NCBI GenBank assembly: GCA_977017575.1
Contig: CDRNVI010000088.1
Location: forward strand, 62,001 to 126,000
From: Paramoeba atlantica
Lineage: Eukaryota > Protista > Discosea
Direction: 5' to 3'
DNA length: 64,000 nucleotides
In this document: one piece after another, positions 1 through 64,000 of the stretch
Position numbering within the stretch: the stretch's first letter is position 1
Layout of the letters: each line of letters starts with the position of its first letter
Notes under the pieces: model-generated
Databases searched by the model: none
Seen by the model: the letters and a program-made list of their open reading frames with translations, nothing else
Told to the model about the DNA's origin: nothing
Position numbers and translations under genes: made by a program

Positions 1-419
1 TGCATCCGACACAGGGATTTCTGTACTGGTGGCCATGGGTGGTAATGTATGAGTGCTGCGAGATGAAGTTTGACTGCGGAAGCGGTTGAGTGAGAAAAAA
101 GGGGTGGGATGATGACGACGCGATAAATTGGAGAAGAGTAATCTGTGAAAGGACATCTATAAGCTATGTGCAAGTTATAATCATTTATTTTTAAGAGATT
201 GTGTACACAAGTGCCACGGAAAAAACAAAAATGGAGGACACTGTGTATTATCTGTAAGATTGTTTTGCTGCATTTTAGTTTAGAGCAGTAGAAATGGGTA
301 ATAAATGATGCATACTCTCAACGTATTTGAGCTTTTCTACTTCTCAACGTATTTTTTCGCTCCGCATTACTGCCGTTGTATGACCCAACACGTCACTTCA
401 TCTGCTACAAGAAGTCCAA

Positions 420-445
420 CTCTCTCTCTCTCTCTCTCTCTCTCT
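420..445. repeat. (CT)n microsatellite abutting the MAK16 stop codon
   Basis: Uninterrupted TC dinucleotide run of about 26 nt seen directly. Confidence 0.9.
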
Positions 446-1346
446 ACGCAAGCTGCGATTCCGCTAGTTGATCCTCCTCTGTCTCAAATTCCATTTCCTG
501 TCTTACGACGACCCTTTCGCGCTTAGTAGGAGTTGGTCGATCAGAGGGAGATGAACGTTTCTTTCCAGTACTCTTAGTGGCCTTTCTATTCTTTGGGTTC
601 TCAATAAGATCCTCAATGTCCCCTCCCGTGGTACGCTGCAACGCGTCAAGTTCCATTTCATCCTCTTCGCACCAATCTTGGTCAACGACATACCTACCCT
701 CAGCATCTTCCCTGTCCTCGAGGGCCTCCATTGCCTTCTGGTGCTCCGCCTCTTCCTCCTCCTGGATTAGATTCTCAAAAGCTTCAGTGTCGCAGTTCAC
801 AATGGTATCGTAGTGCCCCTCCTGTAACCGTTTCAACAGCTCGGTACGAATCGCTTGATCCGACTTGAGCGCGCGACCCGCCTTGCGCTCTCGAGCCTGG
901 AGACGTCGTTCTTCCTTTTTATGCACCCTCACCCACTCCGTGCCCTCCTCCATGGCCTCCGCCTTACGCTGACGAATGAGCATTTGGGTGAGTCGCAGCG
1001 CTCGTTGTTTACACTTGAGCCGCAGGGATTTGTCCCACCAGATTAAATGGGAGTCGATTTGTCGCAGCGCCTCGCGAAAGTCAGAGGGGAGTTCAATCTT
1101 TTCCCACAGGTAGAGTGGGGTGTGCGCCCTCTCGGCAGTCTTCATATAGAGATATAACTTTTTATCAAATTCCAGCACCGTGGCGTACTGGGCGTTTGCC
1201 AGGGGGCAGAACAACCGGGAGCAGGTCCCGGTGACATTGTAGGGGTTGCGACAGAGTGTGGTGCCCGTGTTGGTTTTGACTTTGTAGGAACAGAAGGAGT
1301 CTTTTCCGAGTCCAATGATGGACCAAATGGAGTCATCACATATCAT
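444..1346 (-). CDS. MAK16: MAK16 ribosome biogenesis protein
   Basis: N-terminal MxCDDxIW..FCSYKVKT..CRNPYNVTGxCSRxxCPLANAQYATV, KCKQRALRLTQ and acidic tail typical of Mak16. Confidence 0.95.
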   Translation of the reverse strand: MICDDSIWSIIGLGKDSFCSYKVKTNTGTTLCRNPYNVTGTCSRLFCPLANAQYATVLEFDKKLYLYMKTAERAHTPLYLWEKIELPSDFREALRQIDSHLIWWDKSLRLKCKQRALRLTQMLIRQRKAEAMEEGTEWVRVHKKEERRLQARERKAGRALKSDQAIRTELLKRLQEGHYDTIVNCDTEAFENLIQEEEEAEHQKAMEALEDREDAEGRYVVDQDWCEEDEMELDALQRTTGGDIEDLIENPKNRKATKSTGKKRSSPSDRPTPTKRERVVVRQEMEFETEEDQLAESQLA

Positions 1347-1917
1347 CGTAGGTGGAAAGGTACGAATAATAAGGATTAAGCTAGAGGGTTTCTGTTAGAT
1401 AGCAAATAGTAAACGTCGAGATATACTGCGGTGATAGTAAATAACCAAAGTTCTTTTTGTGAATTTTAAAAGAAATACAAAGACGTGAATATGTTTTGTT
1501 ACCAGATCCTGAATTTGATGGCGAAAAGAGAACCGCAGACAGGCAACCATTCCAATACCGTTTAGCAAAAAGGCCGATTCGCCAACATTCGAATGCGAAA
1601 CGTCGTTTATCCGCTCCTCATGGCATCACCGAAGAGGTAAAGGAATGCGGGTCCGAAGAATTCCTCTAGATCGCAGCGCATTCCACACAAGTGGAGCAAC
1701 AATACAAAGAGATGTGATGACGAGTCCCAGAAAATAGCTGAAGTAGGAATTAATTTCGGCGTGTACTGCAGACATGTTTAAAAAAGAATACAGTATAAAG
1801 GTACGTAGTCAATAAGTTGTGTAGTCAAATATCTCAGGTCCAGTGCATGTACGATTCATAAGGCGTACAATAAAAGGAAAGCGACAATACTATTCATCCG
1901 CGCTCATTTGCACACAT

Positions 1918-3453
1918 TTAAAAAACTTCCAAAAGTAAGACCATATCCATCATATTTAGTATAGAAGTTGCGAGTGTTGAACTCATTTTATCCGTGAGTG
2001 CCACATCGCTTGAGACATCCTTTTCGACTTTTAATCGAGAAAGCATGAGTCGTATCGTGTGGTACGTGCTCTGTAGCACTTGTGACATGCCATTTGTGTG
2101 ATTAATTCCCCAAAGAAGAAAGTCTTTAGGCGTTGCAGCAACACGCTGAGTACGCACGAAACCGCACTGCAGTAACTCAAACAGGTGACGTCTCACGACC
2201 TCAGGCGCAATCTTAGCGAGTTCCGATATCGCCATGTCTTCTAAAAATTTGTGCCGCGTGAGAAGGCGGAAAATTCGCAGTCCCTCCCGCTGAAAACGAC
2301 GCCGCAGAACACTCTCTGTGGCCTCAATACGCATCTCATCGCAGAGTTTTCGTAGATTTAAAGAGTACAGGGACTGGCCGGAGGAAGCCGAGAGCCGCGT
2401 CAGGTATTGCCCTGTTGCGGGAGAGGCGAGCCCTTGTAGCAAACTTTCCGTCTCCGGTCCGGACTGTTCGAAACTTTGTGCCAAAGAATGAGCCGCAATT
2501 GGCGTCGTGTCAGAGGGAAAAGGGGCAAAGCCCTCTGCGCTCTCCAGATGGTCCAACTGGGAGGCATCCAGTTCCATCATACGTCGCATGAACGTACGAG
2601 AAACGCTGTGATCCACAAAAAGCGTATCCACATAACCCAGAATAGCCTCACACCGAAGGTCATACAGAAACTGCATCAGATCCAGGCGATACAGTACCGA
2701 CCTTTCCTTATTCTCCGGGCGTTGTACCCGCCCTCCCGATTCACACCCCTCGGCGCTACTTGGCTCTGGACACCACCTTTTCACCAACGGTTCCCCCTCC
2801 AGATCCTCCTCACCGATCACCTCACACCCCTCCACCCCCCCAACGTTGGGGCTCCCCAACGACACAGCGAGACAGGGCACGATATAGCGCACACTCCCGC
2901 TCGTCATGTGGTGAAACGCCCCCATGTGGCTCGCGCGCTCCGCGGGGCTCGCGGTGGGGTAGCGCGAGGCGAGCTGCACCCGCAGCGCGCTCTCCGACAG
3001 CCGCCCGTGCTCCAGGAACAGCCCCGTGATGACCTCCCCGGGGACCCCGAGACGTTGCTGGGCGGCGTGCAGGAACCGCGCGTGGGCGAGTCGCAGGCAC
3101 GCCCGGGGGGCACTGAGCTCGAGGGTGCGGGGGGCGGTGGCCAGGAGGAGCAGGTTGTGTTGGAATAAGACCCCGAGGGCGACCAGGGCGGCGGCGGGGG
3201 AGAGGTTGTCGACGACAACGGCGTCCCGGAGGGGGAGGGGGAGGGGGGCGTGGAGGAGACGTCGTGCGACGGGGGTGACGGTGCCGCCGAAATGGGCGTC
3301 GATGACGTCGAGGGCGAGGAGAACCTTTTCGGAGGAAACGCTCATGGAATGAGAAGGGTAAAGTGTCGAAAGTGAAGGAAGAAGAAAAGCTAGGAAAGTT
3401 TTAATTTCTGCGTTTAATCGTTTTTCAAAAAGGGAGTGTGACGCCGTGGGCAT
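1918..3453 (-). CDS. RPC82: RNA polymerase III subunit RPC82/RPC62 (POLR3C)-like
   Basis: C-terminal winged helix ESVLRRRFQREGLRIFRLL..KFLEDMAISELAKI..VRRHLFELLQCGFVRTQ matches the RPC62/82 pattern; N-terminal repeated wHTH character. Confidence 0.7.
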   Translation of the reverse strand: MPTASHSLFEKRLNAEIKTFLAFLLPSLSTLYPSHSMSVSSEKVLLALDVIDAHFGGTVTPVARRLLHAPLPLPLRDAVVVDNLSPAAALVALGVLFQHNLLLLATAPRTLELSAPRACLRLAHARFLHAAQQRLGVPGEVITGLFLEHGRLSESALRVQLASRYPTASPAERASHMGAFHHMTSGSVRYIVPCLAVSLGSPNVGGVEGCEVIGEEDLEGEPLVKRWCPEPSSAEGCESGGRVQRPENKERSVLYRLDLMQFLYDLRCEAILGYVDTLFVDHSVSRTFMRRMMELDASQLDHLESAEGFAPFPSDTTPIAAHSLAQSFEQSGPETESLLQGLASPATGQYLTRLSASSGQSLYSLNLRKLCDEMRIEATESVLRRRFQREGLRIFRLLTRHKFLEDMAISELAKIAPEVVRRHLFELLQCGFVRTQRVAATPKDFLLWGINHTNGMSQVLQSTYHTIRLMLSRLKVEKDVSSDVALTDKMSSTLATSILNMMDMVLLLEVF

Positions 3454-3490
3454 TGCATCTCAAACTTTCAGATACGGGATTTTTGTACCA

Positions 3491-5002
3491 CTAAAATGAA
3501 AAAAGAGGCTTGAATGAGGTGTGGCAAGTATTAAACAAATGCTGTTTCCCTTCCGTAAGTGCGTCCACAGTAGCTAACGGAAGTTTTTCTCTACATTGTT
3601 CCGCCTCTAAATAAGATTTGAGTAACTCTACTTGTAAGTGATTTACTTCCTCAATCGAGATCTTGGTGGCATCCTCTATTAAGGGCAAAATGTATTCTAG
3701 AAGAGTTGGCACGTGGCCTAGATATTTAGGGAGACGTCGACACAAATAATTCAAGATTTTATAACGGGAAGCATCATCAGATACGTTTTTCCAACAATCC
3801 AGAAAATCGCGAACAAGAGAAATATCGGTCATCAAACCATGGACGTTTTGATCTTCCTCCAACAAATCCCCCGCAATTGCAGAAAGAAATTTTGCATGAA
3901 AATGCAGCAAGTCCCTAGCTACTGAAACTGTATGTGGAGAAAGGGAGGTGTGAGACTCTTTAAGAATTGCCCGTATCTCACGTGCAATAAGCTCTCTTCC
4001 GGGAGAGGGAAAAACAACGACAGCTGCTCGAAGTACTCTAGTACTGTGCGATTGTAATAAAAGCTTGTGTATGTTTCCTTTTATGGATTGTGCTAATCTT
4101 TTGAGAAGAAGATTCTTCCCTTTGCACCAGAATATGAGTTGCTCGCAAAATATTGAGGCATGTGAGACCGAGGCTTCGGCGACAAAGGTATGCTCAAGAG
4201 CACGAACGCAGCGTTCCAACACATCATTTTCTCTCTCTTTTCCCACAGTTTCAAATGCAACAGTCACACCCTTCATATCTCGAACCAGGGAAATAAAAGT
4301 GGACTCAATATCACTGAATGACCACGCTTTGGTTTTCCGGGTCCTATTGTATTCACTTACAAGAGCTTTTATGTCGGAACGTTCATCAATATCCATTGAG
4401 GTATCAACAGACTTCGCCATGTGAGACGCAAGTAGATCACTTTTATCAGACGAATTCATTTGTTGCATATATTTCTCATATGAGTCGTACTTTGTAAGAG
4501 ATTTTGGCGCGCCTTTTCTCCAATACTGCCAAGGGTCGCTTGCAGCAGAGAGCAGCGAACAAATATCAGCTCCCACAATCTCTGGCACGAGCGACACATC
4601 GGGTCGAGATGCCCAAGAATCCTGCAGTGTATCTGGTATCATCGAATCAACTCTTGTAATATCAATGCACGAGACACCCACCCATTTGATCTTAAAAATA
4701 TATTGCCAATGCTCTGGTAAAGGTAGTGACGTGTATTCCTGAGACAACTCGCCTCGAGGTTTAATTTGAGAAATCATGTGAGCATGGCCTATAGTGAAAT
4801 CCTTTAACAAATAAATCAGCACTATGAGATGGCCTTGCTGCCTTTGTAGATGAGTAATCTGTGAAAGAAGTGTGTCATCGAGAAGGGGAGCAATGCCCCA
4901 TTTCGAGGATTTCATTACGTCGGTCAAATCATGTTCGGTCACGGTAACGTAACTTGTTAAGTTAGTACCCTGAAGTGGTAACATGGATGTGGGCTCTGTC
5001 AT
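3491..5002 (-). CDS. Hypothetical protein, possible degenerate YTH-like N-terminus and helical C-terminus
   Basis: Long ORF on the cluster strand; likely ATG at 5002 (MTEPTS); HWQYIFKIKWV resembles the YTH FxVxW segment (weak). Confidence 0.6.
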   Translation of the reverse strand: MTEPTSMLPLQGTNLTSYVTVTEHDLTDVMKSSKWGIAPLLDDTLLSQITHLQRQQGHLIVLIYLLKDFTIGHAHMISQIKPRGELSQEYTSLPLPEHWQYIFKIKWVGVSCIDITRVDSMIPDTLQDSWASRPDVSLVPEIVGADICSLLSAASDPWQYWRKGAPKSLTKYDSYEKYMQQMNSSDKSDLLASHMAKSVDTSMDIDERSDIKALVSEYNRTRKTKAWSFSDIESTFISLVRDMKGVTVAFETVGKERENDVLERCVRALEHTFVAEASVSHASIFCEQLIFWCKGKNLLLKRLAQSIKGNIHKLLLQSHSTRVLRAAVVVFPSPGRELIAREIRAILKESHTSLSPHTVSVARDLLHFHAKFLSAIAGDLLEEDQNVHGLMTDISLVRDFLDCWKNVSDDASRYKILNYLCRRLPKYLGHVPTLLEYILPLIEDATKISIEEVNHLQVELLKSYLEAEQCREKLPLATVDALTEGKQHLFNTCHTSFKPLFSF

Positions 5003-5576
5003 TGCAGGATTTTGTAGGTAGTAATTAAATCGAATGATGTGAATTACTAAGTAACTTTCGCTACTTATAAACAGATAATGATTCATAACAGATAATGTCA
5101 TCTTCTTGTATACATGTAGAAGAATATACATGTATCATGAGCAGTGTGTAGTTTAAAGAAGTGAATGTCTTTCTACACCCATGACTATTCGATGCACTAA
5201 AACATTTAAGAAATAGCATGAGATCAAGAGAGACCTTTTCTGTCCCCCGAAACGCATATAATAGAAAAAAAGCAGCCAATAGAAGAGCGCTGTATATTTA
5301 GGCGCTATCGTGAGGCAAGCTAGAATAACTATGAATAATCATTGGTGTGTGAGAAGATTCTGCAGTGTCTATTCTAAAGTAGATCTAAAGTGAAATCTAC
5401 TGAAGTCATAGTGCATCCGCAAAAGAGCCCCTTTTTCCATGTCGGCTGTAACTCGCGTTCGGAAACTTAACTTTACAGGAATAAAGCACGGCTCTTTCTT
5501 TGTCGAACGGATGCATCCTTACGGGAAAGTAGGATGCACGCTCTATATTTATTCTGCTCTATTGCACACTTGGAAA

Positions 5577-7007
5577 CTACCCTGAGGGCTGGGACACCGG
5601 CACGAGCCGCCGTGGATGCAAAGAAGACTCAAAGAGCGAGAAAGCCTGGAGGACCTCCGACTCGGGTAGCGAGGAGAGTGCCATCTGAACTGCTGGGTGA
5701 CATGCCAGACGCTCAGCGGTGACCCGACAAGAGGGATCGAGAGTAAGACAGTCCTGTATGAGACGAACAAGGTTGGGGTCACGTACTTTGCTCTCAATGC
5801 TCGACAGCTCGGAAAGTCTCTCGGAACATGGGAGAGGGCACAGGTCCCCGGAGCCATCGGACATGAAACAGGACCGGGCGCGAGAGTGACAGCGTTCTGC
5901 CCAATCACGCGGGAGAGGACCATGTGTCACTTGCATCATATAAAGATGCTCCAGATCATCTTGGGTGTTGTACAACAATTTTCCTGTAACTATTTCATAT
6001 AAGATACAGCCCACGCTCCATATGTCTGCAGCATACGACCACCCAAGTCCTAAGATCACCTCTGGGGCCCGGTAGTGTCTCGTGGTAACCATTGTCCCCT
6101 TTGCGGCGTGCTTAGCGTCGCTACACCCGCCGAGGTCGCATATCCGTATCTTGAAAGTGGCAGGAAGACGAGCGCCCCGTGGCAAAGGTTCATCCAGTAA
6201 AATATTCTCAGGTTTCAAGTCGGTATGCACGTATCCCGCCTTTATGTGTAGAAAGTGAAGTGCATGCCCCAACTGTTGAGCAATTTGGGCAGCGTATGCC
6301 AAGGGCAGAGGACCGAAGCGGTGGGTAACGCTCAAATGAGATTTTCCATGCCGTGGCATAACAAGACACATGTTACCTTGAGAATGTACAAAGTATCTGC
6401 GCAATTGTACAAAGCCATATTCATCATATGGGTCAGCCCTTGCAATACGTTCCATATAGTGCGCCTCGATGCGAGCGTCTCTGGTATATTTTTCGGTGTG
6501 TCGCACTATCTTTATGGCGCAAAATTCGCGCTTCTGCCGATCCCATGCCTCTACAACTTTTCCGAAGGTACCGTGACCGAGATAACTAATAATCTTGTAT
6601 CTGTTCTGTTGATCAAGATTCTCCCCAAGAACTACATAGTAGTGCCCTTCATCTGTGGATTGATGAGGGACTGGAAAAGTCGCTTTCGGCTTTTTTCCTT
6701 CCTGGCCTTCGTGAGACTCAGAAATTTCATTGCTGTTTGCATTGATCAAGGTTGGTAAGCATTGCTTTTCCATTACTTGTCCTCCTATAGCCTTGTCATC
6801 CCCCGTCGGACTCCCAAGTTTATGCATTCTCTTGCGGTTTAAAACGGTTTCGGCATACGTTTTCCGATCAGATTCAGGAAAAGTGGTGGAGGACGAAGCT
6901 TGCAAATGTGCGCTAGAAGCGATTTTTAAGACAGCAGGTTGTGCTATAGCTTTATCTTTTCTGCATGAGACTGTTCCAGTTATCATTGTCTTATGCATTT
7001 TAGGCAA
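5577..7007 (-). CDS. CLK/LAMMER protein kinase, kinetoplastid KKT10/KKT19 type (copy 1)
   Basis: EGHYYVVLGE, GHGTFGKV, HTDLKPENILL, RICDLGGC, TRHYRAPEVILGLGW, EHLYMM (LAMMER motif). Confidence 0.9.
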   Translation of the reverse strand: MPKMHKTMITGTVSCRKDKAIAQPAVLKIASSAHLQASSSTTFPESDRKTYAETVLNRKRMHKLGSPTGDDKAIGGQVMEKQCLPTLINANSNEISESHEGQEGKKPKATFPVPHQSTDEGHYYVVLGENLDQQNRYKIISYLGHGTFGKVVEAWDRQKREFCAIKIVRHTEKYTRDARIEAHYMERIARADPYDEYGFVQLRRYFVHSQGNMCLVMPRHGKSHLSVTHRFGPLPLAYAAQIAQQLGHALHFLHIKAGYVHTDLKPENILLDEPLPRGARLPATFKIRICDLGGCSDAKHAAKGTMVTTRHYRAPEVILGLGWSYAADIWSVGCILYEIVTGKLLYNTQDDLEHLYMMQVTHGPLPRDWAERCHSRARSCFMSDGSGDLCPLPCSERLSELSSIESKVRDPNLVRLIQDCLTLDPSCRVTAERLACHPAVQMALSSLPESEVLQAFSLFESSLHPRRLVPVSQPSG

Positions 7008-7169
7008 AGAAATTGTGAGTATGAACTGAAAAAGACGATATCTAAGGCTTTGATATACGAAAAATTAATTAAAAAAGACTCTTCCATTGTTATTGTATTA
7101 TACAATAAAGGTATATTATTTATTAAAGGTAGATTATAGAATATGAGACACGTATTGAATAATATTTAA

Positions 7170-7927
7170 TATTATATTTTCACCCCCCGCTCCTACCCCA
7201 GTTAGCGCAACCCGCGACGGTACCAATCCTGTACCGCCGCTTGCACTATCTGGGCATTGCCCCTCTGGATGGCTACTCCCATAGCCATCAGAAGGTGAGA
7301 GAGACATCCGGCCCTGTCGGACGTGTGTGCTCTGGCCACCCTATTGAGAAAATTGAGGGTCTCTGGGCCAGGCACCCCATAGGTGGTGAAGGCCAGGGGG
7401 AAAAAATCCATCCCTCTGGCGGCCGCCATCTCGTCATGGGCGCGGCGCTTGTTGCCTTCCGCCATCCTCAGTGTAGCAGAGGGATGGGCGGCCTCCTTAT
7501 CTACGTAGGACGGGGCCAGCGGGTTGACCACGGTGACGTCCACAAGGGCGAGCTTCCGGCCCAGTTGGAAGCATATGTCAGGGCCTCGACCGTTGTCAAA
7601 CCTGGGTTCGCAAAGGTCTGGGGAGAAACCATAGTTGATTAGGAGGTTTCGGAAGGTTTCCTTAACTACTTTATGTCGGGAGGCTTGGGTCTTGCCTCTG
7701 ACCTTCTTGCAGTCCAGCGCGTGGACGCAAAAATCCTCGTTCCTGAGGGTGGCGCCGCACACGCACTGTAGTTCAGGTTCGGAGGTCGGGGAGACCAAGT
7801 ACCGAAGGCGGGCCGCTGTTTCCCACTCGGGGTCCCGCATGTAGTATTGTATTCTTCTGTGCATCGCTTGATTCTTTTCGTTTCCCTGGACAGGCGTTTG
7901 TAGATACGCAACATGGATGAACGACCT
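7170..7927 (-). mobile_element. 5'-truncated CRE/SLACS-like non-LTR retrotransposon (C-terminal CCHC + REL endonuclease only)
   Basis: AARLR..CVCG..HALDC..SRHKVV..GPDI..LVDVTVVNP..AEGNKRRAH..FFPLAFTTYG..AIQRGNA; frame open from 7927 to stop at 7202; short G-rich 3' UTR followed by AT-rich tail; no RT domain. Confidence 0.8.
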
Positions 7928-7973
7928 TCAAGTGTTTCTTATGTCTAGAAAAATGAATTTTAATAATCGAACT

Positions 7974-8864
7974 TTAGGATTTCATATTACCAAGCTGCGA
8001 GGCTTCACTCTCTCGAAGGAGCGTGCTGCTGATAAAGGAATGCGTACTATTATCTGCATTTTTCAGACGTTTTACCATCGGAACAGTAATAACATCCAAA
8101 GGAAACAGGCCAAAACAAATTCTTTGTTCATTGATCATGTTTGCTGTTTTCGTAGTCTCAGGAGTAACTACAATAGCTTCCAATTCTTTATTTCGATCTG
8201 TACCACCAAAAGGATCTACAAGCTCAATAACATTCACTTCCAGATCACATCTTAAATCTTTTAGGAAACGTTGAACCTGAGAGGCCCGAATTGGCCACTG
8301 TTGAATTTTCTCAAAGTGCTTTTTCCCCAGCAGAAGTGGCCCAGACGTTACGCCTACATGAAGGTTCCCAGTCGTAATAAGAGCGGCAGTTGTTAGCAGA
8401 AGTTTATGTCCCTCATGTAGGCGATCAAAGGTACCACCCACAGCGACAAAATCATAAAACTTCGGAAGGCTGTTTCGTGCATTAAAATAAGATGACACTA
8501 AGGTATTATTTTCGTTGCAGTTCTGTTCAATGCAAAATGCTTTTTCAAGATAATCTTTTGGCTTAGTCAACCGAAACTGTCTTCGGAATTCGTCTATTGA
8601 TAGGGATGTCCACGCAGGATCGTGCTTCTTACAAAATAAATGAGTACGTTTTGTAACCGGAAAGAAAGTCCGTGCCCTCCCCCCCGTATCAAGTGTTTGA
8701 CAATATAGATAATGAAGAATCCGTATAGTGCATCGTAAACAACACTGCGATACGTCTATGTACGAGACTAGAGAATCGTGCTCTGGAACTTCAAATGTTC
8801 CAGTATCGGCTCCAAAAAAATGTGTGGCGCATCTTATAAAATGAAGAACCAGTACGGTGTCCAT
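7974..8864 (-). CDS. Phosphopantetheine adenylyltransferase (CoA synthesis, cytidylyltransferase fold)
   Basis: VAVGGTFDRLHEGHKLLL (HxGH), GVTSGPLL, DPFGG, IVVTPET, INxxR; likely ATG at 8864. Confidence 0.9.
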   Translation of the reverse strand: MDTVLVLHFIRCATHFFGADTGTFEVPEHDSLVSYIDVSQCCLRCTIRILHYLYCQTLDTGGRARTFFPVTKRTHLFCKKHDPAWTSLSIDEFRRQFRLTKPKDYLEKAFCIEQNCNENNTLVSSYFNARNSLPKFYDFVAVGGTFDRLHEGHKLLLTTAALITTGNLHVGVTSGPLLLGKKHFEKIQQWPIRASQVQRFLKDLRCDLEVNVIELVDPFGGTDRNKELEAIVVTPETTKTANMINEQRICFGLFPLDVITVPMVKRLKNADNSTHSFISSTLLRESEASQLGNMKS

Positions 8865-9198
8865 TTGGGCAATATTTTCCGTAACGTTCTCCCCGGAACC
8901 CACAAAAATAAGGAACTGATGCGTCGTCAATAAAAGCTAATCTTTATTGTCGGAGGTATTCACAGAATGCGTACCAAAGAGTGTACCTTTATTGCCAATA
9001 ATGAAGAGTGCTCGATGACGATTTTCGACTTCCGATCCTGAACCGCAATGAACGGAAAAAACTGATCTTCCATAATTTCTAACAGCGTCCTATGTGTGTT
9101 AGTTAGGAGTGCAGCTCCGTACTATGGCTATAGCGTATGAAAATTTCAGTGAAAAGGGAATTTGTTTATAATTGTTTTTATAAACCACTGTTACCGAG

Positions 9199-9258
9199 TA
9201 ATATTCCTGGTAGGAATATTAAGAGGGTATAGGAATATTACGAGGTATAGGAATATTA
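9199..9258. repeat. AGGAATATTA x3 direct repeats plus one inverted copy (10-bp hairpin)
   Basis: TAATATTCCT at 9199-9208; AGGAATATTA at 9212, 9231, 9249. Confidence 0.8.
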
Positions 9259-9261
9259 AAA

Positions 9262-9362
9262 ACATTTTTTTACTTTTTTTTTGTAATACCCCCCCTGAAC
9301 TCCCCGCCCAGCTATCCCCGTACACCGCGGCGGTACCAGTCTTGTACGGCCGCCTGCACGAG
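9262..9362 (-). mobile_element. About 100-bp 3' remnant of a CRE-like retrotransposon with A-rich tail
   Basis: Minus strand 9362-9312 encodes LVQAAVQDWYRRGVRG*, matching IVQAAVQDWYRRGLR* at the end of the 7202 ORF; G-rich UTR then ACAAAAAAAAAGTAAAAAAA. Confidence 0.85.
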
Positions 9363-9736
9363 TATTAGTTGGTAATTCTGATTGATTTTTTGGTTCATCT
9401 GATTTTAACCTTCGGTGCTGCCTCTCTTTGTATATCTATGCAATACTTCGGGGTTCCAAGGCCATTGGGCGCGCGCAAAGGATATTTCAAAACTGCGGAA
9501 GGTGATCCGATTAAGAGGGGGGGCACGAGTCTGTGGTGATCGGCAGAATATGGCAGAAATGAGCAATAATCTGCTGTTAACGAGGACTGCAGCGGAGAAA
9601 AAATGTCCCATGTGGAAAAAAATTCGGCGTCGCTTCGCGACGTAACTCCTCAGTTACTTGTGCGTGACATCCAGCATGTACCTTGTGCTAAAAACTGTTT
9701 TTTGCCAAAAAAGTAAGAAAATTATGTTAGATATGT

Positions 9737-10446
9737 GAGGGGCTGCGGGTCGCGAGGTTTCACGAGGTTTCGCGAGGTTTCACCGAGGTTTCGCATGCAC
9801 AATAATTTTGTAGGGGTGATCACCGGAAAATAATGATTATATAAGCCTTTTATTATATTTATGTACACACATACTGTACCCCCTTAGTTATCAGTCACCC
9901 CCCCCCTAGTTATCAGTCACTTTTGGGCACTTCGATTTTTTTTTCGTCCACCGCCCCCCTAGATATCTGTCACATTTTAAAAATAGTAATTTTAATAATT
10001 AAAGTTAAATAGTATAGAGTAAAGCAATTGTAAGACAAAGAACTCCTTTTTCACGTCTTCTGACCCTTTTGAAAAATAAAAGATGCGGTGCAGATTGTAT
10101 TGGTTCTCATGTATGGATCATTGTGTGTGAATCCTCAGTATGAGTATGCCACATACATTAATAGATCTCTTAAAAATTTCAATGAAGAGAACGAATGCCT
10201 GTGTAGTCGTGATTGTGGCGTTGCTGAACCGATTTTTGAAAGACGTTTTGAAGATTTGAAAGATTATTGCTGTATTTCTATTATAAATTTTATTTATTTG
10301 CTGAGGTGTTGGACGACAAACATTTGGGCATGGCTTTGGGGGATTTTAACTGGGTTTCGCGAGGTTTCACCGAGGTTTCACGAGGTTTCACCGAGGTTTC
10401 ACCGAGGTTTCGCGAGATTTCACCGAGGTTTCACCCGCAGCCCCTC
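9737..10446. mobile_element. 710-bp non-autonomous TIR element (14-bp TIR GAGGGGCTGCGGGT, ATGT flanks)
   Basis: Perfect 14-bp inverted repeats at 9737-9750 and 10433-10446; ATGT at 9733-36 and 10447-50; subterminal GAGGTTTC arrays (4 left, 6 plus variants right). Confidence 0.8.
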
Positions 10447-10608
10447 ATGTGTTAAAAGTCTTAAATTTCTAGTATTTGCCTTGTTTTGATTGCAGTTCGA
10501 GAGCTTACTTCGTCACATGGTTTCTTTTTTATGTGCACCAAGCCTCACACCATGATACGTGATGAGGTCGAGGATTGACTTTGCAATGCCTTCCTCGCGA
10601 AGCGTCAC

Positions 10609-10661
10609 GCGGCATACAGCATAGTCCCCGGCAACATAGTCACCCGGCATACAACATAGTC
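10609..10661. repeat. Short tandem repeat GGCA(TA)CAxCATAGTC x3
   Basis: ggcatacagcatagtc / ggcaacatagtc / ggcatacaacatagtc seen directly. Confidence 0.7.
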
Positions 10662-11057
10662 GTCGTAGGTCCAAACATTGAAAAACAAAATAGAAAAAAA
10701 TGGGGGGTCCAGGGGGGGCATATGCCCTTTAAAAAATTTATGTTTCGAAATCCAGGGAAGGGAAGTGTTAGAGAACGCCGCGGCGATAACCCCCACTTGG
10801 GGGTGACCCCCACTGGTACGCGCAGGAGGGGCCCGACAAGTTCGAAATTCCTAAAAAAACCAAAAGAAAAGTAAAAATTTTATTTTTCTAAAATCGACTC
10901 CTAAAACATATTTGGCTATTATCCGGCAAAAATGTACCCTAAATTGACGCTTTTTTTTATAGAAAAATATATTGATTTTTGGTTTTTACACTTGTTTTTC
11001 GTATTTTTGAGTACATCTTGTAGGTTCGTTTAGTATTTCCACATTGATTTCGTCTAC

Positions 11058-12100
11058 ATGGACTGTCCAGGGTGCCCAACATTGGCCTGTTTGGCATTGG
11101 TGACTTCGATTCTACAGATAACAGCTAAAAATGTTGTTCCGTGGATGAAGAATCATTCATTCGGGGCGGACACTTCTTGTTTTCGGGGCGGAGCAATAAC
11201 CAGTTTGGTCTGGATATTCAGGAAATAGAGCATGTTTTCAGTATTCCTCGTGCTCCTCCGACTCACATGAGATATCTAATGGTGGATGAGACATACATGT
11301 ATATTGGTAAACGGCTGCACCACCGTGGTCACCAAACTCGAAAACGTAAGTTCTGGTTTATGACCGCAACTGAAGTTGATGAGCAAAGCGGAGAATCAAT
11401 ACAAACGCATTGGGAAATTACTCTCACGCGCACAAGAGTAGTAGAGTGTACGATGCTATGACTTTGTACGATCAGTGATAGCAAGCCGGAATTCCCTTGT
11501 TATTGCAGATGAATGGCGGGCGTATCAAGGAAAGATAGCTTTTGTCGACATCTAACTATATGTCATGCAGACGCGTTTTCTAGGGAGCACTCCCCTCATG
11601 TAACGGTCCATACTAACAACGCTGAAGCGGTGCATTCTTCTATTAAGGGTTATTGCAAGCGATTCTTTCACACGTGGGGTAGGGATTTGACCTCCTGCCA
11701 AGCCCGAGGCCGGTTTATTACATCCATTTTTTTTAAAACACCCGTGCAAAAACGATTTCAAAAACTGATGGTCATCATGAAAGGGCATTCGTCTGACACT
11801 ACTATGCCATCATTTCATCATCACGGTATATCAACACAGCTTCGCAATGATGATGAATCAGAAGATTCTGAGGACTCCAGCGATGATTCCGATGCAGGGG
11901 CTCCAACGACACGCTTAGGCCGGGCTTTGAATGAGCACATTCGACTACGAAGGAGGTATGGAAGAGAGAAAACAGGCGACTTTAAGTACCAGGTCCAAGG
12001 AGCCACAGATCGCCGTTACACCGTCTATATTGGCACTGGGGGAACTCAATGCACGTGTCCAGACGGCCGTAGAGGGAACAGATGCAAGCACATTTATATA
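11058..12100 (+). pseudogene. Merlin (IS1595/ISXO2-like) DDE transposase pseudogene with C-terminal SWIM finger, 5' part
   Basis: CPGC start; YLMVDETYMYIGKRLHHRG (D1); SLVIADEWRAY at about 11496-11525 in a third frame (D2); VHTNNAEAVHSSIK (E); in-frame CTCPD..RCKH SWIM; at least two frameshifts. Confidence 0.85.
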
Positions 12101-12376
12101 CAGTCCAGGTACTGGTTTCCCCCCCCCAGGCTCCTGAGCACACCGTAAGAGCTTTTGACCTAATTCCTTCGACATTCAACGGATCTCGAAAAAGTAGAGC
12201 GTTTCTCGTCGTTTTTTTGCCCATCACCCCCCCTGGGTCAAAAATATTTTGAAAACACACGAAAAAATAGCATAATTTTAACAAAAATATCCAATACTTC
12301 AAAAAATTAGGAGTTTTTTATCAAATATGGTTTCTTATTCTATGAATTTGAGGGATACCCCCGTTAAATCTACTAA

Positions 12377-13945
12377 AAGTACTCCAACTCGGCGAAAAAC
12401 AAGACACCCCCTATTACCCATAAAACTTCGCGATGTGCACTCCCAGAGCGCCTTGAAATTGTCCGCCAATATAGAAAAGGAAATTCGATTCATACTTTAG
12501 CTAAAACTTTTGGCAGGGACAGAAAGACTGTCCGTGAAATTCTGTCTACGTGGAAGTCTAAAAGTCCACTAGAACCCAAACCCCACCCAAGCCCTGGTTT
12601 CTCTGTGTCTACGAAGCCATTCAGGGCGGCACTCGTCAAAGTTGTTGACGATGCTAACAAAACAATCGATGGCTGCCCATCCTTTCCTTGGGTACATAAC
12701 GAAATGATTAAAAAGGGGTTTCATTGCTCTCTAAGCACAATAAAGAAAACTCTACGTTCATTAAATTACCTACTACAAGCAAAAGCACCTAGCTGCGAGT
12801 TAAAGCAACATCACAAAGAGGCCCGCTTAAGTCTAGCAGAGTCTTTATTGTCCTTTCCCAAAGAAAAATTAGATTCTATAATTTGGACGGACGAAAAAAA
12901 AATTACATGTGGTTCAAAGACTTACTCTCACTTTTTTATCGGAAAGAAAGGATGTACCAAAATTAAAATGAGGAGAAACAACCGATGGTTTGGTGGTAAA
13001 GGTGTCATGGTATGGATGGGAATCAGTGTGAAACACGGCCCTTTTTTGCATTTGTTTTCATCCCAATCGCAAGGTAAAAAAATTAGGGATGCAAGTTCCG
13101 TGAATCGCGCATGTCTTACTAATGTGATTTTATGTAAAATTTTAGAGGATTCGTTTCCAGGCCTGCGAGGCTTAATATAGCTTAAATTTATCGATACACT
13201 TTTCATTATCATATCTTTCGGAACTTAATGTCCCTTCAAACTTTTAAATTCTACTTTGCCAGTAAGCAACGCATCACTTCGCATCACTTTGTCACCTTTT
13301 CTGCCCTCTTGCAGGACTGTTTCGCGTGTCGCAATTCGCTCGCTTTCAAAACGTCATACGAAAACTGGTCGAATTCCAAACGGAGCTGAAAAGGAGTTTC
13401 GGCGCTCGACGGATGATAAACACACCAGCGTTTCGTGCACGTTTCGAAGCGTTGTCTGATCCTGCCAACGCCCTCCGCACTGCCACCTGTTTCGCTATCC
13501 AATGCAACCGCCTTCAGGTGACCGCAGGACTGTTTCGCGTGTTTCCGTGAAGGGTGAAACGATTCTCGTTGAGTGTTTTTCAAAAAGGGGGGGTATTCTT
13601 GAATATTTAGTTGAAAATAGAGAACAAGCGATTGTGCAAATGGACAATGCGGCCACGCATAACAATACGAAGCGTGTCCTTTTCGAAAAAGGAATTACTC
13701 GATTGGAGTGGCCAGCACTCTCTCCTGACCTCAATCCGATCGAGAATGTTTGGTCAATAATGGACCGAATTGTGAAAGAAATTCTGAAGCCAGAGACTGA
13801 AACACAGCTCCGGAAGGCAATAAAGAAAGCCTTCATGATGCTTAAGCGTCATCCTTATCGACGCCAAGTCTTAAATTGCATAAATTCAGTACCTAAACGC
13901 TTGCGAATAGTGCAGAGCGTTCAAGGAGACCATTGTGGGTATTAA
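12377..13945 (+). pseudogene. Tc1-like transposase (DD32E) interrupted by a 438-bp insertion; no ATG in the open 5' frame
   Basis: HTH LAKTFGRDRKTVREIL; IIWTDEKK; GGKGVMVW; QMDNAATH; WPALSPDLNPIENVW; both halves are in the same frame. Confidence 0.85.
13105..13542. mobile_element. 438-bp unclassified insertion with 9-bp target duplication TTCCGTGAA
   Basis: TTCCGTGAA at 13096-13104 and 13543-13551; removing 447 bp fuses DASSV to KGETIL in frame; internal 19-bp direct repeat GCAGGACTGTTTCGCGTGT (13311, 13524). Confidence 0.7.
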
Positions 13946-13946
13946 T

Positions 13947-13966
13947 ACAGTTTCTGTACCTTGTTG
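13947..13966 (+). other. Spliced-leader-like 20-mer at the 5' end of the retrotransposon
   Basis: ACAGTTTCTGTACCTTGTTG; 18/20 identical to the recalled kinetoplastid SL exon 3' end ACAGTTTCTGTACTTTATTG; followed by 29 nt then ATG at 13996. Confidence 0.75.
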
Positions 13967-13995
13967 ATTTTTTTTTCCCTACCCTTTACAACGAC

Positions 13996-16900
13996 ATGTT
14001 TTGCTTACTACTAGGGAAGGGCACACACCAGGCGTCGCAGGACTCTCCTAAGAGACCACGCGACGTGTCTAACCAAAACAAAAACCTGTCCCTGAAAGGC
14101 ACTCCCACAGACAGGGTTGCAAAATCTGCTACCCGAACCGTCCAGGCTCTATCCCAAAAGAGCAATGAGTCCCTTACCAGCGACACAGGAGAAGCACCCC
14201 CAGCTCCATGCAAACATCCTTGTAAGGACAAAAGCACCTGCGGACACCCCTGTTGCAAGCGGGGTGTAACGCGGCCACATATCCTGGTCACTCCTCACAC
14301 AAACGAACTTCCCCCTCACCCCGTCCCCCCCACCACACAACAAACGGTTCCGGAGTGCAAACACCGCTGCAAGGACAAAGCTCACTGTGAACACCCATGC
14401 TGCAAACGACACCTGGTACGCGTAGCAAAACCGGATACGTACAACAATAAGAGAAGTGACGTACCGGTGGATGCAAGAGAAGACGTGAAGGTGATCACGG
14501 CTGTGAGTGTAATGCCGGTACAACGTAGCACACCCTGTAAGCATGTCTGTAAAAACAAACAGACCTGCGGGCACCCATGTTGCAAACGTAATCTTACACC
14601 AACAACATACGAACTCACGAGCACTACGGCGAGCGGTCAAGAATCCGGGCCCAAAGAAGCTCCAAGTACGCGACAAAGGGACGAAACGTCACCGCCATGC
14701 GCGCGTGACCGCGTAACACAGGATGTGAAAGTACCGAAATCAAGCAACCTACTTGGCATGGCAGCGCGAGCTGCAACACGATATCTGTTTTCAAGCCGCA
14801 CTCAACCGTACGCTAACGGCACTCCCTCAACCCCGGCGGTAACCGTACGACCTCACAGCAGCACCGGACAGGAACGCTTGTCGTACACAATAGCACCCTG
14901 TCCAAAAGACGAACACGATTTACATGTACCCCCACCCAAGGAGGTTACTCCCCATCAAAAATCACCCACTGTTACCGTCGGTCGTGCCGTCGCATCAACT
15001 GCCTGCTCGCTTGCCAAATTCCTACCTTTCAACGGCGTTCCATGTCAAACTCCGGACTCCCAAAGCCTCCCCAAACCTAAATCTCAAACACAACTTCAGG
15101 TCCACGCCTTAACTAGCGTATGCAAGCATATCTGCAAGAGTAAAGATCAATGTAAGCACGTGTGCTGCAAGCAAGGCCTAGGCCCCGCCTCCGAACAAGC
15201 AGACCGTGTCGAGCCCTGTAAGCATAAATGTAAGAACAAAGCAGGGTGCGGCCATCCTTGCTGCAAACGCACTGGCACACCGTTGACTTCGCTTGACACA
15301 CCGATAAGCAAACTGGATGGGCAGGATACTCTACCCACCGGCCCATGTACCCTTCCCAAGAATCTCGTCACACCGTCCCTAAACGCAACCACTACGACAG
15401 CTGACCGTGCCGTTGCCAGGGAACCAACCATCCCGACTCCCAAAAACAAGGCACCGGAAAGTATCATTCTCTTGGACTCACCTTCCCCAGCACACCAACA
15501 CAGTCCGCGGAATGAGAATGGCGATGACGAAGTCCCATCCTGGGTTTTCCAACAAGCGCACAGCGTAGGGCGAATACAAAGCCCGCCGCTTGAACAAGGA
15601 AGCCTCTTACCCCCATCACAACTGGACACCCATTTACATTCGGATGAATCCGAGGGTCCCCAGATTCCCACACAAACTCCCGACAGCCCGTCACAGTATC
15701 TCCCGCCGCCCCAGGACCCCACGCATCCCGTAACCCATAACCGACACAAGCAACGTTTCCACTTTATCCAGTCCCGGTCAAAACCTGTCAAACTCCGCCT
15801 CGTCAACGACAACACATGGAGATATTTCCCGGATGTGCATGCAGCATGCGTAAGCCAACTTGTGCGTAGTCGTATCCCTTCCCCCCAGGGGGCTGAAGCC
15901 GCCCTGTCCAAAGCGCTCAATGGGAAAAGTGCAGCACACGACATCGTCGTAGAAACGTGTACCGTAGACGAACTTATGGAAAAGAGAGCGTGTGACTTTT
16001 TAGAAGTTAGTAGAGTAGACTCAACAAGTCACATTTCTCGCCACGCGAACTGGGTATCTCTTTTTCACGACAGCCGCCTGGAATTATACAACCACTACGC
16101 ATCACCTAGCTCAATGGGTAAAGCGGTAAACAAGGTACTGAACGGGAGAGCGGTCCCTGGGTTATCGGCGTTTCGGATCGTTCTGCTCCTTCGCACCGAC
16201 GACAAAGAAGAAGTACAGCCATCAAAGCCCCAAACGGTCCCAACACTTCCACCATACGAGATTATTTCGCGTGACCACGCCTCCTCCTTGAAGCGGACGC
16301 ACCCATGCCAACATCGATGCATAAGTAAACTCAAATGCAGCCATCCATGCTGCAAAATCTATGGACCATCCCTCGATCAGGGAATCGAAGGAGACTCTGA
16401 GGGGAGCCCCAACGCAGGACAAGAGCAAGAACACCCCGAACTTAACCCCCCCACTTCCGCTTCCTCTCCGAGACTACTCGACGAGACGGAGTACCTTTTC
16501 CGCACGGCACGATACATCCAGGGGGGCAAGTTAAACATAAACTTGGCTGACGCGCACTGGCACGAGGTGGAACGTAGGGCCCTCCACAGATGCAACACCT
16601 TGCTCACTGTCTCTGGCGACGCACTCTCCGCCGTCCATAACGCAGAACTACTGAGTGCAATACTAGCGGTGTCGGCATATGAAGTGGCGCGAGACGTCGA
16701 CTCCAGGAAGGGTTTCATTATCCGAACGGCTCGAGGACATATAAAGGGGAAAGTCCGTCCATTAGAAAGCGAAAAAGTTGCCTTTTCCTTCTCTCGACAT
16801 GTAAAACAACTACAAATGAAGCTGCGATACACACACGGCAAGGCTCCCCGCATGGCGTTGAAACAAAAGATTAAGGAAACCAAAAAGGCGGAACGTATAT

Positions 16901-19443
16901 ACAGCGCAGAAGCCATGGCCCAAAAACGGGAACTGGAAAGTCGCTGGGCACTTCAACAATTCAACCGCAATCCATGGACGGCTGCGAGTCAAACCTTGGA
17001 CAAAAGGACAGAAGCAGAAAGTGTACCGGCCTATCCGACTTGCAATGTACAGAAAGTGGAAAGTGTGTTCACAACATTACTTACGGACCCCACTACAGTG
17101 CATCACTTACCACCCCACGACGTCCTCGGAAACCGTCCTCTGGCAGAAATGACCTGGGACGAACTGGCTTCAATCGACATTTCGAACGCTCTCACATCAA
17201 AGAAAAACAGCAGTGCTCCAGGCCAGGACTCCATTACGTACCAGACTCTAAAGCGATGCCACAGCTCCCACACCCACATGGCAAACGTCTTCAACGCGCT
17301 AGTGCGCTTCAGCACATGTCCGACGTCGTGGAAAATATCCGTCACTCGCCTCATTTACAAAAAAGGGGAGCCTGACAACCCACAAAACTGGCGTCCCATC
17401 GGCCTGACTAGCGTACTAGGGAAACTCCTGCATTCCATCATCAGCCGGAAAATGACGAAATTCCTACTTGAAGCCTCTGTCATTGACCCCAAGATACAGA
17501 AAGGCTTTCTCCCCGCCATTAACGGTACTCTCGAACATACGCAATCCCTCTCAGAGCTCCTACGCCACTACCGGAAGAACAAGTGGAACTACTGCATGGC
17601 CCAGCTAGACCTCAGTAACGCCTTTGGTTCACTCCCCCGCAACATCATCTTTGAAGCACTGGAATGGGCGAGAATCTCCCCAAACATTATTAAATACGTC
17701 CAATGCTTATACACTGACGCAAGTACCCGCATTAAATGTTACGAAGGTCTGTCCAGCGCGATCCCAGCTAAACGAGGTGTCTTACAAGGTGACACTCTCT
17801 CTCCTACGCTCTTTCTGGTGATTATGGAGCTAGCCCTACGTTACATGGCAAAATCGTTTCCCTCATTTGGATTGAACCTCCCTGGATTTCCAAAAAGCTT
17901 CCTAAAAGCGTACGCCGACGATCTCACGGTCCTGACGAATAGTGAAAAAGAAATGCAACTGGCTGTTGAAACACTATCCACGGTACTCAGTTCGCTTGGC
18001 CTTTCCATCAACGTCAAAAAGTGCAGAGTCCAATATATGGCGTCCAAGAAAAATGATGAACACCCCGGCTACATGACACGACGTCCTCAAATTTTCATCA
18101 AGAACGAAGCTATACCGCATATATGCGACGAAGGAAGTACGTTTCTTGGCATGAATATTGCCCCCGGTTCTCAACAATCCCGAGCCCTTTTCACGAAAGT
18201 TAGGCCCTTATTGAAGCGATGGCTTCATAACATTGACCAGTCGGCCCACGACCTCCCATCAAAAATTTGGATATATCAACACGCAATCATCTCTCGGCTA
18301 CGCTTCACCTTTACTATACACCCATGTATCACGCTCAACTTTATTTTACGCCTTCAGAAAATGTGTACTCACTCCCTGAAACGGTGGATCAATGCGGCTA
18401 GAACTACATGCAGCGAAGCAATCTACTCTCAGCGTGGATGGAACATCTGCAGCTTGTCCAGACTCTGGGAGGACTGTACAGCTGATCTTCTCTGTCAAAT
18501 GAAGCGGTCCCGAGACCCGAACGTTACCGCCGCACTGCAGGAAAGAATACGGGCTGAAGAACATAAGCGCAGGAAAGGCCAAGTTCGACCAGCATGTGAC
18601 ATCACACACATACTGGAGGATCGCGACCTCGCAAAACGAACTCTTCTTGAGCTTAATGAGGACCGAATGATCAACGCACTACGCCGCAGGTCAACGTTCG
18701 CTATTCAGTGGTGGGATATAGCCTCCGAGGAAGAACAGGCGAAAGATTTCAGCGCCGCGATAAACGGACTACGTAGCACTTCCCTTAGCCGCTTCGCAAC
18801 TTCTTTAATGGTACAAAACACTCTCCCTACTAGGACAATGCTGAGGACATGGGGAATTCACGGCACAGATACAGTACAATGCCGAATTTGTAAACAAGAA
18901 CCGGAAACATTACGACACCTCTTATCCTCGTGCAAGGTATCACTAGAACAGGGACGTTACACGTATCGCCATGATTGTGTACTCTCCACCTTTGCAAACG
19001 CGATACTCTCTTCCCCCCATACCGCAGAGGCACATTTTGATCTCCCACACCTACGTCAACTACCCGCATGGTGGTCCGACCTGGAAACACAGCTTCGCCC
19101 AGATGGAATCGTCAAACTCAACGACGGAACTGAATTTATCGTTGAGTTGACGATGCCCTGGGAGGAAAACGTACACGAAGCCCACTGCCGAAAAGTAGAA
19201 AAGTACATAAATATTCTACACCGACGAAAAATAAGGTACTCAGACTGCCACTTGATATGCTTTGAAGTTGGAGCTAGAGGTCTCCCTTCTACGACGCTGC
19301 GTCACATCAACCGTCTCTTTTTGGGTGACAAGGCACTCTCAGATAAGTGCCGTGTCGAAGTCATCCGAACGGCGATCCGGAGCAGCTTTCAACTCTGGCT
19401 GAAAAGGGAATCCCCTTTATGGGACAACCAAAGCTTTGGTTAG
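13996..19443 (+). CDS. 1815-aa retrotransposon protein: 6x CxHxCx5CxHxCC fingers, RT, CCHC knuckle, PD-(D/E)xK REL endonuclease
   Basis: SAPGQDSI, LIYKKG..NWRPIGL, QKGF, LDLSNAFG, GVLQGDTLSP, YADD; CRIC..ETLRHLLSSC; YTYRHDCV, LRPDGIV, IVELTMPWE, RKVEKY, FEVGARG. Confidence 0.95.
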   Translation: MFCLLLGKGTHQASQDSPKRPRDVSNQNKNLSLKGTPTDRVAKSATRTVQALSQKSNESLTSDTGEAPPAPCKHPCKDKSTCGHPCCKRGVTRPHILVTPHTNELPPHPVPPTTQQTVPECKHRCKDKAHCEHPCCKRHLVRVAKPDTYNNKRSDVPVDAREDVKVITAVSVMPVQRSTPCKHVCKNKQTCGHPCCKRNLTPTTYELTSTTASGQESGPKEAPSTRQRDETSPPCARDRVTQDVKVPKSSNLLGMAARAATRYLFSSRTQPYANGTPSTPAVTVRPHSSTGQERLSYTIAPCPKDEHDLHVPPPKEVTPHQKSPTVTVGRAVASTACSLAKFLPFNGVPCQTPDSQSLPKPKSQTQLQVHALTSVCKHICKSKDQCKHVCCKQGLGPASEQADRVEPCKHKCKNKAGCGHPCCKRTGTPLTSLDTPISKLDGQDTLPTGPCTLPKNLVTPSLNATTTTADRAVAREPTIPTPKNKAPESIILLDSPSPAHQHSPRNENGDDEVPSWVFQQAHSVGRIQSPPLEQGSLLPPSQLDTHLHSDESEGPQIPTQTPDSPSQYLPPPQDPTHPVTHNRHKQRFHFIQSRSKPVKLRLVNDNTWRYFPDVHAACVSQLVRSRIPSPQGAEAALSKALNGKSAAHDIVVETCTVDELMEKRACDFLEVSRVDSTSHISRHANWVSLFHDSRLELYNHYASPSSMGKAVNKVLNGRAVPGLSAFRIVLLLRTDDKEEVQPSKPQTVPTLPPYEIISRDHASSLKRTHPCQHRCISKLKCSHPCCKIYGPSLDQGIEGDSEGSPNAGQEQEHPELNPPTSASSPRLLDETEYLFRTARYIQGGKLNINLADAHWHEVERRALHRCNTLLTVSGDALSAVHNAELLSAILAVSAYEVARDVDSRKGFIIRTARGHIKGKVRPLESEKVAFSFSRHVKQLQMKLRYTHGKAPRMALKQKIKETKKAERIYSAEAMAQKRELESRWALQQFNRNPWTAASQTLDKRTEAESVPAYPTCNVQKVESVFTTLLTDPTTVHHLPPHDVLGNRPLAEMTWDELASIDISNALTSKKNSSAPGQDSITYQTLKRCHSSHTHMANVFNALVRFSTCPTSWKISVTRLIYKKGEPDNPQNWRPIGLTSVLGKLLHSIISRKMTKFLLEASVIDPKIQKGFLPAINGTLEHTQSLSELLRHYRKNKWNYCMAQLDLSNAFGSLPRNIIFEALEWARISPNIIKYVQCLYTDASTRIKCYEGLSSAIPAKRGVLQGDTLSPTLFLVIMELALRYMAKSFPSFGLNLPGFPKSFLKAYADDLTVLTNSEKEMQLAVETLSTVLSSLGLSINVKKCRVQYMASKKNDEHPGYMTRRPQIFIKNEAIPHICDEGSTFLGMNIAPGSQQSRALFTKVRPLLKRWLHNIDQSAHDLPSKIWIYQHAIISRLRFTFTIHPCITLNFILRLQKMCTHSLKRWINAARTTCSEAIYSQRGWNICSLSRLWEDCTADLLCQMKRSRDPNVTAALQERIRAEEHKRRKGQVRPACDITHILEDRDLAKRTLLELNEDRMINALRRRSTFAIQWWDIASEEEQAKDFSAAINGLRSTSLSRFATSLMVQNTLPTRTMLRTWGIHGTDTVQCRICKQEPETLRHLLSSCKVSLEQGRYTYRHDCVLSTFANAILSSPHTAEAHFDLPHLRQLPAWWSDLETQLRPDGIVKLNDGTEFIVELTMPWEENVHEAHCRKVEKYINILHRRKIRYSDCHLICFEVGARGLPSTTLRHINRLFLGDKALSDKCRVEVIRTAIRSSFQLWLKRESPLWDNQSFG

Positions 19444-19756
19444 CAAATGGTCTAGCAGGCGACGTCATATGCGTACGTCCTGTTAGACTTTATTACTCTA
19501 CAGGTAATGCCCTGTATAGATATAATATTACATACACCTTTTTTGTCATTTTTTACCCCCCTTCAAAAATATTTTTATTTTTGAAATTTGCCATCTTTGA
19601 TCACACCCACCCAGAACCCAGGGGGGGTGATGGGCAAACAAACGGCGGAAAACGCTCTACTTTTTCGAGATCCGTTGAATGCCGAAGGAATTAGGTCAAA
19701 AGATCTTACGGTGTTCTCAGGAGCCTGGGGGGGGGGAAACCAATACCTGGACTGTA

Positions 19757-19851
19757 TATATACTGTATATAAGGAACTTCATGTTGATGAAAATCATCCG
19801 GTTCTTTTGAAATCTGAATATACTGCACGGGAGCTTTCAATACTACAATAG
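19757..19851 (+). pseudogene. Displaced 3' end of the Merlin-SWIM ORF
   Basis: Directly after the right TIR: YTVYKELHVDENHPVLLKSEYTARELSILQ*, resembling the helix that follows CKH in ZSWIM2/MAP3K1-type SWIM domains. Confidence 0.55.
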
Positions 19852-19890
19852 ATACTAAAGCGTTACACATATAAACCCCCCTCCCACTAA

Positions 19891-19974
19891 ATATTTACAC
19901 ACTTGTATTATTTACTGGATACTTAATATTTACATGGACGCTTATTATTTACACACTTTTATTATTTACATGGC
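19891..19974. repeat. Degenerate tandem TATT(A)TTTACA repeats
   Basis: Five TATTTAC cores with about 19-20 nt period. Confidence 0.65.
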
Positions 19975-20265
19975 TTTTAATGTCTCAAAATTTTGAAAAA
20001 GGTCACTGAAGCAAACTACAAAAACGCGATGAAAGCAGTTCCTACGACTCAAGCGGCGCACCCGAATACTCATCGGAAAATTTATCCGATGAAGGCGTCC
20101 AACCTTCAGGTGAGCAGCCCAACCGGCCATTTGCAATGAGTCATAGCAGAAGTCATAGCACATGAGAAAAGTAAGACTAGGAACGAATGACCCACGGCAT
20201 CACATAAGAAAAGGCGTTCCATCACCAGTGAAAAAATGTGAAAAAATGTGTATCAGAGGAAAAAA

Positions 20266-21393
20266 TCAGCTGTAGTTACCTTTTACCGATTTTCCGATGG
20301 GGGGATTTTCGTCTTTCCAGTTCTCCCACTGTCGTTTCTGAATGAGCTCAATATCCTCAAGCTGCTCTGGGGAGAGATCCCTCATATATTTTTTAGTTTT
20401 CTCAGCTGATCTCTTTTCTTTGACCATTCTTTCTAAGGCTAAACTAATCTCGGTTTCGGCAAGATCTTCCAGTGACCTAGTCGGAGGATTCCTGTTTTGA
20501 AAGACAGATTTTTTAATGGAGAGGCGATCTAAGATCGCAGATGTACGTATCACGGGAGATGAATGTTCGTCGCAGGAAGTCTGATCCAGCGCACTTCTTG
20601 GACAACGCGCATCAGCTGTTTGCCTTTGATGTTCCGAGACGGATTTTATCCGTTGCTCGTCACTTAAGGAATGTAGTATGTGAAGTTCGTACGAGACATA
20701 AGAAATTGTACTAAGAGTCATATAGGCCCGAAGGAGAAGTTTTGCAATACCCAGCTCCCGTCTAGTTTCTTCTGAATCGTCCTTGAAAGAATCGTCGCTT
20801 CTCTTCTCATCTCTAAGAATATCAGTACTGATTTTACTTAGACGACACTCTAGCAACTTCACTTCACTCCTTAGTGCCGTGATTTTCTGACGAATATGAA
20901 TGGCTTTTGTTCGATCATGAGTGTGATAGGACATAGTTTGTGATATGTCATCCGTGGAATCTGCAATAAGCATGCTTGGAATAAAAGAATTTATGCCTTG
21001 CGGGAGAATGCTAAGACTTGATAATGTCTGAAAGAAAGATTTGTAAAAAGATATAGCATACGAAAGTGCGGCTTCTCGCCCAGCAACTTGTAACTCGAAT
21101 CCAACTTTTTCTAGTCTCGAAATTGCGTCCCCTTCAGGGAGAGGGAACCGCAAAAGCTGCAATAGCTCCGCAAGATAATAAGGAAAAGAAAGTAGGGGCA
21201 AGTAAGATGTCGAGATGTCTCCAATGTCCTCATTTTCAGACAATATTCCTTTTGATCTTGCTACAGAATCAAGTCTTTGCACACAGCTGATTAGACCAAT
21301 TATTTCTTCACATAAGCGTTCGTCTGAAGAATCTTTTTCAAGCACGTCGCAAAATCTCTTTTCTAAGTTATCAAGAACGTCTCCCAAACTCAT
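20266..21393 (-). CDS. TAP42: TAP42/alpha4 (IGBP1) PP2A regulator
   Basis: LSENEDIGDISTSYLPLLSFPYYLAEL; VFQNRNPPTRSLED; RQWENWKDENP..GN. Confidence 0.92.
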   Translation of the reverse strand: MSLGDVLDNLEKRFCDVLEKDSSDERLCEEIIGLISCVQRLDSVARSKGILSENEDIGDISTSYLPLLSFPYYLAELLQLLRFPLPEGDAISRLEKVGFELQVAGREAALSYAISFYKSFFQTLSSLSILPQGINSFIPSMLIADSTDDISQTMSYHTHDRTKAIHIRQKITALRSEVKLLECRLSKISTDILRDEKRSDDSFKDDSEETRRELGIAKLLLRAYMTLSTISYVSYELHILHSLSDEQRIKSVSEHQRQTADARCPRSALDQTSCDEHSSPVIRTSAILDRLSIKKSVFQNRNPPTRSLEDLAETEISLALERMVKEKRSAEKTKKYMRDLSPEQLEDIELIQKRQWENWKDENPPIGKSVKGNYS

Positions 21394-21889
21394 CGTGGTA
21401 TAAACATGTGCAATGGGAAAAATAGCTTGGTTTCAAATTTCGAAAGGCTCACTCGGCGAATCGGAAAGTAATTTTTCTTGAAATTCGAAAGGAAAATTGA
21501 ATACTTTTCATCTGTACAATGTGTAACGAACTAAATCTTTCCAGATTAGATCTTGGAGAAGCCAACTTGGGGAAGGGTATCTCTGTAGATCTCGAGGTAC
21601 GGATGTAGAACCCGAGGATGGACTAGCCAAGTCCATGTAATACAATTCGTGAATAAAAAATGGATACTGGATGAGTTATTCTTCCTTTACTACTGTGTTA
21701 CTTCAGTGCTATCCAAAATATGCAAGATTATACACATTTTGTCTTCTCTCCGTAGTTGCATGAATACGCCTACAGAAAATGTATATTTCTGTATATTTCT
21801 ACAGAAAAAGGCTCTACGACACTATAAACAGGGTGCACAGTACCAAGCTGTTGGTATTTCAAACAACTTGTTGCATACCATGGGTTTCA

Positions 21890-23581
21890 TCATTTCATGC
21901 TCCAATCTACTTGTATATTCAACATACTAGATACAACAGGTCTCATATCCAACGTTCTCACACGCATTCCATGACGCGGGTGATATCCGAACTGATAAAC
22001 TACGTGCGTGTCTATTTCAATCTCAGGAGAACGTTCAGGGGGAAGTCCTGCTCGAAAGGCATACAGAACTTGAATTACTGCGGGATGCGCAATCACCAGC
22101 ACGGGCGATTCACTTCGATGTATGTGTAGAATGGCCTTTTCCAAACGAGCAACTAAATCGTGATATGACTCACCTCCTATCCATGCGATGTCATATTTTT
22201 CCAAAGGATTTTTTCTGGCAAGTAGTGGCGAAGGTATTGTTGTATCCACTTCGTGCAGTGTAAGGTTTTCCCAGTCACCGTGATTGATGTCATCCAGAGC
22301 AGACATATGCCGTACGCAATAAGAATCAACATGAGCCTTGTTGTCATTGCGCACTTCAATATTTTGAGACAAACTTTTTAAGTGCGAATCAGGCAAGATT
22401 TCGTGAAAATTTGGAACAGCGAGAGGAACTTTCTTATCGGGAGCTTGCATCCATATAGCAGTTTCTACAGCTGCAGTTCGAGAGGAGGTTAAAATATTTA
22501 GGGAAGGCACTGCAATGCGATCGAAAAGCCAACGAAGAGATAAAGAGAAACATAGACCCAGAGGAGTTAACTGACTATCTCCTCCAAGTCGATTCTCTAG
22601 TATATTTTTCGATTGTCCGCAGCTTGAAAGATATAAGTTTCCTTCCCTAGGGAAAAGACTGGTCAGAAAAGATACGAGTTTGATTGGAAGATTTCTTGAA
22701 ATATGCTGAAGCTGGATGTGCCTGGGCGGTTCAATAAGCCTCATAAAGCTGAGCTCCGAATCAGATCTTGGATCCAAGGGTTGATATATCTTTTTGTACT
22801 CCTTTGTTCGCCGCTCCAGTTCATTAGCAATATCATCCAGCTCATTAGTAGAATAAGTTTCCAAGTCAACGTTGCGTAGAAGATTCTGACGTTGCTCAAA
22901 TAAGCTTTCAGTCACACATTCAATAAAAACAATGCACTCCTTCGGGTAGTCATGAAACACATTCATTATAGCTTCACGTCTTTCGCTCGTCACGTTCGCT
23001 GAATCAATGATTGCAACCCCCGATGGCATACCTTCTATCCATTTTAAGGCGCATTCTGCTGCTATGAGGGCTACGCGATCTCGGTCTCGCTTCTGCTTTG
23101 CGTCCCCGATTCTGAACTCATCGTAGAGTTCACCAAACAAGTCGCGTCTGATCTGTGACGTGCTAAAAATCTTTGCTGGTATACCCTTCCAACACAGCCA
23201 CCGGGCAATGCGGCGGCAGGTAAAAGATTTTCCCTGAGCAGGAAGTCCAACCATTACGATGATTAAAAAGTTTTCCTCGGTAATACACAGTGCATTGTCC
23301 GTCAAAAGCCGTTCAGATGAGGAAGATATCGGCTTCTCCGTTCCTTTTAGTTGCGCTCTTTCTTGAGCTTCGGAGATCCCAGGAAAAGAGGATCCATTTT
23401 TACCCATCTTCACCGATCTATGAGACTTGCCAAGTCGCGGGTCGCGTGCTTCATCAGAAAAAACAGAAACATCGTACTCTTCACCCCATTCACAATCAAG
23501 ACTAATCTTGCGCCGGGGTGTCCACGGGGCATTTTCGTCGTAGTCATCTCCTTTACATGCTTCACAATTATTTTCCGTCAT
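21890..23581 (-). CDS. 6-phosphofructo-2-kinase/fructose-2,6-bisphosphatase family; phosphatase half likely inactive
   Basis: IVMVGLPAQGKS, IIDSANVTSERR, FIEC; phosphatase RHG motif reads SCG; GESYHDLVARLE, VLVIAH. Confidence 0.9.
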   Translation of the reverse strand: MTENNCEACKGDDYDENAPWTPRRKISLDCEWGEEYDVSVFSDEARDPRLGKSHRSVKMGKNGSSFPGISEAQERAQLKGTEKPISSSSERLLTDNALCITEENFLIIVMVGLPAQGKSFTCRRIARWLCWKGIPAKIFSTSQIRRDLFGELYDEFRIGDAKQKRDRDRVALIAAECALKWIEGMPSGVAIIDSANVTSERREAIMNVFHDYPKECIVFIECVTESLFEQRQNLLRNVDLETYSTNELDDIANELERRTKEYKKIYQPLDPRSDSELSFMRLIEPPRHIQLQHISRNLPIKLVSFLTSLFPREGNLYLSSCGQSKNILENRLGGDSQLTPLGLCFSLSLRWLFDRIAVPSLNILTSSRTAAVETAIWMQAPDKKVPLAVPNFHEILPDSHLKSLSQNIEVRNDNKAHVDSYCVRHMSALDDINHGDWENLTLHEVDTTIPSPLLARKNPLEKYDIAWIGGESYHDLVARLEKAILHIHRSESPVLVIAHPAVIQVLYAFRAGLPPERSPEIEIDTHVVYQFGYHPRHGMRVRTLDMRPVVSSMLNIQVDWSMK

Positions 23582-23944
23582 AGTGACTTCACGACACTGA
23601 GATCCTTAATAATGAGATAAGCGCAAAGTAACCGTAAAAGTTAATAAATACAGACAATGAATTTTTGTAGATTTCCCGTCCCACGGAATAGAGAGATAAT
23701 TGATCCACCATGTAGTTTTTAAGTAAAATTGCTGAAAAATAAAAAGGAGAGCACGATATACGAAGTGAAAAATCAAAACTTTGTGAAATAATATGAAATA
23801 TCATTGCCGCACGGAGCAACAGCACTTTTTGCTCGTAGTGAAATAATTAGGTCGTTTCAAATGACGCTACAAAGCTAATCTCACTTTACAAAAGCGTAGA
23901 GAACTTTGCAAACATGATTTTGAACGGGCTCAACTCGGAGTTGC

Positions 23945-25399
23945 CTATTTTACTAGATTCCTTCTTTTAGCCCCACTCTTGTTTGACTTCCTCAGTTGCT
24001 TTTTCTCCGATGAACTCATTTCATTCAGAGATATTCCGAGGTGACGAGATGGTTTCGGCTGGTAGAGATCCTGAGGGAGAGCTTCACTCGGAAGAGTAGA
24101 TCGCCCTTCGATGCTTACTGCCCCTGTTCCCTTCACCGCCCGAATTCGTGCATCGTGAGCCTCATCCAAGACAGGTTTCGGAGTGAAATAGAAATTTGAG
24201 AGAGCATCCAGATGTCCAGAAACATCTTTCCATAGTTCGATCGCTTTGAGTTCATCTTTTTCTTGCTGAGAAAGTTCATGCGCCGTTTCGGTAGAATTTT
24301 GTTGCATAGTTGCCTGTAGCTTTTCCATATACTCTTTTTCATAAAGATCAACAAGACTAAATTTACTTCGCTCCCCAATGGCTTCCTCTCTTGAATTAGT
24401 AGGCTGTAGATCAGAGGCTTTACTAAATATCTCACGACGTTGCACATCGTCAAAATTTTGATTCTTAACTCTATTTTTTATGCGCTCTTCTAAGTTAAAC
24501 ACCATTTCTGTCGTAATCCGAGGAGCCTCCTTCAATGCATAATCGATTTCCAGATGTTCGTGAAGAAGCGCATCTTTCGGTCGTTGTGCAACAGTTACCT
24601 CTCCTTGTAAACGCCAAGGTCTCTTTTCCAGTAACGTTTTTTCACCTTCTTTTACGTCGTTTTCTAATGAACGTTGTATTTCTTGGTATTTCGTTAAAAC
24701 CTTATCCACGTCCTTGGCCACATCAGCAATATCACCCAAGACATCCAAATCTCCCACTTCGCCATCCGCATCGTCATCTGTTCCGTAGAATGCGTGTCGA
24801 GCTTCTTCCAGGTCATCGGAGTCGTGTGCGGATCCTCCACTTAAGCTCTTAGATGTCCCGCTGGATTCCTCTGAGTCATCTGAGTGAAAATCATTTTCGC
24901 TCGCATATTTTGACTTTTGGTTGTCGCGTAAGATAACGGAGTCTCTTTGTTCGTCTTTATCGCTACCTTTATTTTTAGTTTTGGAGAATTTTTGCAGCAA
25001 TTTTTCCATTTCTATTGATTCCTTGTTGATTTGTTTATTTTTATCCTTGCTTAATTCAATATTTTTCACTTCCGGATACGCGCTTTGTTCATCTTGCTCT
25101 TTAAGGTTTTCGTCAGGGTCAATATGTCGCTCTGTTTTGCTATTTTGAGTACAAACATTTTCTGACTCTTTAAGCTGCGCCCAGATTTCATCAAGGTCGC
25201 AATCAGCATCTATAATGAGCTGTGATGTTTTTCGGGAAACTTCGTAACGGTTGAGTGCATTGAATATTTCGGATACTGATTCCCGAAAAACGGAGGAAAC
25301 TTTACGTGGTATGGTTTCCTCTATACGTTGAACTTCTAGATCAAGAATTGCTGCAGGTGATGCAAGGGGCAAGTTCCTTACATTACGTAGAGGAATCAT
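23945..25399 (-). CDS. MPP10: U3 snoRNP protein MPP10
   Basis: EKRPWRLQGEVTVAQRPKDALL..LEID..P.IT.E..LEERIKNR...NFDDVQRR; SLVDLYEKEY; HLDALSNFYFTPKP; likely ATG at 25399. Confidence 0.93.
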   Translation of the reverse strand: MIPLRNVRNLPLASPAAILDLEVQRIEETIPRKVSSVFRESVSEIFNALNRYEVSRKTSQLIIDADCDLDEIWAQLKESENVCTQNSKTERHIDPDENLKEQDEQSAYPEVKNIELSKDKNKQINKESIEMEKLLQKFSKTKNKGSDKDEQRDSVILRDNQKSKYASENDFHSDDSEESSGTSKSLSGGSAHDSDDLEEARHAFYGTDDDADGEVGDLDVLGDIADVAKDVDKVLTKYQEIQRSLENDVKEGEKTLLEKRPWRLQGEVTVAQRPKDALLHEHLEIDYALKEAPRITTEMVFNLEERIKNRVKNQNFDDVQRREIFSKASDLQPTNSREEAIGERSKFSLVDLYEKEYMEKLQATMQQNSTETAHELSQQEKDELKAIELWKDVSGHLDALSNFYFTPKPVLDEAHDARIRAVKGTGAVSIEGRSTLPSEALPQDLYQPKPSRHLGISLNEMSSSEKKQLRKSNKSGAKRRNLVK

Positions 25400-25575
25400 T
25401 AATACTGTTTTTAAAACAGAAATAAAATATTTATTGAAGACGATATTTTCGAGGTAGAACAAGTTAACGTACAGACTAACTGCTCCAGCTTACCCTGGAT
25501 ACAAATGTCCGCTTGCATCCACTTGGAGAGTTATCGTAGAATAATATCTGCATCTTACTTCATGAGCGGAAATCT

Positions 25576-26946
25576 CTAGTTATATCGTAGTGAAGTGTAT
25601 GATAGCCAACGTGCCAAAACCCGTTCACTTGTTTCTTTTTGAAGAATTCGTTTAACGATCTCATCCTCAAAAAGTTTGCTTTCGTCGGTTTCTCCATCAA
25701 AGTGAATCACCATTTTATCGCAATTGTTTCCTTCAAGTTTTATTCTCTCCAATTTTGAGTTGTATCTGTCGAAACTTAAGGATCTTAGGAATAAGCCGTT
25801 TGCGGGAAGCATCGGAATGTCATGCGCAAAGTCTTTCCGCAAGAGTGTTGACAGGTATTCCTCGTTCAGATCTTCGTTTATTATGCAAAGCACAGCAGAT
25901 ACCATCTTTCGAATCTGATTTAACATAAAACTTTGGCCGGAAATTCGAACGAGGAGACATTCATGCGATTTGCCCTCACCAAGTGAGACTCGAGAAATTG
26001 TACTCTCAGAAATATATCGCATACAACTTGGATCATCGCTTGCTTTTTTCGGAGTAAAATTGTGAAAAGAGTTAGTTCCCAAAAATACACCTAGAAGACG
26101 TTGAGCCTTGCTAAGCAATGCCCTAAACTCACTAGACTCTCTCTCCTGGTCTATTATCTCTTCTATTGGCATGTTGAATAACTCTTCTATGTGGTCAAAA
26201 TGCTTTGGCTGCAGCCGCAATATGCGTTTAATATACATGTGTGCTTCTGCATTTCTCGAGCAAGAAGATGTGCTACTTTTCTGTACTTCTGTTTGTCCTT
26301 CACCCTTCGGCTTATCAACAATGTTTTTCTTAATACAAACTTCGGTTTCAATATTTTCGGAAGGAGAATCTATAGCTTCATGATCTGCTGTGCTACAAAG
26401 AGCTATTATTCTTTTGGAGAAATCCTTTTTACGATGCTTACCCAACAGAGCGTACGTAGGTAGAATGTAACAATAGGTACGAGAAGTACAATCCTCGTAA
26501 CTGTTGAAAGAATTTGTTACAGGAATAGATGAAAATACACGAATGTCGGGTGGGAGGTGAGGTGCCAGAAAAGTAGGAATGCTTTCGATATTACTCTCGG
26601 TGGGTAGTTGTACCTTTAAGCTTATGACATTTTGAAGGGCATGTACCCCTTTGTCGGTTCGTGACGCACGCTTCCATGAGTTCTTGTTTTGCCAGTCTCC
26701 GTTTTGATTCTCTAGGGAAAACAGACGAGCTTTACACAGGGACTGAAATAACGTATCCTCAACGGTGGGGAAGAGTTTATTACACATGGCCGCGGAACCA
26801 TGATAAGCATCGCCACAATATCCGAAATGAAGAGCAATCTTATGCTTACGTAGCTTTTGCTTGAACTCCAATATTTCCGCACTCGATTGATGCGTATCTT
26901 GGAGTTCTTCTGACGTTCCTTCCACCAGTTCATTTCGTTCTATCAT
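25576..26946 (-). CDS. PUS1: tRNA pseudouridine synthase, TruA/Pus1 family
   Basis: FGYCGDAYHG, ASRTDKGVHA (catalytic Asp), SRTYCY, GTNSFHNFT, GQSFMLNQIRKMV. Confidence 0.92.
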   Translation of the reverse strand: MIERNELVEGTSEELQDTHQSSAEILEFKQKLRKHKIALHFGYCGDAYHGSAAMCNKLFPTVEDTLFQSLCKARLFSLENQNGDWQNKNSWKRASRTDKGVHALQNVISLKVQLPTESNIESIPTFLAPHLPPDIRVFSSIPVTNSFNSYEDCTSRTYCYILPTYALLGKHRKKDFSKRIIALCSTADHEAIDSPSENIETEVCIKKNIVDKPKGEGQTEVQKSSTSSCSRNAEAHMYIKRILRLQPKHFDHIEELFNMPIEEIIDQERESSEFRALLSKAQRLLGVFLGTNSFHNFTPKKASDDPSCMRYISESTISRVSLGEGKSHECLLVRISGQSFMLNQIRKMVSAVLCIINEDLNEEYLSTLLRKDFAHDIPMLPANGLFLRSLSFDRYNSKLERIKLEGNNCDKMVIHFDGETDESKLFEDEIVKRILQKETSERVLARWLSYTSLRYN

Positions 26947-27254
26947 TTCGTTCAACAAGCACAGGGTTTACGCCAGGGAAAGAAAAAATACATTAACCTG
27001 AAAAGGAATTTAAATCCAACTATAAAAAAAGTTCCCTCGACCTTACAATTTCTATCACTTGTGCGAGCTTGGAAATTCACACTTCAATTCATTTCACTTC
27101 CTTCAAAATCATGCACACTAACACTTTAATAATGTCATATACAATGTAACGCTTTGACATTTTCGTACATCCCCCCACAACGGCCCGCCTTTTATCTTTT
27201 TTCCGTTCGAGTAAGAAACTTCAAGAGAGAAATAACGGAAGAATAATATTTCGT

Positions 27255-27353
27255 GAAGAATTGTAAAGCTACGCTTGACCAGGAAAACTTTCCCCATATT
27301 TGGAGGAAGAATTGTAAAGCTACGCTTGACCAGGAAAACTTTCCCCATATTTG
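27255..27353. repeat. Perfect 48-bp tandem duplication (period 51)
   Basis: GAAGAATTGTAAAGCTACGCTTGACCAGGAAAACTTTCCCCATATTTG at 27255 and 27306. Confidence 0.95.
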
Positions 27354-27376
27354 CCCCAAACGAAAGCGCAAAGCCC

Positions 27377-28999
27377 CTATTCGACCTTTCCAAGAAAATA
27401 CAAACTACCGCCCATCACTGCCACAGCAGCAAGACTCTTACGAAAATACAAACACTCGGAAAGAACCCTCACAAACCACGAACACGGCGGCGGTTTCCCT
27501 TCCTTTTCAAAAGGAATTGGCACATGCAGCCCCTCGAGCACGTCCAGGGCGCTGGTGACGGCTTGCTCCAGCAGCGTGGCGCCCCCGGGCACCGCGTAGC
27601 TCCCGCAGAACCACAACCCGTGCCTTCCCTGGACCCGAGGCAACACGTCCCGCAGCACACTCTCGGAGTGCAACGACACCAGCGCACGCGTGAAACGGAT
27701 GTCGGCTAAAACCGTATGGGAGGGGAGCGCAGAACCGCAAAATTTGGATTCTAATGTCTTCTGTTGTTCACGGCTGGTTTCGCTCTCTACAGTGTGAAAT
27801 AAATCACCTGGGGAAGGGGGGGAATTTAACGCGTTGCTGCTTTCGTCAAAAGGAAGTGGGTTCCAGGTTTGATAGCACGATAATGTGCCGGGAGGGGGGT
27901 GGAGGATTTTATCGCATCGAATGGTACACTCACTGGTGGAGCGAGCTGTTCGAGATTTCGGCAGACGAATCCGCACGTTGGTGTCAAAATTTGTTGCGTG
28001 CTCTACGGTACTGTCCGCAGAATGGATACAACCATTGGAAGAAAACGTTCGGAAAGCTAAGAAAGGGTCATAAACGGTTGGAAAAGAGCGACACAGGAGT
28101 TTATGTGCCGTAGTCCCATCGGTTGCCAAAACTACAGCATCGAATGACTTCGTGGATCCACTGCCCAGTCGAATGCCCAGTCTCCTGCAAATATTATCGG
28201 ATGAATTGGGTTTGCCGTCTTCATTTACGAAGATTTCCATAATTTCTTGTCCTAAATGAACTTGAGAATCAGGAACTCGTTCCATCAGTCTTTCTCTTAC
28301 GTAGCGCATCCCATGCTTAGCTCGTTTCCAGGAGGTGAAGACCGCAGTACTTCCACTGAGCATGTAGTGTGCAATATTTTCTGCTGGGTAAGCTCTTACA
28401 GCATCAAATGAACATGACAAAACAACAGAAAGAGCGCCCAGTAAAAATTTCTCATAGAATACGTATGAGAATCCTCTGGATCTCATATCTGTTTCAAGGG
28501 AAATATGCTTCAATCTACCACGACGCAACAGAGCAGGGGTGAGTGTCAAGTAACGTGTAAGATCCCAGGTAATTTGCCATCCTGCAGCTGTAGAAAGAGA
28601 TTTCAATCCCAATGGAGCTGAAAAGAAATTTGAGTATTCCCAAAGCGCGGTTTCGTCATCTTCCTCGTAAAGAGAAAACGAATAATCTACGTCTCGCAAC
28701 TCAATGCCCAAATGTTTGTACATGGAGAGAAGATTATTGTAGTAGTGAGAGGACACTGCACGAAGTGGAGTATCAATGTTTGTTTTATCGGTGGAAGGCT
28801 TTATAGAGCTCGTGTCCTTTGTCGGATACGGAATACAATGTTGATCAAGCCCAATAGCCTCCGAACTTTCAAACAGATGAGCCTCGTGAGAACCCTGATT
28901 GAGAAAATGCATTACTGTGAGCCCCGCAAGCCCACTACCTATCACAGCAATGCGAGAATTAGAAGGGAGTTTGGGCTGAGGCGTATCCGGAAGCACCAT
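27377..28999 (-). CDS. FAD/NAD-binding oxidoreductase (amine oxidase-like) with C-terminal membrane anchor
   Basis: RIAVIGSGLAGL..LFE dinucleotide fold; IDTPLRA; QGRHGLWFCGSY..LLEQAVTSAL; hydrophobic tail; likely ATG at 28999. Confidence 0.8.
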   Translation of the reverse strand: MVLPDTPQPKLPSNSRIAVIGSGLAGLTVMHFLNQGSHEAHLFESSEAIGLDQHCIPYPTKDTSSIKPSTDKTNIDTPLRAVSSHYYNNLLSMYKHLGIELRDVDYSFSLYEEDDETALWEYSNFFSAPLGLKSLSTAAGWQITWDLTRYLTLTPALLRRGRLKHISLETDMRSRGFSYVFYEKFLLGALSVVLSCSFDAVRAYPAENIAHYMLSGSTAVFTSWKRAKHGMRYVRERLMERVPDSQVHLGQEIMEIFVNEDGKPNSSDNICRRLGIRLGSGSTKSFDAVVLATDGTTAHKLLCRSFPTVYDPFLAFRTFSSNGCIHSADSTVEHATNFDTNVRIRLPKSRTARSTSECTIRCDKILHPPPGTLSCYQTWNPLPFDESSNALNSPPSPGDLFHTVESETSREQQKTLESKFCGSALPSHTVLADIRFTRALVSLHSESVLRDVLPRVQGRHGLWFCGSYAVPGGATLLEQAVTSALDVLEGLHVPIPFEKEGKPPPCSWFVRVLSECLYFRKSLAAVAVMGGSLYFLGKVE

Positions 29000-29403
29000 A
29001 AAAGAAATATTAGGACAGTACCCGAAACCTGATACGCGAAAATAGAATTTGTAAATAGAATGTAAATCGATACACCGCACAATGTACATCGCTATGGAAC
29101 TCTACGTACTTCTTAATGGCTGGCATTAAATTGAAAAAAAAATCATGGTGACCGGGAAAATGGGCTTGATGTAAAACTCATTGGAATTCAAAGCAAGTAA
29201 TTTTTGAGAGATACGTTGGATATGAAGAAGTACAATGTGAAAACGAGTAAACTAAACATCTACTGGATATTAATAGCGAAAAAGTAAAGTCCAAAAATAA
29301 TCTATGCTTCTCGCGTCTGCCGCAAGAAACGTTTATAAACGCTTATGAAACTAAAGTAGGTATTAGCAGTGAACATGTACACGAGACTATCAAAAGAACG
29401 GCG

Positions 29404-31611
29404 CTATGCCTGGATAGGACAACAAACGGGAAATGTATTTGAATTGCTGCTTTCGCTGTCAGTTAGTGTTTCAGATAAAAATACTGAACTCACCTCACGG
29501 GTGGCGCCAGGCGTCGGCAGCGCCTTCTCCGATTCGTCTCGCGCCACTACTTGCGGATAGTCCTTCATAACTTTCTCAGAATTCCGCAGCACTTCGTCGC
29601 ATCTGTGTAGAATAGAAGCAACTGTGGGACGTGGACACCGGATACTCGAACTTGTCGGCTTGTTGGTTGAATATGTTGCGGAAACTGTTGAAGGAAGCGT
29701 ATCTGTAGAACCGGAAACTTGTGGGGAGCGTTCTTTGCTTTGAGAAGACGCTTCCACTACGGATGGAGCCTTACTTAGGACAGGAAGTAGTCGTTCCCGG
29801 AGCTCTCGCCTCTTTGTCTCTAATAAAAGGAACTCAATCTCACTAACAGTTTGAAGGAAGGAGAGTTGTGAGAGAGATGTGTCTCCGGTCATTTGCCGGC
29901 GGTCGCTCCCCTGGGCAAGCAGGTCAGATCTGCGTTTCGGAAAAATTTCCCGACACATGAGCTCCTGGGCTGTTGGTCTTTTTGTTGGATCTGGATGAAT
30001 CAAACTAAAAATGAGGACGACGAGATCGACAGAATATTTTTTTGTTGCAGCTAGCGTTCGTTTTACTAAGTCGGTGGTACGCAGTGCAGTATGCTCTTCT
30101 CCATTCTTGGGTAGAAGTGTGCCACTCATTAATTCATACATACACATGCCAAGCGCAAAAATATCACCACTCATGTAGAACATGCGCTCATTGAGCATAT
30201 CGAGGGCAATGTATCGTGCGTCGCCGTCTTCCTGAGAAAAGAATGCCTCTGTATTTTCGCGCGAAGACCATATGTGCTGATGATTGTGAGAGAGTTCGTA
30301 CTGCCTATACGATATCGGATGACCCGTGGTGGCGTCTAAAAATACGGCATGACCGAAGTCACCCAATTTAAGTCGCCCAGCTTCATCGTACAACACGTTT
30401 TCAAGCTTCAAGTCACCATGGGCAATCTGCTGCGAGTGGCATGTGTGGAGTGCAAGGGTAAGCTGACCCAGAATATCCAGTGCCTCGATTTCATCGGGAG
30501 GGGTCCGTGTGCGAGCTCGTCTTCCCAAACTTCCCCCGGGGCACAGCTCCATGAGGATGTACATCGTCTGCTGCGAGGGGTCGCCCTCCGCCCAGGTGTG
30601 GTGGAGTCGGACCACGTGAGGCCCACGACAGGCGATTCCCATGGCGCGTACCTCCATAAGTTTGCGTGTTCGGTCACTTGAACCACAGAGAGCCTCACAG
30701 ACTTGTTTCACAGCAAAGCGCTGGGCATCGAATTTGCGCTCCACGATATACACCTTACCAAAGGAACCGGAACCAACCATTTCGATTTCATGAAAATCGG
30801 CATGATACCCATGGTAGAGCGCTGAACCGAATTGGGTTTGAGAGAACCCCTGGGAGAATCCCTCATTTTGCGAGGGCAGGATTCCTTGGCTTAACGCCGC
30901 AGGGGGGAGCGGGAGCGACTCCTGAGATCCCTCATCCATTTGGAGTCCTTGTATTCGGTGAAAAGCTAACTTATTTTCGCTTCTCGTGCGTTTGCTTTTG
31001 AAAGGATCAAAGGACGGGGGTTTATTCGGTTTTCTAGGCACTGCGGAAGCCGGGAAAGACTTTCGCGGTGTGGGGGGAAGTGCGATGGTATCGCGATGTG
31101 GCGTTTGCCATGCAATCGAGGTCGGGGCCCCAAAGGTCGGACGCGGCCCTACAGGTGTGACGGGCGCAGGAAGGGCGTAGGAGTCCAATGAGGCTTCAAA
31201 ATCTCCCATATCAAGCGCCCCGGAGGTTCTCCCTCTCGAGGAACGGAATTGAGAGAGCAGGGGGCGGGACATACTATCTTGAGTGGAGAACCCCTTTGGA
31301 CGACCTGTGAATCGTGAGGATTGTGACCGCGAAAAGGGGAAGGAGGCTGAGGTCTCCGCGTAGGTAAAATGTGGCGTGTGAGGTGGAGAACAGGACTCGC
31401 CTCGGTCTTGTGGTGATCCGCTGATGTCTTGGGAGGAGTGCGTACGGCGTAGTGTGTGCTCTCGCTGAGAACCTACGTGAACTATTGAAAAGTCTTGCGA
31501 AAGCGGAGTGCCATTGCCTGATTTACGAACCACTTGATGTGCAGTAACTGGAGGAGACAAGGGAGCAGCGTTTGCTGAATTTTCGGCGTGGAGCATAATA
31601 ACAAGTAACAA
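29404..31611 (-). CDS. WEE1: Wee1/Myt1-like protein kinase
   Basis: GSGSFGKV, FAVK, HVVRLHHTW, MELCPGGSL, HGDLKLENV, KLGDFGHA, EDGDARY (Wee1 EGDxRY motif); Ser/Pro-rich N-terminus. Confidence 0.82.
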   Translation of the reverse strand: MLLVIMLHAENSANAAPLSPPVTAHQVVRKSGNGTPLSQDFSIVHVGSQREHTLRRTHSSQDISGSPQDRGESCSPPHTPHFTYAETSASFPFSRSQSSRFTGRPKGFSTQDSMSRPLLSQFRSSRGRTSGALDMGDFEASLDSYALPAPVTPVGPRPTFGAPTSIAWQTPHRDTIALPPTPRKSFPASAVPRKPNKPPSFDPFKSKRTRSENKLAFHRIQGLQMDEGSQESLPLPPAALSQGILPSQNEGFSQGFSQTQFGSALYHGYHADFHEIEMVGSGSFGKVYIVERKFDAQRFAVKQVCEALCGSSDRTRKLMEVRAMGIACRGPHVVRLHHTWAEGDPSQQTMYILMELCPGGSLGRRARTRTPPDEIEALDILGQLTLALHTCHSQQIAHGDLKLENVLYDEAGRLKLGDFGHAVFLDATTGHPISYRQYELSHNHQHIWSSRENTEAFFSQEDGDARYIALDMLNERMFYMSGDIFALGMCMYELMSGTLLPKNGEEHTALRTTDLVKRTLAATKKYSVDLVVLIFSLIHPDPTKRPTAQELMCREIFPKRRSDLLAQGSDRRQMTGDTSLSQLSFLQTVSEIEFLLLETKRRELRERLLPVLSKAPSVVEASSQSKERSPQVSGSTDTLPSTVSATYSTNKPTSSSIRCPRPTVASILHRCDEVLRNSEKVMKDYPQVVARDESEKALPTPGATREVSSVFLSETLTDSESSNSNTFPVCCPIQA

Positions 31612-31921
31612 AAAAGATTGAAAACGCTGGGCTAGGAAAAACAGACAATATTATGCAGAGTGTGCGTACAAGTACACGTAGGTAAACCAATTTTAGGAGA
31701 TGTCAATATAGTGATTCCCTTACTGCATGAACCCACGTTAGCGTGAACCAAAATCCGTTTCTGCTCATATTAACGCTGTCTGCTAATTAATCTCATATTA
31801 GTACTATACTCATGGTGTACTACACATAAAATATTTCATGACCTAGTATGTACACACTGTAAGTATTGATATCATTCACAATGCTTCCTACGGTAATCGC
31901 AAACGTAATCATAAAAGTGTT

Positions 31922-32149
31922 TTATTTCTTCTCAGGTTTCACAGAAGCGTGAACAATTTTGAGTCTACTTCTGTCAGCTCGTGGAATTTTTCCTGCCAAG
32001 TCACTCTCTACCGCAGACCGCATTGTTCGCTGCAGCTTACCTCTTAGCGTAGTTTTTGAACTTACCCTCTTTTTAGCACCGGCATGCGTACTTTTTTTCT
32101 TTGCAGACTTTTCAGGCTTCCGACGAAGCTTATGATTTCCTTGAGACAT
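31922..32149 (-). CDS. Small basic protein, DUF2462/UPF0390 (C19orf53-like)
   Basis: MSQGNHKL start, Lys-rich, LQRTMRSAVESDLA; 75 aa. Confidence 0.65.
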   Translation of the reverse strand: MSQGNHKLRRKPEKSAKKKSTHAGAKKRVSSKTTLRGKLQRTMRSAVESDLAGKIPRADRSRLKIVHASVKPEKK

Positions 32150-32526
32150 GTTTTAGTAGTGAGAAATACTTTAAAATGAAGTACAAAGCGTTGATTCTAT
32201 GAAAATCAAACCTCGAGCTAAGTGAGTTCTAAAGTTTTGGGTTCCGCATAACCTGATGCGCGAGAAAGAGTCTTGGTCAGTTTACTTGTGCAGGAAGTAG
32301 CTGGTAAGAACACGAAATGCACCAATACTCTTTTCTGTCCGTAAACAATAAAATCATTTAAAAGCGCTCCTTCTACAATAAAAAAACCGTAAAAAGGAGT
32401 GAATTACGAACTGAACTATGAACCGAAAAACAATGTTCATTTTCTGTCTTGAGACTATAAACTGAAAAACACTTTCTAACCTTTTTTCTCTACCAAAATG
32501 AGATGTCTGTTTGAATCAGAAATTCA

Positions 32527-34032
32527 CTATCTGGAATTTCCGGGAATGGCTGGCACTCGGGAGTAGGATGAGACACCACCTTGGCCCGAACCATGGGAGG
32601 AATACACAACAGAAGATTTGCTTGTCACTGAACCGTGAGATACCCACTGAGCGTGTGATACGGAGGAGAGTGACATCTTACCTGAGAGGGAAGTGTCCAC
32701 TGTGGTGCAACCGTGCTGTGCAGTTGTCGTTCCGGAAACGCCATGTTTACTCTCCTGCACAGTACACTGGGCTTGTGTGTCACTAGCCCGGACCACCGTT
32801 TCTAACTGAGTCCGAGCGTGCGCAAACCGCTGCGCCGCTTCTGCCAGAAATGGATGACGCAACGCCTCGGTGGGAGTAATGCGCCGTGCGGGGTCGTACA
32901 TCATGCAACGGCGAATGAGATCAAACAAGACGGCAGAATTGGGTACGCGTGTGTAGAGCATGTCACATAAAGGACGCTGACGAGCAACACGCTCAAGTGA
33001 CCTTTCGTATTCCCTTCGTTCCGTGGGGGAGGCACGCGAGCTGAGTGTGGGAGGCCAAACTAGTTTCCCTTTGCCCGTGAACCAGTGGTAATGCTCGTCT
33101 CGAAAAAGTTTTTCCCATTTGTGAAACGGGAAATTTTCACATCCTAGCTGTGCTTGCATCATGGCAAGATGCTCACGATTTTCGTGGGTGTCATACAGCA
33201 GACGTCCGGTGACTAACTCATATAAAATACAACCCACACTCCATATGTCCGACGGACACCTCCATCCAGTTTCAAGGATGACTTCTGGAGCGCGATAATG
33301 TCTTGTTTGGATGGTAGAGTGCCTTCCCTCTGGCTTGTTGTCATCCTGGCAACCACCGAAGTCACAGACACGAATCAGAAATAATCCAGACTGATCAATA
33401 CGGTTACCCAACCCGTTCCGACTCTCTCGTGCGGCCTCTTGTGCAGTTGTCTTGTCTTCATACCGGTCCATCAAAACGTTTTCTGGTTTTAAATCGGTGT
33501 GAACGACATGAGCTTTGGTGTGAAGGAATTCCAAATGTTCGAAAAGCTGAAAAGCAACTTCGGCACACGTGCTTATCGAAAGTGGCTTTTCTTGTATCAT
33601 CTCAAGAAGGCTGGGCCCATGGCGAGTCATCACCATGCAGACGTGTCCCGCTCGATTTTGAAATGAGGAAAGTAAACGCACCATGTGATATCGGTCATAC
33701 GGATCGTTTCGGATGAGTCGTTTCATATAAGTAATTTCATACCCCGCGTCATTGGCATATCTTTCAAGATTGCGCACAATCTTCATTGCACTGAATCGTC
33801 GAAGAGTGCGATCCCATGCGAGGATGACTTTACCAAAAGTGCCTTCTCCGAGATAAGATATAATTTTGTACCTCCCGTGATCGTCCGCATCTAGGCCCAG
33901 TACCACGTGATAGTGGCCCTCTTCCGCGGATTGCTGTGGAACTTCATACGTTACTTTAGCTTTCTTTGAGTCGCTTGATTCATCGTCTCGATACCGCTTT
34001 TTGTGAACCAGGTAGTCCGTCCCGGAAGACAT
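32527..34032 (-). CDS. CLK/LAMMER protein kinase, KKT10/KKT19 type (copy 2)
   Basis: EEGHYHVVLG, GEGTFGKV, HTDLKPENVL, RVCDFGGC, TRHYRAPEVILETGW, EHLAMM. Confidence 0.92.
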   Translation of the reverse strand: MSSGTDYLVHKKRYRDDESSDSKKAKVTYEVPQQSAEEGHYHVVLGLDADDHGRYKIISYLGEGTFGKVILAWDRTLRRFSAMKIVRNLERYANDAGYEITYMKRLIRNDPYDRYHMVRLLSSFQNRAGHVCMVMTRHGPSLLEMIQEKPLSISTCAEVAFQLFEHLEFLHTKAHVVHTDLKPENVLMDRYEDKTTAQEAARESRNGLGNRIDQSGLFLIRVCDFGGCQDDNKPEGRHSTIQTRHYRAPEVILETGWRCPSDIWSVGCILYELVTGRLLYDTHENREHLAMMQAQLGCENFPFHKWEKLFRDEHYHWFTGKGKLVWPPTLSSRASPTERREYERSLERVARQRPLCDMLYTRVPNSAVLFDLIRRCMMYDPARRITPTEALRHPFLAEAAQRFAHARTQLETVVRASDTQAQCTVQESKHGVSGTTTAQHGCTTVDTSLSGKMSLSSVSHAQWVSHGSVTSKSSVVYSSHGSGQGGVSSYSRVPAIPGNSR

Positions 34033-34284
34033 TACCAACGCTTACAACGCACTTCGAATCGTATTAAAAAGAAAGAAATGATTAATGTAAAATTTAGAAG
34101 CATCTACAAACGTGTTCTAGGGGCCAAGCTGCTTCGAAGGGTCTTTGGATTAATATATTGCGCCAAACACAGAACGAAAGATTAATAGGCCTGGGTATGA
34201 TAGGTGAGCTAGAGTAATTAAACTAAGTGTGAAGATGTCCGGGAATAGGATTCCCGGACTTTGAACATACTCCTCTAAATATTT

Positions 34285-34746
34285 TTACCATTTTCTCTTT
34301 ACCAGACGGTTGATGCATTCTTTAAAGTATATTACGTAATTCTTTTTAACTAATTCCCATGTTGAAGTCGACCCAAAAAAGTTGTCTGGATGCTTCTGCT
34401 GCGGAAAACGACGCAGCGCACAATCCTGACTGAGCTCTCGCAGCATGGTTAGTGAGCGCTCAGCTTCGTGAAGAAGAACCTGAATCCTGTCCGGATCTTT
34501 TATCTCCATGCCTTCCCGAAATCTTTGCCTAATAATAACCAGTGCTCTTTCATTCATTTGGGTGTGTTCGTTAACATCCACTAAATTGCTGTGAGGAAAC
34601 AATAAAGCAAGCTTAAGCCACTGACGATAAAGGCGAACGACACGATGTGCATGCGGGAGGACGGGTAGTGCAGTGCTACTGGAGTGCACTAGCAAATCAC
34701 GGGCCGTTTCTGGCACGGCTATGTGTAGGCGTCTTGATATTCTCAT
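34285..34746 (-). CDS. LYR-motif mitochondrial protein
   Basis: VVRLYRQWLKLA..FP....IRQRFRE..DPDRIQVLL pattern; mitochondrial-like N-terminus. Confidence 0.75.
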   Translation of the reverse strand: MRISRRLHIAVPETARDLLVHSSSTALPVLPHAHRVVRLYRQWLKLALLFPHSNLVDVNEHTQMNERALVIIRQRFREGMEIKDPDRIQVLLHEAERSLTMLRELSQDCALRRFPQQKHPDNFFGSTSTWELVKKNYVIYFKECINRLVKRKW

Positions 34747-34945
34747 TCTTAAAGTAAAAAGTAGTACGAAAGAAAGAGCCGCGGAGCAAAATTACAAATA
34801 AAATACTATGAAAGACATTATGAAACAGCACTCGTGATGAAAAGAATGCGGAAAACTAGATTAACTGAAAGCTTGCTTGTCGATATTATCCAAAAACAGT
34901 AGAAAAACCGACATGAAAGTTTCGTACTGATTAAGAGCATCCTTC

Positions 34946-35575
34946 TTACACCATCGGTTTTTTGGGTTTAAAATCTTCAACCATGCTTCGGGTACGTGTC
35001 GGTGAGCGTGGCAACATCGATTCACGTGTCAAATACTGCTTTCGGCGATCCAAGGAAAAAGGCATTGGTTTCATTCGTAAGTCGTTCACCTCATCCATGT
35101 CAATTGCTACGGCTTTAGCAGGAGGCGCTGCACCGGATTCGTCCTCATCCTCCAAAAAGAGTGGAATCTGTGGATCCCAATCCCGACTAGTTTCGGTTCC
35201 CGGAATTTTCGGCATGCGATCCTCAGCAAGCCTTTGCTCCACAGCTGCTCCGGATCGTATAATTTGAAATAGTAATTTATTTTTAAAGTAGCGAAAGTGA
35301 TAATTTGCTATTGTAGTCGTTCCCGGACAGCCATCCGCGTAGTCCCAGTCCGGAATTTCATGCAATAACCCTTGAATGAGACGAGAGTTTCCGAACCCAT
35401 GAAAGCGTTCCCACTCCCGCCGTGTTTTTCGCATGCGCTCATTAACTCTTCTAAGAGGATGTCCAGGATGTACAGTGGGGTAAGTGGGAATCTTCTTCGA
35501 CCAGAAGGTACTCCAGTGTGGCCGATTCCCAATAGGATACGCCTCCGATGTCTGAAGAAAGCGTGTAGCGCGCAT
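34946..35575 (-). CDS. MRPL52: Mitochondrial ribosomal protein mL52-like
   Basis: LHEIPDWDYADG matches the mL52 L.E.PDWSYADG motif; basic presequence. Confidence 0.7.
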   Translation of the reverse strand: MRATRFLQTSEAYPIGNRPHWSTFWSKKIPTYPTVHPGHPLRRVNERMRKTRREWERFHGFGNSRLIQGLLHEIPDWDYADGCPGTTTIANYHFRYFKNKLLFQIIRSGAAVEQRLAEDRMPKIPGTETSRDWDPQIPLFLEDEDESGAAPPAKAVAIDMDEVNDLRMKPMPFSLDRRKQYLTRESMLPRSPTRTRSMVEDFKPKKPMV

Positions 35576-35720
35576 TTCGAAGTCAAATTTAAATGTAAGG
35601 TAGTGACGTTAATCTTATAAGACTAGCTTTTGTTTCGAAAACTGAAGAAATACTACTGGTTTTGGAGTTTTGTTTGTACTGTATTTGCAATTCGTGAAAG
35701 ACTAAAAATTCCTCTCATTA

Positions 35721-37497
35721 TAGACTTCAGAACATTTTAGACTCTGGTAGTTATTCATGTACGCTCATCCACCTTAAGTGCTTAAGGTTGAGCGTTTTTG
35801 AACCAAAAGTTGCTCATTTTAGAGTGAAAAAAATGAGGTTTCGGGAGTGTGCAGACGCTTGGTAATATTTGCACGTCCCTAGGGTTGAACTAGTAAAATA
35901 TTTTGTGTGCACCGCCCCTCATTGGTCTTAATGATTTCCTAGGGCTAAATCAGTTAAATATTTTGTCATTAAGGATCAATAGCATTCTCTGTGAGAGAAA
36001 AACTGTTGATCTCAGGTGGCATTTTGGAAAGCATCATGCATAAAAGAATGGAGTTTACAAATATTTAAATTGTATTACATTTGTACTCTATTGAGCTGGT
36101 AGGTCTTTCGTTTTTCGAATATCTTGAATAAAGATTTGATAGAAAGAGCGAAATCGTCAATTTTACCCTCAAAATGATTGTCCGTAAACCAAATATCCGT
36201 AAAGTTATTTATTGCTGTAAATAAACCGTTACTTTATGTGTTGTGGTCAAGGCGTCCCAACTTCGCTGTTTCCAGTCTAAGTACCTGCTCAGCGAACCGC
36301 TTGAAATGAAGTGCTCTTGGCCGATCTAGGGTACATACAGTACCTAGGTTGTGCGCACTGCCTCGTACCCTATAAAAAATGGTCATGATCTCACTGCAGA
36401 TGAAAAGCGATTGAATGAAAGGATTTCCTTGATCTCGCTCTCGAATTCAGTGACATTTCCTGAGACCGCGCCGAATCCCCACCCGCAGCCCTTCAAATAA
36501 TGAAATCGAAAATTGTGGCGACGCCTCGAGCCTACTTTGCCATTTTGGGGTTTTTATGTTTTGCTTTTGCTATCAATGATTCGGACAAGGCTTCGCTAGT
36601 TAGAGGTTCGAAATTTCAAGGCAAGTTGGGTCTCATTTTAGATTGGGACGAAGAGTACGCCTAATTTGCGCCGCAAAATGATTTTCTATCAGGCCTGATC
36701 AAATGTGTGGTCGCATCAAATGTGCCCGGAATCATCCCAAAAAGTACGTAAGACTACTTGGGGAGAAAGTGGTGGAAATAACCGTCGACGTCAGGCCTCT
36801 TCGATGGGCTCTTCGGGGTTTAAAGGATTTTGAAATATTTGGGCGTTCGGTGACTTTTCAGACAAAGTCACCGTGAGGAATGATGCATCATTCGGAGCAC
36901 GGAGTATTGATATCGCTTTGGATGAAATTATTGTGTTTGAGAGGGCGATATTAGTTGTTTCGAGCTATTGTAGACTTCAGAACATTTTAGACTCTGGTAG
37001 TTATTCATGTACGCTCATCCACCTTAAGTGCTTAAGGTTGAGCGTTTTTGAACCAAAAGTTGCTCATTTTAGAGTGAAAAAAATGAGGTTTCGGGAGTGT
37101 GCAGACGCTTGGTAATATTTGCACGTCCCTAGGGTTGAACTAGTAAAATATTTTGTGTGCACTGCCCCTCATTGGTCTTAATGATTTCCTAGGGCTAAAT
37201 CAGTTAAATATTTTGTCATTAAGGATCAATAGCATTCTCTGTGAGAGAAAAACTGTTGATCTCAGGTGGCATTTTGGAAAGCATCATGCATAAAAGAATG
37301 GAATTCACCAATATTTTACGTTGTACATGTGTTACATTTGTACTCCATTGAGCTAGCAGGTATTCCGTTTTTCGAATATCTTTAACAAAGTTTTAATATA
37401 AAGAGTGAAATCGTCAATTTTACGCTCAACCTTCGGTCCGTAAATCAAATATCCGTATAAACGAAATATCCGTAAATTGATTTATTGCCGTAAACAG
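35721..37497. repeat. About 500-bp direct repeat, offset 1250 bp (35721-36225 vs 36971-37497)
   Basis: First 332 bp near-identical (one mismatch seen), remainder clearly homologous but diverged. Confidence 0.92.
36308..36494 (+). pseudogene. IS5/PIF-Harbinger/ISL2EU-type (DDE_Tnp_4-like) transposase remnant ending in a TIR copy
   Basis: EVLLADLGY..LVPYKK, +1 shift in an A-run, NGHDLTADEKRLNERIS; then ACCCGCAGCCCTTC at 36481-36494 (13/14 to the TIR of the 9737 element). Confidence 0.65.
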
Positions 37498-37846
37498 ACC
37501 CTTGCTTCATCAGGGTATTATATCCTGATATAAGATATATCAGATATAGAGAGCATTTCTATATCATATAGAGAGCAAGGGGATGTCAAAAAGTTGTATT
37601 ATGTGAGATGTCCGCACAGCTTTTTCTTGGTGTATGGGACATAATTTTTAGTTTTTTCCGCATGACCACCGGAGCATCAGGGGGTCGCTATGAACGATAG
37701 ACGGCAACAAAAACTCTTCGTTAGGGAAACGAGATCTCACTAATCCTGCCAAAAAAGTCAGAAACGGATAAAAATAATTGTTGGGGATTCTTCTGAGATG
37801 GTTTGTGTGGTGTTGAAAGAATTATCGAAGCATCCTCGAATATTGT

Positions 37847-38578
37847 TCATACTTGAGAGGGTACGCGGCAACCCGGGTGTAATGATTCAGAGATAGGAAA
37901 AGTGGGCAAATGTGCTCCTAAGAAATATTCAATAATCACGATTTGCGGTGGGTCGGTACAGTGTGAAAATTCTTGATTAGGTACTTGTGTACGTGTCTCC
38001 GCCATACTGCCTGTAGCAGTATCACGTACTCGTTGCCTAGGGGAAATCTGTTCTTCTTGCATTGACAATTCTTCGAAGTAATTTAGATGAAACTCTCGCC
38101 TACGAAGTATCGAGTCACAAGATAGACAAGCGTATTTTGTGCTCAACAAGTTAGATTTTGGACTCCCATCAGGATGAGTGCCGTATAAAATAGTTTGACC
38201 AATAGGTCGTGATCCCAATGTACGTAGTAAGCTGCCTTTGTAACTGTCGTAAAAGGAGCGAGGTACAACTACCCACCCGGGAACGACGTCTTGGAATGTA
38301 TCATTCCCCTGGTTGTTTTTCCTTCTTGTGTGAGATATGTGGCGAATAAAAAACTCAGAAGTTAAAATTTCGTGTCGTAGTACAAAGTGGTAGCAAGATG
38401 ACCCCATTGATTGCTCAAGAAGGGCAGTTAAATTTCCGTCGTATTTAGCCCAGCAGAATAAATTGTCCATTGCTTTAACATTCCACGAATGTAGGATGCA
38501 ATCTTCTAGAGATACATACCACGGACTTACATCGTATGCCATTGTACTTATTTCTTCATCTGTGAATTTATTAAGCAT
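37847..38578 (-). CDS. Chorismate-lyase-like (UbiC/DUF98 fold) protein, tentative
   Basis: Order of motifs DGNLTALLE..RHEIL..SRPIG..RRREF..IVIIEYF parallels DGSxTxxLE..RExxL..PIG..RxY..IxExF. Confidence 0.5.
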   Translation of the reverse strand: MLNKFTDEEISTMAYDVSPWYVSLEDCILHSWNVKAMDNLFCWAKYDGNLTALLEQSMGSSCYHFVLRHEILTSEFFIRHISHTRRKNNQGNDTFQDVVPGWVVVPRSFYDSYKGSLLRTLGSRPIGQTILYGTHPDGSPKSNLLSTKYACLSCDSILRRREFHLNYFEELSMQEEQISPRQRVRDTATGSMAETRTQVPNQEFSHCTDPPQIVIIEYFLGAHLPTFPISESLHPGCRVPSQV

Positions 38579-38870
38579 TTCGAGGGCTTCTTACTCACAC
38601 CAATAAGGGATAACACGCTTTTGCGTCACGCAACCCAATCAAAGGTTAAGTTCTGAAACACATAATGAATTGCACATATTTACGATAAAATGTCTTCTTA
38701 TACAGTAATTGTGACATGAGCAAAGAGACTTGCACAGATACGCAAAAGAAAAGACCATACAAAATAGGATGAATGATCTAAGGTACGACGAAAAGTACAA
38801 CGTGTTTTTCGCGGAAGTTTTGTTGATCCGTCATTCCACACAATACCTCACCCTAACCCTAAAAACAAGA

Positions 38871-39638
38871 TCAGACAATTTTTTGTAATTCATGAGCAAC
38901 TTTAAGATAGTCCCGCCCCATTTGCACAAAATTAATCTCTCCGCTCAACACTTTCTTTGGCAAGCTCTCCCCGTTTTCTTGCGCCTCCGCGGACACCCCC
39001 TCCTTATCCGTACCCGACGCCGGGAGCCCATCCCCCTTGCATCCCCCTCTCCACGCCTCTCGAAGATACCCCTCCACCTCCCGAGCCGCGGCCTCACACA
39101 ACATGTGCAGGAAGGGCTCATAATCGGAGGTCGGCACGACGTGCTGGGCGAGCCGCAGCTTATTGTAGCTCCCCTCCGCAAGGAAACGCTCGAGCTCGAT
39201 AATCGGCTGCACGTACGGGGTGGCCAACCCCGCGCGAGGGAGAGACTCCAGCGCGGTGTGAAACGCCACCGCGTCCCGACCCACCAGCAGCGCCGTGAGA
39301 TAGAGCCCATGGAGGAGATGCTCCCGGGCGGAGGGGTAGGCGGCGGTCCCCGGAAAATCCGTATAGTACGAGGTGAGCTGCAGGTAGCCCTGTGTAAACC
39401 CCTGGACGTCCCCCGTGCGTGCGTGACACAGGCAGACGTACTCCATGGCCTCGCGGACCAGGAGGGTTTCCTGCAACGCGGTGTCGTGTGTGGCGTCGGG
39501 GGAAAAGTAGGAAGGAAAGGTGAGGAACTCTACCCGGGCGTGCTGAAGGTGTTGCAGACTCTCGGGGTAGAGTTGGGTATCGTATGCGGTTTTGGCGGAT
39601 TGTAGGCTCTGGTAGGCTTTGTGGAAGGCCTCGGTCAT
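38871..39638 (-). CDS. RPN12: 26S proteasome regulatory subunit RPN12 (PSMD8)
   Basis: REAMEY..F...YLQL..YYTD; GLYLTALL..AFHTALESL; PIIELERFLAEGSYNKL. Confidence 0.9.
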   Translation of the reverse strand: MTEAFHKAYQSLQSAKTAYDTQLYPESLQHLQHARVEFLTFPSYFSPDATHDTALQETLLVREAMEYVCLCHARTGDVQGFTQGYLQLTSYYTDFPGTAAYPSAREHLLHGLYLTALLVGRDAVAFHTALESLPRAGLATPYVQPIIELERFLAEGSYNKLRLAQHVVPTSDYEPFLHMLCEAAAREVEGYLREAWRGGCKGDGLPASGTDKEGVSAEAQENGESLPKKVLSGEINFVQMGRDYLKVAHELQKIV

Positions 39639-39796
39639 GGGGAATGGAGTTAATGAAGCAAAAAAAGGAAAGGGGAAGTGTATTAAAGTGCAAAAAAGTT
39701 GTAGGTTTTAGTGAGGTAACAAAGTTGTGAGAAACTCGGCTAAAGTATATCGTCGAACATGTATTAGAATCGCGAAAAAAATTAAGATAACTAAAA

Positions 39797-41548
39797 TTAT
39801 CCCCTTTTCACAAGTTTCTTTTTCGAATGCCTCGTACGCTTTGTCAAGTTTGTTCTCCTTTCTTTGGATTTAGTTTTCCTTTTTACGTTTTTTTCTGTCT
39901 TCAATTCGGACGAAAGTAAAGCCGTTGGGCAGTCCAGCTTGGAACCAAGACTAAGATTCTTGGTCTCATCGTTGTACCCTAAGAGACCAGCAAGAGAAAC
40001 ATGCGTCTTAAACCTCTTACGCTGCTCACGAGGCAGCATTTGGTTAATCGTGGGATAAAACGAGGCGGGGAGAAACAATGTGGAGGGTCCCGCACCCAGC
40101 ATCTTCGCCCTCAAATTCCGCAACGCCATCGCACTATCACGCATCCTCACCGACCACCACGACAGCAACTCTGGATTCTTCCGCGTAAGATTCCCCAGGC
40201 TCCGCAACCGACATATAATCGCCGTTAAATGAAACGGCGCCTCCGGACCCAACCAGTGCGACTGCACCGCCTCCAGGGGGGTATAATGCGGAAACCTCCG
40301 ACCCTCCGCCCCCAACCACCCCCGCACCGCGTGGGAGAGCCCCACATCCTCCCCTTCCGAGACCACCGCGTTGGCGGTCACCCGGCTGGGGCGGTAGAAC
40401 TCGCCCAGCGGTCGCACCAGGAGACGTTCGAGGGCGCGGTTCACGACGCAGCACAGGGCGTGGGAGGAGAGCGTGAGGTGGTACGTCCCCGGGGGGTCGG
40501 GGGGGTCGCGGTACTCCGGGTCCATCAGAGCGGGGTGGAAGCCCCAGACCATGGCGTCTCCGAACACGCCGGGGGGGCGTGCGGGGGGGACGGGGGGCTC
40601 CGTTGTACCGCAGGGGTCGTGCCGGTGGTGAGTGGGGGTGGGGGATGGAGGGGAGGGGGGAGACGGGGAAGAAGAGGAGTCCCGGAGTGGGGTTGAGGAT
40701 GGGGTGGCGGGGGGTGATAGTGCGGGAGGAGTGTTTGGGAGAGGGGGTTGTTGTGAGGCTCCACTCCATGGTTCTCGTCGGCTGGCGGTAATTTGCTGAG
40801 CGATGACTTGGGCCTCGAGTGCTCGCTGTGCTCGTTCATACATGTTGTATCGCACCTCCGGACGGAATGCCAGGGTCACGTCTGAGGTGTATCGAGAGGT
40901 TTTGCGGAGGTTCAGTTCGCGGTACTCCCCTTTTCCGTTGTCAAAGCGAATGGTGCGGTGAACTTCCGGGCGGCTCAGACAGGTCCCAATCGCGGCAAGC
41001 AAGTCCGTGAGACCTTCGCTCTCGGAGGCGTCGTTATCCGCATGGAAGATCAGAGTGCGCGTACGTTGCCGACGATTTAGATACCAAAACGAGACTCGGT
41101 AGATTTCCTCCGGGCGGTGCTTGTCAAGATCTATTTTCATCTCCAAGCATTCGACCTCATGACCAAGTTGCGCCCACGTAAGGTGTCGAGGGGTCTTCGT
41201 GAACTCGTATTTAAACATGAGCTTGTTGCGCCAGGATTCCTCGTCCTCAACATCCAACAGAGCATCCTGATCCGTGTTCATCTTTTCGATTGAAGTAATG
41301 TCATCGAGCTTCGCAAAGGAGGCATTGGTAGTCCCAGTGGTATATATCTCAGAAGTTAAAGAACTCTCGTATTCCCGAACTTGATCGCAGTCTGAATGAG
41401 AACTTTGAAGCTGTTTTGAGCCCAGGCATACCGTGGAGAATCGAAAACAAGTAGCGAAACACTTAATTGCAGACCAATGAAGATTTAATGGTTTTCGATT
41501 GGCAGGTCTTCCCAAGCTAAAAGATACCCATTTTTTACGGAGGAACAT
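39797..41548 (-). CDS. Hypothetical protein, possibly mitochondrial, with Pro-rich linker and basic tail
   Basis: 583-aa ORF on the cluster strand; no family recognised. Confidence 0.7.
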   Translation of the reverse strand: MFLRKKWVSFSLGRPANRKPLNLHWSAIKCFATCFRFSTVCLGSKQLQSSHSDCDQVREYESSLTSEIYTTGTTNASFAKLDDITSIEKMNTDQDALLDVEDEESWRNKLMFKYEFTKTPRHLTWAQLGHEVECLEMKIDLDKHRPEEIYRVSFWYLNRRQRTRTLIFHADNDASESEGLTDLLAAIGTCLSRPEVHRTIRFDNGKGEYRELNLRKTSRYTSDVTLAFRPEVRYNMYERAQRALEAQVIAQQITASRREPWSGASQQPPLPNTPPALSPPATPSSTPLRDSSSSPSPPSPPSPTPTHHRHDPCGTTEPPVPPARPPGVFGDAMVWGFHPALMDPEYRDPPDPPGTYHLTLSSHALCCVVNRALERLLVRPLGEFYRPSRVTANAVVSEGEDVGLSHAVRGWLGAEGRRFPHYTPLEAVQSHWLGPEAPFHLTAIICRLRSLGNLTRKNPELLSWWSVRMRDSAMALRNLRAKMLGAGPSTLFLPASFYPTINQMLPREQRKRFKTHVSLAGLLGYNDETKNLSLGSKLDCPTALLSSELKTEKNVKRKTKSKERRTNLTKRTRHSKKKLVKRG

Positions 41549-42037
41549 TAGAGAGACGATTCATTTGACGGCATTAAGGTCGGTAAAAATAGAGATCATC
41601 ATATTCTCAAGCCTCATCTTAATAGCGATGAATCCCCAAGAAATAATCAAAATACGTGAACGAAATCAAGGTCAGATTGAACGAAGTTTGCACACTTTTC
41701 AAACGGGGGCACTACCACTGACCATTCTGAGCAACACATGTCGTTCATGAGTGGCCTTTCTCACACTCCACAAGTTGGGCTACAAAGTAGTAACAATTTT
41801 GGCTACATAGTAGTTGTTCAAAATATACAATGTATTGTAAATATATAATGTATTGTTTAGATTGCGGAGGTAAACGGAGTTCAACGCCGAGGTAGTTTTC
41901 AACGCGAATGCGCAGCAGCAGTACGTCAAAAACAGCCCCCGCGTTTAACAAAGCGACTCAAAAAGGAAAACAATATCTAGGCAATTTCAATAGTTTAAAG
42001 GGTCTCAAATGACTTAATAATTTGAGATAAATAATTA

Positions 42038-42135
42038 CTGTACCAACTCTACTTAAGAGTCCGCCGTTTTTGGGCATTTGTACTCTTAAGTGGGGGGGTC
42101 AGAATTTTCCGGACTCTGAAGTGGAGGGGGTACAG
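42038..42135. mobile_element. 98-bp MITE with 26-bp imperfect TIR (CTGTACC...), TA/CA flanks
   Basis: CTGTACCAACTCTACTTAAGAGTCCG vs reverse complement CTGTACCCCCTCCACTTCAGAGTCCG (22/26). Confidence 0.7.
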
Positions 42136-42490
42136 CAAGTTAAAGAGCGATAAAAATTCAAATATTTTATTCACAAAAGAGGTAACAAAGTTGTATGCAT
42201 ACAACTTGTATGGGTTTGCTTGTTTGTACAAGTCGGAATCAGAGAGCTGAAAATATGGAAAGCACTCCTGAAGGAAAGTATTCTATTATTGAAGATCACA
42301 AAAGCATCCCTAATCTGGACCCACCTACAAGGCCTCTTTATCTATGTTGCGAAAGTTCGAAAATTCTTTGAAAGCGTTTATTGAATTCACTATTCGTTTT
42401 TTTAATGATTTTGAATATCCTTTGAATATTAAGCTCTCTCACTCAACTCACACTGTACATTAAATTTCAAAATCTCAGAAAGAAACTGGC

Positions 42491-43009
42491 TTAGGAACTA
42501 TGCGCCGAATCCTTCGGGGGCAAATATTTTTCAATAATAGCACCAATTTCTTCAGCATTCTGGGTAAACGGTGTGAATCGAGCAACTACTCGTCCGTTGC
42601 GATCGCACAGAAATTTTGCAAAGTTCCATCCCACAAAACCCTCGAACTCCGGGTTTGATGTAGTAAGAAAACGATATAATGGGTGTTGCTTAGAGCCTTT
42701 GACGTCTAGCTTCTCCAGCATGGGAAAAGTAACTTTGTAATTGTCCTTTGCCCAGTCACGAATTGTACAAGAGTCTCCGGGCTCTTGCCAAGCGAATTGA
42801 TTGCACGGAGCCCCGATCACTGTGAAACCTCTAGCATGATACTTATCCTGCAGTTCTTGCAGAATGGGGTAGGTTCCCTTTGTGAGGCCACACCGTGAGG
42901 CAACGTTTACAATTAATGTGACTTGACCACGAAATTGAGAAAAGGGAAATGTCTTTCCCGCGTAATCGGTAGCAACGATATCAAAGAGACAATTTGCAAT
43001 GGCTGACAT
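42491..43009 (-). CDS. Non-selenium glutathione peroxidase-like (tryparedoxin peroxidase type)
   Basis: LIVNVASRCGLT, APCNQFAWQEPG, GWNFAKFL; likely ATG at 43009. Confidence 0.95.
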   Translation of the reverse strand: MSAIANCLFDIVATDYAGKTFPFSQFRGQVTLIVNVASRCGLTKGTYPILQELQDKYHARGFTVIGAPCNQFAWQEPGDSCTIRDWAKDNYKVTFPMLEKLDVKGSKQHPLYRFLTTSNPEFEGFVGWNFAKFLCDRNGRVVARFTPFTQNAEEIGAIIEKYLPPKDSAHSS

Positions 43010-43483
43010 ATAACTTGCAGCAAATAAGAGAAGTAATCGGTAAAACGCGCTAAATAAAAATACATGCACGGTATATTATTTTGTATAGCTCCACTTATTA
43101 GAAATCGTAATACAGACCTTTCACACTCTTTAGGGACCATTCGGTTAGTTATATTTTGGAATATGAAAATTTAAAAAGTTTACCTCATTCGAGGTAGCAA
43201 GTTTAAAAGTAGCTTTTAGCACCTAACGGATCTAAATACATCTGAATGAAATACCATCACATGTACAAGATTGTATCAGATTCGGCAAGGTAACAGCCTA
43301 CAGGCTGCTAAAAAACTAAGTGAAATAGAAGAGTGAGACTGAGAATCTTCTGACCCCTTCCTTCAAGAAAAGCGACTACGTGCGATCCGTAGATCTACGC
43401 TTCGGATTTCCCACTCGTGTGAAAAAGTAATGCCAGACTCGGATTGATTTCTAAGGGGATGAAAATGACCCTTGAACTTAAAA

Positions 43484-44632
43484 TCACTCAGAAATTTTGG
43501 GCACGCGCTCAATTTGTTTCCTCAGAGCCTCAAGCGCGTGGCTTCTGGAGTCCTGGATAAGACCCAGGCCCTCATCGAGCAACAGTCTCGCGGCATCCGG
43601 TTTTTGCAGGTGCACTAATGCGGTGGCACCTTGCAAATATGCTTGAGAATTGTAACCCCGACTAGCCGAGACGGCACTTCGAGCACTTTCCTCTGCTTCA
43701 CGATACCGACGCATACGATTTAACACCCCGGCCTCAAGGGCGTAAATCCCACCGAGCCGCGTAGGGTTTCGCGTGCATGACCGCGCGACTTTACAGCACC
43801 CCAGTGCCGGGAAGTGTAGTCCTTCGTGATTCGCTGAAATGGCCATAGCGCATAGTATTTTACTAAGGTACACATCCCGAGGTGCGTCTTCGTCGGTATC
43901 CTCACCTGAAAGAGTGGAGACCGGAGCCTTTGGTTCCAGGATTGGATCCTCCTGCTCCAGGACGTGTATAAAATCCTTTAGATTGGAAGGGAACTCTTCA
44001 ATGAGGTGATTCGGAGCCTCACCGGGTCCCGAAAGCCCAGGATGTATCAGGTAGGCTAGACTTTTCTCTGGGAGGAGATCCTCTGTAATTCGTAGCGAGG
44101 ATAGAAACCGATCCATCACTCGGCGGATCTCCTGCACTTCGCCTCTTGTTTCAATCAACGCGAGAACTCGTCGTCCTAACGCGAGGGTGGTCTCTCTTGC
44201 GAGGTGTTCTCCATTCTTCGCGGTTTCTCCCGCTTCGTGCTCATCTGGGACATATTCTGAAAGCTGCTTTTCATTCTCACGCTTTGGATCACCCCCAAAA
44301 ATATGCTTATATGCGCGATCAAATATTCTTCCTTGTTTCTTATCGGGCTGACCAAACGTTCCGCCTATTATATTACTCCGTCGTGAAATGTGCCAGAGGT
44401 TTACTCTTTTGTTATCTAGAAAAAATATACGCAAAGTGCTTTGTTGGAAGGGTGTGTTATGCCTCGAAATAGAGAAAGTCGAAGTAGAGCCAAGGCGAAA
44501 AATTGCGTGATCATGTTGAGAAACAGGGACGGATCGCTTAAAATCATCGGAATAGTACCCCTTGGTGTCGGGTCTAAAGCACATTGGCTTGTCGGGAAAA
44601 GAATCTCTTAGCATAAGTGAGGCGAACTTCAT
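43484..44632 (-). CDS. Hypothetical protein with C-terminal TPR-like helices
   Basis: 382-aa ORF on the cluster strand; ALEAGVLNRMRRYREAEESA..AYLQGATALVHLQKPDAA..LDEGL resembles TPRs. Confidence 0.7.
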   Translation of the reverse strand: MKFASLMLRDSFPDKPMCFRPDTKGYYSDDFKRSVPVSQHDHAIFRLGSTSTFSISRHNTPFQQSTLRIFFLDNKRVNLWHISRRSNIIGGTFGQPDKKQGRIFDRAYKHIFGGDPKRENEKQLSEYVPDEHEAGETAKNGEHLARETTLALGRRVLALIETRGEVQEIRRVMDRFLSSLRITEDLLPEKSLAYLIHPGLSGPGEAPNHLIEEFPSNLKDFIHVLEQEDPILEPKAPVSTLSGEDTDEDAPRDVYLSKILCAMAISANHEGLHFPALGCCKVARSCTRNPTRLGGIYALEAGVLNRMRRYREAEESARSAVSASRGYNSQAYLQGATALVHLQKPDAARLLLDEGLGLIQDSRSHALEALRKQIERVPKISE

Positions 44633-45271
44633 TGAATCACAGAACTTTTGTGTGTAGCATTCCGGTAATTCATTTTACTTGTTCTTCCCAAATGCTACTA
44701 GCCGAAAGGTTTCCAAACATGGGAGGGTACTTGGATTTTAATTGATCGAATGATATTTTTTAATTTTTCCTTCTAAATCAAAGTGAAAAAAAATGGGATT
44801 TGTTTTACAGAAACGTTTCCCCCCTTTTTTTAGAACAATAAATATTGTCGAATGCTCACCTCCCGCCACTGGTGGACACTTGATGACGGAATCGCCGTAT
44901 TGCCCTTTTGAATGACAGCCACGATCGTCGACCCGATTTCAATTTTTAGAGAGTTTTAGAAAATCTCTGAAAAGTTGTAGGAGAAATCGACACTCTAGTA
45001 TAAGTAGACGCACGGGGCCTTACTCGAATACAGCCGGGGCGAAGCAACATGTGGTATTCGTGGCCCATGCCGTCAACGGGCATCGCGTCGTGATCGTGAA
45101 GACAATTCGACAGATTAATTGCTCCCAAATTCGAGATCATGTTTTCGAGTGATAATTGCTCTCAAATTCGAATTAACAAGCAAGCTGAATAAATTTTTCT
45201 TAGTACGAACTTTCGTACTTAGTACGAATAGTACGGCACTAAGTACGGTACTGTCGTACTAAGGAGATGTA

Positions 45272-45975
45272 CAGTGTTATAAAGATGTACAGTGTTTATT
45301 TAATTACGGTATTATTTAATTACGCTTTTAAGGTTATTTTTGGCTAAAATTAATCTTAATTAAATTAACCATAATATACCGGTGAAACGGTCATTAAGGA
45401 TAAAAGTAATTAAGGCAGAACGGATTTAAGAATTGTCGTTTGTAGCATAAATATCGCATTTCTGCTAAACGTGCTGAGTTTCTGATCATTTTTCATGTTT
45501 TTCGAACTTTTCTAGACGAGCTTCGCCTGTTTCGCCTACCTTTACGGTCTAGTTCAACGTGTGAGAGAAAAGCTAAAACGATCATTGAAAGGAGAAGTCT
45601 GAGACGGAATCATGAAATTAAGTTTTCCCAATTTTTCCCTCAAAACGGCAAAAAATTAACTCCCGTCTTAATTAAAGCTGCCTTAATTAAAGTTGCCTTA
45701 ATTTTAATTACCCTTAATTGAAGTTTCTACGGTAATCCACTCGTAAATTAAGAATTTTTCAACACACTTTTTGAGTAACTTTTAAGCGCCCAAGCCATTG
45801 GATTCGTCTGTGATCATTTTATAAAGGTTTCAGTTTCGTATGAAAGTGAGGTCGACGGTGACAGACATGAAAAAAAGTATTTTTTTTTCGGGGCTAAAAA
45901 TAATCTTAATTAAAAATAACCATAATTAAAAATAACCGTAATATAATAATCCACTCGTATTTGAATACTTCACTG
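45272..45975. mobile_element. AT-rich putative Tc1/pogo-like MITE with CAGTG..CACTG ends and internal TTAATTA repeats
   Basis: TA|CAGTG at 45272 and 45290, CACTG|TA at 45971-77; inverted subterminal ATTACGGT..TTAATTA blocks; 15-bp tandem CTTAATTAAAG(C/T)TGC at about 45667-45727. Confidence 0.45.
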
Positions 45976-46032
45976 TATGTCATTATCTTTATTTCATTAT
46001 CTTTATTTTTCCAAGGAACTGTCTGGTATATA

Positions 46033-47365
46033 AACCCTTGGCCACCAATAAGGCACCCCCCTTATTTTTTGCATGATGGGTATGGTAGGGTTATCATACC
46101 ATGTTTTCGTTCAAAATTTTGAGATGTGTACGTTCCCGCTGTTTTTAGCTCATGAAAAATAAAAAAATAAAAAAATATTTTACCACTTTAACATTAGGGT
46201 CGATTTATGAAAAAATCGCAGGCCTCCGAAAGGTGGCCTCAGCCCCCTGGGGAAGGAACTCATGCTTTTAAGGTTTCAAGATGGCATCCCAAAGAAACGA
46301 ATAGCACGTGAATTGAATGTAAGCGTGAAATACATTCGAAAATACCTCCGTGATCACCCCAAAATTGAGACGAAAAAAAGCCTAAAGAAATCCCCACAGA
46401 AAAAAGAAATAAAGTCTCGTAAAAAAAGGATTGAAACCATTATTTCTAAGAAAGATGCGGCAGGGGTGCCAAAGTACAACAGTTCAAAGCGTATTTCTGT
46501 TGTTTTGTACAGAAAGGGTGTTACTGCAAGCCCTCGAACTGTTCGTCGAGATTTGAGGCAAGCAGGGCATCAATATAGGCCACGCCCAATTTCACAAGGG
46601 CTCACCGCTGTACAAAAAGAAAAACGCGTACAGTTTTCTTTAAATTACAAAGAGGACACATCGAAATTGATATTCTCAGATGAGAAGGTGTTTGATACAA
46701 ACGATAATCGAATGAAAATGTGGGTAAAAAAAGGAGAGACCCCTGCAAAGAGACTAAAGGTGCGCTGGGCGCCTAAGTGTCAGGTGTGGGGAGCTATAGG
46801 AATTAACTGGAGATGCTTAAAAATTTTATCTAGCAGGACCTCTATTACCCACGAAACACACATAGACACACTAAAACATGTTTATTTCCCCCGCAAAAGA
46901 ATATTTCAACAAGATGGTGCCACCGCTCATACGGCCAAGGCCACCATAAATTACCTGAACAAACGAAAAATTAATCTACTAAAAAATTGGCCCCCAAATT
47001 CTCCCGATCTTTCTCCCATTGAAAACATATGGTCAATGGTACAACAAGACGTAAATGAAAAGCTACCATCTACAGTTTCCGAACTGCAAAGGTGTATTCT
47101 AAACACATGGAGTTCTTTACCGACTGAGATGATAAATGATACCATCTTAAGTTTCGATCGTAGACTGAAGGCCTGCGTCGAACTAGGTGGCGAAAAGGTA
47201 AAAAAGTGGTAAATAGTTTCCACTTTATAAATAGCTATAGGACTAGTGACCAAGTGTGGGAGGACATAAATCCCGAACTGAGATCTGCAAAATGCCATTG
47301 AAATTAGCTCAAACAAACAAAGCATCGAATTTTTAGAGGGGGGTGCCTTATTTTGGCCAGGGGTT
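46033..47365 (+). mobile_element. Tc1-like transposon, 1333 bp, about 30-bp TIRs, TA flanks
   Basis: TA|AACCCTTGGCCACCAATAAGGCACCCCCCT at left; inverse AACCCCTGGCCAAAATAAGGCACCCCCCT at right. Confidence 0.9.
46262..47212 (+). CDS. Tc1-family transposase (DD35E), catalytic domain intact
   Basis: HTH IARELNVSVKYIRKY; TVRRDL; IFSDEKVF; QVWGAI; QQDGATAH; WPPNSPDLSPIENIW; RRLKACVELGG. Confidence 0.93.
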   Translation: MLLRFQDGIPKKRIARELNVSVKYIRKYLRDHPKIETKKSLKKSPQKKEIKSRKKRIETIISKKDAAGVPKYNSSKRISVVLYRKGVTASPRTVRRDLRQAGHQYRPRPISQGLTAVQKEKRVQFSLNYKEDTSKLIFSDEKVFDTNDNRMKMWVKKGETPAKRLKVRWAPKCQVWGAIGINWRCLKILSSRTSITHETHIDTLKHVYFPRKRIFQQDGATAHTAKATINYLNKRKINLLKNWPPNSPDLSPIENIWSMVQQDVNEKLPSTVSELQRCILNTWSSLPTEMINDTILSFDRRLKACVELGGEKVKKW

Positions 47366-47440
47366 TATAATAAGGAATTATATATATACAGGTGGTATAT
47401 ATAATAAGGAACTATATATATAATAAGGAACTGTCTGGTA
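47366..47440. repeat. Minisatellite TATAATAAGGAA(C/T)... into which the Tc1 element inserted
   Basis: Three TAATAAGGAA units at right; AAGGAACTGTCTGGTA at both 46013-46028 and 47425-47440. Confidence 0.75.
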
Positions 47441-47538
47441 GCACGAAGGTACTATCACTCAATAACTCGACAAGGTATCGTGACAGTTTCACCACACACT
47501 GGAAATCGAATGCTTCGTCTTCAGCAAATGGCGACATG

Positions 47539-47611
47539 CAGGGGGTGGCAAGAAAATATGGGGGTGGGTCAAAATTCGTTTTAGACACCCATATATTCTT
47601 GCCACCCCCTG
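47539..47611. mobile_element. 73-bp hairpin MITE (TIR CAGGGGGTGGCAAGAA)
   Basis: Perfect 16-bp inverted repeat extending imperfectly inward; TG/TA flanks. Confidence 0.7.
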
Positions 47612-47751
47612 TATGTAACGTACTAATGACGCCTGTGCCTGAAGTATGCTACGTCGCGATGGCGGGGGGATCATCACATTTCCTACATTGGCAACCTTTT
47701 GCCTGAGCAAATCATTTTATTCCCTTTTGAGCAATAAGATGACATCTGCTT

Positions 47752-48705
47752 TTATAGACGGCATGTACTGTGGTTTTTTAAGAACCACTTTACAGAATTA
47801 TCAATTCCTTGCTGCAGTGCGGTAAAAGAAAAATGTGGACAAAGGCTGCGGAATACCTTGTTTGTTACGGTTTTTCGAAGTATTCCGTCACTATGAGAAG
47901 TACTAAAAGTAATATTGCCTTTGAACTCGAAAGAGTTTGCAATGCACTGCGCTGCACACGAAATAGTAAGCTCATTATGCTCACTGTTGCAGGTAATAAG
48001 GGGCTCTTTGCTCTCATAATTTTGAAGAGCCCAAATCAATAATTTTGCGAAGTCTTTCGCGTATAGAAATTGTCGTAGTGGCCTTCCGGATCCACAAACG
48101 TTAAAATCGGTTCCTGATTTCAGTGCTAAGAAACATTTATGAATCAGTGCAGGAATAACGTGCGCCTCCTCTAGATTGTAGTTGTCATTTTCTCCGTAAA
48201 GATTCGAAGGAATCACGCACACAATGTTAGTGCCATACTCTGCACGATAACTCCGACACAGTACCTCTAGACCTCTTTTCGCGTAAGCGTAACTTTCGTT
48301 TGAAGGATGCGGGGCACCGCAATGAAGGGATGACTCATCCATTGGAAAATCAGCAGGTTCAGCAGGAAAAATACATGTGCTGAGACAGCAAACTGTTTTC
48401 TTTACTTGAAAACGGCGGACACATCGTAAAACGTTTATGTTAATAAGACAGTTGTCCTCATACATAGATACTGGGTGTTCCAAATTGCTGTATAGTCCAC
48501 CAACACGTGCAGCGAGATGTATTACGAATGTTGGGCGATGCAAACAAAACATCTTTTCGGTTGCCTGGGCACAACGCAGATCAGCATCCGAACTGCAAGA
48601 AAAGACCCAGCGAAATCCCAGACTCGATCGGTCAATATCTCGTAAAGCCGTGCCTACAAGCCCCGTTCCCCCTGTAACTAAAACGAGAGGAGCAGTTTCG
48701 CACAT
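47752..48705 (-). CDS. TSTA3: GDP-L-fucose synthase (GDP-4-keto-6-deoxymannose epimerase/reductase)
   Basis: VTGGTGLVG, IHLAARVGG, CLSTCIFP, NESYAYAKR (YxxxK), PSNLYGENDNY, HVIPALIHK, GSGRPLRQF; likely ATG at 48705. Confidence 0.95.
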   Translation of the reverse strand: MCETAPLVLVTGGTGLVGTALRDIDRSSLGFRWVFSCSSDADLRCAQATEKMFCLHRPTFVIHLAARVGGLYSNLEHPVSMYEDNCLININVLRCVRRFQVKKTVCCLSTCIFPAEPADFPMDESSLHCGAPHPSNESYAYAKRGLEVLCRSYRAEYGTNIVCVIPSNLYGENDNYNLEEAHVIPALIHKCFLALKSGTDFNVCGSGRPLRQFLYAKDFAKLLIWALQNYESKEPLITCNSEHNELTISCAAQCIANSFEFKGNITFSTSHSDGILRKTVTNKVFRSLCPHFSFTALQQGIDNSVKWFLKNHSTCRL

Positions 48706-49146
48706 TTTTTCTTTGAAAAATATATTTCTTGAGTTCATAAGCTACTAGATACATGTTTGCAGACTTTTGTATGTATGCATATTTTTAGAAAATGATTTCC
48801 TTTGCAATAGTTGTCCTAATACATTTTACTTAACTGTAGTGACTAATTGATCAACGCTCTTAAATGCATCTGTAACAAGAACATGCCATACAGACATACA
48901 CGTTCGCACCCCTTGTACGTGTATTGAGATGAACATTTTTTGTCGAGAAATCTTTTTTTAAAACCTGAAAAATCTTTTTTTAAACGCTGAAAAACTTTTT
49001 TTGGAATACCTTAAGATTGCAAATAATAAGTTACGCCACATATACTCCGTGACTAGCGTAATGTACCTTCGTCTTTTTTTAATCTGCATAATCTATTTTT
49101 GAGTAGGCTACTCTCTCGCATGATCCTATTTTCAAGTTCTTCGTTC

Positions 49147-49356
49147 CTACGCTCCCATAATCACGTTGTTTATAGGAATAAATACTATTTTTATGAAATA
49201 CCCAACTGCTCCAAGGATGCCAAAGCCGACGAGTGTGGATAGACCAGTCTTCGTAAATTCCTTGTAATTAGGTTTAGTGCATTTTTGAACTAGCATTTTA
49301 GAGTTTTTCGCAAACGTCGTTAGCGGAGCAATCGCTATTTCATCTAATAAATCCAT
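49147..49356 (-). CDS. SEC61G: Sec61 gamma subunit
   Basis: KCTKPNYKEF..GFGILGAVGYFIKIVFIPINNVIMG. Confidence 0.95.
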   Translation of the reverse strand: MDLLDEIAIAPLTTFAKNSKMLVQKCTKPNYKEFTKTGLSTLVGFGILGAVGYFIKIVFIPINNVIMGA

Positions 49357-49869
49357 TTTTGAAAGGAATTATGTTTATCGTGTCTATTGGGATCTCTGTA
49401 CATTTCAAGAAATACGTATTTCTAATTTATTTTAAAAGAAAATTGAATAACATTCTGAGCAAATCAATTATCGTGATTTTAAATCGCTGGTGGTTCAGTG
49501 GGTTCGCTACTACTATAACATTGCACTGCAGATAGAGAGAATCTTTTTTAATAACACTTAGAAAAAACACTGCCCAAAAACATGAAAAGAAGACTCTTAG
49601 GGAACCTGTCACAACTAAAATAAACGCAGTTTCAGAGGGCCTCAGATAACTAGAGGTTATGAGATCCTTTTCAACGAATAGTAAACTTCTGGTACCTCAC
49701 ACTAGAAGAGCCATGTACTATGCATAGAATAGAGTTCTATGCAGAATCAGAGTATTTCTGGTTTCGGTCTCTTGCTCACTCTTCGCAGTGATTGCGCAAG
49801 TCCACGATATTGAATGTCTGCCAAGAGTACCAAAGAAAAGTAGGTAACGTTCCTGAAGATACCCGATTG

Positions 49870-50109
49870 CTAATTAGCGTGGTTGGTTCCCCTCTCGATT
49901 GAAACATCTTTAAGTACATCTAAGGCCCTATCCTCATTGATGCCTTCAAGGGTTTTACTCTTCCGCAAATTTTCTTTCTGGACACGGAAAAGGAACGCAA
50001 TTTTTGAGTACGGTTTCAATGGCTTTTCTTTCAGCAGATCGATCACAACTTGATCTAGTATTTCAGGAATTCGGTACTGTGTAAAATATTCTTGAGCTTC
50101 ATTCTGCAT
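49870..50109 (-). CDS. Small RIIa/Dpy-30-like dimerisation-docking domain protein
   Basis: QEYFTQYRIPEILDQVVIDLLKEKPLKPY matches the YL..H.I..LL..L...L..KP.DP pattern. Confidence 0.6.
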   Translation of the reverse strand: MQNEAQEYFTQYRIPEILDQVVIDLLKEKPLKPYSKIAFLFRVQKENLRKSKTLEGINEDRALDVLKDVSIERGTNHAN

Positions 50110-50184
50110 AAGAACAAAAAAGTGAAAACCAATACTAAAATCGTTCTATTCCTTGCATTTCGAATAAGTAATAAAATAATTCTA

Positions 50185-50533
50185 AACCCTGTTCCGGGTT
50201 ATTGTGCACCCCCTGCACAATAACTGGCTCTAGGCACAATAACTAAATATTGGAAAACCAAAAAAAGGGTTAAAAGATATATTTGGCGCCGCTTCGCGGC
50301 GACTTTTTTATGGACAAACACGTTCATGTGCAGAAAACATTCTATTTAAGGGATGTGTTGTTGAACAAACTACGTTATTTTCGAGAAAATGGGAATAAAA
50401 AACCAAAAAATTACGGCGCCGCCTGGCGGCGCCATATTTTGAAGGGGGGGGCACAATAATAGTGGTTGTTTCCACTTATTGTGCCCCCCCTGCACAATAA
50501 GTAGCTCTAGGCACAATAACCCGGAACAGGGTT
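50185..50533. mobile_element. 349-bp MITE, perfect 23-bp TIR AACCCTGTTCCGGGTTATTGTGC, TA target duplication
   Basis: TIRs at 50185-50207 and 50511-50533; TA at 50183-84 and 50534-35; repeated GCACAATAA motifs. Confidence 0.9.
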
Positions 50534-51310
50534 TACCAATAAACGAGCGTATAATTTGCACTCAATAATAGAAATATCAAAAATGAGGAACACGCCAGAT
50601 TTTATTCACTTTAACCGACACTTCTTTCTCAAGTATACACAATGCACCCACACTACAGAATGTACATACTGAAAGTACAGACATAAAGTTCAGAGTGGTA
50701 CCCCCCTACTTATTACGTAGGAAATTACGTCACCTTGCACACCAAACAAAGCACGGTATGTCACAAAGCATGTTGTGTCACTACATGAAGTGCACACGTG
50801 TTCTCTCCAGGCTTGCTGCGGACATGAGGTGAAATTAAAGCAAAATTACCTTTTTTTTACTTACGACAAACGTGAAAGCAAACTCACTTCATGAATCACA
50901 TTTTTTTGAAATATCTTGCTTTGCTTCAGCATTTTATAGTGCCCTGTGTGGCGCGTGCTCGATTTTCCTGTCAAAAAAAGCTCACTTTGAAGAAGGTTTC
51001 TCTGTGGGCCGAGGAGGGTTGTGTGCAGTGACTAAAAAAATACAAATATCCATTGAAATCTTTGCCGATCTAACTTCCACTGCATTGCTCCAAAAGTTAA
51101 TGAAGCAGTAGCTATTAAAACCGCAAGGATTAAAGAGAAAGAATTTCGGAAAGAATGCTATAAAAAGTCATTGTTTTGGGGGAAATTGAAAAAAAGACTA
51201 AATTTGCTAGAAATTAACCGGACATGACATGCGTACAATGAAGTATGATGATTGAGGAGCGTCAAAGTCTCTCTTTGAACATTTTTATATTATCTTTGTC
51301 GTGTAGCGGG

Positions 51311-51596
51311 GAGAGAGAGTGGGGTTGAAGGTTACTGTTGTGTGGATTGGTGAGAGAGCAGGGTTGAAGGTTACTGTCGTGTGGATTGGAGAGAGAGAGC
51401 AGGGTTGAAGGTTACTGTCGTGTGGAGGAGAGAGAGAGTGGGGTTGAAGGTTACTGCCGTGTGGAGGGGAGAGAGAGAGCAGGGTTGAAGGTTACTGTCG
51501 TGTGGAGGAGAGAGAGAGAGTGGGGTTGAAGGTTACTGCCGTGTGGAGGGGAGAGAGCGGGGTTGAAGGTTACTGTGATGTAGAGGGGAGAGAGAG
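51311..51596. repeat. Seven-unit about 40-bp minisatellite, core GGGTTGAAGGTTACTG, (GA)n linkers
   Basis: Seven invariant 16-bp cores counted; units 3-4 and 5-6 form a duplicated dimer. Confidence 0.95.
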
Positions 51597-52031
51597 CCTG
51601 CCCGTAATCTGCTTCTGCCTCGGAGAACCATGAGGCGGGATAATCTAAAAATAGTAAAAACGGAACTAAACGTAACGAAATAGTTTTTAAATCTAAATTG
51701 CGTGCAATGAGGTTTTAGAGTTAAGGAGTAATTTTAATCTAAATAGTGTGTAATTGGACAATAATATTTGTTTTCGACACAAATCGGATTTTGATAAAAA
51801 AAAATATGTAGGGGGAGGAATTCACTATCTTTTCCCAGAAATGACAATTAAGTAGGAGGATGGGGGGGTGACAATTATGTAGCGGGGTATAGTACTAATA
51901 AACCTGGTAATTTAGTACGTAATACTTACGTTCCATAGGTAACTAACGAGAATATATGAAAGGAAAAAAACTGAGCGCGTCGAGTAATGAAGTTTCCTTT
52001 TCTTAATTCTCCATTACCAGATGAAGTTCGC

Positions 52032-52610
52032 CTAACATTTTTCGCGTAGCCATGGATAATTGTCATAAAGTTTTTTTTCGCACTCTGGGGTTACAGGTTC
52101 TTTTATTTGAAAGAAACTAAGAATTTCTGTTTCTGACTTTCCCATAATAGAAGCAGCAACTGCGGCACAGCACAGATCTCGTAAAGGTAGCAATATGAGA
52201 AAGTTTGCGGCTTTCAGAACTTTAAATAACTGTGAGTTTTTAGATTCGTCTCCATTTTCTAATAAACGAGTTTTATAAAATTCGTAGTCCCATTCGCTGA
52301 GTACGTCTTGCAGTTTAGCCCGAAGAGGTTTTTCGATCTCCTTCAAAGGATTCGCCTCGTGATAAGTTTGAAAATCGAAAACACATTGCAATGTGCGGGA
52401 TTCCATGTCTGGAAGCGGTATTTCAAGTCCGTCATTTTCCATTTCCATGAGTATATTTCGAATTACGGGGCTTTGCTCTAGCAATCGCTTATGGACCAAA
52501 TATTTTCTATTTTCCTTCGTAATCACAACTGCGTGATCAATACATTCAAGATCTGTTGGGAGATCCTTAATCTCAGTCATTGCTGAGAATACTTTTTCGG
52601 CGGATTCCAT
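52032..52610 (-). CDS. SKP1: SKP1 family protein
   Basis: QSPVIRNI..EIPLPD..TLQCVFDF..SEWDYEF..LKAANFL..LRDLCCAAVA..GKS. Confidence 0.9.
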   Translation of the reverse strand: MESAEKVFSAMTEIKDLPTDLECIDHAVVITKENRKYLVHKRLLEQSPVIRNILMEMENDGLEIPLPDMESRTLQCVFDFQTYHEANPLKEIEKPLRAKLQDVLSEWDYEFYKTRLLENGDESKNSQLFKVLKAANFLILLPLRDLCCAAVAASIMGKSETEILSFFQIKEPVTPECEKKLYDNYPWLREKC

Positions 52611-52797
52611 ATAAAAGAAATGAAAATGTTACGAGCTTTCTAGCTGCAGAAAATTGATAAAAAATATAATGGCACAGAAACAAACGTTCTTATATTTTTT
52701 ATCTGTAAAAGTAAGGAGACCACTGATAGCACTCTATCAATTGGAATAATACTGAGAGGAAGTCAGAAAATTATAAGTCGGTTATTTTCTGTTTAAG

Positions 52798-54735
52798 TTA
52801 AATGATCCACCTCGTCCCCGAGCAAAACATAAGAAAATGACTCACGAAATACAACATCAGAATAAAAAACTGCTCTACATCATTATCTCTTTCTAGTCTC
52901 GTTCTAAATAATAGAGCACAGCGGAACACGGGAGAATATTTCAATGATTTTATCTGAAACGCTCCTTCAGATCTGTTTTGTAGATGGTATCCACGCGCGG
53001 AGTAATACGTGCGCACCCCGACGCCGCTGATCACTGCAATAGAAGAAAAACAGAAATCCCGTGCAATGGCTTCTGCCGCCGCAAGGAGTCCTTTTCCAAA
53101 ACCCGTGTGTTGGGGGAGTGAAGCGTGCTTGGCATATGTCTTCACAAGACGACCATAGACATGGAGTTCACGGATCAACGCACACCCACGCAACTCAGGA
53201 AAGGCATCTTCACCGGCAGTGCGTGTCAAACGGAGACGGAGAAAGCCATAGAGCGTATCGGTCTCAGGCAACTCATAGGAGAGAAACACCTCCAATCCTT
53301 GTTGGGCAATGTAATCCCGTCGTACCAACACGGCCTCGTGTCGTTTGCTAAGTGCCTGGGCGTCGGTACCCACCTCACGACAGCGAATACAGCGGCAGTG
53401 ACGACCGGCCGCGTGCAATCGACTCTCCAACGACTGCCGAAGATTCCCACAACAAGTGCCTCCCAGGACATACTCGGCGGGAATGTCTCGAATCACACGA
53501 TTCAGCCGAATCCACGGGTGAACACGCTGCTTGGCATAACAAATAACGTCAATCAGGTTCTCCAGGCCGTAGGGACGGTACTTGCCCTGCTCAAACCACT
53601 GCTGGATAAGCGTCCAGGGAGTGATTTGACATGGGTAAATCTTCCACTGGTCCGCCTGTAAGTCGCTGTTGTACAAGAAGTCGTCAAACATAGCCTTATC
53701 CCCCTCCGGGGTGGCCCCGGGGAGATCCGGCATAATATGAATGTCAATCTTGAAACAAGCGTCTTTTAATAAACGAAGCGCTCGAACGGCGTCTGCCCTG
53801 GTGCTTCCTCGATTCACGGCTTGCAGGATATTATCATCGGAGTGCTGCACACCAAGTTGAATACGCGTGCACCCGAGCTGCCGCAGCCGACGCACCATCT
53901 CTGGGTTGATTGTGTCAGGACGTGTCTCAAGTGTTATGCCAATGACACGAACACTCTCGGTTTCATTGAATCGTTTCTCGGCCTCAAGTGACTCACGCCG
54001 TCGTGTTGGTTTTGCATAGGTGTTTGCAGCAAAGAGCACATCGCGAATAAAAGTCTCTTGATATTCCATAGGATAGCTCTCCCAGGTACCGCCCAAAACA
54101 AGGACCTCCACCTTGTCAGGGGTATGGCCTATTTCAGTCAAGGTGCGGACCCTTTCTTGGAACTGTACGATGGGGTCAAAATCCAGACGATTCGCCCGCC
54201 GAACTCCTGGTTCATTTAATAAATAGCTGCGGGGTTGCCCGGGCTCATTAGGACAATAATGACAATTCCATTGGCATGAAAATCGTTGTTTCACCCCGTT
54301 AACCTCAGGATACGGTGAGGTAAACACAGTCACGACCAAAACTCCGCTGCTGCTTCGTGTAGATTTCTTGATAAGATAGTCGTCCAAAATCTCGTGATGA
54401 GAAATGCTCCCTTTTTGAAGTAACGCTTGATATGTAGCCAGAAGATTCGCCTTGCTGCAAGCCTTTTTGTATTGCTTCCGAAGACGCGGGATTTCACGAT
54501 CAATTGCCTTTTTAGAAGTTGGATTTCGAGATATGAGCTCCGTAACAATAGTTTGGTATATTTCGACGTCTTCTTCGGGAACTGAGGCTTGATAAGGAGC
54601 CTCCTCCTCTAAAAGTTGTTGCAAATTTGGAAGTTTCTGTATTTTAGATGTAACGATAGCTTCTTCATATTCATCAAGATACATGTGAGGAGCCTCATTG
54701 TGACCCCTTGAAGCTAAATCTTCAATGTCAGCCAT
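52798..54735 (-). CDS. ELP3: ELP3-like radical SAM/GNAT acetyltransferase
   Basis: CQWNCHYC (CxxxCxxC), VLGGTW, ITLETRPD, IQLGVQH, WKIYPC, IRELHVYG, QHTGFGKGLL. Confidence 0.95.
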   Translation of the reverse strand: MADIEDLASRGHNEAPHMYLDEYEEAIVTSKIQKLPNLQQLLEEEAPYQASVPEEDVEIYQTIVTELISRNPTSKKAIDREIPRLRKQYKKACSKANLLATYQALLQKGSISHHEILDDYLIKKSTRSSSGVLVVTVFTSPYPEVNGVKQRFSCQWNCHYCPNEPGQPRSYLLNEPGVRRANRLDFDPIVQFQERVRTLTEIGHTPDKVEVLVLGGTWESYPMEYQETFIRDVLFAANTYAKPTRRRESLEAEKRFNETESVRVIGITLETRPDTINPEMVRRLRQLGCTRIQLGVQHSDDNILQAVNRGSTRADAVRALRLLKDACFKIDIHIMPDLPGATPEGDKAMFDDFLYNSDLQADQWKIYPCQITPWTLIQQWFEQGKYRPYGLENLIDVICYAKQRVHPWIRLNRVIRDIPAEYVLGGTCCGNLRQSLESRLHAAGRHCRCIRCREVGTDAQALSKRHEAVLVRRDYIAQQGLEVFLSYELPETDTLYGFLRLRLTRTAGEDAFPELRGCALIRELHVYGRLVKTYAKHASLPQHTGFGKGLLAAAEAIARDFCFSSIAVISGVGVRTYYSARGYHLQNRSEGAFQIKSLKYSPVFRCALLFRTRLERDNDVEQFFILMLYFVSHFLMFCSGTRWII

Positions 54736-55358
54736 TTATAGGTATCGAAGAATATAACGAAAAAATACCAATAGTGTTTTCCAATAGTGCATTAGAAGAC
54801 GTACATTCTAGTTGTCGTAATCCTAAGAATGCTAAAATAGTAAATCCAATGGTAGAACTGAGGTATTTCTGTGCCACTTAAATATACAATAAAGGTTATC
54901 AGCACACATTCAGCTGATAAAAAATCAACGCATGCATACCAATTCAGTGGCACAGCGAAGTGAGCTGACTCCGGAGCGCACAGATGCTTGAATCCGTATT
55001 CGTATCAAAAAATCGTATAGTCAAAATAATATTGTCATCAATGCAGCCCAAATCTAGCAAAACACTTTACTTACTTTAAAACGTTATACGGTCTTATCAA
55101 CAATAGTACTCAAAAATTTCATCAATATGGAAAAATCCCGAGCTTCTACTACTCAATCGACAGCCCATGTTAAACGCGTACTCTGTTGAAAGAATAAATT
55201 GTTGAAAGATAACCGCCTAAATAACCGCGCTCCATGTATAGAAACGCTCTTCCATAGTGATAAACTACATAATATTTTATTTAGATATCGTTCCTTTTTG
55301 TTTTTGATCTGAATGCCGAACGTATGAACGTTCGTTCAATATGATATATGAAAACGGT

Positions 55359-56981
55359 CTACAACTTAGCGTTGACTTGGTAATCTTGAGGATTCACTGA
55401 TCGAAGCGCCGGATCCGCCTTGGCCTCGTACTTCTTAAAATTCTCACGGAACATACGAGCCAGTTTGTTGACCTGTTGCACATACGCCTTCTTATTCTTC
55501 CATGCGTTGTACGGGTTCAAGATTTCATTCGGCACGCCTGGGCACGATTTGGGAATACGGAAGCCCCATCCCGGCATCACCTCGTACCGTGCCTTGACGA
55601 GACTACCGTCATGAATCGCATCCAAAATCTTCCGCGTCCAGCGAAGCTTGATGCGAGGGGCTTGCCCGGCGGGACCCTGCACCCAGCCCGTGTTCACCAA
55701 CCAGCAAGGGACATTGTACTTTTGCAGACGCTCAGCAAGCTGTTTAGCGTACACCGTGGGGTGCCACACAAGAAACGGTCCTCCGAAGCACGCACTGAAG
55801 GTGGGGGTGGGTTCGACAATCCCCATCTCCGTACCCGGTACCTTTGCGGTGTACCCACTGATGAATTGGTACATCGCCTGGGGCTCCGTAAGCTTGCTGA
55901 CGGGAGGGAGGCATCCAAAGGCGTCGTTCGTCAGAAGGATGATATTCTTTGGGTGACCCCCGACGGCGGGAAGCTTTACATTGTCGATGTGGTGCAGCGG
56001 GTAGGAGCAGCGCGTGTTTTCTGTGATACTCACATCGTTGTACTGCACCACCCGGCCGTCATTCAGCACAACATTCTCCACAACACAGCCGAACCGAATC
56101 GCGTTGAAGATGTCGGGCTCATTGTCCTTGGAGAGCCCAATCGCCTTGGCGTAGCACCCCCCTTCGACGTTAAAGATCCCGTGATCGGTCCACACGTGCT
56201 CGTCGTCCCCGATGAGCTTACGATGGGGATCGGCAGAGAGCGTAGTCTTTCCCGTCCCGCTGAGTCCAAAAAACACGGAGACATCACCTGAGACGCCCTC
56301 GTTGGCACTGGCATGCATGGTGAGCTGCCCCGCCTTTGGCAGGGTGTACATCATCAGAGTCAGCACCCCTTTCTTCATCTCCCCGGCGTACTCGGTACCC
56401 ATAATCACCATCTCGTTACGGCGAAACGAAAGCCCGACCATGGTCTGGGACGTGACGCCACGTTCCAACTTGGACTGCGTCCACTGGCCGGCGTTGTAAA
56501 TCACAAAGTCCGGCTTGCCGAAATTCGCCAACTCCGCGGGGGTGGGTTCGATGAGCATGTTCTTCATAAACAGCGCGTGGTAGGCCCGGGTCGTGATGAT
56601 ACGCACTTTCATACGGTAGAGCGGATCCCAGCCGGTGTAGCAGTCGGTGACAAACAGGTGATCCCGGGTGTTTAGAAAATCCACCGCGCGCTGGACGCTG
56701 GTCGCGAAGTTTTCGGGCTCGATCGGGACATTGACTTCACCCCACCACACGTCCTTCTCGTAGTCCTCGTCGCGACACACACGCTTGTCTTTGGGGGAAC
56801 GTCCGGTCTTGACGCCGGAGAGTACGCTAAGGGCTCCAGTGCTGGTGACTTTCGAACTCGGGGTGGTGCGGACTTCGTACTCATAGAGTGTTGCGGTGGG
56901 AGCGTTGTGAACCAGCTTCATCCCGTAGCGAATACCCAAGTCGTGGATGTAGTCGAGCGTGTGGCGTGGTTTTTTCGACAT
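55359..56981 (-). CDS. PEPCK: Phosphoenolpyruvate carboxykinase (ATP), glycosomal (PTS1 -AKL)
   Basis: TGRSPKDK, GTEYAGEMKKG, FFGLSGTGKTTLS, LIGDDEH, NVEGGCYAK, ITENTRCSYP; ends NAKL. Confidence 0.98.
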   Translation of the reverse strand: MSKKPRHTLDYIHDLGIRYGMKLVHNAPTATLYEYEVRTTPSSKVTSTGALSVLSGVKTGRSPKDKRVCRDEDYEKDVWWGEVNVPIEPENFATSVQRAVDFLNTRDHLFVTDCYTGWDPLYRMKVRIITTRAYHALFMKNMLIEPTPAELANFGKPDFVIYNAGQWTQSKLERGVTSQTMVGLSFRRNEMVIMGTEYAGEMKKGVLTLMMYTLPKAGQLTMHASANEGVSGDVSVFFGLSGTGKTTLSADPHRKLIGDDEHVWTDHGIFNVEGGCYAKAIGLSKDNEPDIFNAIRFGCVVENVVLNDGRVVQYNDVSITENTRCSYPLHHIDNVKLPAVGGHPKNIILLTNDAFGCLPPVSKLTEPQAMYQFISGYTAKVPGTEMGIVEPTPTFSACFGGPFLVWHPTVYAKQLAERLQKYNVPCWLVNTGWVQGPAGQAPRIKLRWTRKILDAIHDGSLVKARYEVMPGWGFRIPKSCPGVPNEILNPYNAWKNKKAYVQQVNKLARMFRENFKKYEAKADPALRSVNPQDYQVNAKL

Positions 56982-57268
56982 TTTTGAAGTGTGGGGTTGT
57001 AGTTACAAGTGTAAAGGGTTTAGTAGTGTTGCGGAGGTTAAGTGAACTGTTTGAGTGCAACGTTTTATAAACACTGTCATACACTGCAGGCTACTGTATA
57101 CTTCGTATGATTTGTGTAAGAGTAAAATGTAGAGCTAAATGTAAAATCAATAAAAACAGCAAAACAGGTGTAAGCAACTCTTTTGCGACAAAAAATGGAG
57201 TCCAGTTCGAGTGTGCTTTTGCTCAATAGTCGCCCAAGACTTTAGCATGTTAAATAATCACTCGATCC

Positions 57269-60259
57269 TCAAACTTCGGCTAATTCCGCTTGTTGTAAAT
57301 CTTCAACACAGAGAAGAGCTTCTCGTAGTTCTGCCGCGAACAGAGATAGCGAATAAATGACGGCATGAACTCCCTCCGCTTCTTCACTTCGGATAGGCAT
57401 TGGCTGATGCTTAGGATAAGGAGTCGAAAACTGAGTCGACTCACAAAGATCATCGTCATCTGGCTTCATGCTAATACTCTGATGTCCAAGAAATTCGGTA
57501 CATGATAGAAACGGTTTCGAGGATTCAATCTCATCCTTCACACTTCCTTGAGAATGTAGATCTTCCACACTCGATAGCTTCGTGGAGCTGCCTGCTTCTT
57601 CTGCCACATTTTCAAGCGCATGTTGTATCATGCCACGTAATTCTCTGTCACGGTAGTGACGTAGAACATTGATCAGTTCCGTAAGCTTTGTAGAATGCGA
57701 AACAATTTCCGAAGCCAATGCCGAATGTTTCTTAAGAAGGGATATTATGAGCATGCATACTATGGACTTGCAGTGCTCCCCGATTTCATTCCCAACAGGT
57801 TCCAAGGTGGAAAGTATCGAAATCGCAGCTTCAGAAAGATGATGTTTTTCATGACATTTTCCGTTGATTATTCCCTTTTGGATTGCTGCGTAGTTTGGTC
57901 GGAGTACAGAATTTCGTCGCAATACTATTTTGTCTTGACTAGGGGATCGGTACTGCATTTTTTCGGATGATTGTACTTCTTGTACAGAGGGAACGCTAAA
58001 CATAAGTTTCCATGCTGCACTGCTCGTTTCCAAGATTGCATGCATGTTTAGAAACACACGGTGCAGCTTGCCACTTGAGTACACAGGGTACGGTGTGCGT
58101 CGCATATCTGGTTCATCTTCTGCCAGAGAAAGCCATGTGCTCTCCAGCGCCAACGATTTTTTCATAGCAGACAGAGACGTTTCCAAGTCGCAAATGGAGC
58201 TTAGACGCTTGCCAAAGACCGCCAAACAAGAAGACAGAGATGCTGCTAAGTGCTTCATTGTAATCGTTCTTTGAGCAATAAGTTCAGCCCTGGCAGAAGT
58301 GGGGAAGAGGAGTAGAGAAATAACAATGTATATCATGACAGAAAACGTGTTTTGCATGATACGTACAATAGCCTCATCTGTGTCTATGCCCGGTGTTAGC
58401 ATCCCAACAAGAACAAAGCAACCGTAAAAAGCAGCAGTTCCGTAAGCCTTCCCAGTTCGTGCCAAATTAAATGCGAACAATGTAACACAAGATGCAATAA
58501 CTAGCCCAGTCGTTGAGTGCACAAGGGAACCGGCTGAGAAACCTATAACTGCACCCATCAGTGTGCCAAAAAGACGTTGAGCTGCTCCTACAACAGCGGA
58601 CCCAGGATCATCAGAAGCAACGAAACATACGATGGTAGGCCCCGTGAGCCACGCATAACGCGGACTATGCATGGCAAAAAAGGCGACAGAAAGCGTTAGC
58701 GCTAGACTCGTCTTAAAAGACTCTTTCAGACGACGAAGGTCGTGATTCGAATATTGGAATGTAACATAGCGAAAGATTCTATCGATCAAATCCTTGGGAC
58801 CCTTCAGAAGATAGGTTTTCCAAAGCGGTAGGCATTTAGGACGTTCCTGCTTCGACGAACGTATAGCGAGTAATACAGTGCAGAATGTCCGTACATGAAA
58901 GTTGAAAAAGTTAATAAGCGCATTATTTTCAACTTCTTGAGGAGTAGGTGGCCTTCCCAAACCGTAATTAATTCTTCGGCGCCCATCCAGAATTTTATCT
59001 TCGAATCGATCGAGACAAGTCTCCAGCGAGGAAAGCTTCAGGTCAGCATCTTTTAAGGACCCTGTTTCACCAAGCCCAAAGCAAATAGCCTCAGCGTCAC
59101 GGACAAGGTCTTTCAGCGGAATGGAAAGCGTATTTGCCCAGGCCTCCATTCGCCGAGAGTTTAACACTGCATCCGACACTTGCGACAGATTCTCCACAAC
59201 TCGTAGCATAGAGAGCAATATCTCGTTTAGTTGTTCGAAAACATACCTCTTGGATTCGCGTTCTCTGGTTGTATGCAGCAGTTCAGGCTCCGTCATGGAG
59301 TCTTTGCTACTCTCCTGCAACTCGTGAAAATTTTGCTCGAGCGCCCTCTTTGCAAATCGAAAGCGCACGAGATTTACGTTTCGATCCATATTTTTTCCAC
59401 ACCAAAATGAATCGCAAAGCCCAGCAAAGCACAAACTAATATCTCTTGAGATGGCATGAAGTGTTGTATCAACTTCCTGGGTCGCCCGGCGCGGATAGGG
59501 AAAAAATTGAGCAAACACTCCGAAGCCGACTCCAAGGAAGAACTCGCTTACCAATCGGGAAGTTAACCAAACATCTTCCACGCCGGCCTCCATTGTTCTG
59601 TAGTGTCCAACGCATGAGACAGTCAGTAACAACAAGCTAATTCTCTTACAACGATCGTCTATGCACAATGCACCGAAAATGAACGTCAATAATGCATAGG
59701 CCACACCCCATAGTAGTCCGTTTTGATGCAGATTGAGAAGCGACACAGCTGTTCCCACGGGAAGAACAAACACGGCACCGCTTAGAGTGTGAAACAAGAA
59801 ACTTACGGTCTCACCAACCGTTGCCCGATATCCCAAAATAGAGCCCATAGTCATGATTGGCGTAGAAGTAAAACAATGTTTTGTCGCTTCTAAATTAAGC
59901 AGCAGTGAAGTCGGTAATATGCATAAAAGAGCCACCCGCAGAGCAAAGTCTATTTTGCCCCAGAAAAATCGATTGCTCAGAAACCCAAAGATTGGAGTGC
60001 TGTCAGCAGAACCAACGGCACGCAAATCCCACGGAACGCTGTGCTCAACGGAATTATCTAGAATAGGTGAATTCTTCTGCGAATTTGCTGCATGATGAGG
60101 CGAATCTGGAGACAAATTCCCTTGTATACTGTCACATGCCTTGAGAGCAGATACGTTGTGTATTGGAATCACAGTTTCGGAGTCGAGACTACGGACTTCA
60201 CCACTTTCTCGAGGTTGTGTCTCGAGGATGGTTTCTTTTTTACGGGTTTCCATAGACAC
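57269..60259 (-). CDS. ALMT/FUSC-like (aromatic acid exporter superfamily) membrane transporter
   Basis: Two multi-TM blocks (IDFALRVALLC..; FKTSLALTL..GPTIVCFV..QRLFGTLMGAVIG) each followed by a soluble helical domain. Confidence 0.75.
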   Translation of the reverse strand: MSMETRKKETILETQPRESGEVRSLDSETVIPIHNVSALKACDSIQGNLSPDSPHHAANSQKNSPILDNSVEHSVPWDLRAVGSADSTPIFGFLSNRFFWGKIDFALRVALLCILPTSLLLNLEATKHCFTSTPIMTMGSILGYRATVGETVSFLFHTLSGAVFVLPVGTAVSLLNLHQNGLLWGVAYALLTFIFGALCIDDRCKRISLLLLTVSCVGHYRTMEAGVEDVWLTSRLVSEFFLGVGFGVFAQFFPYPRRATQEVDTTLHAISRDISLCFAGLCDSFWCGKNMDRNVNLVRFRFAKRALEQNFHELQESSKDSMTEPELLHTTRERESKRYVFEQLNEILLSMLRVVENLSQVSDAVLNSRRMEAWANTLSIPLKDLVRDAEAICFGLGETGSLKDADLKLSSLETCLDRFEDKILDGRRRINYGLGRPPTPQEVENNALINFFNFHVRTFCTVLLAIRSSKQERPKCLPLWKTYLLKGPKDLIDRIFRYVTFQYSNHDLRRLKESFKTSLALTLSVAFFAMHSPRYAWLTGPTIVCFVASDDPGSAVVGAAQRLFGTLMGAVIGFSAGSLVHSTTGLVIASCVTLFAFNLARTGKAYGTAAFYGCFVLVGMLTPGIDTDEAIVRIMQNTFSVMIYIVISLLLFPTSARAELIAQRTITMKHLAASLSSCLAVFGKRLSSICDLETSLSAMKKSLALESTWLSLAEDEPDMRRTPYPVYSSGKLHRVFLNMHAILETSSAAWKLMFSVPSVQEVQSSEKMQYRSPSQDKIVLRRNSVLRPNYAAIQKGIINGKCHEKHHLSEAAISILSTLEPVGNEIGEHCKSIVCMLIISLLKKHSALASEIVSHSTKLTELINVLRHYRDRELRGMIQHALENVAEEAGSSTKLSSVEDLHSQGSVKDEIESSKPFLSCTEFLGHQSISMKPDDDDLCESTQFSTPYPKHQPMPIRSEEAEGVHAVIYSLSLFAAELREALLCVEDLQQAELAEV

Positions 60260-60634
60260 CGTGAATAATGAGTAATTTATCTCTCACTCTAAGAGATGAA
60301 AAATTTGAGTGACTAAAAGCAACATAAAAATTGACGATCCGTATCCCAAGTAATCAAGATTAAAATTAACATGCGTGCCTATGTACAATGAAAGTATCGA
60401 AAAAAATTACAGAAACCGTAGCTTCAATGCTAGTTGAGAGTGGCTAAGCAAAGAAAAAAGATTTAATGTATGTACGCACCTATCGCTGCTAAAATTATCA
60501 GTGAGTAAAAATAACAGAATATCTCCTTCACATAATGTTATTAGCTATAAAGGAGTTCTATATAAGGAGTTCTATACTAGGCCAAGTAGAACCATTATGC
60601 AGTATTGGCCTCGAATCAAGATAGCTTTCGTTCT

Positions 60635-61465
60635 TTAAGGTTTGTAGACGCCAGCCACAAGTGCATGACCTCGTTCAAAAGGTTCCAACGTCACTTGCTC
60701 TTTCGGTCGCAGTTTCTCCTTTTTTAATTTTGCAACCTCAGAGGCAAAGACCACTTCTGGCTCTGCGGTGCTATCGACGCAGTTCGCCTTGATTGAAATA
60801 GCAAAGCCTCCCCCACTTTTCAGAAAATGTTTAGCATTCAAAGCAATGATTCGAGCCTGATCAGGTTGTGCTACGTCCATAAAGATAGCATCTACAAGTC
60901 CGGGGATCAGCATTCGATATTTCCACGGGTGACGCGCGTCTTCAACTATGGGCACAATATTCGGTCGATGCTTTGACATTTCCTCTAGATCCCTTCCGCA
61001 TCTTAATGAGAACTCGACGGCATACACTACTCCTTCCGAGCCGACGACATCACTGACGTGCGAAACAGTGGTTCCGCTGGCAGCTCCCAGATAGAGCACC
61101 TTCTCTCCCGGAGCGACGTACATTTTTTCTATGCCGTTGTAAATACCCGCCGCGAGCTTTGACCGGTACGGATTCCACACGCGAAATTCCGTGTTAGCCT
61201 CATCCTCCTCCTGTAACTTTACATTTATTTTCTTCTCTCCGTATACATTTACCCCGGGGACCTGACTCTGAGTGCACAGTGCCTTACCCCCGGAAACGAA
61301 CACCCCGGGAAAGCGATGGTGAGCACTGATTTCCGCACTTTTAGGTTTCCCCATGGAACCTCCGCGACCGCGACCTGAACCCCTACCACGTCCTCCACCA
61401 ATCCCGCCTCGGGCACGACCCCCTCGCATAGGTCCACCTCCTCGGCCCATAGGTCCTCCTCTCAT
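60635..61465 (-). CDS. NOP1: Fibrillarin rRNA 2'-O-methyltransferase
   Basis: RGG N-terminus; [12 protein letters not shown]; [17 protein letters not shown]; DVAQPDQ; LEPFERGHA. Confidence 0.98.
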
Positions 61466-61733
61466 GAAAATCTCGTGCTAAGAATGCAAAGGTGAAATAC
61501 TAAGGTACAGTTTTAATGGAAAGACACGGAACAAGAAGAGTGTACGTGTACGTTATGATAAGGTGCAAGGATAAAGACTAGACACAGCAAAAAGAGCAGA
61601 AAATAGTTCTTTCGGTGGGAATAGTAATTCTTTTAATTAACACAATTTAATTGAGATACACGGCATGATAAAAGACCGATACTGTATGTGGATAACGTAT
61701 AAATGCATATTTCTGCGAGAGAAAATTTGCGTT

Positions 61734-63374
61734 TCACTCCTGAAGATCATCGGAATCCTCTATTTCGTCGTCGTTGTTACTGACGCAAGTGTCGCCAGAC
61801 ACAGAATGATTATCTGCTGACACAACGTCGTAATATTCTTCTCGTAAATGTTTTTTCCACCCTTCAGGATCAGCAGCATTATACGATGACCAAAGCGAAG
61901 CTACGAAATGCTTCGGTAGACTTCGCTTTTTTCTTTCATATTTCGCTTCAATAGAAGGAGCTGAGGTTCTTGCTATTTTCTTACTTAAAGGAAGGATTCT
62001 ATTTCCGTCTACTGCCAATTTAGACCTCCAGTTTCTTGAACCACTATGAATATTTTTTGTTTCAAGAATTGTTGGGAGGGAGTCACTCTTTTTCGATTCT
62101 TTGGTAGGTGGGAGTGCATCAGGAAGAAGTAGTTCATCACAAAAAAGAATAGAGTGCAATAAACAATCATCTTCATCCTGACGCCATTTCGTGTAAGAAA
62201 CAGAACATTTCGGCATAAAGGGAGGAGCTGTGCACGGTTGCCATTTTTTAGCAACATTTGGATTAGCGTTGAAAGTACGATATGCACAGATGACACATTC
62301 CAAAGGAAGTATTTCTCGCACAAAGAAGTTTGAGGATGATGTTGGAATGATTTCGTCCGCACACGCTATGTCCAAATAGACAGCGGCTGCGCCTTCTATG
62401 TTTTCTGCATCAAAAAATTGAAGCATGTTATGATGAAAAAAAGAAAGCAAACGCATTCCTGACACTTCTGGCAAACTGTATAATATTTCTTGCACAGTAT
62501 AAGGTCTTCCGTAGAGAAAACGTGCCGTTGCATGACCTATATTCAGATAAGCATCTCTATTCTGCGGGTTCGGAATTACACTGGTTTGCTTTACTGGTTC
62601 TTTATCGATGTCGATAACGTCGACACCTTTCTTTGGCAAGAGTATACCAGTTTGCTGGTGCGACGGTTCGGCTTTCGTAGTCTTACGTGAAGATCGGTAC
62701 TTTAGAAGAACCCACTGCAGTTGCACGGTAGCAGCACGAATATCACCTGCATCCTCCGCTATGCCCGAAATTGTGTCTCTGATCCCAATTTCGGAAGAAA
62801 AATGGCAAAGGTTCGTTATGTGTTCCAGGCAACGCTTGATAGAAGCTGTCGTAACTGGTGGGACACGTATGAATTCCACATTCGAGGATACCAAAAACTG
62901 TTCCGAAAACCACTCTCGCAGTGCGGTTCGTTCGCTGTAGACGTCTGAGGTGGTGCACATAAAAATCGCTTTGATTCGTGCCTCACGTACTTGAGCAAGA
63001 AATCGGTCGGTTAATCTGTCTCGAAACGCCCTCTGCAATGGACATGTACTTTGAGGAATAACATTTTCGAATACCGTCACGTAGGATCTATTGTCTAGAG
63101 AGCTATTCAGCAGAAGCGCAAGCTCACGAATAGTCCACTCCTCATTAAACACTCTTCTACAAGAAATCTGTCTTTCTGCAATCATTAAGTCCATCGAAGT
63201 GCGCTTGCCGCATCCTGGAGGACCGTGTACAACAAGAACTAACCCGTTCGAAGAATTCATCATCCTGTCGACAGCATTATTAATTTCTTTATTTTTTTGG
63301 TGAGATAGTGTACTGCGAGCAATAGGAACTGCCTTATGTTTTATATTACAAAAGAGACATGACGCACCAACCAT
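61734..63374 (-). CDS. RAD17: RAD17/Rad24-like checkpoint clamp loader
   Basis: VVHGPPGCGK, IRVPPVTTASIKRCL, GDIRAATVQLQW, RDAYLNIGHATARFLYG. Confidence 0.8.
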   Translation of the reverse strand: MVGASCLFCNIKHKAVPIARSTLSHQKNKEINNAVDRMMNSSNGLVLVVHGPPGCGKRTSMDLMIAERQISCRRVFNEEWTIRELALLLNSSLDNRSYVTVFENVIPQSTCPLQRAFRDRLTDRFLAQVREARIKAIFMCTTSDVYSERTALREWFSEQFLVSSNVEFIRVPPVTTASIKRCLEHITNLCHFSSEIGIRDTISGIAEDAGDIRAATVQLQWVLLKYRSSRKTTKAEPSHQQTGILLPKKGVDVIDIDKEPVKQTSVIPNPQNRDAYLNIGHATARFLYGRPYTVQEILYSLPEVSGMRLLSFFHHNMLQFFDAENIEGAAAVYLDIACADEIIPTSSSNFFVREILPLECVICAYRTFNANPNVAKKWQPCTAPPFMPKCSVSYTKWRQDEDDCLLHSILFCDELLLPDALPPTKESKKSDSLPTILETKNIHSGSRNWRSKLAVDGNRILPLSKKIARTSAPSIEAKYERKKRSLPKHFVASLWSSYNAADPEGWKKHLREEYYDVVSADNHSVSGDTCVSNNDDEIEDSDDLQE

Positions 63375-64000
63375 CGCGTATTGCGTCTTGTACTGAAAAT
63401 GTTTTCCACCTCCTTTTCACGGTGATATTCCCGATTTACGTTGAGTCAAACTGCTCAATAAGCAAATCCATAACACTTCGACGATACGGCATGTTCACAG
63501 CATAGTTCGTTCTGTATTTTCTGTAGATAGAACAAAATGTATTACATGCATAATAGATAATTTCGCATGAGCTCTACTTGAACAGTCTATATCAAAGTAT
63601 GATGTGCACTAAATCAAAAGTTTAAAGCAGTCATAACAGGAATGTTGTACATGAAGGCCCAAATATACGAATTCCTGGTGACAACCATCACTCAAGAAGA
63701 TGATACCAGCCACAATATCAAAAATTGTAGTGAAATAGATATGCGTATAAACAGGTCGTCTAGGACTAACGCATAAATCGAGGTGCATAGTACATAGAAA
63801 TTTGATGTCCAACTTAAGTTAAGCATTTGCCAAATGACCAGTTTCTATTTATCACTGGCCCTTCTGAGTTAGACTGCGTGTCTTGTGAGATATTTTTTTG
63901 GTCTTGTGAGATATTACTACCCATGGTTAAAAAGTCTTCGAACAAAATTTTAAGCAAAATTAGACACGCGCTGGAATAAAAATTCTGCGACGTCATCAAT

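Follow-up and report, generated by a model that had tools for sequence, protein, structure and literature searches.

Introduction

To our knowledge, only RNAs capped with the spliced leader (SL) are translated in kinetoplastids and their Pol II genes have no individual promoters, so that it is a real question by what means a mobile element gains a usable RNA. Two routes are known, namely an internal promoter, as in L1Tc/ingi, and residence in SL genes, as in CRE and SLACS. The elements CRE1/CRE2, SLACS and CZAR of trypanosomatids and NeSL-1 of nematodes insert in the SL exon of SL RNA genes (in trypanosomatids between nucleotides 11 and 12), where the SL forms their flank. R2, likewise an element with a restriction-like endonuclease (RLE), resides at a single site within the 28S rRNA gene, and a ribozyme frees the 5' end of its RNA. 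Stacked SL relics in dinoflagellates have reportedly been attributed to re-splicing at the AG inside the SL.

In dinoflagellate retrogenes, a DNA copy of the SL at the 5' end serves as proof of an mRNA intermediate, and stacked truncated relics occur there as well (PMC5585692, PMC6050394, PMC12014239). L1Tc/ingi reportedly use their own 77-nt promoter (Pr77) to produce unspliced, translatable transcripts (PMC1874656, PMC8190864). The Diplonema genome paper lists SLACS-like reverse transcriptases and does not mention SL relics. Our search of the full-text literature found no published description of SL relics on euglenozoan transposons, the only SL relics that it turned up being those of dinoflagellate retrogenes.

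Here we describe an element in a 64,000-nt stretch of genomic DNA (the window) that combines an RLE-type LINE with an SL-relic retrocopy, each a kind already known. Positions 13948-19530 very probably represent one young RLE-type LINE insertion, the first ~20 nt of which are a truncated SL copy derived from an SL-bearing RNA. The insertion, into the 3' UTR of a Tc1 transposon, cost the target 8 bp, and the element brought the SL piece with it.

Results

The host spliced leader and its genes

The genome source of the SL-headed element is a kinetoplastid-type euglenozoan; the closest named relative of the PEPCK encoded in the window is that of Perkinsela (69%), with Diplonema at 58%. On the genome contigs, ~40 sites read ...CCTTGTTG followed directly by GTATGAGAAGC, with GTATGAG as donor, as is conserved in trypanosomatid SL RNAs. 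The SL exon is AACTTTAACGATAAAGATACAGTTTCTGTACCTTGTTG (~38 nt), the SL RNA genes reading AACTTTAACGATAAAGATACAGTTTCTGTACCTTGTTG and then GTATGAGAAGC, and upstream of those inspected lies a constant sequence, then AACTTTAACGATAAAGAT. These genes form regular tandem arrays, with a period of ~2.56 kb on contigs C97 and C107 and further arrays on C3, C11 and C74. A 5S rRNA gene lies within the repeat unit (Rfam, 99 bits) and is the only Rfam match there, no SL RNA family being matched at E 0.01. Tandem SL RNA genes together with 5S rRNA are the classical kinetoplastid layout. The array on C74 may contain insertions, its SL genes being spaced irregularly (2.7 and 7.3 kb).

All read runs were available as contigs, none of them recorded as RNA. 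In a small run (X5) that bears the same species label, the RNA type of which is a guess, the SL end lies near contig ends and is followed by unrelated sequences, a pattern that gives weak support; no contig of this run falls on the body of the element. The full-text literature search returned no published paper containing the SL sequence. The 177 TTGGT sites of the genome were considered as SL genes or transposon ends, a reading that was rejected for most of them: only ~40 are SL genes and the rest belong to a SINE-like family of ~570 bp.

An SL-headed insertion in a Tc1 transposon

The element is housed in a Tc1/mariner-type transposon, the left terminal inverted repeat of which (12095-12238) pairs with 19616-19760 through a 123-nt arm of 93% and a 33-nt arm of 97% complementarity. 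On the plus strand between them are an N-terminal transposase fragment (12605-13180; weak match to HTH_Tnp_Tc3_2, Pfam PF01498, E 1.1e-4, 22.8 bits, under the curated cut-off of 31.5) and a C-terminal DDE_3 fragment (13502-13945; Pfam PF13358, E 3.5e-10) with its TAA stop codon at 13943-13945. The DDE_3 stretch has 43 further matches in the genome, about a dozen of them at 98-100% identity. Beyond the element the remainder of the Tc1 3' end (19531-19760, plus strand, with the right inverted repeat at 19616-19760) resumes at CATACACCTTTTTTGTC, preceded by the junction bases ATTA (19527-19530, plus strand), which lie behind the shared element end and may be element tail or filler.

Uninterrupted Tc1 copies read TATTAATA-TAGGAATT-CATACACC, and more than 20 other copies continue after the stop codon with ...GGGTATTAAT-ATAGGAATTCATACACC (also as GGGTATTAAT-ATAGGAATTCATACACCTTTTTTGTC). 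Empty sites of other Tc1 copies also appear in read contigs from three runs, where only TAGGAATT separates 13947 from 19531. Together, the empty Tc1 sites and the read contigs establish that 13948-19530 is an insertion that replaced 8 bp. No read contig bridges the junction of Tc1 and SL itself, because contigs break at repeat borders.

Behind the Tc1 stop codon stands ACAGTTTCTGTACCTTGTTG (13947-13966, plus strand), a 5'-truncated DNA copy of the SL exon. It is identical to the last 20 of the ~38 exon nucleotides (20/20, or 22/22 for the last 22 nt when 13945-13966 is compared), which read ...GATACAGTTTCTGTACCTTGTTG before GTATGAG in the SL RNA genes, and it is absent from the empty Tc1 sites. 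The first-pass annotation had recognised the SL through an 18/20 match to a trypanosome leader; the identification holds, but the figure has to be replaced, the organism's own SL, as read from GTATGAG-donor genes in 5S-linked arrays, being matched exactly. The annotation had also let the element start exactly at the junction with the stop codon. The SL piece is indeed there, but comparison with the empty Tc1 sites puts the true boundary between 13947 and 13948, the ATA at 13945-13947 being common to Tc1 and SL as a microhomology. That the 20-mer came with the element agrees with its absence behind the stop codon of uninterrupted Tc1 copies.

With up to 2 mismatches, the 20-mer has 968 matches in the 45.7-Mb genome, distributed about equally over both strands, and its reversed control has 0, which excludes a chance origin. 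The 20-mer was also considered as a Tc1 end or terminal inverted repeat (TIR) and rejected, since the empty Tc1 sites lack it and the Tc1 inverted repeats differ in sequence.

The window element runs antisense to all neighbouring host genes (POLR3C-like, PFK2/FBPase2, a kinase, ELP3-like and PEPCK, all on the minus strand), a position that makes the window copy itself an unlikely source copy.

Structure and class of the element

The SL piece is followed by a T/C-rich 5' UTR of 29 nt (13967-13995), which consists of a T-run and then CCCTACCCTTTACAACGAC and varies in its T-rich part in an alignment of the 5' ends of 12 copies. It leads, as had been annotated for this pyrimidine-rich stretch, into the ATG of a single intact ORF of 1815 aa (13996-19443), the translation of which matches Pfam RVT_1 (E 3.6e-28) and zf-RVT. 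In the N-terminal half of the ORF are six CxHxCxxKxxCxHxCCK motifs (nt 14209-16356); the N-terminal 1100 aa contain no Pfam domain at a lenient threshold and no Exo_endo_phos (AP-endonuclease, APE) domain even at E 5. The reverse transcriptase occupies nt 17359-18057 (RVT_1, aa 1122-1354), with YADD at nt 17911 (aa 1306), and alignment with R2 proteins places a CCHC finger and a restriction-like endonuclease at nt 18880-19284. The 3' UTR (19444-19526) ends in ...CCCTGTATAGATATAAT without poly(A), and a short variable A/T tail follows it in each copy. All of these features lie on the plus strand.

Over its C-terminal ~700-750 residues the ORF product can be aligned from end to end with structurally determined R2 proteins (9nl3 and 9dou; E ~1e-31), and the aligned motifs comprise YADD (FADD in R2), CRICK...H...C, YRHD, RPDG, VELT, KVEKY and GARG, the endonuclease motif classes in this alignment being RH(D/N), (K/R)PD, (E/D)xT, KVxKY and GARG. 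The corresponding reverse transcriptase and endonuclease residues of the 1815-aa ORF are predicted to be catalytic. The inserted element has neither LTR nor TIR, and its empty and filled sites form a pair without terminal repeats, as for target-primed insertion. Judged by its sequence, with a YxDD reverse transcriptase, a CCHC finger and a putative C-terminal PD-(D/E)xK endonuclease and without an APE, the element is an RLE-type (R2-supergroup) non-LTR retrotransposon.

With R2 and other RLE elements the family shares the single ORF in which the reverse transcriptase precedes a CCHC finger and a PD-(D/E)xK-type endonuclease, the absence of poly(A), the predominance of full-length copies and the small target deletion. 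In contrast to R2, it is dispersed, its RNA would have the host SL as 5' end, and its N-terminal half carries the six Cys/His motifs where R2 has ZF/Myb.

Copies of the family and their ends

The family has 12 5'-complete copies with 97-99% identity, which occupy ~10 different sites unrelated to each other (two pairs have a common flank), and 14 3' ends, with 5'-complete copies and 3' ends together at 97-100% identity. Every one of the 12 5'-complete copies begins with an SL piece that ends in register at ...CCTTGTTG, the last G of the exon; the longest piece is AGATACAG... (24 nt) and the shortest TACCTTGTTG (10 nt). Behind the piece come a T-rich stretch of variable length and then constant CCCTACCCTTTACAACGACATG. 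The start point within the SL varies among copies, two independent copies sharing the start AGATACAG.... At the other end, all 14 copies are common up to GATATAA(T), that is ...CCCTGTATAGATATAA(T), and continue with a few variable A/T bases and without poly(A), in keeping with reverse transcription that begins on the element's own 3' UTR. An SL-relic retrocopy is thus present in that an in-register, species-identical SL stands at the 5' end of the insertion and is absent from the empty site, though a poly(A) tail is lacking in 14/14 3' ends.

Two copies are stacked. In L092, a 24-nt SL piece ending in CCTTGTTG precedes the older stub ACCTTGTTG; in L093, an 18-nt SL piece with the same end precedes the stub CTTGTTG, and the UTR behind it resembles that of copy L095. 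The older stubs under the fresh SL measure 7 or 9 nt, and the stacking implies that the SL was acquired more than once and that acquisition is recurrent in the family. Variable SL length together with stacking excludes a fixed encoded mimic, the alternative that the first-pass annotation had kept beside its main proposal of reverse transcription from an SL-bearing RNA; the latter fits in-register SL pieces of varying length. The SL pieces being in register and the flanks unrelated, an origin from an SL-gene target site is excluded too.

A polypyrimidine-AG acceptor at the SL/UTR junction was found in 0 of 12 copies, the UTR always being preceded by ...TTG, and in the window copy the first AG after the T-tract lies at 14013-14014, downstream of the ATG. 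Canonical AG-dependent trans-splicing of these 12 copies could therefore not yield an identical SL-UTR RNA. The annotation had envisaged donor copies with a polypyrimidine tract and AG in place of the 20-mer; none was found, all 12 carrying an SL piece. Moreover, the SL of this family reaches 24 nt at most and other families in the genome keep 35-38 nt, so that part of the relic may be inherited and not renewed in each cycle. No convincing target-site duplication was seen when the 5' and 3' flanks of a few copies were compared by eye rather than systematically. Microhomology at the 5' junction is present in the window (ATA) and absent in most other copies.

The family shares with CRE1/CRE2, SLACS, CZAR and NeSL-1 the broad RLE class, a host with SL trans-splicing and a link to the SL. 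Unlike in those elements, the 3' part of the SL is here the first sequence of the element itself and the flanks are unrelated to it. Site-specific insertion inside the SL exon is not observed: the copies occupy ~10 unrelated sites, one of them the Tc1 3' UTR, and none lies on the SL arrays identified. The contrast to CRE, SLACS and NeSL that had been drawn from the window alone is thereby borne out by 12 copies at ~10 distinct sites, with 0 in SL genes.

SL-headed sites across the genome

At least 35 nt of the SL occur at 373 sites in the genome, ~40 of which are true SL genes; the remaining SL sites head many unrelated families and often adjoin the poly(A) of the element upstream of them. Subtraction of the ~40 SL genes from the 968 sites gives ~930 dispersed SL insertions. 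A uniform start near SL nucleotides 12-13 is seen in the SINE-like family and in two paralogous LINE families. In a separate abundant repeat family the 20-mer is followed by GTAC, in the window copy by the T-run. The nearest homologous proteins, P0001 and P0003 (41-56% identity, from ENA assembly ERZ24900291), belong to LINE families that are also headed by the SL, from ~nucleotide 12-13. They were considered as cross-species evidence and rejected: ERZ24900291 has the same SL and identical loci and hence comes from the same organism, and P0001 and P0003 represent paralogous families and not independent evidence. Among the homologues retrieved there was no named CRE, SLACS or NeSL sequence.

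Genome-wide, 95 sites have two SL ends in succession, the second within 24 nt of the first, the inner stub being 10 nt long at 35, 7 nt at 18 and 16 nt at 11 of them. The 16-nt stub is the expectation for re-splicing at the SL-internal AG (ACAG followed by TTTCTG), and about a dozen stacked sites have short unrelated spacers derived from the flank, as expected from splicing at an AG of the upstream flank. The 10- and 7-nt stubs are not preceded by AG, and the 10-nt class occurs in at least 8 unrelated families.

As in dinoflagellates, a DNA copy of the SL heads retroposed sequences here and truncated relics are stacked. The dinoflagellate relics, however, are on host retrogenes, whereas the SL heads autonomous euglenozoan retrotransposons with their own 3' end and without poly(A) in the present case, and no AG precedes most of the stacked stubs (those of 10 and 7 nt).

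Origin of the leader

The preferred reading is a young insertion copied from an SL-bearing RNA. The RNA of the element would be trans-spliced like any mRNA of the organism and so carry the SL at its 5' end. Target-primed reverse transcription would begin on the 3' end of the element itself, a start that would account for the missing poly(A), and the cDNA would extend to 14-28 nt from the RNA 5' end before being joined to the target. After an earlier truncated insertion the leader would be acquired again, leaving a fresh SL on a 7- or 9-nt stub.

When the leader of the window copy was added is a separate matter. The SL may have been trans-spliced in an ancestor and carried along since, the template of the window copy beginning inside the parental relic without fresh trans-splicing. 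We regard this as possible, if on the unlikely side: the SL never exceeds 24 nt in the family, AGATACAG... is the start of two independent copies, every junction lacks an AG acceptor, and the uniform starts of the SINE-like and the two paralogous LINE families near SL nucleotides 12-13 point the same way, but the stacks in L092 and L093 show the SL being re-added after truncation, and an RNA 5' end inside the relic would have no known cause, the upstream flanks being unrelated. Inheritance would in any case concern the last step only and leave trans-splicing as the origin. Decidedly less probable is an addition of the SL during cDNA synthesis, in which the reverse transcriptase, having come to the 5' terminus of an element RNA (often a shortened one), would jump to a free SL exon or another SL-bearing RNA, landing at the 3' end. 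R2-type enzymes do jump end to end between templates, and the 95 genomic sites with a full SL end directly on a stub, among them the 10-nt (35) and 7-nt (18) stubs that do not follow an AG, accord with such a jump, as does the spread of the 10-nt class over at least 8 families. Yet the free SL exon, a splicing intermediate, is rare, trans-splicing gives the in-register junction without an extra assumption, and the 11 stacks with a 16-nt stub and about a dozen spacers fit re-splicing at the internal AG and splicing at an upstream AG, respectively.

The remaining two explanations dispense with trans-splicing or with the element as carrier of the SL. A master copy right behind an SL RNA gene exon could be transcribed from the SL promoter into a joint SL-element RNA, and the residence of the relatives CRE, SLACS and NeSL in SL genes and the irregular 2.7- and 7.3-kb spacing on C74 speak for it. 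With 0 copies of the family on SL array contigs, and no copy bearing SL nucleotides 1-14 or the sequence upstream of the SL genes, we hold it to be very improbable. That the 20-mer is not borne by the element at all, and is instead Tc1 sequence, a preferred SL-like target or a chance match, was suggested by the abundant repeat family with the 20-mer and GTAC, which at first resembled a transposon end. This reading can practically be dismissed: the 20-mer is absent from the empty Tc1 sites, the flanks of the copies are all unrelated, the reversed control gives 0 against 968, and the window 20-mer precedes a T-run and not GTAC.

Discussion

L1Tc/ingi and the family described here are both LINE-type and share one difficulty, that of being expressed from a polycistronic genome with trans-splicing. 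Set against the published description of L1Tc/ingi, the SL-headed family would embody the opposite solution, with the host SL at the 5' end of its RNA.

The lack of acceptors raises a further idea, which we put forward as doubtful: the SL stub left by a truncated insertion, and not AG-dependent trans-splicing of each new copy, may guide the renewal of the leader. The R2-type reverse transcriptase could jump onto the SL exon or SL RNA, either end to end or guided by homology; alternatively, splicing could use non-AG sites within the stub. Renewal of this kind would explain the acceptor-less copies, the recurrent 10- and 7-nt stubs across families and the uniform starts near SL nucleotides 12-15. 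If it is true, the host leader would serve these elements much as the R repeat serves retroviruses.

Trans-spliced mRNAs of transposable elements are expected in such an organism; the notable points are the genomic record, the dispersed lifestyle of an RLE element and the renewal of the leader. Beside the internal promoter and residence in SL genes, the DNA of the SL-headed family records a third route to a usable RNA, namely trans-splicing by the host followed by copying of the leader-bearing RNA. From the SL tag, the 5' terminus of the transposition intermediate can be read exactly in ~930 dispersed insertions, which makes the genome a natural record of retrotransposition, 5' truncation and repeated SL addition, comparable to that of dinoflagellate retrogenes but here for autonomous elements.

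SL relics elsewhere in the genome

Many near-full relics of the spliced leader (SL), DNA copies of its 3' part that head inserted repeats, lie directly behind a poly(A) run ending another element (L005-L030; e.g., ...CTTATTAATTGC(A)n followed by CTTTAACG...), so that head-to-tail junctions between retroelements are frequent. Among these sites, the first bases after the SL (AATTATTT..) are common to several unrelated families. Stacked SL relics, in which an older, shorter SL remnant (stub) sits beneath a newer SL piece, were counted at 95 sites genome-wide (e.g., L115-L134). Certain lengths of the inner stub are favoured: 35 sites have a 10-nt stub, 18 a 7-nt stub and 11 a 16-nt stub. An AG of the SL precedes the stub only in the 16-nt class, in contrast to the 10-nt and 7-nt classes; the 10-nt class was found in at least eight unrelated families.

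The SL also heads a SINE-like family with about 135 sites genome-wide (members L031-L059; e.g., G000:C3:18107 and C4:128703), which comprises several subfamilies of 80-99% identity and has a length of about 570-620 bp. Its 5' start is uniform at approximately SL nt 12 (ATAAAGATACAG...CCTTGTTG), and because GTACATTTT follows directly after the SL portion, the first three post-SL bases are GTA, the same as in the SL gene donor. Members end in ...GCGCATGAACATCAAAA and feature neither an inverted repeat nor a long poly(A). One copy cleanly interrupts a (GT)n microsatellite.

Within the SL RNA gene array at G000:C74:104189-121534, the genes are spaced by 2.7, 7.3 and 7.3 kb, compared to a regular 2.56 kb on contigs C97 and C107. 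This irregular spacing suggests insertions of about 4.7 kb in the C74 array, which may be elements that genuinely reside in SL genes. Units of 5093 bp are repeated in tandem at G000:C1:9752-25049 (L001-L004), each carrying a near-full SL with an identical 34-nt sequence (ACTTTTCTTATTTGTATTTCGCACGAATAAAAGT) on either side.

The element in the window and its Tc1 host

Most other Tc1 copies lack a 143-bp segment present in the window copy at 13400-13542. Elsewhere the segment occurs as pairs 213 bp apart (C12:828381/828594, C2:674661/674874 and C2:683805/684018), and in the window copy it most likely belongs to a minor secondary insertion into the Tc1. At window position 13945, contigs from X5, a small older read run with the same species label, have CGTTAAAG ahead of ATACAG, compared to CGATAAAG in this genome. 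The SL may thus differ by one base among isolates, or the reading may be erroneous.

Just 3' of the ATG of the R2-type LINE, the sequence TTGCTTACTACTAG (14000-14014) resembles TTGCTTACTAG joined to GGTCGCACCATG in a related family (L006/L030), where it is located just 5' of the ATG. Judged by its sequence, the 14000-14014 stretch looks like a polypyrimidine-AG acceptor carried within the element. Were it used as an acceptor, the annotated start codon of this element's family would be lost.

Follow-up and report, generated by a model that had tools for sequence, protein, structure and literature searches.

The window, by which we mean the whole stretch of 64,000 nucleotides that was analyzed, contains a non-LTR retrotransposon with a restriction-like endonuclease (R2-group type). 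The copy is intact, and the element has been active recently and inserts without site specificity. The N-terminal arm of its protein carries six copies of a short Cys/His unit. Judged by sequence, this unit and the little-studied “zinc finger” located behind Sec63 in the meiotic helicases Mer3/HFM1 are one and the same module. The reading that we prefer, with a probability of about 0.6, is that this R2-group element uses its Mer3/HFM1-type fingers as a zinc-binding, multivalent nucleic-acid-binding arm of low specificity.

Six identical finger patterns in one reading frame

All six frames of the window were scanned with the regular expression C.H.C.{5}C.H.CC. Exactly six matches were obtained, all on the + strand and in the same frame of a single ORF (Table 1), and these are the six motifs that had been noticed in an earlier reading of the DNA made from its letters alone (hereafter the sequence-only reading). 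By our estimate from typical Cys/His frequencies, fewer than 1e-6 chance matches would be expected in the window. The consensus of the unit is C-K-H-x-C-K-[D/N]-K-x-x-C-x-H-x-C-C-K, which amounts to 17 lysine-rich residues with five cysteines and two histidines and a net charge of +3 to +5 per finger. The seven Cys/His residues are invariant in 34/34 units (alignment A1), and two of the lysines are at least 90% conserved.

When the window family is compared with its sister family L038, the fingers are 59-76% identical, as against 67% for the reverse transcriptase and 16-28% for the linkers. The linkers joining the modules are disordered, and their richness in P, S and T, which the sequence-only reading had also described, is confirmed by their composition (P 13.9%, T 11.5%, S 9.9%).

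Table 1. Features of the retrotransposon copy, with positions numbered from the first letter of the window
Feature	Position (nt)	Strand	Remarks
Whole retrotransposon copy	13950..19526	+	About 5.58 kb; bounded by flank/end matches elsewhere in the genome and junction alignments
5' leader	13950..13995	+	Truncated spliced-leader-like fragment GTTTCTGTACCTTGTTG, T-rich tract, conserved CCCTACCC..GAC directly before the ATG
Single intact ORF	13996..19443	+	1815 aa from first ATG
Finger 1 (CxHxCx5CxHxCC)	14209..14256	+	
Finger 2	14356..14403	+	
Finger 3	14536..14583	+	
Finger 4	15121..15168	+	Counterpart absent from sister family L038
Finger 5	15217..15264	+	
Conserved two-repeat module	15754..16194	+	About 147 aa; strand-strand-helix-helix-strand, twice; aligned across families
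Finger 6, RT-proximal	16306..16353	+	Conserved CCK-[VI]-[FY]-GP tail, common to families L038, L046 and L047
Reverse transcriptase domain	17359..18057	+	Pfam RVT_1, E 3.6e-28; YADD at 17911-17922
CCHC knuckle (Cx2Cx8Hx4C), ahead of endonuclease	18880..18933	+	Pfam zf-RVT, E 1.2e-7
Restriction-like endonuclease region	18964..19281	+	Motifs RHD, RPD, ELTMPWE, KVEKY, FEVGARG

The element that carries the fingers

The copy in the window is inserted in a Tc1-like transposon. Its open frame spans positions 13933-19443 on the + strand, with the first ATG at 13996 and a TAG stop codon at 19441-19443. The genome holds 124 or more matches to the element, including four copies with open frames of 1828-1853 aa, and the 3' ends of at least 14 copies are 99-100% identical. 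Judged from these near-identical ends and the four open frames, the element appears to have been active recently. At the other end, the start points of the copies vary within one SL-like sequence. The same genome also contains divergent families of the element, with open frames of 1400-1860 aa and 2-6 fingers each. Among the RNA runs on record, none was found to hold this stretch as a sign of expression, and no 2A-like peptide was found between the N-terminal arm and the reverse transcriptase.

The C-terminal part of the ORF justifies the earlier assignment to an RT-REL retrotransposon, since it matches RVT_1 and zf-RVT in Pfam and presents, in order, the motifs CCHC, RHD, RPD, ELT..E and K..KY of a CCHC knuckle and a PD-(D/E)xK-type endonuclease. 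The signatures ELTMPWE and FEVGARG, which had been taken as HERO-like, are indeed present at 19144-19164 and 19261-19281. Because ELT.P.E and E.G.RG also occur in the distant RT-REL relatives P0008 and P0010, these signatures cannot be taken as HERO-specific; what defines a HERO element is its place in an RT phylogeny. The homologues that cover the full RT-REL part, including the closest full-length relatives, are from metagenome contigs.

The overall plan is that of R2: a single ORF whose C-terminal half consists of reverse transcriptase, CCHC knuckle and PD-(D/E)xK-type endonuclease, with an N-terminal arm in the place of R2's DNA/RNA anchors. The element differs from R2 in its type of finger, present here in up to six copies, and in lacking a 28S rDNA target, and the C2H2 and Myb domains of R2 gave no Pfam match at E<=1 in the ORF. 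With the HERO clade it has in common a REL-type endonuclease and mostly non-specific insertion, as described for HERO and as seen here in about eleven copies with unrelated flanks. However, HERO elements have been reported from animals (fish, leech), whereas the host here is a kinetoplastid-type protist.

Host group, REL-type endonuclease and a link to the spliced leader are all shared with the CRE clade of trypanosomatids (CRE1/2, SLACS, CZAR). CRE elements reside inside spliced-leader genes, whereas only a truncated leader fragment is found here, amid unrelated flanks. Neither the window copy nor the others occupy a fixed spliced-leader-gene site with a target-site duplication, as CRE elements do, and no protein named SLACS or CZAR was among the homologues. 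The NeSL/Utopia elements are likewise of REL type and have one to three N-terminal zinc fingers, but the type of finger is different and no U2 or spliced-leader gene target is seen here. The Ulp1 protease and RNase H considered in this comparison are absent from the ORF, with no protease match in Pfam; the Ulp1-like protease belongs to NeSL families proper and is missing from some Utopia relatives.

Kinship with the Mer3/HFM1 finger

In a search of 5.8 billion sequences, a Mer3-type Sec63 helicase of Candida boidinii, which has two tandem fingers, was matched at E 1.8e-5. Furthermore, a profile was built with no other input than 34 fingers of retrotransposons in this genome and was searched against 1.84 billion proteins, and 183 proteins were retrieved at E<=1e-3. 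At least 13 of these are built like Mer3/HFM1, the finger coming immediately behind Sec63, and in each of the seven long matches tested (7/7) the finger follows DEAD, Helicase_C, wHTH and Sec63 domains. Six of these helicases (of at least 13) carry names, among them MER3 for a fungal protein (Blastocladiella emersonii) and HFM1 for one from a fish (Lepisosteus oculatus) and one from a mite (Oppia nitens). The sequence-only reading had likened the motif to the Mer3/HFM1 finger, as having the same spacing, and had proposed a profile search as a check on it. The C. boidinii match and the retrieval of helicases by the profile both uphold that likeness.

The strict pattern C-x-H-x-C-x5-C-x-H-x-C-C is present in all 148 of the matches listed (148/148), including all helicases. 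Retrotransposon and helicase fingers also have non-ligand residues in common, namely D/N at position 7, K at position 8 and K/R at position 17. They differ in arrangement: the helicases carry one to two copies after Sec63, whereas the retrotransposon has six, spaced by long linkers and placed N-terminal to a reverse transcriptase. For this region of HFM1, a zinc finger motif has been mentioned previously (PMC8383409).

The motif is not specific to Mer3/HFM1, however. Further carriers include RNase_T (DEDDh) exonucleases of the algae Trebouxia and Apatococcus, retroelement proteins with RNase H, RT, Gag-CCHC and integrase domains, and ubiquitin-like, OTU, ankyrin and coiled-coil proteins. Its distribution among sequences shows the module to be a eukaryotic domain, rare and mobile, that is carried mostly by proteins acting on nucleic acids. 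We also considered a Mer3-like helicase of the host as the donor of the fingers. The domains of Mer3/HFM1 are all present in two near-identical host genes (C30 and C3), whose tails lack the finger. Because this single-cassette Sec63 helicase is without a finger, there is no local donor.

Searches of profile and structure libraries gave little to compare the unit with. Pfam, searched with the whole ORF, the finger segments and the finger region of the yeast helicase, has no family for the motif, and its match to Keratin_B2_2 (E>1) is meaningless. Two weak leads from the ESM Atlas, zf-NF-X1 and zf-CHCC_shd, scored 0.75, which is under the trusted level, and the NF-X1 spacing differs. The PDB, queried with the sequence of the finger region, returned nothing at E<=10, and no solved Mer3/HFM1 finger was found. 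For the fold check on one repeat that had been proposed earlier, an AlphaFold2 model of one unit was obtained at moderate confidence only (pLDDT 72.6), and neither Foldseek nor VIA-align matched that model to a solved structure. The sequence-only reading knew of no earlier description of such an array. As far as our searches reach, this holds for the combination, as no paper was found that joins HFM1, zinc finger, retrotransposon and reverse transcriptase.

A two-repeat module between fingers 5 and 6

The N-terminal arm contains a further conserved region between the last two fingers, which AlphaFold2 models with a pLDDT of 82.8 and a pTM of 0.70. In the wide search with VIA, the best structural matches of this model were the DNA-binding tail of I-HmuI (Z 7.8) and sCTP-23166 (Z 6.2), followed by AcrVA3 (Z 5.4) and the DNA-binding domain of I-TevI (Z 5.3). 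All four Z values lie in the grey zone of the tool, where a match may reflect a common arrangement. Foldseek returned nothing at E<=0.001 for the module, and Pfam gave no match. The I-HmuI and I-TevI tails each align with the module over about 60 residues, although sequence identity is only 7-11%. On the basis of these modeled folds, we tentatively suggest, as a lead, that the module may be a homing-endonuclease-like (NUMOD-like) DNA-binding tandem.

Insertion sites

About eleven independent copies of the element were found in unrelated flanks, which comprise a Tc1 element, other repeats and unique sequence, and AT-rich sequence adjoins the 3' ends of copies. Junction alignments of the copies revealed neither a target-site duplication nor a target consensus, and they thus offer no direct indication of DNA being read by the arm. 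When the filled Tc1 site is compared with an empty one, a few bases are missing and there is no duplication. An apparent overlap of 12 bp was considered as a target-site duplication, but it reflects the similarity of the element's 3' end to the AT-rich target.

Proposed function of the finger array

The seven invariant Cys/His residues of each unit most likely serve as zinc ligands. Because there are seven ligands per unit, it is possible that two zinc ions are held with one bridging cysteine. We infer that the fingers together form a nucleic-acid-binding arm that is multivalent and low in sequence specificity. During target-primed reverse transcription, this arm would keep the RT-endonuclease attached to target DNA, to the element's own RNA or to both. 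Its job would resemble that of the C2H2 fingers and Myb domain in R2. Nucleic-acid binding, whether general or structure-specific, is the likeliest role of the fingers. The pointers to such a context are the carriers of the motif (exonucleases and proteins with RT, RNase H, Gag-CCHC and integrase domains), the basic character of the fingers and the structural matches of the neighboring module to DNA-binding domains of homing endonucleases. Our literature search returned no metal- or nucleic-acid-binding experiment on the motif in any protein, and the word “zinc” is absent from three detailed papers on Mer3.

The kinship on which this proposal draws might instead be convergence on a short Cys/His pattern without common descent. 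The unit has just 17 residues, the fold searches with the finger model yielded no comparison structure, and the host's single-cassette Sec63 helicase lacks the finger, all of which would fit such an origin. We nevertheless regard convergence as very unlikely. The spacing is identical, the non-ligand residues at positions 7, 8 and 17 agree as well, and a profile made from retrotransposon fingers only retrieves the helicases above a whole-database threshold. The strict pattern, found throughout the listed matches, would be expected by chance less than once in 2.4e11 residues by our estimate. It is similarly improbable that the array is a sequence-specific targeting device that reads a defined DNA site as R2 reads 28S rDNA, even though the N-terminal fingers of REL-type elements (R2, Utopia) usually recognize targets and the 3' ends of the copies abut AT-rich sequence. 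Beyond this AT-richness the independent copies share no target, the number of fingers ranges from 2 to 6 across families, and one finger has been gained or lost between sister families. Because the insertion sites are diverse, sequence-specific targeting, one of the roles that the sequence-only reading had offered, is not supported.

A role in protein-protein interaction or multimerization, in which the fingers recruit a host factor or oligomerize the element protein, is rather unlikely but has more to recommend it. The ubiquitin-like, OTU, ankyrin and coiled-coil carriers have no obvious connection to nucleic acids, which leaves room for a protein-binding role, and the Mer3 papers found in our search describe this helicase chiefly through its protein partners. 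Against this, where the activity of a recurring partner is known, it is mostly that of a nucleic-acid enzyme (helicase, DEDDh exonuclease, RT, RNase H, integrase), and the units are strongly basic. Moreover, nucleic-acid binders typically carry arrays of small fingers joined by flexible linkers. A bolder possibility, which we consider unlikely, is that the unit is an unrecognized two-zinc domain that reads the structure of DNA (single-stranded or branched) and not its sequence. Common to Mer3/HFM1, exonucleases and retroelement lineages, it would replace C2H2/Myb in the elements described here and steer integration to structured or single-stranded DNA. The low-specificity nucleic-acid-binding arm is the reading that we retain.

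Implications

With this analysis, a domain that Pfam does not model, and that is part of a helicase on which meiotic crossovers depend, can be defined by sequence, searched for with a profile (alignment A1) and followed through a list of its carriers. The arrays in the retrotransposons offer many natural variants of this domain for studies of structure and binding. The finding also adds a new kind of N-terminal arm to the restriction-like-endonuclease retrotransposons, whose R2 group is now being engineered for gene insertion and whose N-terminal domains there decide where the enzyme docks. Finally, a kinetoplastid-type genome is seen to harbor a large and diverse radiation of such elements, recently active by sequence, and this radiation lies outside the spliced-leader-gene niche of trypanosomatids.

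Architecture of the finger-bearing element

The sequence-only reading had described six CxHxCx5CxHxCC motifs, separated by P/S/T-rich linkers, in an RT-REL retrotransposon. A six-frame regular-expression scan of the 64-kb window (C.H.C.{5}C.H.CC) returned exactly these six matches, with unchanged starts, compared to fewer than 1e-6 expected by chance as estimated from ordinary Cys and His frequencies. All six fingers share a single open frame (see table). Their charge is strongly positive (net +3 to +5 per finger), and the composition of the linkers agrees with the earlier description, P, T, and S being abundant.

The C-terminal half of the open frame matches the Pfam models RVT_1 (E 3.6e-28) and zf-RVT (E 1.2e-7). 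A YADD motif is present, followed by a Cx2Cx8Hx4C knuckle and then by RHD, RPD, ELTMPWE, KVEKY, and FEVGARG, arranged as expected of a restriction-like endonuclease (REL). These domains and ordered motifs uphold the assignment to RT-REL retrotransposons.

Coordinates of the features described in this study (L###, fetched host loci; G000:C#, host contigs; all others, window positions)
Feature	Location	Strand	Remark
Element	~13950-19526	+	both ends searched against host genome
Open frame	13933-19443	+	first ATG 13996, stop TAG, 1815 aa
Finger starts	14209, 14356, 14536, 15121, 15217, 16306	+	regex scan
Two-repeat module, ~147 aa	15754-16194	+	between fingers 5 and 6
Same module, other families	L038:3589-4122, L046:606-1139, L047:651-1184, L041:2608-3141, L048:2714-3247, L044:28-561, L037:116-589		
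Spliced-leader-like sequence, T-rich tract, and leader	13950-13995		
Element ends at Tc1 target	13939-13950, 19514-19530		
Merlin-like and Tc1-like ORFs	11513-13945		nested stack
Second finger-bearing retroelement lineage	G000:C29:27000-29900	-	L045
Host Mer3/HFM1-type helicase genes	G000:C30:1034900-1040449; G000:C3:441307-445962		L055, L056, L058

The 5' starts of the copies vary within one common sequence, ..ATACAGTTTCTGTACCTTGTTG, which we take to be the 3' part of a spliced leader, judging by trypanosomatid mini-exons. A T-rich tract and then a conserved leader extend from there to the ATG. The length of this tract differs among copies (5' junctions in L014-L024), and some (L017, L020) carry a short duplicated CTTGTTG at the 5' junction. 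The element ends in ..TAGATATAAT, and poly(A) is absent from the 3' ends of the copies compared. The 3' ends of at least 14 copies agree at 99-100% identity, and four copies retain open frames of 1828-1853 aa, indicating that the family moved recently.

The window copy is inserted in a Tc1-like element, and the empty site is seen in two uninterrupted Tc1 copies (L050, L051). Relative to these, the filled site is missing a few target bases and has no target-site duplication. The 3' end of the element (..ATAGATATAAT) is similar to the AT-rich Tc1 target (TATTAATATAGGAAT). Taken together, these three features would fit priming by microhomology. On its flanks the element has a Merlin-like ORF, whose C-terminal end is SWIM-like, and an ORF for a Tc1-like transposase, which together form a nested stack. 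The flanks of other copies are mutually unrelated except for AT-richness adjoining the 3' end, so the element inserts in dispersed places and is not site-specific.

Finger-bearing families in the host genome

The N-terminal region has at least 124 matching places in the 45.7-Mb genome. From these divergent families, 13 stretches each have two to six strict fingers, with open frames spanning ~1400-1860 aa. Two arrangements recur. In the window family, L038 (its sister family), L046, and L047, fingers are followed by a ~147-aa module, a last finger, and the RT, and the finger nearest the RT ends in a conserved tail of its own, CCK-V/I-F/Y-GP. In L037, L041, L044, and L048, the module precedes the fingers and the RT. 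A W-S/T-L/x-R-N/S/G-L motif is conserved ~10-20 residues past fingers ending in CCK-E/K-GV in module-first families (observed in L041, L048, and L044, and in the protein matches P0003, P0004, P0029, and P0031). A further locus, L045, encodes two fingers, then C2H2-like fingers, and then an RT, with open frames of ~1400 aa among its copies. Its RT aligns very poorly with that of the window element, and the finger is therefore common to at least two retroelement lineages in this genome.

Across 34 units from nine loci, the seven Cys/His residues are invariant and conservation of two Lys residues reaches at least 90%. Compared with L038, the window family shows identities of 59-76% in the fingers, 67% in the RT, and 16-28% in the linkers, and nothing in L038 corresponds to its finger 4. 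Within a fast-drifting arm, the fingers are thus islands of conservation that vary in number.

Predicted structures

A single unit, modeled with AlphaFold2 from the alignment of these 34 units, is predicted with moderate confidence (pLDDT 72.6) to form a compact loop with one short helix. Foldseek and VIA-align identified no solved counterpart for this model, a sequence search of the PDB found no finger match, and no Pfam model covers the motif, whether in the element or in the yeast helicase.

The module lacks a Pfam match and is confidently predicted (pLDDT 82.8, pTM 0.70) to fold as strand-strand-helix-helix-strand, repeated twice. Four structural matches score somewhat above the remainder (Z 4.3 or less): the DNA-binding tail of the homing endonuclease I-HmuI (Z 7.8), a small Paulinella protein that binds DNA (Z 6.2, rmsd 2.0 over 52 residues), AcrVA3 (Z 5.4), and the DNA-binding domain of a second homing endonuclease, I-TevI (Z 5.3). 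The possible resemblance of the modeled module to homing-endonuclease DNA-binding domains is a lead only, as these Z scores lie in the grey zone of the tool.

Kinship with Mer3/HFM1 helicases and other carriers

A word-indexed search of 5.8 billion proteins with the N-terminal region yielded two matches: a related retrotransposon protein and a Candida boidinii protein (E 1.8e-5) in which DEAD, Helicase_C, wHTH, and Sec63 domains are followed by two tandem fingers. An HMMER profile built solely from the 34 retrotransposon units was then compared with all 1.84 billion representative proteins and recovered 183 at E<=1e-3; the strict pattern is present in 148 of the 148 stored matches. All seven long matches tested are single-cassette DEAD/Helicase_C/wHTH/Sec63 proteins with the finger after Sec63. 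Including one further match, four from the tally, and the Candida protein, at least 13 Sec63 helicases carry the finger.

Source names of finger-bearing matches include "ATP-dependent DNA helicase MER3" (Blastocladiella emersonii) and "probable ATP-dependent DNA helicase HFM1" (Lepisosteus oculatus and Oppia nitens), and finger-bearing Sec63-domain proteins also occur in Pichia and Halteromyces. In the gar (L. oculatus) protein, the finger is at position 1128 of 1489, in keeping with PMC8383409, which mentions a zinc finger motif in that region of HFM1. The spacing shared with the Mer3/HFM1 finger, as stated in the sequence-only reading, is hence confirmed computationally, and the non-ligand residues D/N7, K8, and K/R17 are common to helicase and retrotransposon fingers. 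Mere convergence would account for the likeness only with very low probability, since a profile made from retrotransposons alone retrieves these helicases.

The host genome has two near-identical helicase genes with the single-cassette Mer3/HFM1 domain set. The finger is absent from the long C-terminal tails of both, and the retrotransposon fingers were therefore not copied recently from this gene.

Most profile matches are short fragments with no further domain. In the green algae Trebouxia and Apatococcus, one or two fingers (as many as three in one related protein) precede an RNase_T-type (DEDDh) exonuclease. Such proteins (P0045, P0058, P0043, P0030, and relatives) come from Trebouxia sp., Apatococcus fuscideae, and other sources, and most of their units end in a near-constant CCKRHL. 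Fingers also accompany RT, RNase H, Gag with CCHC knuckles, and integrase in retroelement proteins of other sources, as well as ubiquitin-like, OTU, ankyrin, Myb-like, and coiled-coil parts in amoebozoan, stramenopile, and metagenome proteins. This variety of carriers marks the unit as a rare, mobile eukaryotic module. Where its partners can be identified, most of them are nucleic-acid enzymes.

A proposed nucleic-acid-binding arm

We propose, with a probability of roughly 0.6, that the fingers bind zinc and together with the module form a multivalent nucleic-acid-binding arm of low sequence specificity. The seven invariant Cys/His residues of each unit would be the ligands, and one might guess that they hold two zinc ions sharing one cysteine. 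The arm would keep the RT-endonuclease on its target DNA, its own RNA, or both during target-primed reverse transcription. C2H2 fingers and Myb serve as the anchoring arm of R2, and one to three fingers have this role in Utopia.

The fingers could instead bind proteins, which we consider unlikely. A sequence-specific form of the targeting function entertained in the sequence-only reading is not borne out and appears highly improbable, because the copies have unrelated flanks.

Place among REL elements

The element has the defining features of the REL group. It differs from R2 in lacking C2H2 fingers, Myb, and an rDNA target, from NeSL proper in lacking Ulp1, and from CRE in residing outside spliced-leader genes without a duplication. 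Non-specific insertion is the sole point of agreement with HERO, a clade defined by RT phylogeny, which also sets membership. ELT.P.E and E.G.RG occur in distant RT-REL relatives too, leaving the status of these strings as HERO signatures unsupported. The nearest full-length relatives come from metagenome contigs. Two distant RT-REL relatives, also from metagenome contigs (P0010 and P0011; 27-28% identity across the RT-endonuclease region), carry an unusual accessory domain, a ubiquitin C-terminal hydrolase (UCH), past the endonuclease.

Our literature search found no paper combining HFM1, zinc finger, retrotransposon, and reverse transcriptase, and three detailed Mer3 papers never mention "zinc." We rate the element as an REL-type retrotransposon whose N-terminal arm is of a new class, one that a Repbase or Dfam consensus may already describe. 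Relative to Pfam, solved structures, and the searched literature, the Mer3/HFM1 finger is here defined for the first time, at the level of a profile, as a mobile domain.
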